Shown piece by piece: positions 1-32,655 of a stretch of 32,655 bases of DNA. The notes under the pieces were generated by a model, which ran no database searches, had not been told where the DNA came from, and was given only the letters and a program-made list of their open reading frames with translations. Both the position numbers and the translations under genes were made by a program. Origin of the DNA: Candidatus Hadarchaeota archaeon (lineage in GTDB: Archaea; CAYQAE01; CAYVLA01); the NCBI GenBank assembly GCA_964621445.1, contig CAZUNO010000028.1:1-32655 (forward strand). The letters are read 5' to 3'. The first letter of the stretch is position 1; each line of letters begins with the position of its first letter.

Positions 1-101
1 ATGACAAGCAGGTCTTTAGGGACGGTGGCTCCCCCGAAGATGTAAAAAGAGCCTACGACGAGGCCTACGAGAGGATAGTTGGGGAAAAGCCCTCGTTCTG
101 A
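1..101 (+). CDS. purC: 3' end of SAICAR synthetase (partial, runs off window edge)
   Basis: Not in the ORF track. Frame from nt 3 reads DKQVFRDGGSPEDVKRAYDEAYERIVGEKPSF* (TGA 99-101), matching the PurC C-terminal DKxxFR...aYxexyeRi pattern. Confidence 0.8.
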   Translation, partial: DKQVFRDGGSPEDVKRAYDEAYERIVGEKPSF

Positions 102-178
102 AAGGAGCTCCTCACCTGTCAGGATGAGAAGGAAGTTATCTATTAGTGAGAAGATGTTTCCTGACTGCAAGGTCTGGA

Positions 179-1486
179 GTGATCATTCTGACCCAAAATG
201 AAAAGTTGGCCATTGAAGGCGGGAAACCGATAAAGGACACCCCTAACGTCCCCATGTTTCCCGGGGCCCTGGAGATGGGAGAGCTGGAGAGAAAATATGT
301 ACTCGAGGTCCTGGAAAGCAAGAAGCTCTTCAGGTATTATGGACCCGGCGTGGCCATCGAGGATTTTCCGGCCAAGACGGAGCGACTCGAGAAGGAGTTT
401 GCATCCCGGATGGGAACCCGGTATGCAACCGCGGTTAACTCCTGTACATCGGCGCTAATCGCCTCCCTAGTGGCCAGTGGGGTCGGGCCAGGAGACGAGG
501 TAATAATACCCGCATACACCTTCTTTGCCTCCTGCTCGGCGGTGATGATCGCCAAGGGAATTCCGGTTATTGCGGAGGTGGATGAAAGCCTGACTATGGA
601 CCCGGAGGACCTTGAATCCAAGATAACCGATCAAACCAAGGCAGTTATGCCTGTCCATATGAGGGGAGCTCCCTGCAAGATGGACGAAATAATGAGAATC
701 TCCAGTGAGCACGATCTCCGGGTTATCGAGGATACAGCTCAGGCCATGGGCGGTTCCTATGGTGGGAAGCCACTCGGCAGCTATGGAGATTGTGGATGCT
801 TCAGCCTTCAATATCACAAGATACTCACCAGTGGAGAGGGTGGTCTAGTGGTCACAGATGATGATGTGCTTTACGATAGGGTGAGAGCCTACCATGATGC
901 CGCCGCCTGCTGGCGTCCAAAAAGATTCGCCTCTCCCAGGTATAAAGGGGAGGTATTCCCAGGTGAGAACTATCGAATGAGCGAACTTACCGCAGCGGTG
1001 GCTCTTGCACAGCTTACCAAGTTGGACGAGGTAGTAGATGCGATGAGGGAGAGGAAGACCAGAATCAGGTCCGCCATAGAATCCATACCCGGCATCCGGC
1101 CCCGCACCATAAATGATGAACAGGGGGACACCTCGGTCTGCCTCATATTCTATATTGATAATCCGGATAGAACGAGAAGGTTTGCGGAGGCGCTAAGATG
1201 CGAAGGGGTGAACGCGGGGGCCATCTACGACGAGGGGATTCCCGATTGGCATATCTATGCCCATTGGCCCCATCTGATGAAAAAGCTCACAGCTACTCCT
1301 GAGGGATGCCCCTTTACCTGCCCCTATCATGACGGCGAGCCGCCCCAATACTCGGAGGATATGTGCCCAAACTCCCTTGATTATCTTTCCAGGTCAATAC
1401 ATATCGACATTCCGCCCCAGATGCCCCTGGAGGATTGCGATCTCATAGCCAGGGCCATAAAAAAGGTAGCCATAAACCTTGAATAG
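179..1486 (+). CDS. PLP-dependent DegT/DnrJ/EryC1/StrS sugar aminotransferase (KdnA-like subgroup)
   Basis: Motifs LAIEGG, GVGPGDEVIIPAYTF, IEDTAQA, FSLQYHKILTSGEGG (Schiff-base Lys), NYRMSE. Start uncertain: GTG 179, ATT 185 or CTG 188 after GGAGTGAT; ORF track start 146 is probably too long. Confidence 0.9.
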   Translation: MIILTQNEKLAIEGGKPIKDTPNVPMFPGALEMGELERKYVLEVLESKKLFRYYGPGVAIEDFPAKTERLEKEFASRMGTRYATAVNSCTSALIASLVASGVGPGDEVIIPAYTFFASCSAVMIAKGIPVIAEVDESLTMDPEDLESKITDQTKAVMPVHMRGAPCKMDEIMRISSEHDLRVIEDTAQAMGGSYGGKPLGSYGDCGCFSLQYHKILTSGEGGLVVTDDDVLYDRVRAYHDAAACWRPKRFASPRYKGEVFPGENYRMSELTAAVALAQLTKLDEVVDAMRERKTRIRSAIESIPGIRPRTINDEQGDTSVCLIFYIDNPDRTRRFAEALRCEGVNAGAIYDEGIPDWHIYAHWPHLMKKLTATPEGCPFTCPYHDGEPPQYSEDMCPNSLDYLSRSIHIDIPPQMPLEDCDLIARAIKKVAINLE

Positions 1487-1493
1487 GTCGGAT

Positions 1494-2549
1494 TCAGAAA
1501 TCAATGACCGTCTTAATCTCCTCCCTGTCTGGTTCAAAAGCCTGGAGAAAATCAGGTGGCTTTACTCTATCGGTTATCAACTTCTCCATGAGACCCGGAT
1601 AGCTATCTCTGGCCTCCTTCATATCACTAAGGCCGGCCACGAAGTGGCTCCGATTGGAATTAACCGAACCAAACATCAAACGATTACCCAAAACCATATC
1701 ATAAAGTATCTCCTGCACATCATCTAGATGGCCGGGGTTCCTGTAGTTTCCCAGGAAACATAGAACTCCGTTTCTTCCTATCATCCCCATGGCATCCATG
1801 GCTGGATTTACGTTCCCGGTGGCCTCCATGATTAGGTCAAAATCGCGAGAGAAGCCATCAAGGGGGCGCTGATTTACATCAACGTATTCCGCGCCCATCT
1901 CGGTTACCAGCCGAGCCTTAAGGCTCTCTCTCGATCTCGTGGCCGCCACTTTCACGGAAAAACCCCTTAACCTGAGTATCAGGGCCGTCAATAGGCCGAG
2001 TGGACCCGCTCCCAGGACAAATGCCCTTTCGGGCTTCCAAACCATTCTCTGTTGAATTCGCTGAACCTGTTGTATTGCTTTTTCACCTATGCTCATTGGT
2101 TCCAGCAGAACCGCCAGATCGGAAAGCTCCTCGGGGACCTTAACCAGGAAGTCCGCATCGGAAATGCACAATTCAGAGGCAAACCCGTGAAGTCCATTAA
2201 TCCCGTGCTCCTTGTAATCCCCCTTTATACACATGTCGCTCTCTGCTGATCTGCAATTAACGCAGTCATCCGGCCTCCTCACCGTGGGCACCACCAATTC
2301 CCCCTGTTCAAAACCCTCCGCGTCCCGGCCCTTCCTCTCTACCTTGGCCAGAGCCTCGTGCCCTAGAACCAGGTACGACAAACCATCGGGAGGGGTACCG
2401 TATATTCCCTCGTGTATCTCCCTATCAGTACCATCGATACCCACGCATACGGTTCGCAGCATTATTTGACCCGGACCTGGCTCGGGGTCGGGAATTTCCT
2501 CTAACCTCGCTGACATCTTATTTGGCGGACTGGCAACGATTGCCTTCAA
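1494..2549 (-). CDS. gdh: Zn-dependent glucose 1-dehydrogenase (archaeal MDR family)
   Basis: GIDGTDREI, LGHE, VRRP-DDCVNC...DMC, EPMSIGEKA, GAGPLG, GSVNSN. Start placed at TTG 2549 (LKAIV) after a G-rich RBS. Confidence 0.88.
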   Translation of the reverse strand: MKAIVASPPNKMSARLEEIPDPEPGPGQIMLRTVCVGIDGTDREIHEGIYGTPPDGLSYLVLGHEALAKVERKGRDAEGFEQGELVVPTVRRPDDCVNCRSAESDMCIKGDYKEHGINGLHGFASELCISDADFLVKVPEELSDLAVLLEPMSIGEKAIQQVQRIQQRMVWKPERAFVLGAGPLGLLTALILRLRGFSVKVAATRSRESLKARLVTEMGAEYVDVNQRPLDGFSRDFDLIMEATGNVNPAMDAMGMIGRNGVLCFLGNYRNPGHLDDVQEILYDMVLGNRLMFGSVNSNRSHFVAGLSDMKEARDSYPGLMEKLITDRVKPPDFLQAFEPDREEIKTVIDF

Positions 2550-2711
2550 AAATTGGCCCCCTTTTAACCGGCTAAATAGTCCTAGATCAGAGGGAAGGTT
2601 AAGTCTGTTTCCTGAATAAAACTGCCTTGAAATAATCGCCAAAGACCACATGGCCGATGTTCCAGGTGATTCAAACAGTCACCGACAAGGATTTGTGCGG
2701 AAATATGGCAC

Positions 2712-2747
2712 GGTGATTATTTTTAGGCAACGCTAAAAAATAACCCC
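2712..2747. promoter_or_regulatory. Imperfect palindrome overlapping a TATA-like element of the polyferredoxin gene
   Basis: TTATTTTTAG-GCAACG-CTAAAAAATAA (2717-2743). The A/T run lies about 25 nt upstream of GTG 2762, which has no RBS (leaderless geometry). Confidence 0.4.
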
Positions 2748-2761
2748 GAGTATACATAATC

Positions 2762-3166
2762 GTGTACCTGACAACCTCGGACTGCATTAAATGCGGAAAA
2801 TGTCTAAGGAGATGCCCCACGGGGGCTATTCGAAAGACTGAGGATGACTATTTTCTGACCTGCATTAACTGTGGTGAGTGCGCGCGGATTTGCCCTTCAA
2901 AGGCCATAAAGAAGAACAAGAGAGGAGGGTACTATGTGGATAAGGAAAAGTGTACCGGATGTGGCCTCTGCGAGGCTATCTGCCCCACCAATAGCATCAC
3001 TATGGAGGAGGGCCACCCACGTGGAATATGCCTTCGTTGCGGCCTGTGCGCCAAGGTATGTCCGGTAAATGCCAGAGTAGACGTTAAAAGAAATGTCCAA
3101 AAACTGAAGGACAAGCGGGAAAGGGAGAAAGGCGAAAAAAAGCTGGTTGAGATTGCAGCCGACTAG
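2762..3166 (+). CDS. Polyferredoxin, 4x[4Fe-4S], resembling the N-terminal part of EhbK
   Basis: Four CxxCxxCxxxCP motifs, with AIKKNKRGGYYVDKEKC and GICLRCGLCAKVCPVNARVD; basic C-terminal tail. Confidence 0.85.
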   Translation: MYLTTSDCIKCGKCLRRCPTGAIRKTEDDYFLTCINCGECARICPSKAIKKNKRGGYYVDKEKCTGCGLCEAICPTNSITMEEGHPRGICLRCGLCAKVCPVNARVDVKRNVQKLKDKREREKGEKKLVEIAAD

Positions 3167-3217
3167 ACCGGATAATGGCAAACCTTCATAAGCCAGGGCA
3201 ACATCAAGTCTTAGGTC

Positions 3218-3859
3218 ATGTCCTGGATGACAGACACCTATCTATCACTTGCATTTCTCGCCATCTGGAATATGGCAGTTCTACACTATGTTTCTAAAGG
3301 ATTCTATGATTGGGCAAAGGGGAAGGAGGACCTCCCTGCTACCTATATCAGCCGAAAGGTGGTACATATACTTGCCGGAGGGGTCACCACCCTTCTAATT
3401 CCTGTCCTCTTTAAAGGGAACTACTGGCTGGTGGTGGTAGCTGCACTGTTATTAGCATCATACGTCCACTTGAGAAGATCCTGGAAACCCCTTTACTGGT
3501 TCCAGGTAGGTCAGAATTCCTACGAGGTGCATTTTGCCCTGGCCTATGCCCTCGTGTTATCGGTTGGCGTGCTACTGAATAACATCTGGGTGGCCATTAT
3601 ACCGATGCTGTTTATGTCCTTCGGCGATTCAGCCACAGGTCTGGTCAGGGCATGGAGGCAGAAGAAACACGTGAAATCCTGGGACGGTACCATCGCCATG
3701 TTCTCGGTATGTTCAGTCATCGCCTATCCAATCCTGGGCCTTCTGGGAATTTTACTCGCCTTCATGGCAAGTCTGGTCGAAAGGATACCCAATGTCGATG
3801 ATAATATAACCGTGCCCACGCTATCAGCTGCCATGGTCTATCTAATACTGACTCTATAA
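3218..3859 (+). CDS. Dolichol/polyprenol kinase (SEC59/cytidylyltransferase-like membrane family)
   Basis: Multi-TM protein with SRKVVH, SFGDSATGLVR, KSWDGT, DDNITVP motifs. Confidence 0.8.
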   Translation: MSWMTDTYLSLAFLAIWNMAVLHYVSKGFYDWAKGKEDLPATYISRKVVHILAGGVTTLLIPVLFKGNYWLVVVAALLLASYVHLRRSWKPLYWFQVGQNSYEVHFALAYALVLSVGVLLNNIWVAIIPMLFMSFGDSATGLVRAWRQKKHVKSWDGTIAMFSVCSVIAYPILGLLGILLAFMASLVERIPNVDDNITVPTLSAAMVYLILTL

Positions 3860-3944
3860 TTTACAGGCAACCAAAAACCTCCCCTGAGGGTAGTAATCCA
3901 ATTTAATAGCGATACGAGATCTTTCTAGAAAAGGAGCTTGTGCC

Positions 3945-4889
3945 ATGGAGGAAATAAGGGAAATCAAAAAGGGTATAAGGAGTCTTGAGATTCAAGGTGC
4001 CAGAAATGTGGCCATACAGGGCCTTAGAGCCATGAAGATTCTGGCACTCACCGCTGAAGCGGACTCTACCGCCGACCTGGTCAAACAGATGTCAAAGTTG
4101 GCACCTGAACTATCAAGGATAAGGGTGACCGAACCCGCCCTTAGGAACGGTCTTGCCACGGTCCTTGAAGCGATTAGGGACAGGGACGATATCGATCTGG
4201 AAAACCTCAGGAAATTGGCCGGGAAAGAGGTTGATCATTTTCACGATAAATTGAATTCCAATATAGCAAATATCTGCAAATATGGTTCAGAAGCCATTCC
4301 TGACGGATCAACTATTTTTACGCACTGTCACAGCTCCAGTGTAACCAGCCTCATAATTTCCCAGTCTAAGATCAAGGACCTCCGCGTGATCTGTACCGAG
4401 ACCAGGCCTAGGTGGCAGGGAAGAAAAACCGCATACGAGTTGGCAGAGAACCAGATAGACACCACCCTGTTCGTCGATTCGGCCACCCACATGTACCTCC
4501 CCGAGGCCGACCTAGTGCTCATCGGGGCAGATTCAGTCGGAGGAGGACGCCTCTATAATAAGATCGGGTCCTACGCATTGATTCACTTTGCCAAACGAAT
4601 GGATATACCCACATATTCCGTTTGCGAAACCCAGAAATTCGATCCATTAGTTGGAATTGGGTACGTTCAGCCAGTTGAGCAGAGACCAGCATCCGAGGTC
4701 ATCGATGGGGAGGTCCCGTTCAAGGTTCGTAACCCCGCATTCGAAACTGTTCCCGTGGATATGATGGAAGGAATAATCACCGAGGATGGAATAGTTAAAC
4801 CTCAAGAAGTAAGCGCAGTGCTGGAAAAGTACGAACATCTTGTGCCCGAATTAAAGAGATTGGTAGATTGGGATGACTGGGAGGAGTAA
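3945..4889 (+). CDS. Ribose 1,5-bisphosphate isomerase (eIF-2B alpha/beta/delta family)
   Basis: IQGARNVA, RVTEPALRNG, THCHSS (catalytic Cys), ETRPRWQG, IGAD, NKIGS, NPAFE; immediately upstream of AMP phosphorylase; RBS AAGGAG. Confidence 0.9.
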   Translation: MEEIREIKKGIRSLEIQGARNVAIQGLRAMKILALTAEADSTADLVKQMSKLAPELSRIRVTEPALRNGLATVLEAIRDRDDIDLENLRKLAGKEVDHFHDKLNSNIANICKYGSEAIPDGSTIFTHCHSSSVTSLIISQSKIKDLRVICTETRPRWQGRKTAYELAENQIDTTLFVDSATHMYLPEADLVLIGADSVGGGRLYNKIGSYALIHFAKRMDIPTYSVCETQKFDPLVGIGYVQPVEQRPASEVIDGEVPFKVRNPAFETVPVDMMEGIITEDGIVKPQEVSAVLEKYEHLVPELKRLVDWDDWEE

Positions 4890-4891
4890 TC

Positions 4892-6430
4892 ATTAAGCTA
4901 AGCACCAAGTTCCTTGATATCCAGGCGGGCGAATATCTTGTCGCCCTGTTAAACCAGAAGGATGCCGACGAGCTGGGGCTCAAGGCGGTGGACCGCGTCA
5001 GGCTCAAGGCGGATGGAAAGGACATCGTCGCCATCCTGGATATAGCAACTGAGACCGTGAAACAGGGCGAGATTGGAATCTACGAGGACCTGAAAAGGTA
5101 TCTAGGACAACCAGATGAAGTAGAGGTCACCCCCGCGGTTAAACCAAAATCGGTGAGGTACATCACCGATCGAATAAAGGGTAGGATGCTGCAGGCGGGC
5201 GAGCACTACCAGATCGTCAAGGACGTGATGGACAGAAGTCTCTCCTTCCTTGAAATAGCGGCCTTTATCACCTCTCTGGAAATGAGACCGCTCAGCCTTG
5301 ACGAGGCAGAGGCCATAACCAGGGCCATGGTTGACCTTGGCGAGGAACTAGAATGGAACCAGCACCCGATCTTCGACAAACACAGCATTGGTGGTGTCCC
5401 AGGAGACAAAACTACCATGTTGTTGGTACCAACCATAGCCAGCCTGGGTTACACCATACCAAAGACATCCTCCAGGGCCATCACCTCCCCAGCCGGGACT
5501 GCCGACAGGGTCGAGGTATTGTGTCCCGTCGACCTTGATATTGGAGAAATCAGGGAAGTGGTCTCCAAAACACAAGGATGTATGGTATGGGGAGGAGCGG
5601 TCGATCTGGCACCGGCCGATGATATATTCATTCAGGTGGAATATCCGTTATCCATAGATCCCCTTTACCTCCCATCCGTGTTGGGGAAGAAGAAGGCGGC
5701 GGGAGCCGATTACGTGGTCATTGACTTACCAACTGGAAAGGGCGCCAAGCTGAGCACCTTTGATGATGCCAACGAATTCGGTCGCGACTTCATACGCCTG
5801 GGCACCAAGCTGGGAATGCATATCCAGTGCGGAATTACCTTCGGGGAACAACCTATTGGAAGAAATATCGGCCCTGCGCTGGAAGCCCGTGAAGCCATCG
5901 AGACACTGCTGGACCCTCAAAAAACCCCGGACCTGGTTCACAAGGTCGCTTCGCTTTCAGGAATACTCCTGGGCATGCATGGAATCGAAAATGGAAAGGA
6001 AAAGGCCATGAATGCCATAAAATCTGGCAAGGCCTATGAGAAGATGAAGGAGATCATTGAGGCCCAGGGAGGCGACCCCGAAATCAAGCCAAACGAGATT
6101 TCGGTTGGGCAATGTACCCTGGATATAGAAAGCGAAAGGTCAGGTGAGGTGTTCTGGATAGATAACGGCCAGATCGTAAGTATCGCCAGGAGCCTCGGTA
6201 ATCCAAGTCATGGTGGCGCAGGCATCCAGATACCTCACAAGATAGGGGATAGGGTTGAGAAAGGGGACATCATCCTCAGACTATATGCTGACAAAGCAAG
6301 CAACCTGTCGAGAACGGAAAGAATGTTGGAGGATATGGAGCCTGTTATGATTGCCGACAAATTATCCGATCGCGTTCTCATGGGCCAGGTGGCGGAACTC
6401 CCTGAATCCACTTTCATCCTTGAGAGATGA
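4892..6430 (+). CDS. deoA: AMP phosphorylase (archaeal thymidine phosphorylase family)
   Basis: DKHSIGGVPGDKTT, PKTSSRAITSPAGTAD, WGGAVDLAPADD, QPIGRNIGPALEAREA, IIEAQGG. Frame is open upstream of ORF-track GTG 4988 to ATT 4892 and encodes the family N-terminus (KLSTKFLDIQAGEYLVALLNQKDADELGL). Confidence 0.93.
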   Translation: MKLSTKFLDIQAGEYLVALLNQKDADELGLKAVDRVRLKADGKDIVAILDIATETVKQGEIGIYEDLKRYLGQPDEVEVTPAVKPKSVRYITDRIKGRMLQAGEHYQIVKDVMDRSLSFLEIAAFITSLEMRPLSLDEAEAITRAMVDLGEELEWNQHPIFDKHSIGGVPGDKTTMLLVPTIASLGYTIPKTSSRAITSPAGTADRVEVLCPVDLDIGEIREVVSKTQGCMVWGGAVDLAPADDIFIQVEYPLSIDPLYLPSVLGKKKAAGADYVVIDLPTGKGAKLSTFDDANEFGRDFIRLGTKLGMHIQCGITFGEQPIGRNIGPALEAREAIETLLDPQKTPDLVHKVASLSGILLGMHGIENGKEKAMNAIKSGKAYEKMKEIIEAQGGDPEIKPNEISVGQCTLDIESERSGEVFWIDNGQIVSIARSLGNPSHGGAGIQIPHKIGDRVEKGDIILRLYADKASNLSRTERMLEDMEPVMIADKLSDRVLMGQVAELPESTFILER

Positions 6431-6490
6431 AGAGACATCCAGCTTAAAAAGAGTTATAAGAACTCAGGGGGACTAGGAGGTTAGAGAACA

Positions 6491-6649
6491 ATGACCGACA
6501 TGTCGGAAATATATGAAATCAAGGACGGAAAAATCCAGAGGAAGCGCAAGGAGTGTCCAAGATGCGGCGCCGGTGTATATATGGCCGAACACGACAACAG
6601 GAGTTCCTGCGGTAAATGTGGATACACCATTTTTGAGAAATCGGAATAG
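6491..6649 (+). CDS. rps27ae: 30S ribosomal protein S27ae (eS31)
   Basis: Not in ORF track (52 aa): [52 protein letters not shown]; zinc ribbon CPRC...CGKCGYT; RBS GGAGGT upstream. Confidence 0.96.
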
Positions 6650-6746
6650 TTCCATCGTAATCTTCACCCCCGGCAGAGATACTGGGTCACTTCTAATCGA
6701 GTGTTGATGCCTGAGACATGATCCATCAAAACGGTTTTGAGGCGGA

Positions 6747-7739
6747 ATGCCCACAATATGTCTTGGAATGGAGGGAACGGCCCACACCTTGGGAATAGGG
6801 CTGGCGACCGACGAGGGGGAGATTCTGGCCAACAGGAAAAGCGAATATAGCCCGGTCCGTGGAGGAATCCATCCCAGAGAGGCCGCACAGCATCATGGCG
6901 AGGAACTATCCCAACTTCTGTCCGATACCATTTCCGGGGCGGACCTACAAATCACCGATATCGATGTCCTGGCCTTCTCCAGGGGGCCAGGCCTGGGACC
7001 ATGCCTTAGAACCGTCGCCACAGCTAGCAGGGCGCTTGCCATCCACCTGGGTATACCGCTGGTTGGCGTCAATCACTGTGTGGCCCATATAGAGATCGGG
7101 AAGCTTACCACTGATTGCCTGGACCCGGTTACCGTCTACGTATCGGGGGGAAGCACCCAGATCCTGGCCCATGTAGGGGGTCGGTACCGGGTTTTCGGGG
7201 AAACCCAGGACATTGCTCTGGGTAACGCCCTGGATACCTTTGCCCGGGAGGTGGGAATCGAAGGCTTTCCAGGAGGCAAGGAGGTCGAGAAGCTGGCAAA
7301 GGGTGGGCAATACGTCGATCTTCCCTACACGGTAAAGGGAACCGATCTGAGCTTCTCTGGTCTGGTTACACATGCTGTGGACCTCCATGAGGCGGGAGAA
7401 ACCGTTCCCAACCTCTGTTACTCGGTCCAGGAGGTGGCATTCTCGATGCTAACCGAGGTCGCTGAGAGGGCCCTCGCCCACACCGGGAAACGTGAGATAT
7501 TGCTCACCGGAGGAGTGGCCGCCAACAAGAGACTGTGTGACATGTTGAATACCATGTGCAGGGAGAGAGATGCCAGGTTCTCTGCTGTTCCCTTCCAGTA
7601 CGCCATGGATAATGGAGCGATGATCGCCTGGAACGGAATTCAGATATACGAATCCGGCGGATCCATCAAGGCAAGGGATTCCGTAGTTAGACCGAGATGG
7701 AGAACCGATCAGGTTGCCACCAGGTGGATAACAAAATGA
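6747..7739 (+). CDS. kae1: KEOPS complex tRNA N6-threonylcarbamoyltransferase Kae1
   Basis: GMEGTAHTLG, GGIHPREAAQHH, GPGLGPCL, VNHCVAHIEIG, YVSGG, GGVAAN, DNGAMIAW, RWRTDQV. Confidence 0.97.
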   Translation: MPTICLGMEGTAHTLGIGLATDEGEILANRKSEYSPVRGGIHPREAAQHHGEELSQLLSDTISGADLQITDIDVLAFSRGPGLGPCLRTVATASRALAIHLGIPLVGVNHCVAHIEIGKLTTDCLDPVTVYVSGGSTQILAHVGGRYRVFGETQDIALGNALDTFAREVGIEGFPGGKEVEKLAKGGQYVDLPYTVKGTDLSFSGLVTHAVDLHEAGETVPNLCYSVQEVAFSMLTEVAERALAHTGKREILLTGGVAANKRLCDMLNTMCRERDARFSAVPFQYAMDNGAMIAWNGIQIYESGGSIKARDSVVRPRWRTDQVATRWITK

Positions 7740-8380
7740 AAACTCTCGCCAAGGGAGCAGAGGCCGACCTCTACGTGACCGATTTCTCCCGCGTATATTT
7801 TTCCTCTTCCACATTTTCAAAGATAATCATCAAGAAAAGAATTCCCAAGGGTTACCGGGAACCGAGCCTTGACCTCCAACTTCGCAGGAGGAGGACCCTT
7901 TCGGAGGCCAAGATCATAGGCGACTCCCGGGAGGCCGGCGCCAATGTACCCTTCATCATCGGTGTCTGGCAGGATGAATGTATTATCGTTATGGAAAAGG
8001 TTGAGGGAGTAGTGCTTAAGGAGTACCTCAACCAGGCAGATCAGTCCCCTGAAGACGTCTGCAGGTCTGCAGGCCGCCAGCTAGGCATCCTTCATGCCAA
8101 TGGTATCATCCATGGTGACCCAACTACATCCAACATGATAGTCCGCGATGGGGAGGTACATCTCATCGATTTTGGCCTCGCCGAATACAGCGGAAGCCTG
8201 GAAAAAAGGGCGGTTGACCTCCATCTCCTTAAGACGGCCATGAAAAGCACCCATTACCAGGAATTTAGCAGCCTATACTCAGCATGCCTGAGGGGATACA
8301 AGGCAAGGGCTGGCCAGTATGACCAGGTTCTGGACAGGTGCCGTTCGATCGAGAAGAGAGGACGTTATGTTGACAGATAA
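7736..8380 (+). CDS. bud32: KEOPS complex kinase/ATPase Bud32
   Basis: KGAEA, KKRIPKGYR, HGDPTTSN, IDFGL, AVDLHL, RGRY; ATGA overlap with kae1 stop. Confidence 0.95.
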   Translation: MKTLAKGAEADLYVTDFSRVYFSSSTFSKIIIKKRIPKGYREPSLDLQLRRRRTLSEAKIIGDSREAGANVPFIIGVWQDECIIVMEKVEGVVLKEYLNQADQSPEDVCRSAGRQLGILHANGIIHGDPTTSNMIVRDGEVHLIDFGLAEYSGSLEKRAVDLHLLKTAMKSTHYQEFSSLYSACLRGYKARAGQYDQVLDRCRSIEKRGRYVDR

Positions 8381-9317
8381 GGCATGCGTCCTTTCCGGGG
8401 GCACCGGAACCCCTAAGCTTCTGCAGGCACTTTTTCAAATAATCAGCCCGCAGAATCTTTCCATCGTGGCAAACACCGCGGATGATCTCACGGTGGGGGA
8501 TATATACGTGTGCCCGGACGTGGATGCCGTACTTTACACCTTGGCCGGAATCATCGATACCGACAAGTGGTATGGCATAAGGAATGACTCCTATAGCATA
8601 TACCAGGAGAGATTGAGCAGGGGGGAGAAGGACCTGCTAAGGATAGGTGACAGGGATAGGGCTAACTGCGCCTTTCGGACCAAACTGTTGAACCAGGGAT
8701 ACACCTTGAGCCAGGCCGTCCTTCATCAGTGTCAAAGGTTAGGTATTCATAATGCGGTCTGGCCAATGACCGATTCCAAGGTAACCACAAGGATAAAGAC
8801 CCCGGACGGGATGAAGGAATTCCAGGAATTCTGGGTCCGGGATGGTGGGAAGGACCAAATACAGAGAATCGAATTTGATGGACTCAGGGAATGCACTCCC
8901 TCCCCCCGCGCCCGGAGTGCCATGAGGAATGCCGATACGGTCATAATAGGCCCCTCAAACCCTATAACATCCATAGGGCCGATTATTGGAATGCCCGGTG
9001 TTCAGGGGCTTCTCGCTGAAAAAAAGGTGGTGGCCATTTCACCAATTAGGCGGACCTCGCCCTTCAGCGGCCCGGCTGGCCAAATGTTGAAGGCGCTAGG
9101 ATATCGGGTATCCCCCTTATCCATATGCGAGATTTATCGTGGTTTTCTTGATTGCCTGCTTATCGATACTTCTGATTCCAAGCTAGGGCCAAGAATTGAC
9201 GCAGAATACGGCATACGGGTTGAGACCGTCAAGCTCCTCATGGAAAACCTTGATGATAAATTTAAATTGGCCAAAACCGCCCTCGGCGCTGCAGAGGGGG
9301 AGAAAAATGGAAGATGA
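8367..9317 (+). CDS. cofD: 2-phospho-L-lactate transferase (F420 biosynthesis)
   Basis: LSGGTGTPKLL, NTADD, CPDVDAVLYTLAG, IGDRDRA, FQEFWV, GPSNPITSIGPI, FSGPA. Start ATG 8367 overlaps the bud32 end. Confidence 0.9.
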   Translation: MLTDKACVLSGGTGTPKLLQALFQIISPQNLSIVANTADDLTVGDIYVCPDVDAVLYTLAGIIDTDKWYGIRNDSYSIYQERLSRGEKDLLRIGDRDRANCAFRTKLLNQGYTLSQAVLHQCQRLGIHNAVWPMTDSKVTTRIKTPDGMKEFQEFWVRDGGKDQIQRIEFDGLRECTPSPRARSAMRNADTVIIGPSNPITSIGPIIGMPGVQGLLAEKKVVAISPIRRTSPFSGPAGQMLKALGYRVSPLSICEIYRGFLDCLLIDTSDSKLGPRIDAEYGIRVETVKLLMENLDDKFKLAKTALGAAEGEKNGR

Positions 9318-9525
9318 AAACACCATTGAAGAACAACCAACCATGGAGGAGAAGATGGATTTGCTCATTTCCCAGCAGGATAGGATTCTAACCCAGCTGA
9401 TGGAAAGGGAAACTCTCGACTCCCAAATAAAAGGTTTGGTCAAGGTCATTCTCTACCTTGTAATACTGGTTCTCGTCTTCTATATAGTAAAATCTCTGCT
9501 CACCCCTTTGCTTTCCTACCTCTAA
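9307..9525 (+). CDS. Small tail-anchored membrane protein (72 aa), unknown function
   Basis: ATG 9307 after GAGGGGGAG RBS, overlapping cofD stop; acidic/coiled-coil N-terminus and one C-terminal TM (VILYLVILVLVFYIV). Confidence 0.65.
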   Translation: MEDENTIEEQPTMEEKMDLLISQQDRILTQLMERETLDSQIKGLVKVILYLVILVLVFYIVKSLLTPLLSYL

Positions 9526-9529
9526 AGTT

Positions 9530-10468
9530 GTGAGATGCATGGCCGCAAGGCACCTAGCTTGGCTGGTACTCCTCCTATTGGCATTGGTCCCATCCCCGGG
9601 GATGTCGAGGGACGAGGCGGAAATCCTCGAAATCAAAGCTCGAATCGCGGTTTCCGCTAACATGTACTCACGGGAAGAGATACAGCTGACCTACTTGGGT
9701 AAATCAGGGTCTGTTCTTGGAGACGAATTCCTAGTTCCCGGTAAGATCTCCGAACTCAAGGTAATCGATATGATGGGAAATCTAGATCACTCGGTTAGTT
9801 CATCGCCCAACCTCACCCTTGTCAAATTCCTTTTCCGATCCCCCCTGAGGGAGGGAGATAAGAAGGAGTTGAAGATATCCTACGTTAGCAGCAATTTCAC
9901 ATCCAAGAGTGGCACATCCTGGGGTTACGCCACCGTTTTCACTGCCGGTTCTCAGGTAAATGACTGGACGGTAACCGTTGAGCTTCCCGAAGAGGTGAGA
10001 TTATACCTTCCGGCGGGATATGGAACCGAGAACCTCACCAGCATATACTATAGGTCCGGTAAAACTTACTGTCAATGGACATCCTCGCACTCGAGTCGGC
10101 TATTTATCGGCATAGGCCATTCACCCCTAACCGATAATGACGACGGTCCCTGGCTAATATATGTCGGATTGGGGGTCATTATAGTGGTTGTGGCTTTGGT
10201 CGTCTACCTGATACGTGATTACTATAGATCCCAAAAGCCGGAAAAAACCGATCTGGCAGTCAAGTTACTTGATGGAAGGGAGAGAAGGGTGGTACGGGAG
10301 CTTTCCGACGGCAAGAGCGCCACCCAAGCAGAGCTAGTTAAGACCACTAAGCTCTCGAAAGCCACTATCTCACGAGCAGTTGTTTCCCTGGAGAGGAGAG
10401 GAATAGTTGAAAGGGAGAAGAGCGGCAGGGTAAAGCGGGTTACCCTGAGCGATTGGCTACTGGATTAA
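9530..10468 (+). CDS. Membrane-anchored winged-helix transcriptional regulator (COG2512-like)
   Basis: Signal peptide, about 180-aa beta-rich extracellular domain, TM (WLIYVGLGVIIVVVALVVYLI), C-terminal wHTH (TQAELVKTTKLSKATISRAVVSLERRGIVEREKSGR). Confidence 0.8.
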   Translation: MRCMAARHLAWLVLLLLALVPSPGMSRDEAEILEIKARIAVSANMYSREEIQLTYLGKSGSVLGDEFLVPGKISELKVIDMMGNLDHSVSSSPNLTLVKFLFRSPLREGDKKELKISYVSSNFTSKSGTSWGYATVFTAGSQVNDWTVTVELPEEVRLYLPAGYGTENLTSIYYRSGKTYCQWTSSHSSRLFIGIGHSPLTDNDDGPWLIYVGLGVIIVVVALVVYLIRDYYRSQKPEKTDLAVKLLDGRERRVVRELSDGKSATQAELVKTTKLSKATISRAVVSLERRGIVEREKSGRVKRVTLSDWLLD

Positions 10469-10475
10469 CCCTCTG

Positions 10476-10494
10476 GAAAAAAGAATTAAGTAAA
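10476..10494 (+). promoter_or_regulatory. BRE/TATA promoter, probably leaderless, for the 10514-11649 gene trio
   Basis: GAAAAAAG-AATTAAGTAAA with TATA centre about 26 nt upstream of GTG 10514; no RBS. Confidence 0.55.
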
Positions 10495-10513
10495 TCAACA
10501 CGAATATACTACT

Positions 10514-10783
10514 GTGAATCTGCTTTCCCACCTTTTGCTATCAAGGGGAATAGATCCTTCCAGTCTGGAGAAGGAGGAGAGATGTAGGATCTGTCGCAAG
10601 TATGGTCCCCAGCTCGATGATCAATACGAGTGTAGTGAGCAGGTTTGCTATGAGCTTTGGGGAGATTTATCCATGCTTCATTGGGAAAAGGAGTCCGATG
10701 AGGAGAAAAAAGATATAAGAGATGTTTTCCGGGGAGCTACGGAAACTCTTCTGGATACCTTTCTGGGGAGAAGAAAGCCATGA
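10514..10783 (+). CDS. Hypothetical 89-aa protein with four Cys (CxxC...Cx4C), possible metal binder
   Basis: Fills the intergenic space, has a promoter at leaderless distance and an ATGA overlap with the Lsm gene. Confidence 0.65.
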   Translation: MNLLSHLLLSRGIDPSSLEKEERCRICRKYGPQLDDQYECSEQVCYELWGDLSMLHWEKESDEEKKDIRDVFRGATETLLDTFLGRRKP

Positions 10784-11025
10784 TCAGACCTTTTGACATC
10801 CTAACTCGCTGTCTTGGAAAGACGGTTCTCATAAAGACAAAGGACAACAAGCTCTACCAGGGCGAACTTAGGAACTACGATGTTAACATGAACCTTACCC
10901 TGACCAGCGCCACTGAGATCGAGGAAAAGAACCCCGTCAAGCGTTACGGAACCCTGATTATCAGGGGCAGTACCATCGTCTGCCTTGGAATAAAGAAGCC
11001 CGAAGCCCAATTCCAAGTCGGTTAG
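10780..11025 (+). CDS. Sm-like archaeal protein (Lsm/SmAP)
   Basis: RPFDIL...LGKTVLIKTK...GELRNYDVNMNLTL (Sm1) and YGTLIIRGSTIV (Sm2). Confidence 0.92.
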   Translation: MIRPFDILTRCLGKTVLIKTKDNKLYQGELRNYDVNMNLTLTSATEIEEKNPVKRYGTLIIRGSTIVCLGIKKPEAQFQVG

Positions 11026-11037
11026 GCGGGGCGGCAC

Positions 11038-11649
11038 ATGGTGCCACTGCCCTTCCCGGTTGATTCCTATATCTACGTTCTTTTCATAACCTTCCTGCCC
11101 TATATAGAGCTACGAGGAAGCATACCAGTGGGAATAGGTTTGGGGTTGGACCCCCTTTCCGTATTCCTGGTCTCTACCATAGCCAATATCCTTATCATAT
11201 TCCCAATTTTTGTCTTCCTGCAGCTGGCCTTTGACCGGCTCTTTCGAATAGATTGGATTAAAAGACACTTCTGGGGCAAGGTGCAGGCCATAAGGAGCTC
11301 CGTGAGGAGCCATACCCGGCGCTATGGTATGGTTGGGCTAGCGGCCTTTGTAGCCATCCCTCTACCGGGAACCGGTGCCTATACGGGTTGTCTTGCTGCT
11401 TTCCTGCTGGACATGGATAGAAAGAGAGCCTCATTGGCCATAGCCCTGGGGGTCACGATAGCTGGCGTTCTAGTCACTCTTGCATCTGTGGGGGCCTTCG
11501 CCGTGATCGAGGCCCTTGACATCGGCTGGCCGGGGATCCTCCTTCTCCTAGCTTTGGTCGTAATTGCCACCGGCCTTTTCCTTAGATCCCGGCACCAGCG
11601 CGCCGAGGAATATAATACAGGCCAAAAATCCGGAGAGCAATGGAACTGA
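11038..11649 (+). CDS. Small multi-drug export family membrane protein (COG2426)
   Basis: LPYIELRGSIPVG and FVAIPLPGTGAYTG signature motifs; multi-TM. Confidence 0.88.
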   Translation: MVPLPFPVDSYIYVLFITFLPYIELRGSIPVGIGLGLDPLSVFLVSTIANILIIFPIFVFLQLAFDRLFRIDWIKRHFWGKVQAIRSSVRSHTRRYGMVGLAAFVAIPLPGTGAYTGCLAAFLLDMDRKRASLAIALGVTIAGVLVTLASVGAFAVIEALDIGWPGILLLLALVVIATGLFLRSRHQRAEEYNTGQKSGEQWN

Positions 11650-13392
11650 TTCCCCTATTTCGGACCAATCCTTAAGTGCCATTAGCAGGGTTGACCTTCC
11701 CTTCATCTCCTCCCCCCTCTCCATTATCCTGTCGGCCGAGTATATCTTATTGAGAATCACCAGGGGCACTGAGCTATTTCTGGGGTTGGCAAAACCCTCC
11801 TCAACAAAAGGCCTCACCTCATTCATAACCAGGTCATAACCATCGTCCAGAGCGTCTCTGGCATCCTGGCCGGATTTCAAGTACCGTCCGGCTTCGAAAT
11901 CCTCGATTGCGTTCTCCCTGCAACGTGAAATCTCGCCGATATCTCCCATATCCAGGCTCTGGAACGTGTCGACTAGGACCCCGAGCTCGTGTATAGCTGA
12001 CCAGGCCCAGGTGGCATTGAGATCGGTAAGGTTCATTCCCCAAAGGATGCATGGCAGGTCCTCGAGCGGGATTACAGGTCGGGAAACGGTTTTGGTTTCC
12101 ATGTCCTTGTCAACATAGGTAATCTCCTCGATATAGGGGGGCAGCTCCAGGTCAGAGAACGCCAAACCTAGATGAGGCGGGAGATGGTATGCGGAGGAAT
12201 TAAATTTGGAATTCACAATGGCAGAGATGACACCGTTTGGACCGAGATGGGGCTTTATCTCCACCCAGGGGTAGACCGTGAACGGGGGAAGCGGGTTGGG
12301 ACTAGAGCGGTTAAAAAATACCTTCGTCTCCAGTAGTTCCAATGCCTTAATATATTGGCTCTCATCGGCCAGATGCCATGGGTTTCTATGTCTGGGGTAT
12401 ATCCAGAGGCTTCCATTATAGGTCGTCCAGAAACTCCCATTGACGGTGGCCGAGTAGCTATACCTTGCCGCCCTTTCCATATCGATTAGCAGTCTAAACG
12501 GCGGTATTCTGTAGACCCATAGCCCGGTAATAACCTTACCCTCTATCCCCCACTCGGCGAATACATCATGATTATCGTTGATCTCCTGTGTCCCCCAGCC
12601 GCCATATGTATCCTCGTGCCAGGCGCTTACCGATAAGTCCTCACTGCAAAAGCCCTTGAGTATGGAAAGGAACCACCAACACTTGTCCTGAAAGCCCAAA
12701 GTTCCCAGATGGAGCTGTGGATTTATAGCATGGATTTTTTCCTCCACTCCCCTGGCCATTGAGAATACCTCGTCCTCCTGCCATTCCTTGAACTCCTCCA
12801 GCAGTCCGTTTACCTGCAACCAGTCGTGTCTTTCGGATGCGGGCATGGAGGGAATATCCACATCGGTGGCATTAGCAAAGGCCTCAATCGCCATCCGATC
12901 ATACGTATAGGAATAGTAGGTCCACTCGTTCCAGAGCCAATGCATGTAGTATACCTCCATATCCCAAACGATGCCTGATATGGGGTAGTAGAGGGACATG
13001 TTGGCGATCATCCGGCCGCTCTCCTCTATCGCCTTCCTCCAGTAGCCCTCATCCAGGGGGGAGGGGGACTCCTGAACCTGACCGTGCTTGTTTACCGCCC
13101 TTGTGAAATTGCAATCTCCCTTCCTTGGCCTGAATCTGGGTCCAACCATGTATATTAGGTTGTGGTTCGCCGCGTCCTGGCTCTGTTCTCTTATCACGGG
13201 CACCAGCTCGGAGACCTCCGACCTCCAGGTGACCGGTTCATATATGCAGTCAAAACCCAGATCCTCAAGCCGTGAGTAATTCCAGTCACCATCGTATATG
13301 GCCCTAAAATACTCAAACTCCAAGGCAGCATATGCCGGGGAAAGCGTAAGCAGGACGATGGTAACAACCACCAAATTTCCATCGGGGGGCAT
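11548..13392 (-). CDS. Secreted, C-terminally membrane-anchored protein with putative glycoside-hydrolase-like TIM barrel
   Basis: Signal peptide (…SPAYAA), Trp/Tyr-rich domain with SPLDEGYW, GIVWDMEVY, HEDTYGG, helical C-domain, C-terminal hydrophobic segment; 11 N-X-S/T sequons. Confidence 0.6.
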   Translation of the reverse strand: MPPDGNLVVVTIVLLTLSPAYAALEFEYFRAIYDGDWNYSRLEDLGFDCIYEPVTWRSEVSELVPVIREQSQDAANHNLIYMVGPRFRPRKGDCNFTRAVNKHGQVQESPSPLDEGYWRKAIEESGRMIANMSLYYPISGIVWDMEVYYMHWLWNEWTYYSYTYDRMAIEAFANATDVDIPSMPASERHDWLQVNGLLEEFKEWQEDEVFSMARGVEEKIHAINPQLHLGTLGFQDKCWWFLSILKGFCSEDLSVSAWHEDTYGGWGTQEINDNHDVFAEWGIEGKVITGLWVYRIPPFRLLIDMERAARYSYSATVNGSFWTTYNGSLWIYPRHRNPWHLADESQYIKALELLETKVFFNRSSPNPLPPFTVYPWVEIKPHLGPNGVISAIVNSKFNSSAYHLPPHLGLAFSDLELPPYIEEITYVDKDMETKTVSRPVIPLEDLPCILWGMNLTDLNATWAWSAIHELGVLVDTFQSLDMGDIGEISRCRENAIEDFEAGRYLKSGQDARDALDDGYDLVMNEVRPFVEEGFANPRNSSVPLVILNKIYSADRIMERGEEMKGRSTLLMALKDWSEIGESVPLLSGFLACIIFLGALVPGSKEKAGGNYDQS

Positions 13393-13462
13393 GGGCGCAC
13401 CAAATTTCTGGCCCTAGAAGTATCTTTCGCACAAAGATCCCGGGAAAGAGGTAATTCCTTCC

Positions 13463-14428
13463 TCATTGAGCCTGAAAATATCTTCTGATGGCCTCCACGG
13501 CAATTTTTCCACAATCGTGCCGCATCTGAGCAGTGTTACCGGCGATATGGGGTGTCATCACCACGTTGTCCAGCTCACGAAGGATATCATTCCTGGGAGG
13601 TGGCTCGGGTTCAAATACATCCAGTATCGCCCTGAACCTGTCCTTTTCGAGTTCACGTCTAAATGCCTTCCCGTCAATTATCGCGGCCCTGGCCGAATTG
13701 ATTAGCAGGGCGCCTTCCTTCACCGATTCCAGGTGCTTTCCGCTAATCAAACCCTTGGTTTCCTCGGTTGCCGGGAGGTGGAATGTGATTATATCCGAAA
13801 TCTCCATGAGCTTCATTAAGCCAACCGGATGCACGCCCAGGCGGGTCATCTCATCCCTAGAGACATAGGCGTCATATCCGACCATTTCCAGGTCGAACAT
13901 GGAAAAGTACCTCGCAACGATTTCCCCTACCCTGCCAAGACCAACTATCCCGACCGTCTTTCCCTCAAGTTGGTCCGCCATCCCGTTACCGGGCCAGAAA
14001 ACGCCCGATTTTAGGGCCTTGTCGTATTCCTGAAACCTGTACATCCCGGTGATGGCCGCGCCAAGAGTCCATTCAGCCACCGCCCGGTTATTCCCTTCAG
14101 AGGCATCTATTACCTCAACGCCGGCTGATTCCCAGTGACCAATTGACTGGTCGTGAACACCGTGATAGTAATGAGAAATAACGCAAACCTCGACGGTGCC
14201 CGATTTTCGGAGCACATCCCCGGTAATGTCCAGAGCACCATTTCCATTGAGAGATAGAATACAGTTGCATCCCTCGACCCTCGAAACCAGCTCTCCCTTA
14301 TCGATCTTCGGGGTTTTAGGCCCGTCGTTTACCACCTGAGCGAATTTCCTCAGCTCTCTTTCGTTGGTCGGCGTCATGTACTCCCGGTACTTTTGACCAA
14401 TTCTGTGAATATACACCTTTGGCTCCAA
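13463..14428 (-). CDS. D-isomer-specific 2-hydroxyacid dehydrogenase (SerA/GhrB-like)
   Basis: AVAEW, GIVGLGRVG, HLPATEETKGLI, INSAR, LDVFEPEP, TPHIAG; TTG start after GGGGATGA. Confidence 0.88.
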   Translation of the reverse strand: MEPKVYIHRIGQKYREYMTPTNERELRKFAQVVNDGPKTPKIDKGELVSRVEGCNCILSLNGNGALDITGDVLRKSGTVEVCVISHYYHGVHDQSIGHWESAGVEVIDASEGNNRAVAEWTLGAAITGMYRFQEYDKALKSGVFWPGNGMADQLEGKTVGIVGLGRVGEIVARYFSMFDLEMVGYDAYVSRDEMTRLGVHPVGLMKLMEISDIITFHLPATEETKGLISGKHLESVKEGALLINSARAAIIDGKAFRRELEKDRFRAILDVFEPEPPPRNDILRELDNVVMTPHIAGNTAQMRHDCGKIAVEAIRRYFQAQ

Positions 14429-14442
14429 TTTTTCATCATCCC

Positions 14443-15264
14443 CTAAATCAGGATCTGAACTGCGGCAGCCCCCGCGGCCAGGGAACCATATAGAATGCAG
14501 AAACGGGAAAGATCGATCCTCCTGGCTAGGGCTATCAACCCGCTCATGGAAAAATAGCTTAGCACGAAGGCCACGATTATCGCTAATCCCATGGGGAGTG
14601 TAAAAACCGCTCCTCTATCCAACGATATCCAATAGGTCAGGACCATTGCTCCAAAAATAGCGGGCACGTCCAGGAGAAAGGAAAGCCTAAGAGCGTCTGA
14701 CTTCTCGACCCTTCTGCCCAGAAGAGCCACCACCGTAAAGCCAGACCTGCTAATTCCGGGCAAAACTGCGAAGCCCTGGGCCAGGCCCGTCAGTGCCCCA
14801 TCAACCCATATCAAATCGGAGACTCTTCTCATTCCCCTCTCCATCCGGCTGCCTATAATTAACACGATCCCGGTGATAACCAAGAAAAACCCAATCAATA
14901 GCGTGAAAAGGCCACCCTCTGGATTTTCTGAAAACCATCGGAAAAGGTAAAAGTAGGCCGGTATTCCGGTTACCGCAGTGAAAATGGTTCCCAGAACCAT
15001 GAACTTGGTCACCTCCCCATTATGCTCACCCGATCTATTAACCGGGAACATCATGATATCTCGAAATTCCTTCCTAAACTTCAGCAAAATTGCCATTAGG
15101 GACCCCAAATGCATCCAAAGGGCCGCCGATAATGCCTCAACGGGGGGAACACCGGATTGTTGAAGTATGAGGGAAATCTGCCCTGAACTACTCAGGGGGA
15201 ACCATTCAACTATTCCCTGAAATGCCCCAAGTATAATGTGAAGAATGATATTTGAATCAAGCAA
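14443..15264 (-). CDS. uppP: Undecaprenyl/polyprenyl-diphosphate phosphatase (BacA family)
   Basis: QGIVEWFPLSSSG, HLGS, GLAQGFAVLPGISRSGFT, LSFLL; multi-TM. Confidence 0.9.
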   Translation of the reverse strand: MLDSNIILHIILGAFQGIVEWFPLSSSGQISLILQQSGVPPVEALSAALWMHLGSLMAILLKFRKEFRDIMMFPVNRSGEHNGEVTKFMVLGTIFTAVTGIPAYFYLFRWFSENPEGGLFTLLIGFFLVITGIVLIIGSRMERGMRRVSDLIWVDGALTGLAQGFAVLPGISRSGFTVVALLGRRVEKSDALRLSFLLDVPAIFGAMVLTYWISLDRGAVFTLPMGLAIIVAFVLSYFSMSGLIALARRIDLSRFCILYGSLAAGAAAVQILI

Positions 15265-15333
15265 TTGGAAATTCGCTCGGGCGAGGACTTATAGATTTGT
15301 CTTCACTAGAAATCCTGTTAGGATTTAGACCAC

Positions 15334-16143
15334 TTAAGGGCTCCAGATATCAACTTCACGGCCCATGGCCGAATCCTGGATTGCCAGGTCGGTGGAATCG
15401 AAACCGGTCATTTCATCCCTGCTCTGCCTTCCCTTAACTTGTCCTAAAATCACCTGGAAGAGTTCCCCGCGAATATCGTCCCTAGCCAGTATCCCCTGCT
15501 CAACCGCGGAGTTTATCTTCCGCCATGTGAAGCCTGCTCCCAGTCATCTACGACTATATGAGCTCTTCTCAGCAGAGATATCTCCAGTTCCTGTTTACCT
15601 GGAGCATCGGCACCAATGGCATTAATGTGGATTCCATTATCGATCCACTCATTCCTCAGAATTGGAGACCTTGAAGGACCTCCATTAATCCCTCAAGCTG
15701 CGTTCTAGACTGGATGCCCGCATCTAGAAGACCAACGACCTCGGGGTTATCGGGAGACATTTACTTGGCTGCGATCGCGCCGGCGGCCCCGGGCCTTAGA
15801 GACGTAAGGTAATTTGCATTCATTATGTCCACCGGTCTCCCATCTTCAGGATTCACTACGAAAAGAGTTCCCACAACGCTTGGTATGCCAAAGCGATTTG
15901 GATTTTGTGGGTGTGAGTTCACGATCTTGACGGCGGCCAGACCAATTGAAGGAATGAAAGAGGACCTTACCCTCAGATCCTCCCGGCCTTATCGAAGAAA
16001 AGATACGGCTTAGGAGGCATCTGCACTTTTTTCGAGTATTTATTCCTGAACGCTCTCTCAACGGCCGAAATGGCCTCCCCCATCGATATCAAGGAGGAAA
16101 CCTCACCCTCTGACAGCATGAGAACCTCCCTTTCATCGGTCAA
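15334..16143 (-). pseudogene. ala: Decayed archaeal alanine dehydrogenase (ornithine cyclodeaminase/mu-crystallin family)
   Basis: Reconstructed across frames: VQMPPKPYLFF / DLRV...VKIVNSHPQNP...LTSLRPGAAGAIAAK* / PSRSPILRNEWIDNGIHINAIGADAPGKQEL...VVDDWEQASHGG / INSAV...FDSTDLAIQD. Frameshifts near 15984 and 15518, in-frame TAA at 15761-15763, internal deletion near 15678. Confidence 0.9.
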
Positions 16144-16321
16144 GATGAACCGCAAAGCTCTTTTTCTTGAATGGCTGAACAATGCTTCTGAATTAAGGTG
16201 ACGCCTCATCGAATCCAGCCCGGTCCAAGAGGCAAGTAATAAAGCTAGGATAACACCACTCGGGAGAATATATTTCAGAGCACGCATTGAGGCTATTGAA
16301 CCTGATCCACAGGTGCAGCCC

Positions 16322-16849
16322 ATGAAAAAGATATCGGTGATTCCCGAAAGATGCTCGGCCTGCAGAATATGTGAGCTAGCATGCGCTGAATTCCATTTCG
16401 GTGTCAACAATCCAAAGAAGTCCGCAATCCGCGTTTTTTCCCTCTACCCTAACCCAATCATAAGAACTCCCATAGTGTGCCGACAATGTGATGAGCCGCC
16501 ATGCAAAGAGGCCTGCCCGGTAGACGCCATAAGCAAAGGCAGTGAGGCGATCGAAATCGATCCCGATGCATGTACTGGCTGCCTGGCCTGCGTTCGGGCT
16601 TGTCCCTACAACGCAATTTTCGTTCATCCCGAAATAGATACTCCCATCAAGTGTGACCTATGCTCGGGTTCACCCCGTTGTGTGAAAATGTGCCCCAAAA
16701 ACGCGTTGGAAATCGTGGAAGAGCTTGAAAACCAGCCGCGACTAGAGGACGGAAAGGTGGTGTACAGGCCGATGAATCAGCTGAAAATCCTAGGACCGGA
16801 GACAACCGTGCTTCAATACAATGACTGTGGTGAGACCGATGAAGACTAA
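16322..16849 (+). CDS. 4x[4Fe-4S] electron-transfer subunit (DmsB/HycB-type) associated with AOR
   Basis: CSACRICELAC, CRQCDEPPCKEACP, CTGCLACVRACP, KCDLC...CVKMCP; ATG 16322 after AGGTG; overlaps AOR start. Confidence 0.9.
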   Translation: MKKISVIPERCSACRICELACAEFHFGVNNPKKSAIRVFSLYPNPIIRTPIVCRQCDEPPCKEACPVDAISKGSEAIEIDPDACTGCLACVRACPYNAIFVHPEIDTPIKCDLCSGSPRCVKMCPKNALEIVEELENQPRLEDGKVVYRPMNQLKILGPETTVLQYNDCGETDED

Positions 16850-18698
16850 GGGTGGGTATAACCACGCTACACTGGCCGTAGATCTTTCCTCATCCATTAG
16901 GATACGACAAGTTTCCGATGAATTCGCCCTGAAATACGTGGGGGGAAGGGGATGGGGTGCGAGACTGACCTGGGACAATCTGAAACCCGGTCTTGACCCC
17001 CTGGGGCCCGAAAACCTGGTCACCATCTCCCCCGGCCCATTGAATGGCCTGCTGATCCCGGCCTCGGGCAAGACCTCCTTTTCATGTATTTCCCCAGCGA
17101 CTGGAATATACGCTGACAGCAACATGGGAGGTAGCTTTGGAACCGAGATCAGGCAAGCGGGACTCGATGCGATCACCATTAGGGGGAAAGCGGACGAACT
17201 ATCATATCTCTGGATTGACGACGACGAATGCGAAATCGTAGCTGCTCCTCAGCTTCGCGGTAAAGGCGCGACCGAAACGGAGCGTATCCTAAAGGATGAT
17301 CTCGGCGGGGACGAGGTAAGGGTGATGAGCATTGGCCCGGCGGGAGAGGAAGGCGTGGTATTTGCAACCGTCAACTGTGACTGGGGACGGAATGCCGGGA
17401 GAACCGGAATGGGGACTGCCCTGGGTTCCAAGAATCTTAAGGCCATAGCCATCAGAGGGACAAAGGACCTTCCGGTGGCCGACATGGATGGCCTCATGGA
17501 AATAAGCGAGAGAGCTTTTGGATATTTAATGGAGCACCCCTCATTAGAGGCCTGGCAGAGACAAGGGCTCATGATGGTCATCGATTACGCTAATACCATC
17601 GGGTTCCTCCCCACTAGAAACTTCTCTGATGCCTATTACCCATTTGCCGGAAAGATAAATGGGGATGTAATGGAATATCAACATAAGATAAGCGATTCGG
17701 CCTGTTTTGCCTGTCCCATGTCATGTGGCAACGTCTGTCTGGCAAAGGAGGGTCCATGGAAAGGGTCCGTTTGTGAAGGGCCTGAGTACGAAACGGCAGC
17801 CATGTTCGGCTCCAATCTGGGGATGGACGACTTCTCATTCATATTGAAGGCAAATCAGGTTTGCGACGAGCTTGGAATAGATACCATTTCCACCGGTAAT
17901 CTCATAGGGCTGGTTATGGAGGCCTCGGAAAAGGGCCTACTCGGCGAAAAGGAACTAGGTGAGCTTAGTGATATAACCTGGGGCGATCAAGAGGGGGCAA
18001 TAAGGCTCGCGGAGATGATCGCCCGCAGGGAGGGTATCGGTGATATACTGGCCGGTGGATCGGCCAAAGTATTGAAGAAATGGCCCCAGCTCAAGAGGAT
18101 AGCCGTCCACGTTAAGGGATTGGAGCAATCCGCCTATGACTCCAGGGTCAGTATGTGTATGGCTTTGGCCTACGGGACATGTGATATAGGAGCTCATCAC
18201 ACTCGGGCGTGGCCCATAAGCAAGGAACTAGAAGAGGGACAGGATTGGGGTCCAGATGAAAAGGTGGATCTGGTAATGTACCACCAAGCCATCCGGCCTT
18301 TATTCGACATGCTGGGTGTATGCAGATTGCCCTGGATAGAACTAGGGATAGACGAGAACTTCTATGCGGAGATGTATTCAGCAGTTACCGGAATTGACTT
18401 CACCCTGGATCAGCTGTTAGTCAAATCCAAGGCGATATATGACCTGACCAGGGCCATAAACGTGAAAAGAGGCATACGTAGAGCTGATGATTATCCCCCG
18501 CCAAGGACTTTCAAGGACCCAATAAAATCCGGGCCCTTCAAGGGTCAGGTCGCCGATCCAGAGATCTACGAGGAGATTCTCGACGCATATTATAGGAGGA
18601 GGGGATGGGAAATTGATACCGGCATCCCTAAGAGGGAAACTCTCATTAAAGATGGGTTTCAGGATGTAGCCGAGGATCTTTATTCGGGGAGGAATTGA
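16839..18698 (+). CDS. aor: Tungsten-containing aldehyde:ferredoxin oxidoreductase family protein
   Basis: YVGGRGWG, SPATG...SNMGG, SIGPAGE, AGRTGMG...GSKNLKAI, CFACPMSC, EGPEYE, DELGIDTIS, LGVCR; ATG 16839 after GGTGAG. Confidence 0.95.
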   Translation: MKTKGGYNHATLAVDLSSSIRIRQVSDEFALKYVGGRGWGARLTWDNLKPGLDPLGPENLVTISPGPLNGLLIPASGKTSFSCISPATGIYADSNMGGSFGTEIRQAGLDAITIRGKADELSYLWIDDDECEIVAAPQLRGKGATETERILKDDLGGDEVRVMSIGPAGEEGVVFATVNCDWGRNAGRTGMGTALGSKNLKAIAIRGTKDLPVADMDGLMEISERAFGYLMEHPSLEAWQRQGLMMVIDYANTIGFLPTRNFSDAYYPFAGKINGDVMEYQHKISDSACFACPMSCGNVCLAKEGPWKGSVCEGPEYETAAMFGSNLGMDDFSFILKANQVCDELGIDTISTGNLIGLVMEASEKGLLGEKELGELSDITWGDQEGAIRLAEMIARREGIGDILAGGSAKVLKKWPQLKRIAVHVKGLEQSAYDSRVSMCMALAYGTCDIGAHHTRAWPISKELEEGQDWGPDEKVDLVMYHQAIRPLFDMLGVCRLPWIELGIDENFYAEMYSAVTGIDFTLDQLLVKSKAIYDLTRAINVKRGIRRADDYPPPRTFKDPIKSGPFKGQVADPEIYEEILDAYYRRRGWEIDTGIPKRETLIKDGFQDVAEDLYSGRN

Positions 18699-19493
18699 AT
18701 GAAAATAGGTTTCATTGGAGCTGGCAAGCTTGCTGAAGCAATGATTTCGGGATTGATCAACTCCGGAGTTGCAGAACCAAGTGACATCATGGTCTCCGAT
18801 ATAGACGAATCCCGGCTGGAACTCATGAAGGATCGCTTCTCGGTACCAACATCCAGGAAGAATATGGAGGTGGTCGATTCCTCCGACATCACCGTGCTTG
18901 CACTCAAGCCGGACGTTCTACTAACCGCCGCCTTGAAGCTGGAGCCAGCTCCGGGTAAGCTGCTGATAACGGTCGCTGCTGGAATGCCATCGGCGGAAGT
19001 AGAATCCGTTTTGCCCCAGGGCACTCACCTGGTTAGGGTCATGCCCAATATCAACTGCGCCACGGGGGAGAGCTGCACGGCAATATGCAAGGGAGAGGCT
19101 GCTACAGAGGAGGACATTTCCAGAACGGAAGAGGTTTTCGGAGCAGTGGGGAGAACCTTAAGGGTAAAAGAGTCCAACATGGATGTAGTGACCGCTCTAT
19201 CGGGCAGTGGCCCGGCATACGTATTCATGTTTATAGAAGCTCTTTCCGATGGCGCCGTATTGCATGGTCTCCCCAGGGAGCAGGCCACGGAAATGGCCGC
19301 CCAAACCGTTTTAGGAGCCGCCAATATGGTATTGGAGTCGGGCCTTCACCCGGCAGAACTCAAGGACAGGGTATGTTCGCCTGGTGGAACTACCATCGCC
19401 GCCGTCAGGAGCCTGGAGGAGAACGGGTTCAGATCGGCGGCCATCGAAGCCGTTTCCAGCGCTCGACGAAGAGCCGAGGAACTAAGCGATTAA
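18699..19493 (+). CDS. proC: Pyrroline-5-carboxylate reductase
   Basis: KIGFIGAGKLA, RVMPN, TALSGSGPAY, HPAELKDRVCSPGGTTI; starts immediately after the aor stop (TGA-ATG). Confidence 0.96.
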   Translation: MKIGFIGAGKLAEAMISGLINSGVAEPSDIMVSDIDESRLELMKDRFSVPTSRKNMEVVDSSDITVLALKPDVLLTAALKLEPAPGKLLITVAAGMPSAEVESVLPQGTHLVRVMPNINCATGESCTAICKGEAATEEDISRTEEVFGAVGRTLRVKESNMDVVTALSGSGPAYVFMFIEALSDGAVLHGLPREQATEMAAQTVLGAANMVLESGLHPAELKDRVCSPGGTTIAAVRSLEENGFRSAAIEAVSSARRRAEELSD

Positions 19494-20002
19494 TACCCGT
19501 CCGCTCCCTCGAGCTTCAATAATTTCCTCTTAATGGACACTCCCCCTCCGAATCCCCCAATCCCCCTCTTTCCCACGACCCGGTGGCAGGGTATGGCTAT
19601 GACTACCGGGTTTAAGGATAGTGCGGAACCGGTCGCCCGAAAGGCACGGGAATTCAATGATTTTGCAACTTGGGAGTAGCTCATGGTCTCACCATAAGGT
19701 ATATCCATGGTTTTATTCAAAACGGCCCGATAAAATTTGCCCCTTACCCTTTGGATACGCTTCTTACAGGACCCGAGGAAGGAGAACCGGGTCCTTTCAC
19801 CAGCCAGGTATTCCCTAATTTCCCTGCTGAACGGCAGCTCGTATTTGCCCTCCCATTTCCTAGAAATGCCCGGCGTTAGGGATATCTCCTCTATCTCACC
19901 AGCGGCGGTCCCCTTTATGTCGACCGTGGCCTGAATCTCCCTGCTTGGGACCCACTCGTGTTTCAGGTCCTCCTCTTCTATAGATGTACTCAACATCATC
20001 AC
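19490..20002 (-). CDS. ogt: Methylated-DNA--protein-cysteine methyltransferase
   Basis: IPYGETMSY, RATG, NPVVIAIPCHRVV, KRKLLKLEG. Confidence 0.92.
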   Translation of the reverse strand: MMMLSTSIEEEDLKHEWVPSREIQATVDIKGTAAGEIEEISLTPGISRKWEGKYELPFSREIREYLAGERTRFSFLGSCKKRIQRVRGKFYRAVLNKTMDIPYGETMSYSQVAKSLNSRAFRATGSALSLNPVVIAIPCHRVVGKRGIGGFGGGVSIKRKLLKLEGADGY

Positions 20003-20073
20003 CCTCAGATATGGCCCTTGGAGCTAGGAAACCCTTTTGAACGCGGGAAATCAATATGGTTAAAGGTGTAACA

Positions 20074-20436
20074 ATGTCTCCACATACGAACATAGAAGAC
20101 GTCAAACCGAAGAAGGGCCTTCCCATCGCGGAGGGTTTAATGGACCAGAGAGTACTAAACACCGAGGAGGGCAAGGGAGCCATATCAGGATCGGAGAGAC
20201 TGAGCATTCTAGTACAGACCTACGAACCTGGCGGATGTCATAATCCCCACGAACATGAGAGCACCGAGCAGGCCTTCCTGGTACTGAGCGGCGAGGGAAA
20301 GATGATTGTTGGAGATGAGGAGATTCCTATTAAGAAGGGCTCCGTAGTCTATGCACCTCCTAAGGTCCGTCACTCAACCGAAAATACCGGTGACGAGAAC
20401 CTGAGGATGATGCTAATAGGCGTTACCCTGGACTAG
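20074..20436 (+). CDS. Cupin domain protein
   Basis: PHEHESTEQAFLVLSGEG and PPKVRHSTENTG metal-binding cupin motifs; ATG 20074 after AGGTG (alternative 20056). Confidence 0.88.
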   Translation: MSPHTNIEDVKPKKGLPIAEGLMDQRVLNTEEGKGAISGSERLSILVQTYEPGGCHNPHEHESTEQAFLVLSGEGKMIVGDEEIPIKKGSVVYAPPKVRHSTENTGDENLRMMLIGVTLD

Positions 20437-20446
20437 AAACCTAATT

Positions 20447-20617
20447 TTAGTCCGAACGTCCCTCCTTGACAATTCTATTCTCAATTTGTTCCTCGATAAG
20501 CCCGAGCAAGAGCTTCGATTTCGAAGTCGCTTCTCGGGCGCTTTTCCAATTTCCATTGCCCGTAGTGATTACTAGAAGTTCCAAGTTATGCATTAATTTC
20601 TGAATATTTTTCTCCAA
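20447..20617 (-). CDS. Hypothetical 56-aa helical protein
   Basis: TTG 20617 preceded by GGAGGG RBS just after the stop of the upstream ORF; amphipathic helix pattern. Confidence 0.5.
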   Translation of the reverse strand: MEKNIQKLMHNLELLVITTGNGNWKSAREATSKSKLLLGLIEEQIENRIVKEGRSD

Positions 20618-20630
20618 AAACGACCCTCCA

Positions 20631-20915
20631 TTAAGGGCGTTCAAACACCACGCCGAGAACTGAATCCTCAATCATATCTGCCTGGAAATATCTACCTCTT
20701 ATTCGATAATCCGAGATCCTTCCTTCTCGTTCCTTTAAAGACCCTGTGGCAACCACATCATCTCCCCATCTGACATAGCAAAGGAAGTCACATTTCACAA
20801 GCACCTGATCGTCGCCGGATTTCACCGTGAAGGCCGTATGCAGACCGGTGGCGGTTCCCCATGTCAGCGGCCTTCCCCATACAATGCCTCGTAACTCGTC
20901 CATGTAGATCATCAA
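20631..20915 (-). CDS. Hypothetical protein, probable OB-fold
   Basis: Beta-rich pattern LRGIV...FTVKSGDDQVLVK...GDDVVATGSL...FQADMI typical of OB folds. Confidence 0.55.
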   Translation of the reverse strand: MMIYMDELRGIVWGRPLTWGTATGLHTAFTVKSGDDQVLVKCDFLCYVRWGDDVVATGSLKEREGRISDYRIRGRYFQADMIEDSVLGVVFERP

Positions 20916-21103
20916 AGGTCCTTCAATTTAAGATGTAAACCACGAGTTTCGGAATTTATTGAGACATTTCTCACCATTTTGAAGAAGCTATAATACACAA
21001 TTCGTGCAGGCCTATCCTTTCTTGGTTGGTCCACGGGATACCAGTGAACAATTAAAAGCTCGATACTGCAAGACTCGAATCGTGTCGTCTAGGAGATGAT
21101 CGA

Positions 21104-21280
21104 TTGAAAATAATGACAATTGATCTCGAGGACGGTGGAAATTGGGTAAACATTGAAGCCGAAACCGAGAAGGAGAAAAAATTGATCGAAGTTTTGGACA
21201 AGAAGGCAGAGAAGCTAGGCATGACCGGGGGAGAGCTGGCCAAACATATACTCATAGCCGCGGCAGCGATCAATCTCTAA
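21104..21280 (+). CDS. Small 58-aa protein, ribbon-helix-helix/CopG-like
   Basis: Not in ORF track: MKIMTIDLEDGGNWVNIEAETEKEKKLIEVLDKKAEKLGMTGGELAKHILIAAAAINL; TTG after AGGAGATGA; LDxxAxxxGMTxxEL helix-helix pattern. Confidence 0.65.
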   Translation: MKIMTIDLEDGGNWVNIEAETEKEKKLIEVLDKKAEKLGMTGGELAKHILIAAAAINL

Positions 21281-21334
21281 TATGGAGGAACCGGATACCG
21301 GGATTTAGGATAATCCCTTCCTATCAAGCACGGT

Positions 21335-22018
21335 TTAGGTCCTGGACTGGCTTCTAATTACCCCTTTGTGGTAACCACTGTAAAGACCTATGACTGGGTT
21401 ATGTCCAAGAAGACGATCCTTAACTATGAGTGTGGTAACCGGGGCGTCTGAATTACTATTGAATATCATGTCGTGCCCGATGCAGAGACCGACGATCACG
21501 TTAAGGTCCGTCTCGGCCTGGTTGAGTAAATCGGCCTGAAGAACCGGATTACAGGCAGCCTCGAACCTCCCAGGCTCCCCGATCTTATCCTCTTCCCCCA
21601 TCCCCAACCTGGTCTTATCCACTCCACCGCACTTACACATCACCGAGGCCACGGAAAATCCCTGGTCCTCTAGAACATTAGTAAGCCTGTTGGCTTCATC
21701 CTTGAGACCGGCACAGAATGCAATGCCCACGATTTTCACATTCATTAGCCTGGCCAATTCTATGAGTTCCTTGATCCTGGATCTCACGGCCATGGTGGTG
21801 CCCCTTACCGATTCATATGCCTCCTTTTCCGTTACGGTTGCAGGTCTGTATAGGTCTCTCACCGGCGATTCCCGATATTTACTGACCGATTTCCTAATTT
21901 TTTCTGGTGATAATCTCATGGGGCAGAAGTCGGGCAGCGAATCCTTATTGAGTTCATCCATCGGTGCGGAACCGCAGAAGGTGCCCGGACATTTCGCACA
22001 TTCGGGTAGTTTTTTCAT
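21335..22018 (-). CDS. DUF1847 family Cys-rich metal-binding protein
   Basis: CAKC...C...FCP, RIKELIE, GIAFCAGL, CKCGGVDK, CNPVLQA, GLCIGHD, VKDRLLGHNP. Confidence 0.88.
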   Translation of the reverse strand: MKKLPECAKCPGTFCGSAPMDELNKDSLPDFCPMRLSPEKIRKSVSKYRESPVRDLYRPATVTEKEAYESVRGTTMAVRSRIKELIELARLMNVKIVGIAFCAGLKDEANRLTNVLEDQGFSVASVMCKCGGVDKTRLGMGEEDKIGEPGRFEAACNPVLQADLLNQAETDLNVIVGLCIGHDMIFNSNSDAPVTTLIVKDRLLGHNPVIGLYSGYHKGVIRSQSRT

Positions 22019-22202
22019 TTATGCATTCTCCATCACCAGGGAAAAATTCAGAGATAAGAATTCTATGGATCCTAAAGGGATCACGGCAGAGATTTAGTTC
22101 CCTATGTTTCCCAACCCCTGACAAGGTACCCCCAAGAATCCCTCTGGCAGCTTTAGTACCTCAATGTCAAAGCCTTCGGGTTATCATATGACTGACACAG
22201 AT

Positions 22203-23228
22203 TTAGAGACAATCATCTGGTGCTCTCCATAGCATGGGGAATATAAGAGGAACCGTCCCCACAATGCCAATGAAAAAGCCCAAAAATAAGCCCAATATGC
22301 CCTTCCCTGGTCCAGCAGCGGCAACCAAATCAAGCCCCGGACTAATACCGGAGAATTTAATCGACACCGCAGCTATTATAACCATCAGGTAGCCTGAGGC
22401 CGCTCCTAAAGCCCCCAGAATCATTCCCTCACTGGCAAAGATTAACATCACCGTCGTCGTCTCCGCCCCCAAAGCCCGTATTGTGCCGATCTCCATCTTC
22501 CGCTCATGAAGGGAAATCTCCATGAGATTCATGAAGGTTATTAGAGCCATAAGCCCAGCAGCCAGAGGAAGTTCCCACTGTGCGGGAACCACCACTGCAA
22601 CTCCCTCTCCACCAATGGAAAAGCGTATGTGATAGATGAAGTTCCCACACACTAGGCTCAGAACTGATACCAGGAAAATGGTCCGAAGCTTTCTTCTCGT
22701 AATGTTGCGAAGTGAAAGGATAAAGAAGTCAACATCGATAAACGGCTCATGTTCTGTTTCCTTTGATAATCGATAAAGCCTTTTGGCAGTTGTGAGGCGG
22801 GCCTCAGCACTATCAGGCCAGAGGATTATCTCTCCTTTCAGAAAAGAGAACTTCCCTCCTTGTCGCTCGATGAATCCAATCTCTAAACCTTCCTCCTCCA
22901 TTCTATCGATCATTGCAATTAGGTCCTCAAGGACAAGTTTGGTGAGTCTTAGACGGTAGATGGGGCTGGAAAACCGGGACAACCATTTCTCGATCCTTCC
23001 CTTTCCCTTCTTGTCCGCGATCGGAATTTTCATCTTCAAAAAGGGCCCCCCTCCGGCCAATACCTCGGTTGTGCGAGGCGAGCGGCTGCCCCGGACCCAG
23101 GACTCCCAAAGACCGGATTCATTTCTTAGGTCGAAAAATTCCGATAGTAAATCCTTCAGCTCATTCAGGCTAATTTGTGATCTCTTTACCAGTAAATCCA
23201 GCCTCAAGTTTCCCATTCCATCTTTCAC
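22203..23228 (-). CDS. FtsX/MacB/LolE-like permease with unknown N-terminal soluble domain
   Basis: LRNITRRKLRT-TM1, then MNLMEISLHERKMEIGTIRALGA...IFASEG...G, TM3-4; about 165-aa N-terminal extension. Confidence 0.75.
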   Translation of the reverse strand: MKDGMGNLRLDLLVKRSQISLNELKDLLSEFFDLRNESGLWESWVRGSRSPRTTEVLAGGGPFLKMKIPIADKKGKGRIEKWLSRFSSPIYRLRLTKLVLEDLIAMIDRMEEEGLEIGFIERQGGKFSFLKGEIILWPDSAEARLTTAKRLYRLSKETEHEPFIDVDFFILSLRNITRRKLRTIFLVSVLSLVCGNFIYHIRFSIGGEGVAVVVPAQWELPLAAGLMALITFMNLMEISLHERKMEIGTIRALGAETTTVMLIFASEGMILGALGAASGYLMVIIAAVSIKFSGISPGLDLVAAAGPGKGILGLFLGFFIGIVGTVPLIFPMLWRAPDDCL

Positions 23229-23237
23229 TAACTGTAA

Positions 23238-23777
23238 TCATCGGCTCATTATGAAATCGATAGCAAGTCCCTCAAATATCGAGGCAATAATCATGAGAAC
23301 CAGGAGAACCCCAACGAAGACCAGGCCGAAATAATGGGCCATTACGGGAAGCAGAGGAATTTTCACCCCTCTGTTGTATAGAAATACGGCTACCAGGCCA
23401 TGTCTCATGCCCTTCTCCCTCAAATCGCCTAGCAGCGGGTACCATGCATATATCGGTCCGTGGCTCAGGACCCCGGCAAATGCGGATATGATCCAGCCCT
23501 TTGCACCCGAACCCTTTCCCACAAATCTGGAAACCGTGTAGGGCCTGAGGAGATAGTTAACCAAAGCCATGAATATAAGAACTAGAACCAGAATCGGTGC
23601 TATCTGGAAGGCAATCTTACCGCTGTATTCGAGTGCTTCATTCGCCTTCTCCGAGTCGTAGAGGAAGCTCACAAACCAAAGAATGATAACTGATAGCAAA
23701 AAGAGAGTCGATAGTTTCCAATTGCTGCCCCCTTTTTTTCCGCCCACCTTTTTCCTCATGGGTTTCTCGTCAACCAT
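23238..23777 (-). CDS. Predicted permease (DUF318/ArsP-like, half protein B)
   Basis: GVLSHGPIYAWYPLLGDLREKGM, FLYNRGVKIPLLP; multi-TM. Confidence 0.8.
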   Translation of the reverse strand: MVDEKPMRKKVGGKKGGSNWKLSTLFLLSVIILWFVSFLYDSEKANEALEYSGKIAFQIAPILVLVLIFMALVNYLLRPYTVSRFVGKGSGAKGWIISAFAGVLSHGPIYAWYPLLGDLREKGMRHGLVAVFLYNRGVKIPLLPVMAHYFGLVFVGVLLVLMIIASIFEGLAIDFIMSR

Positions 23778-24233
23778 CTATGTCACCCCAGTGATTAGTA
23801 CGGTTATAATGGCAACGACCAGGGATAGAACAAAGCTAATCGCGTTTCGGGCAAGGGCAAATTTCCTACCAAGGATGCCGGCTTCGGCCGGCAGCTGCAC
23901 GATTCCAACGGTGACCCAGGTTACTATGAAGGCCGTTACCGCGAACATGGTTACCCCCTGAGTCCTTAGCATTCCCCCTATAACGTAGGAGGTTATGGGG
24001 TTCCCGGCGGAAACGCTACCTATTGCTGCTCCCAATACCGTGTCCGACAGCATATTTCCTGTGAAAAGTTTACCCAGCATGCCTTCCGTGATGAAGGCCC
24101 TAAATAGACCTACTAGTAATACGACACCAGCAAGTAATGGTAACGTAGCCATGAAGCCTTTGACTGCTTTCTTGAGAGAACCTAGAACTGACCGATCTCG
24201 CTTACCTTCCTTTCCCTTCATAAGGCTAAACAC
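23778..24233 (-). CDS. Predicted permease (DUF318/ArsP-like, half protein A)
   Basis: GSVSAGNPITSYVIGG, WVTVGIVQLPAEA..LGRKFALARN; abuts the partner permease. Confidence 0.8.
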   Translation of the reverse strand: MFSLMKGKEGKRDRSVLGSLKKAVKGFMATLPLLAGVVLLVGLFRAFITEGMLGKLFTGNMLSDTVLGAAIGSVSAGNPITSYVIGGMLRTQGVTMFAVTAFIVTWVTVGIVQLPAEAGILGRKFALARNAISFVLSLVVAIITVLITGVT

Positions 24234-25095
24234 CCTTCAAGATGTCGCCCAGGTGATCAAAGAACTCCCTGCGATCCACTTTTACTGCAATATCGTGTTC
24301 TCCAAGCGGGTCCGGCCTCCACACTGTAAAAACCTTGCCCTCCTCTTCATGCACATTAACAGTTCCCCTTTCGAAGTCGCATATAGCTTCATCAAAGATG
24401 CTCGCTGCAGCCAGAGGATCGTGGAATGTCACGGAGTCATTTTCGCTGAACCAAACCTCGGCAAAATCCAATACCGGTCCCATAACTGGTGCTGTGAACC
24501 TATCCTTTATCCTATTCTGGCTCATTCGCACTTTTCTCGTCACGTTCAAACCCAGGGATCTATGCATCCTAATTGATGTGCCGTAGACAATGGATGTCGC
24601 CCTCGGGTCCCCGGAAGCATTCCACTCTCCGGTTGGATCCTGTTTACTGAAGTCCCCGCACATCATTACTAGTCCCTTTAGTAAACCAGCAGCTTGCCCA
24701 TCCTCAATAAAGAGTTTTGCCACGTTTGTCAGGGGGCCAGTTGCTAGTAGGATTATCTCGCCGGGATTCTCCCTTATGGTATCTCTGAGGAAATGGGTCG
24801 CTCTTCCTTCCGGAAAATTCTCGATATGATTCCACCGGCTAATCCGTTGGGCTTGGGGCGCGGTTTTCTGTTTCAAAATGCCGGAGATAGGCTTCTCTTC
24901 GCCTGGATAGATGGGTATCTTTCTTTTCGCCGCCATACATAGAGCACTAGCCAACATCGCCCTCTTGATGGGTTCACCCGTTACCGTAGTTATTCCCATT
25001 ATCTCGCACTTTTCCTGCATCAGGAGGTAAGCCAGGCAGAAAGCATCGTCAATGTCAGACCCAATATCGGTGTCAAAAATTATCTTCATGCTCAT
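24226..25095 (-). CDS. Nucleoside hydrolase (IUNH family)
   Basis: IIFDTDIGSDIDDA, TGPLTN, EWN...DP, GLNVT, HDPLAA. Start ATG 25095 or 25089; ORF track start 25332 overlaps the sulfatase and is too long. Confidence 0.92.
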   Translation of the reverse strand: MSMKIIFDTDIGSDIDDAFCLAYLLMQEKCEIMGITTVTGEPIKRAMLASALCMAAKRKIPIYPGEEKPISGILKQKTAPQAQRISRWNHIENFPEGRATHFLRDTIRENPGEIILLATGPLTNVAKLFIEDGQAAGLLKGLVMMCGDFSKQDPTGEWNASGDPRATSIVYGTSIRMHRSLGLNVTRKVRMSQNRIKDRFTAPVMGPVLDFAEVWFSENDSVTFHDPLAAASIFDEAICDFERGTVNVHEEEGKVFTVWRPDPLGEHDIAVKVDRREFFDHLGDILKGV

Positions 25096-25228
25096 CACAC
25101 CACCCGATGGAGTATTATCTTCTTTTAGTGGTTTCTCTACCTGTATTTTCTCTGCAATATCCATTTGGTCTGGGATATGGACATCAACATACTTATGACC
25201 GCCAGGTAGAAAAGAGAAAAGAAAATCC

Positions 25229-26773
25229 ATGATTTCCCATACAAAGACAAGTTCAGAACAAGTCGATCTGGACCGTCCCAACATCCTTTTCATCCACGCC
25301 GAAAGCATGGATGGTAGAAAGATGGGGTGCATGGGCCACCCCGCGATGAAAAATGCAACTCCAAACCTGGACTCCCTGGCCCATGAAGGGGTAACCTTTG
25401 ACCATGCCTACTCCAACTGTCCAGTTTGCAACCCGTCGCGTGCCAGCATGTGGACAGGAAAATACCCTCACTATTACCACTGTTGGAATAACCATGAGGG
25501 TTTGAAAAGCAATATCCCCACCTTTCGCACCACCTTCGACAGCGCCGGTTACAAAACCGGGGCAATCGGACCGCTGGATTATGCTCACGGCAAGCATTCG
25601 ATCAGGGACCGTATCGGATCCTGGACCCGATCAGCAAAGATTTGGCGCCCCATCAATCGAAACGTGCTCCCCAGGGTAGTCGAAGATGACTCCCCTTACG
25701 CCTCCGACTGGGACCGAACCTACCAGGCAATGGACTGGCTTCGGGAAGCTTCCTCTAGCCGGCGTCCCTTTCTTCTCTATCTGACCACGGGTTTGGTCCA
25801 CCCCTCATTTGTAGCCCACAGGAGACACATGGAACTGATCGATAAGGATCTAATCGAGATACCGCCGGGATTAGGACCTCTGGAGGAGACGAAGCACCCA
25901 GTGGTACGGTATATGCGCGTGACCAAAAACTGCACCAATGAATTTCCCGAGGCTCTGGCCCTTCGGATTAGGCACGTCTACCTGGCAATGATTGCCGCTC
26001 TGGATGAGATGATAGGGCGGGTTGTAAATGCACTCGACGATCTCGGTCTGAGGAACTCCACCTATATCATATTCTCAAGCGACCACGGAGAGATGGCCGC
26101 CGAGCAGAATCAAATACTCAAACGGACCATGTTCGAGCCCTCCATCCATGAACCTCTAATTGTAAGCGGTCCCGGCGTGAAGAGGAATCTTCGTATCCAG
26201 CAACCGGTTTCACTGGTTGACATCTACCCCACCCTCCTCGATATGGGTGGCCTGGATTATGATGATTATGGAGAGCATCCTCAATATCCACAAGCGCTTG
26301 ATGGGCAGTCCCTGATGCCTCTCCTAAAAGGTAAAGATAGTCAGCGGCGAGATTGGGCCTACGCCGAATATAATGGGGACAGGTGCTGTACTGGAACCTT
26401 CATGCTAAGGAGAGGGAAATGGAAGTATATCAAATACATGGGATACCAACCCCAGCTATTCGATCTGGTGGAGGACCCCTGGGAGGATCGTGACCTTGCC
26501 AGGGAGAAGCCGGAGATGGTGGAAGAAATGGATGAAATCCTGTTAAAGAATTTCAATTGTGAATCCATCGATCAAGCTGCCAAGGAGTATGATAGGAGGG
26601 AATTCACGAAATGGAGGGAAGGGGCAAAGAAGGATGGCAGCTATCGAAATACCATGTCCAGGGTATATAGCGGATACGGCCCCCTCTCTATCGAGGATAT
26701 CATGCCCTGGACGGACGAGGAAGAGAAAAAAATCACCGACTGGTTAAACCAGATGCCTGAAAAAGGTAAATAA
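25229..26773 (+). CDS. Cys-type formylglycine sulfatase, arylsulfatase K-like
   Basis: PNILFI, CNPSRASMWTG (CxPxR), SSDHGE, SLVDIYPT, WKYI, QLFDL..DPWE; no signal peptide. Confidence 0.92.
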   Translation: MISHTKTSSEQVDLDRPNILFIHAESMDGRKMGCMGHPAMKNATPNLDSLAHEGVTFDHAYSNCPVCNPSRASMWTGKYPHYYHCWNNHEGLKSNIPTFRTTFDSAGYKTGAIGPLDYAHGKHSIRDRIGSWTRSAKIWRPINRNVLPRVVEDDSPYASDWDRTYQAMDWLREASSSRRPFLLYLTTGLVHPSFVAHRRHMELIDKDLIEIPPGLGPLEETKHPVVRYMRVTKNCTNEFPEALALRIRHVYLAMIAALDEMIGRVVNALDDLGLRNSTYIIFSSDHGEMAAEQNQILKRTMFEPSIHEPLIVSGPGVKRNLRIQQPVSLVDIYPTLLDMGGLDYDDYGEHPQYPQALDGQSLMPLLKGKDSQRRDWAYAEYNGDRCCTGTFMLRRGKWKYIKYMGYQPQLFDLVEDPWEDRDLAREKPEMVEEMDEILLKNFNCESIDQAAKEYDRREFTKWREGAKKDGSYRNTMSRVYSGYGPLSIEDIMPWTDEEEKKITDWLNQMPEKGK

Positions 26774-26807
26774 TTCATTTAAGATCTCATAATAATTCAA
26801 CCTCTAA

Positions 26808-27890
26808 ATGAACGCACGACAAAGGTACATCGCGGTAACAAGCTTCAAGGAGCCCGATAGACCCTTTCTCTCCGGTTGGGGTATGTGGCCGGAAACGAGG
26901 TCAAGATGGCTCAATGAAGGTTGGGACGGAACCCCCATCGAGGAAATATTTCCCAGAGATCCCGTTATTCATCTCCGAGTTCCAGGGGGACCATGGCCTC
27001 CTTACGAGAAACAGGTACTTGAGGACACCCCGGAGACCGTGCTATATGTGGATCATGAAGGTATAATCAAACGGGAGTTTAAGGGCGATAGGGGCTGGTC
27101 AAGCATGCCACAGTTTGTGGAGTTTCCCGTTAAGAACAAACGGGACTTCGAAGAGATGGCAAGAACCAAGCTAGCGCCAAAACCGGACCAGAGACTGCCC
27201 AGCGATTGGGATGAGAAGGTGCAAAGATGGAAAGAGAGAGAGGAACCCCTCATGTATTTCATGGATAGATGGGGAGGGTTCTTTGGTCCGTTAAGAAACC
27301 TCATGGGAATAAAGCGCCTTTGCAGGGCCTTTTACGACGATCCCGAATTTGTCGAAAGAATGATGGACCAGAGGATGGAGGTCATTCTCGCGATTCTCAG
27401 GAGGGTTTTGGAGGACGTTGAACTCGATGGGTTCGGGTTTTGGGAGGATATGGGCTATAGGGACGGACCGCTCCTTTCGCCCCGACTTTTCAAAAGATAC
27501 ATGGTTCCAAGGTATAGAAAGATCTGCCGGTTCCTCCGCTCAAAAGGCGTAGACCTGATTTGCGTTGACAGTGACGGGGATGTCAGGAGACTAATCCCGC
27601 TTTGGCTTGAGGCTGGATTAAATGGAGTCTGGCCCCTGGAGGTTCAGGCCCATATGGATGTCTGTCAGCTACGTGAAAGATATGGAAAGAAACTGGTAAT
27701 GTTTGGTGGAATCGACAAGCGGGCGATCGCCTCCGGTAAGGAGCCGATTAAGCGAGAGGTGGACCGAGTTTGGCCTGTAGTGGAGAGCGGCGGCTATATA
27801 CCACATACCGATCACTCCATTCCCCCAGATGTCTCCTGGGATAATTTCAGGTATTACAGGCTATATCTAGCCAAAAAGGCGGGACTATAG
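26808..27890 (+). CDS. Uroporphyrinogen decarboxylase-like (URO-D/MtaA/CmuA superfamily) protein
   Basis: GFFGPLRNLMG, WEDMG...PLLSP, VDSDGD, FGGIDK, GGYIPHTDHSIPPDVSWDNF. Confidence 0.85.
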   Translation: MNARQRYIAVTSFKEPDRPFLSGWGMWPETRSRWLNEGWDGTPIEEIFPRDPVIHLRVPGGPWPPYEKQVLEDTPETVLYVDHEGIIKREFKGDRGWSSMPQFVEFPVKNKRDFEEMARTKLAPKPDQRLPSDWDEKVQRWKEREEPLMYFMDRWGGFFGPLRNLMGIKRLCRAFYDDPEFVERMMDQRMEVILAILRRVLEDVELDGFGFWEDMGYRDGPLLSPRLFKRYMVPRYRKICRFLRSKGVDLICVDSDGDVRRLIPLWLEAGLNGVWPLEVQAHMDVCQLRERYGKKLVMFGGIDKRAIASGKEPIKREVDRVWPVVESGGYIPHTDHSIPPDVSWDNFRYYRLYLAKKAGL

Positions 27891-27963
27891 TCATCTAACT
27901 GCAAAGAGCTCCCAATATGCTTCATTTTAATATACAGCCCCTAATCTTCTCCCGGGGAAGACC

Positions 27964-29292
27964 ATGGCAGGAGACAGAACAGTCCGGGATAGACGGGAGA
28001 TACTCGATCAGGTTGATGGAGACCTGATCCTGGAAAACGCCGCTATCCTCTCCAATAAATCCGATAATACCGTGCATGTGCGTGGAACCACCAGGTGCGA
28101 GGGGGAGTGCACCTTCAATTGTAATCTAGAATCACAAAACCTGCAGGGAAAGAATGCAGATATTCTCTCCGAGGACCTTACGGTCCGCAAATCGATCAGG
28201 ATTAGGAATGGCCGGCTTACGGTGAACGGTTCCTGCTCAGCCTCCTTGGTCGAGGTCGAGGGATCTTTAGAGATACAGGAGGATATGTCCTGTGACACGG
28301 CTAGGATCGGACGCTCTTTGGATGTAGTGGGAAAGACCAGAGCTGGAACCGTGGATATCGGCGGCTCCTACGAGGCTAAATCCGATGCATTCATCGATGA
28401 GCTCAGGATTGGTGGCTCAGCTAATATAGCCGGTGGGCTGAAATCTAAGATTGTGGAGGTCGGCGGAAAGCTTTTCATTTCCGGGGTGCTTTATACCGAG
28501 AAGGTGGAAGTGGGGGGGTCACTGGAAACGCTATCTCCAGTCGACGTGCAGAAATTAGATGTTGGGGGAAAGGTAAGAATTGCTGGAGGCAAGATCAGAG
28601 AAGGGGTCGATGTTGGGGGCATATTCGAGGCATCTGAAAAAATCCAGTTCGGTCGTCTGGATGTCGGTGGAAAGGTGACCTTGAAAGGAGGAAACGGGAA
28701 GCAGATAGATGTCGGCGGATCCCTTACGAGCTCCGATGACCTAAAATTCGACTCCATTGAAGTAGGGGGCACGATCAAAATATCAGGGAATGGCATTGGA
28801 GAGAGGATAGAGGTAGGTGGCACCGTAAAAATTGACGGTGATCTCGATCTCTCCCAGAGTCTGGAGGTTGGGGGAAAGGCGATGATAGAGGGATCTCTGA
28901 AGGCCACGAATATAGAGGTGGGCGGAACTCTGGAGGCCTACAAAATCCAGGCCGTTGGCGATATTCTCACTAGGAATTTGAACACGGAAAAAGGCGCAAG
29001 GGCTGCTTTAATCGAACTCACCGAGAATGGAAACGCCAAAGGCCCTATTATTGCCCGGTCGGTTATCGTTGGTGAGGGAAGCACCGTGGACGATGTCTAC
29101 GCGATGACTATAGAACTAAGGGAGGGCTCCCGGGCTTCCGAACTTCACGGGGGAACCATCAAGTTAAAGGAAGGTAGCTCCGTTTCGGGGATTACCGAAT
29201 ACCGGGATTCCCTTGAAATTGAGGAGAACGTGAAATTCGGGCAAGACCCGGAACAGGTTGAGGAATTGCCCAGATTTCCAGAGAAAGAATAG
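27964..29292 (+). CDS. Bactofilin-like polymer-forming beta-helical repeat protein
   Basis: About 12-13 repeats of [VIL][ED][VI]GG[SKT] with 15-18 aa period; TTTAATAT TATA box upstream. Confidence 0.75.
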   Translation: MAGDRTVRDRREILDQVDGDLILENAAILSNKSDNTVHVRGTTRCEGECTFNCNLESQNLQGKNADILSEDLTVRKSIRIRNGRLTVNGSCSASLVEVEGSLEIQEDMSCDTARIGRSLDVVGKTRAGTVDIGGSYEAKSDAFIDELRIGGSANIAGGLKSKIVEVGGKLFISGVLYTEKVEVGGSLETLSPVDVQKLDVGGKVRIAGGKIREGVDVGGIFEASEKIQFGRLDVGGKVTLKGGNGKQIDVGGSLTSSDDLKFDSIEVGGTIKISGNGIGERIEVGGTVKIDGDLDLSQSLEVGGKAMIEGSLKATNIEVGGTLEAYKIQAVGDILTRNLNTEKGARAALIELTENGNAKGPIIARSVIVGEGSTVDDVYAMTIELREGSRASELHGGTIKLKEGSSVSGITEYRDSLEIEENVKFGQDPEQVEELPRFPEKE

Positions 29293-29318
29293 ATTACCTA
29301 ACCTCACATAACCGAGGG

Positions 29319-30275
29319 TTAAGACTCTAACCATCCCAAATCAAATACGCAGTGCCTTATCTTTTCCCTTTTGTAGGTATAAACCGTGTGTATTAAACCA
29401 TCTGTGGTCTGAATAACGGCCGGATAGGAGTACTCCCCGGGTTCATCCTCCAGCACCTTACGAACCCGCCAGCAATCCCCGTCATCCGACAACCCAACAT
29501 TCAAGGGGTACCTCGAATCCCTGCTATGATTATAGACCATAACCACGCAGCCATCATTCAACTTTACGGCATCTATACCCGAGTTTGGATTTGGTAGCTC
29601 CGTCTTCCTTGCCTCGGACCAGGTCTCCCCATAATCATCCGAATCCGCAATACATATGCTTCCGATCTCCTTTGTAGATCTGAGGAATGCCGTCACTCTA
29701 CCGGTCTCCAACTCTACCACCGTTGGCTGGATAAGACCGCGGTTAACACCCGGATAGGTGATTGGACCGTATCTCTCCCAGCAGCTCCCGTCCAAACTCA
29801 TCTTCTCCACCCAACCCGTCCAGGCCCGGTATGCCTCAACGGAGGTTGGACACAATATCTCCCCGTTTGACATCAAGATCGGTTTATTCTTTATGGGTCC
29901 AAGTATACCCGCGGGAAGGAGCGTCGGTTCAGACCATGAACGGCCATCATCATCGGAGAATACAAAGCCTCCCGACCACGATCTGGGGCTTTCACCAACT
30001 TTGTAGAAGAGCCACATCCTTTCGTCCGGAGCAAGAAAAAGGACCGGATTCCAGCAGGGGACACATTCCTCCGAAACGGCTTCCACGGGGCTCATCCATT
30101 CACCATTAACCTCCCTGCTGATCCAGATGCCAACGTCCTGCGCACCTTCTCTGGTCCCACCGAACCAGGAGGCAACGAGACCGCCTTGGGAATCCTGGAC
30201 TAGTGTCGATGCGTGGCACTGAGCAAAGGGTGCGCTATCGAAGATGAATTCCTTTTCCATCATCATTTCCCTCAT
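29319..30275 (-). CDS. BNR/Asp-box beta-propeller (BNR_2, sialidase-like glycosidase)
   Basis: CHAST, WFGGTREG, WNPVLF, Asp boxes SDDDGRSW and SDDYGETW, GPIKNKP, IQP, PNPNSG, EYSYP; no signal peptide; start may be 30266-30260. Confidence 0.88.
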   Translation of the reverse strand: MREMMMEKEFIFDSAPFAQCHASTLVQDSQGGLVASWFGGTREGAQDVGIWISREVNGEWMSPVEAVSEECVPCWNPVLFLAPDERMWLFYKVGESPRSWSGGFVFSDDDGRSWSEPTLLPAGILGPIKNKPILMSNGEILCPTSVEAYRAWTGWVEKMSLDGSCWERYGPITYPGVNRGLIQPTVVELETGRVTAFLRSTKEIGSICIADSDDYGETWSEARKTELPNPNSGIDAVKLNDGCVVMVYNHSRDSRYPLNVGLSDDGDCWRVRKVLEDEPGEYSYPAVIQTTDGLIHTVYTYKREKIRHCVFDLGWLES

Positions 30276-30369
30276 CAGGGCTGGAGTCCTTAAATATACA
30301 CCCGAAAGATTTGAACCTCAACAACATTATTCTTCTCTTCTAAATCCTAACCAAGGGTGTGAAGAGAAT

Positions 30370-31554
30370 ATGAAAGAGGATGACATCATAGATGGGATAC
30401 TGGATTTGAAAATAGAAACCCCGTCCTGGGCATACGGCAATAGTGGCACCCGTTTTGCTACCTTTCCCTGGCCGGGTGCTGCACGAAATATATGGGAAAA
30501 GATCGATGATGCTTCCTACGTTAACAAAATTACAGGCGCGGCCCCGAGAATTGCATTACATATTCCCTGGGATGCCGTTGATGACTACTCCGAACTAGGC
30601 AATTACGCCCGGGAAAAAGGGTTGGAAATAGGTGCTATCAATCCGAACCTCTTTCAGGACCCGGATTATAAGCTTGGAAGCCTTTGTAACCCGGATCCCG
30701 ATATCAGGAACAAAGCCCTGGATCACGTTACTGACTGTATTGAGATATGCGAGTTAACGGGGGCCGATATACTCAGCCTTTGGTTGGCTGATGGTACAAA
30801 TTATTTTGGCCAGGACGATCTGGTCGCCAGGAGGAATTTTCTAATCGAGGCATTATTCGAGATATATGAGGCCCTTCCGTCAAGGGTTCGAATGCTTATA
30901 GAGTACAAATTTTATGAGCCGTCATTCTACCATACAGACATCCCTGACTGGGGGACCTCACTTCTTCTATCAAGAAAACTCGGAGAAAAAGCCCAGGTCC
31001 TGATCGATACAGGTCACCATCCGCTGGCCACAAATGTTGAACAGATCGTGGCCAATCTTATCGATGAGAGAGCTCTGGGGGGGTTCCACTTCAATAGTCG
31101 AAATTATGGCGATGACGACCTCGTAGTTGGAGCCTCAAATCCGTTCCAGCTCTACAGGATCTTTCATGAAATAGTGGAAGCTGAGCTTTCGAGCGGGGAA
31201 CGTGCCCACTGCGCAGAAAATATAGCCTATATGATTGATCAGAGCCATTGCATTGAGGGAAAGATAGAACCGATGATAAAATCCATAGTAAATTGCCAGA
31301 GATCCAGAGCCAAGGCCCTGCTCACCGACAGGGATCGGCTGCGTGAACTTCAAAGGGAGGGAGATGTCATGGGAGCCCATGAATTTGTAATGGAGAGTTT
31401 TAGGGCCGAAGTCTCCAGTCTGCTGGACAGAGCTCGCCGAAAGCTTGGCATACAGAAGGACCCAATCCGTGTCTACAGGAAGGGCGATTACAGGAGGAGA
31501 ATGACTCGCGAGAGGGGAGTTCACACTGAATCAGAGGGAGGATACCCAGAATAA
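30370..31554 (+). CDS. rhaI: L-rhamnose isomerase (RhaI/xylose-isomerase-like type)
   Basis: IETPSWAYGNSGTRF, ALHIPWD, INPNLFQ, WLADGTNY, EYKFYEP, DTGHH, GGFHFNSR.YGDDDL, DQSH..E.K; start ATG 30370. Confidence 0.92.
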   Translation: MKEDDIIDGILDLKIETPSWAYGNSGTRFATFPWPGAARNIWEKIDDASYVNKITGAAPRIALHIPWDAVDDYSELGNYAREKGLEIGAINPNLFQDPDYKLGSLCNPDPDIRNKALDHVTDCIEICELTGADILSLWLADGTNYFGQDDLVARRNFLIEALFEIYEALPSRVRMLIEYKFYEPSFYHTDIPDWGTSLLLSRKLGEKAQVLIDTGHHPLATNVEQIVANLIDERALGGFHFNSRNYGDDDLVVGASNPFQLYRIFHEIVEAELSSGERAHCAENIAYMIDQSHCIEGKIEPMIKSIVNCQRSRAKALLTDRDRLRELQREGDVMGAHEFVMESFRAEVSSLLDRARRKLGIQKDPIRVYRKGDYRRRMTRERGVHTESEGGYPE

Positions 31555-31603
31555 CTACCATCCTCAAATATCATCATGGCTCAATTTTATCCCGAGCTCC
31601 AAC

Positions 31604-31616
31604 AGAAATTTATACC
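31604..31616 (+). promoter_or_regulatory. BRE/TATA promoter of the last gene
   Basis: AGAAA-TTTATA (TATA 31609-31614), about 27 nt upstream of GTG 31639. Confidence 0.5.
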
Positions 31617-31638
31617 AATTACCACCAAGTGAAACGGA

Positions 31639-32634
31639 GTGCAATCATTCAAATTAGTTCTTATCATTCTGGCCTGCTTGATATTGTCCCCGACAGGTTA
31701 CGGTCGCCAACCCAGAAGGGATCCCTTCTCAGGTAGGATAAGAATTCTCTACTACGGTGATGCCCTGGGCTCCAGCCCCTATCCAACCTTCGTAATAGAC
31801 CCCCTAACCAGCGCGGTGGCTCTAACAGGGATGAGAGGAACCCCAAAACAGATAGATAAGAGGATGAGGATCCTCATGCCTCGGACCTATCAGGATCTTT
31901 TGGACCGATATGATCTAATCATTCTCAGCGATGCAATAGTCAAGAACTTCCGCAGCGAATTCATCGTCTGGTTCCGAGATTCGGTATTGAATGACGGCCT
32001 CGGCCTGTTGATGGTGGGTGGCTATGGCAGCTTCGGGGGCGTTCCCTTTCTGGAATCCAACTGGGGGGAAACGGTGCTCCAGGAGGCGCTCTGCGTGAAT
32101 TGCATCTCCAGGGGATGGGACATGGGAGACCAATCTCCTTCGCAGGCAGGTATCCTGGAGGTGATGGATGAGGATGATGAATTCATGTCTTCACTTCCCT
32201 TCGATAGCATTGGCCGTTATGGGGTATTCCACGGGGCCAACATAGTCGAGCCCAGGCAGTCCTCGAAACTACTCGCCAACTACAGAAAGAGTGGCGGGAA
32301 GGCCTACCCACTTCTGGTTTATGGGGATATGGGAAAGGGTTCATCGGTTGCATTCTGTTCGGATTGGACCCCCTATGGGGGGATCGATTTCATCCGGTGG
32401 TCCTACTATCCTGACTTCGCATTGAACCTGGCACTTTACACCACGGGTAATCCAGTTCCACAGGATATCAATATGGCTCACAGAGCGAGGGAGCTAATGC
32501 AAGATTACACCGGGCTGCTTCAGACCCTTCATAGCGTAATGGAGTTTGTTGAGAGATTCGGCGCGAATCTGGCAAGCGCAGAGGAGTTGCTAATAGATAT
32601 AGACTACAGAGGCTCGGGAGTCGCTCCTCTCTGA
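31639..32634 (+). CDS. Secreted protein with glutamine-amidotransferase-like (GATase1-like/DUF1355-type) domain
   Basis: Signal peptide, RILYYGD, YDLIILSD, GLLMVGGYGSFGG, PLLVYGDMGKGSSVAF..DW; helical C-terminal segment. Confidence 0.7.
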   Translation: MQSFKLVLIILACLILSPTGYGRQPRRDPFSGRIRILYYGDALGSSPYPTFVIDPLTSAVALTGMRGTPKQIDKRMRILMPRTYQDLLDRYDLIILSDAIVKNFRSEFIVWFRDSVLNDGLGLLMVGGYGSFGGVPFLESNWGETVLQEALCVNCISRGWDMGDQSPSQAGILEVMDEDDEFMSSLPFDSIGRYGVFHGANIVEPRQSSKLLANYRKSGGKAYPLLVYGDMGKGSSVAFCSDWTPYGGIDFIRWSYYPDFALNLALYTTGNPVPQDINMAHRARELMQDYTGLLQTLHSVMEFVERFGANLASAEELLIDIDYRGSGVAPL

Positions 32635-32655
32635 CCTTGTTTTCTGATTTGGTGG

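Follow-up and report, generated by a model that had tools for sequence, protein, structure and literature searches.

A Hadarchaeota genome encodes a predicted cytoplasmic sulfatase of the arylsulfatase K family, most likely derived from bacteria

Arylsulfatase K (ARSK) is the glucuronate-2-sulfatase, EC 3.1.6.18, according to a published review (PMC7793863). A gene in the genome of a Candidatus Hadarchaeota archaeon encodes a protein that resembles ARSK, which raises the questions of whether it belongs to the same family, how it came to reside in an archaeon, and whether it bears on the origin of the animal enzyme. We analysed the gene within its whole contig of 32,655 nucleotides, hereafter the window, and compared it with homologues from bacteria, archaea and animals. 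The gene is an uninterrupted ORF with an ATG start and no internal stop, encoding 514 amino acids, whereas its database call has 314. The gene and its candidate active-site codons are located as follows:

25229..26773, plus strand: predicted ARSK-family formylglycine-dependent sulfatase, assigned from the ORF, Pfam, 38–40% identity to metazoan ARSK, the tree clade and an AF2 model
25427..25441, plus strand: codons for C67-N-P-S-R71, a CxPxR motif with the predicted formylglycine cysteine, from the translation and alignments

The Pfam Sulfatase domain (PF00884) was matched at residues 17–341 (E 5.4e-50; 170.8 bits, where the cut-off is 25) over profile positions 1–300 of 301, and an SGSH_C domain was also matched (Pfam, E 3.3e-15). 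In the AF2 model (pLDDT 91.9), a helix at residues 67–76 starts at the modifiable C67. Residues C67, P69, R71, D285, H286 and K298 are invariant in alignments A1 and A2, so that the CxPxR residues are constant throughout the close clade (A1); in A3, H286 alone is invariant and the other five are each at least 90% conserved. E25 aligns with the Asp of both ARSK and choline sulfatase in A2. By these correspondences, the N-terminal acid E25, the D285-H286 pair and K298 match the metal-binding and catalytic set of S1 sulfatases, and the protein is a predicted Cys-type, formylglycine-dependent S1 member.

The initial annotation listed motifs shared with ARSK along the whole length, and all of them are present, collinear and matched in metazoan orthologues, which stood in for human ARSK in the comparison. 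They fall at residues 25–30 (ESMDGR), 86–92 (WNNHEGL), 116–134 (LDYAHGKHSIRDRIGSWTR), 160–172 (DWDRT..AMDWLR), 223–236 (HPV..Y...TKNCT) and 453–506 (EYDRREFTKW...ITDWL). The counterparts in sturgeon ARSK (P0136; A2) are DSFDGR, WNNYKCL, VDYKSGDHSLSNRVEAWTR, DWNETDSAARWIR, HQVDYYSTYTKNCS and QYNKQQFISW...INKWL, and hemichordate and sponge ARSK-like proteins also align at these motifs.

Activity of such an enzyme would depend on maturation. As the initial annotation stated, the window holds no formylglycine maturase among its 30 ORFs scanned. The genome-wide search that it proposed for anSME or FGE located an anSME (TIGR03942; 404.1 bits, cut-off 349.45; G000 C13:16943-17998) and an FGE-sulfatase domain within a 681-aa frame on contig C20. 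Following established S1 sulfatase chemistry, the radical-SAM anSME would oxidise Cys67 of C-N-P-S-R to formylglycine, and the hydrated aldehyde, near a divalent metal that E25, D285 and H286 bind, would attack the sulfate ester and free sulfate. The N-terminus comprises approximately 16 polar residues ahead of the first strand and no signal peptide, in line with the cytoplasmic location first proposed. The same is true of the wider repertoire: a signal peptide was detectable in none of the 47 sulfatase matches in the genome. Across the family, the N-terminal motif was found in 121 of 133 prokaryotic or metagenomic members, preceded by a leader with a median of 8 residues and a maximum of 28, in no case with a hydrophobic core. 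The whole prokaryotic ARSK branch therefore appears, from these N-termini, to be cytoplasmic. Since it lacks a leader, the archaeal sulfatase would act on imported small sulfated compounds.

Searches of the window for tRNA genes and Rfam families found none. The genes around the sulfatase are:

24226..25095, minus strand: nucleoside-hydrolase-family gene (Pfam IU_nuc_hydro), divergent from the sulfatase
26808..27890, plus strand: URO-D-superfamily protein (Pfam PF01208, E 1.8e-12), 34 nt downstream of the sulfatase on the same strand
27964..29292, plus strand: repeat protein with weak bactofilin similarity (Pfam Bactofilin, E 1.9e-7), 53% identical in L119
29319..30275, minus strand: BNR_2 (sialidase-like beta-propeller) protein (PF13088, E 4.5e-79), 66% identical in L119
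30244..31554, plus strand: L-rhamnose isomerase (NCBIfam TIGR02635, 540.5 bits against a cut-off of 531.35), 72% identical in L119
31639..32634, plus strand: GATase1_like protein (PF07090, E 1.2e-19), 80% identical in L119

L119 is an independent 157-kb metagenome contig (57.6% GC) that carries a close archaeal relative of the sulfatase (P0001, 74% identity) between the same neighbours. From AFOR through the GATase1-like gene it has the gene order of the window and 53–83% protein identity, although this synteny may reflect shared ancestry rather than functional linkage. The URO-D-like gene is probably co-transcribed with the sulfatase; its L119 counterpart, 74% identical, likewise adjoins the sulfatase. 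Its product gave a weak MtaA-like match (24 bits), and the closest Atlas clusters are bacterial URO-D proteins. A 368-aa version of the nucleoside-hydrolase ORF, reaching 25332, was rejected as an over-extension: the IU_nuc_hydro match starts at residue 84, in-frame ATGs lie at 25095 and 25089, and the extension's only match is antisense to a sulfatase N-terminus in another locus (L040).

Searches for a conserved partner gave little. When 11 window neighbours were compared with 83 loci by tblastn, no neighbour proved conserved, and weak URO-D-like matches were scattered over three loci. A Pfam scan of 61 of 103 ORFs at 11 of 12 bacterial loci (leaving aside sulfatase ORFs, some short ORFs and L043, a near-duplicate of L041) found no recurrent partner gene. 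Relatives of the GATase1_like gene also lie beside ARSK-family paralogue loci, with two tblastn matches in L037 and one in L038. The sulfatase neighbourhood contains no glycosaminoglycan or uronate genes, and no more rhamnose or uronate genes were seen in the L119 context. Because there are neither such neighbours nor any conserved across the loci compared, the substrate class is a guess drawn from the 33–40% identity to ARSK. By family resemblance, the most likely substrate would be a terminally sulfated sugar or short oligosaccharide, a 2-O-sulfated uronate being the leading guess. No biochemically characterised prokaryotic family member was found in the literature covered, where work on glucuronate-2-sulfatase appears to be entirely on animal ARSK.

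The neighbourhood offers one other candidate. An ARSK-family enzyme might instead act on a sulfated deoxyhexose or rhamnose oligosaccharide, resembling ulvan or rhamnan sulfate, given that an equivalog-level L-rhamnose isomerase and the BNR_2 propeller lie 2.5–3.5 kb downstream and are both kept in L119. We consider this rather unlikely: the two genes belong to other transcription units, none of the 83 further loci searched showed a rhamnose isomerase near the sulfatase, L119 showed no further rhamnose-pathway genes, and synteny between near relatives is weak evidence of linkage.

Membership of the ARSK family itself is better founded. Searched against 1.84 billion library proteins, the sulfatase matched a Ptychodera ARSK-like protein (P0129) with E 1.1e-86, 308 bits and 40% identity, and a sturgeon ARSK cluster with E 1.7e-78 and 281 bits; judged from these scores, the similarity to ARSK is far beyond chance. 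Metazoan ARSKs scored 249–308 bits overall, compared with 81–95 bits for iduronate-2-sulfatase and BT1596. In the reverse direction, three metazoan ARSKs recovered only two strong loci from the genome, a paralogue on contig C6 (264–323 bits) and the window gene (252–305 bits), the former being slightly nearer to ARSK; the third-best sulfatase reached at most 177 bits. The genome thus holds two ARSK-family paralogues. In a 65-row maximum-likelihood tree, the sulfatase falls within a 48-row ARSK-family clade (100/100). A review table (PMC7793863) lists ARSK in SulfAtlas S1_7, an odd placement beside the weak iduronate-2-sulfatase score of 81 bits.

These data also bear on whether the protein is a BetC-like choline-O-sulfatase (SulfAtlas S1_12) serving osmoprotectant or sulfur metabolism. 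Choline sulfatases provide its best NCBIfam model and best solved structures and share its long C-terminal helical extension, and one family member (P0138) carries the IMG name 'choline-sulfatase'. Nevertheless, this identity is very improbable. The protein scored 218.5 bits with TIGR03417, far under the cut-off of 433.45, and the 11 representatives that pass this cut-off, the true choline sulfatases, gave only about 200 bits against it; six of them, included in the tree, make up a clade of their own (100/99). A choline sulfatase query of the genome favoured loci on C1 (306 bits) and C13 (283 bits) over the window gene (210 bits), and the 30 window ORFs yielded no bet gene. Together, the scores and the tree show that the sulfatase is closer to ARSK than to other characterised sulfatase families and is monophyletic with ARSK, as the initial annotation proposed.

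Placement within the family answers the question of origin differently. The protein groups with the ARSK family apart from choline sulfatases, but it does so within a broad bacterial clade that is not sister to ARSK, an outcome that the initial annotation had named as refuting its reading. The sulfatase and P0001 are nested in a 14-row clade (100/100); its other 12 rows are bacterial and span at least seven phyla. The metazoan ARSKs are instead sister to rows from Trueperaceae (Deinococcota) and Clostridia (Bacillota) (99/97). An AU test rejected a tree in which the archaeal pair was forced together with ARSK (169.9 lnL cost, p-AU 0.00022), as well as one in which the 14-row clade, a group chosen after inspection of the tree, was so forced (29.5 lnL cost, p-AU 0.0072). 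The alternative that the gene is an archaeal sister or ancestor of eukaryotic ARSK, and so informative on the enzyme's origin, can draw on the shared family and collinear motifs and on members in MAGs of other archaea, P0125 from Lokiarchaeota and L072 from Bathyarchaeia. It is nonetheless very unlikely: both constraints are rejected, the window gene sits within a bacterial group, the seven archaeal rows are scattered over three separate places in the tree, and it is the C6 paralogue, not the window gene, that lies slightly nearer to ARSK. Because the gene is nested among bacteria and is not the sister of ARSK, the special bearing on ARSK origin that had been suggested for it does not hold.

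The gene was most likely acquired from bacteria, as judged from its phylogenetic surroundings. All 25 of the named-genome loci at 57–64% identity to the sulfatase are bacterial. A close copy is absent from the three other genomes of the archaeal family, two of which hold only an orthologue of the C6 paralogue (41% identity). Since the family backbone is unresolved and the tree is unrooted within the family, the direction of transfer is read from taxon counts. The gene would have entered the archaeal lineage from bacteria, possibly along with the adjoining URO-D-like gene, and would then have been inherited vertically in at least two related archaea. This agrees with Barbeyron et al. (2016), in which archaeal FGly-sulfatases were inferred to be of bacterial origin (PMC5066984).

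Bacterial contamination or an assembly chimera in the archaeal bin, a concern given that only bacteria occur among the nearest named relatives and estimated bin contamination is 4.2%, is scarcely credible, as the same 32.6-kb contig carries the archaeal marker genes Kae1 and Bud32 alongside genes for an aIF-2B-family protein, a nucleoside-phosphorylase-family protein, CofD and AFOR, GC is even across the window (0.48–0.54), and L119 independently repeats the sulfatase and its flanking genes. The best matches of Kae1 reach 71–78% identity, and those with a taxonomic name come from MSBL1, Bathyarchaeia and Hadarchaeota, at 55–60%. The genome also contains an archaeal rRNA operon; the host is archaeal, as first supposed, and the locus is not a chimera.

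Overall, the best explanation is a cytoplasmic ARSK-family sulfatase, most likely of bacterial derivation and with catalysis inferred, to which we assign a probability of about 0.8. On sequence grounds, it adds an archaeal member to a known prokaryotic ARSK-like family and carries the ARSK family into an archaeal lineage from which few genomes are available. Because the prokaryotic branch appears cytoplasmic and has no characterised member, one assay on any of its proteins would annotate hundreds of metagenomic proteins that owe the name 'arylsulfatase K' solely to similarity. What archaea tell us about ARSK evolution is negative, the animal enzyme nesting within bacterial diversity. The host is the more interesting point, with 47 sulfatase matches and an anSME in one archaeal genome. 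As of 2016, reports of archaeal FGly-sulfatases covered just two classes (PMC5066984), and no description of sulfatase-rich archaea of this kind was found in the literature available outside subscription journals. We tentatively suggest, as a possibility that is itself doubtful, that this archaeal family consists of sulfated-glycan specialists that import oligosaccharides and desulfate them wholly in the cytoplasm, using 19–47 leaderless, anSME-matured sulfatases per genome, with two ARSK-family enzymes acting on terminal uronates; the collection contains just five species-level genomes of the phylum. If so, these archaea would be functional analogues of the sulfatase specialists among Kiritimatiellota and Planctomycetota, with a repertoire built by repeated bacterial gene transfer.

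The solved structure closest to the archaeal sulfatase is BetC of Ensifer meliloti (PDB 6fny, 6g5z, 7pth; TM 0.72–0.75, 24–26% identity, 156 bits by sequence), which shares the two-domain fold and C-terminal helical extension, but BetC belongs to a separate clade and lacks the ARSK-family motifs, and the archaeal sulfatase scores below the cut-off of the BetC equivalog TIGR03417. Metazoan ARSKs share its family clade (100/100) and 33–40% identity over nearly the full length, together with [DE]SxDGR, WNN, DYxxGxHS...WTR, HPV...TKNC and a C-terminal W, and both are Cys-type CxPxR enzymes. In contrast, the five metazoan ARSKs have hydrophobic leaders of 27–40 residues and the archaeal sulfatase has none, and it is therefore predicted to be cytoplasmic, not lysosomal; secretory or lysosomal targeting is, from the predicted leaders, a trait of the animal ARSKs and not of the prokaryotic part of the family. 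Moreover, anSME would take the place of the ER formylglycine-generating enzyme in archaeal maturation, Glu occupies the first metal-ligand position in the archaeal sulfatase and Asp in ARSK, the insertion that follows the PHP motif in deuterostomes is missing, an additional C-terminal segment is present at approximately 477–493, and the archaeal protein is not the sister lineage of ARSK. The nearest counterparts are prokaryotic 'arylsulfatase K'-like sulfatases from Armatimonadota, Latescibacterota, WS1, Kiritimatiellota, Verrucomicrobiota and Planctomycetota MAGs, the IMG name 'arylsulfatase K' being attached to 11 of the 120 homologues listed. The host here is an archaeon, and its neighbourhood of URO-D-like, BNR_2, rhamnose isomerase and GATase1-like genes is missing from the bacterial loci examined; with these proteins, however, the archaeal sulfatase shares 57–66% identity, equal length and the lack of an N-terminal leader, and it groups with them in the 14-row clade.

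The initial reading of the window gene is partly supported: its product is an archaeal, cytoplasmic member of the arylsulfatase K (ARSK) family with a predicted function, but it is uninformative on the origin of the animal enzyme. Two overlapping frames have been called at this locus:

25229–26773, forward strand: the sulfatase, one open frame of 514 codons with an ATG start
25829–26773, forward strand: database gene call P0035, a 314-aa fragment that starts at Met201 and is without the N-terminal catalytic half, including CxPxR

Since the database call is this fragment, annotation-based surveys may have overlooked the sulfatase. The full frame is open and homologues align over its entire length. 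Pfam places a Sulfatase domain (PF00884) at residues 17–341 (E 5.4e-50), followed by SGSH_C (E 3.3e-15), and the protein contains the signature C67-N-P-S-R71. The ARSK motifs listed in the initial annotation were all recovered from the translation in the same order; compared with the sturgeon enzyme rather than human ARSK, they match DSFDGR, WNNYKCL, VDYKSGDHSLSNRVEAWTR, DWNETDSAARWIR, HQVDYYSTYTKNCS and QYNKQQFISW...INKWL. The catalytic set C67, P69, R71, D285, H286 and K298 is invariant in this alignment, which includes the metazoan ARSKs.

We retrieved metazoan ARSKs by a search of 1.84 billion representatives: a sturgeon/paddlefish ARSK cluster (P0136, P0271), "arylsulfatase K-like" proteins of Ptychodera flava (P0129) and Sycon ciliatum (P0144), and an Oscarella protein (P0140). 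Scores against the window protein were 308 (P0129), 281 (P0136), 259 (P0140) and 249 bits (P0144), versus 81 bits for iduronate-2-sulfatase and 95 bits for the Bacteroides 2-O GAG sulfatase BT1596. Choline sulfatases ranked top among solved structures by sequence (6fny, 155.9 bits); the choline-sulfatase equivalog (NCBIfam) gave 218.5 bits, below its cut-off of 433.45, and the 11 of 90 scanned representatives that pass this cut-off score about 200 bits to the window protein. In the reverse search, three ARSK queries against the whole host genome (G000) were strong at two loci only, namely C6:19.5–21.0 kb (264–323 bits) and the window gene (252–305 bits), with the next-best sulfatase at no more than 177 bits; a true choline sulfatase preferred loci other than the window gene.

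A maximum-likelihood tree (IQ-TREE, LG+C20+F+G4 by PMSF, 500 columns) was built from 65 rows picked to cover the identity range, with remaining sequences omitted: the window protein, 29 of 80 loci from a one-genome-per-species scan, three genome-search loci, and 32 proteins from two protein searches and a cluster look-up, including five metazoan ARSKs. Six of those 32, all true choline sulfatases, served as outgroup. A 48-row clade (support 100/100; stem 0.8 changes per column) takes in the window protein, and because this clade holds all five ARSKs and leaves choline sulfatases and three other clades outside, membership of the ARSK family is well supported. Bit scores, reverse search and tree agree with the initial view that the protein is of the ARSK family and not a choline sulfatase. 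For the AlphaFold2 model (pLDDT 91.9), the nearest fold is that of choline sulfatase BetC (TM 0.72–0.75, 24–26% identity); none of the family's members has a solved structure.

The second ARSK-family gene of the host (C6:19504–20994, reverse strand; locus L038, also L036 and L037) is about 39–41% identical to the window gene and slightly nearer to metazoan ARSK. Two family relatives share it, a Lokiarchaeota MAG protein groups with it, and GATase1_like (PF07090) genes adjoin the ARSK-family paralogue loci.

The suggestion that the window gene bears on the origin of ARSK did not hold. The window protein and P0001, its closest homologue (74% identity), pair (100/99) inside a 14-row clade (100/100) whose other 12 rows are from Armatimonadota, WS1, Latescibacterota, Kiritimatiellota, Verrucomicrobiota, Gemmatimonadota, Brocadiaceae and Spirochaetales. 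Elsewhere in the tree, the animal enzymes form a group (99/96) that has rows of Trueperaceae and Clostridia/Eubacteriales as its sister (99/97). When the archaeal pair is forced to group with ARSKs, the log-likelihood falls by 169.9 units (p-AU 0.00022); forcing the whole 14-row clade to do so costs 29.5 units (p-AU 0.0072), the latter carrying less weight as the group was drawn up post hoc from the tree. In the one-genome-per-species scan, all 25 loci of 57–64% identity were bacterial, and a Bathyarchaeia MAG (43% identity) was the only archaeal one of the 80 loci retained. In the tree, the seven rows from archaea are scattered over three places: the window pair, the Bathyarchaeia row, and the C6 paralogue with its G001 and G003 orthologues, beside the Lokiarchaeota MAG, Hydrogenedentota and Phycisphaerae. 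A close copy of the window gene is missing from all four other genomes in the phylum of the host, two of which have the 41% paralogue alone. Several transfers from bacteria to archaea are the simplest reading, with direction inferred from taxon distribution in a family that is internally unrooted and has an unresolved backbone; Barbeyron et al. (2016; PMC5066984) likewise held that archaea obtained their FGly-sulfatases from bacteria. For ARSK itself, the tree gives a hint of bacterial ancestry: the metazoan sequences, which range from sponges to vertebrates (P0129, P0136, P0271, P0144, P0140), nest within prokaryotic diversity, with L073, L074 and L093 as the sister rows, and no non-metazoan eukaryote was found among representatives with names looked up.

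The window scan found no maturase, as initially reported, and the genome-wide search then proposed recovered a radical-SAM anSME and an FGE-domain protein in G000. The anSME scores 404 bits, above the equivalog cut-off of 349, and lies 1.7 kb from another sulfatase gene. About 16 polar residues, without a hydrophobic leader, precede the first strand of the window protein, consistent with the cytoplasmic location first proposed. The N-terminal motif was found in 121 of 133 prokaryotic or metagenomic ARSK-family members examined; because their leaders are short (median 8 residues, maximum 28) and all lack a hydrophobic core, the prokaryotic branch appears cytoplasmic. Such a location fits a scheme in which the anSME would install formylglycine and the enzyme would then act on a small imported substrate.

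Judged by its likeness to ARSK, the candidate substrate is a uronate with a terminal position and a 2-O-sulfate. The neighbouring genes are:

24226–25332, reverse strand: a 368-aa ORF overlapping the sulfatase start, an over-extended frame whose nucleoside-hydrolase domain starts at residue 84 (in-frame ATGs at 25095 and 25089)
26808–27890, forward strand: a URO-D-superfamily gene with the orientation of the sulfatase, which it follows at a distance of 34 nt in both archaeal contigs
30244–31554, forward strand: an L-rhamnose isomerase of an archaeal host (TIGR02635, 540.5 bits, over the NCBIfam equivalog cut-off of 531.35), between genes for a BNR_2 propeller and a GATase1_like protein, as also in L119, the metagenome contig carrying P0001

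The conserved neighbours (URO-D-superfamily, BNR_2, rhamnose isomerase and GATase1-like) loosely indicate sugar metabolism, and the isomerase suggests a sulfated deoxyhexose as an alternative to the uronate; none of these neighbours recurs beside bacterial homologues at the loci examined. The URO-D-superfamily protein has weak MtaA-like similarity (24 bits), and the Atlas clusters closest to it come from bacteria (Verrucomicrobiota, Acidobacteriota); its gene may have been co-transferred with the sulfatase. With the over-extended frame trimmed, the divergent sulfatase and nucleoside-hydrolase genes are separated by an intergenic region of some 134 nt.

That the contig is chimeric or a contaminant is very unlikely, decisively because L119, an independent contig (157 kb, 57.6% GC), repeats the gene order around the sulfatase. 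P0001 is best read as an orthologue in a related archaeon.

Protein identity between the window and L119
AFOR: 83%
P5C reductase: 69%
MGMT: 57%
Cupin: 75%
DUF1847: 81%
Nucleoside hydrolase: 59%
Sulfatase: 74%
URO-D-like: 74%
Bactofilin-like: 53%
BNR_2: 66%
Rhamnose isomerase: 72%
GATase1-like: 80%

Besides this synteny, GC is even throughout the window (0.48–0.54). The archaeal assignment of the host is upheld by Kae1 adjoining a Bud32-like kinase on the same 32.6-kb contig and by an rRNA operon in the assembly (3.21 Mb, 89 contigs, 96% complete, 4.2% contamination), which Rfam places under its archaeal models for SSU (1462 bits over the full length) and LSU. Among named sequences, Kae1 matches archaeal ones best (MSBL1, Bathyarchaeia and Hadarchaeota; 55–60% identity), and the contig also encodes CofD and aldehyde:ferredoxin oxidoreductase. 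One further stretch is recorded here:

3945–6430 and 6747–8380, forward strand: an aIF-2B-family gene adjoining a nucleoside-phosphorylase-family gene, resembling the AMP-salvage pair of archaea; Kae1 overlaps the start of the Bud32-like kinase gene

The sulfatase-rich archaeal host is a more promising lead than the gene itself. G000 has 47 PF00884 matches, at least 32 of Cys type by regular expression, and one anSME. No more than 26 residues precede the domain in 43 of the 47, and the other four are also without a hydrophobic core; by this crude measure, nearly all would be without a signal peptide. Of the five species-level genomes of the phylum in the collection, those of the three family relatives of G000 show 19, 22 and 36 matches, and the sole remaining genome has none. 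No description of sulfatase-rich archaea was found in the literature searched, a body with most subscription journals outside its coverage.

"Arylsulfatase K" is the IMG name of 11 of 120 among the homologues listed, so a prokaryotic ARSK-like family is already recognised by automatic annotation and the window gene is an archaeal addition to it. In the accessible text of the literature, no characterised prokaryotic member was found and work on glucuronate-2-sulfatase appears to concern animal ARSK. The window protein differs from the animal enzymes in leader and metal ligand: all five metazoan ARSKs have hydrophobic leaders of 27–40 residues that prokaryotic members lack, and the first metal ligand, Asp in ARSKs and choline sulfatases alike, is Glu25 in the window protein.
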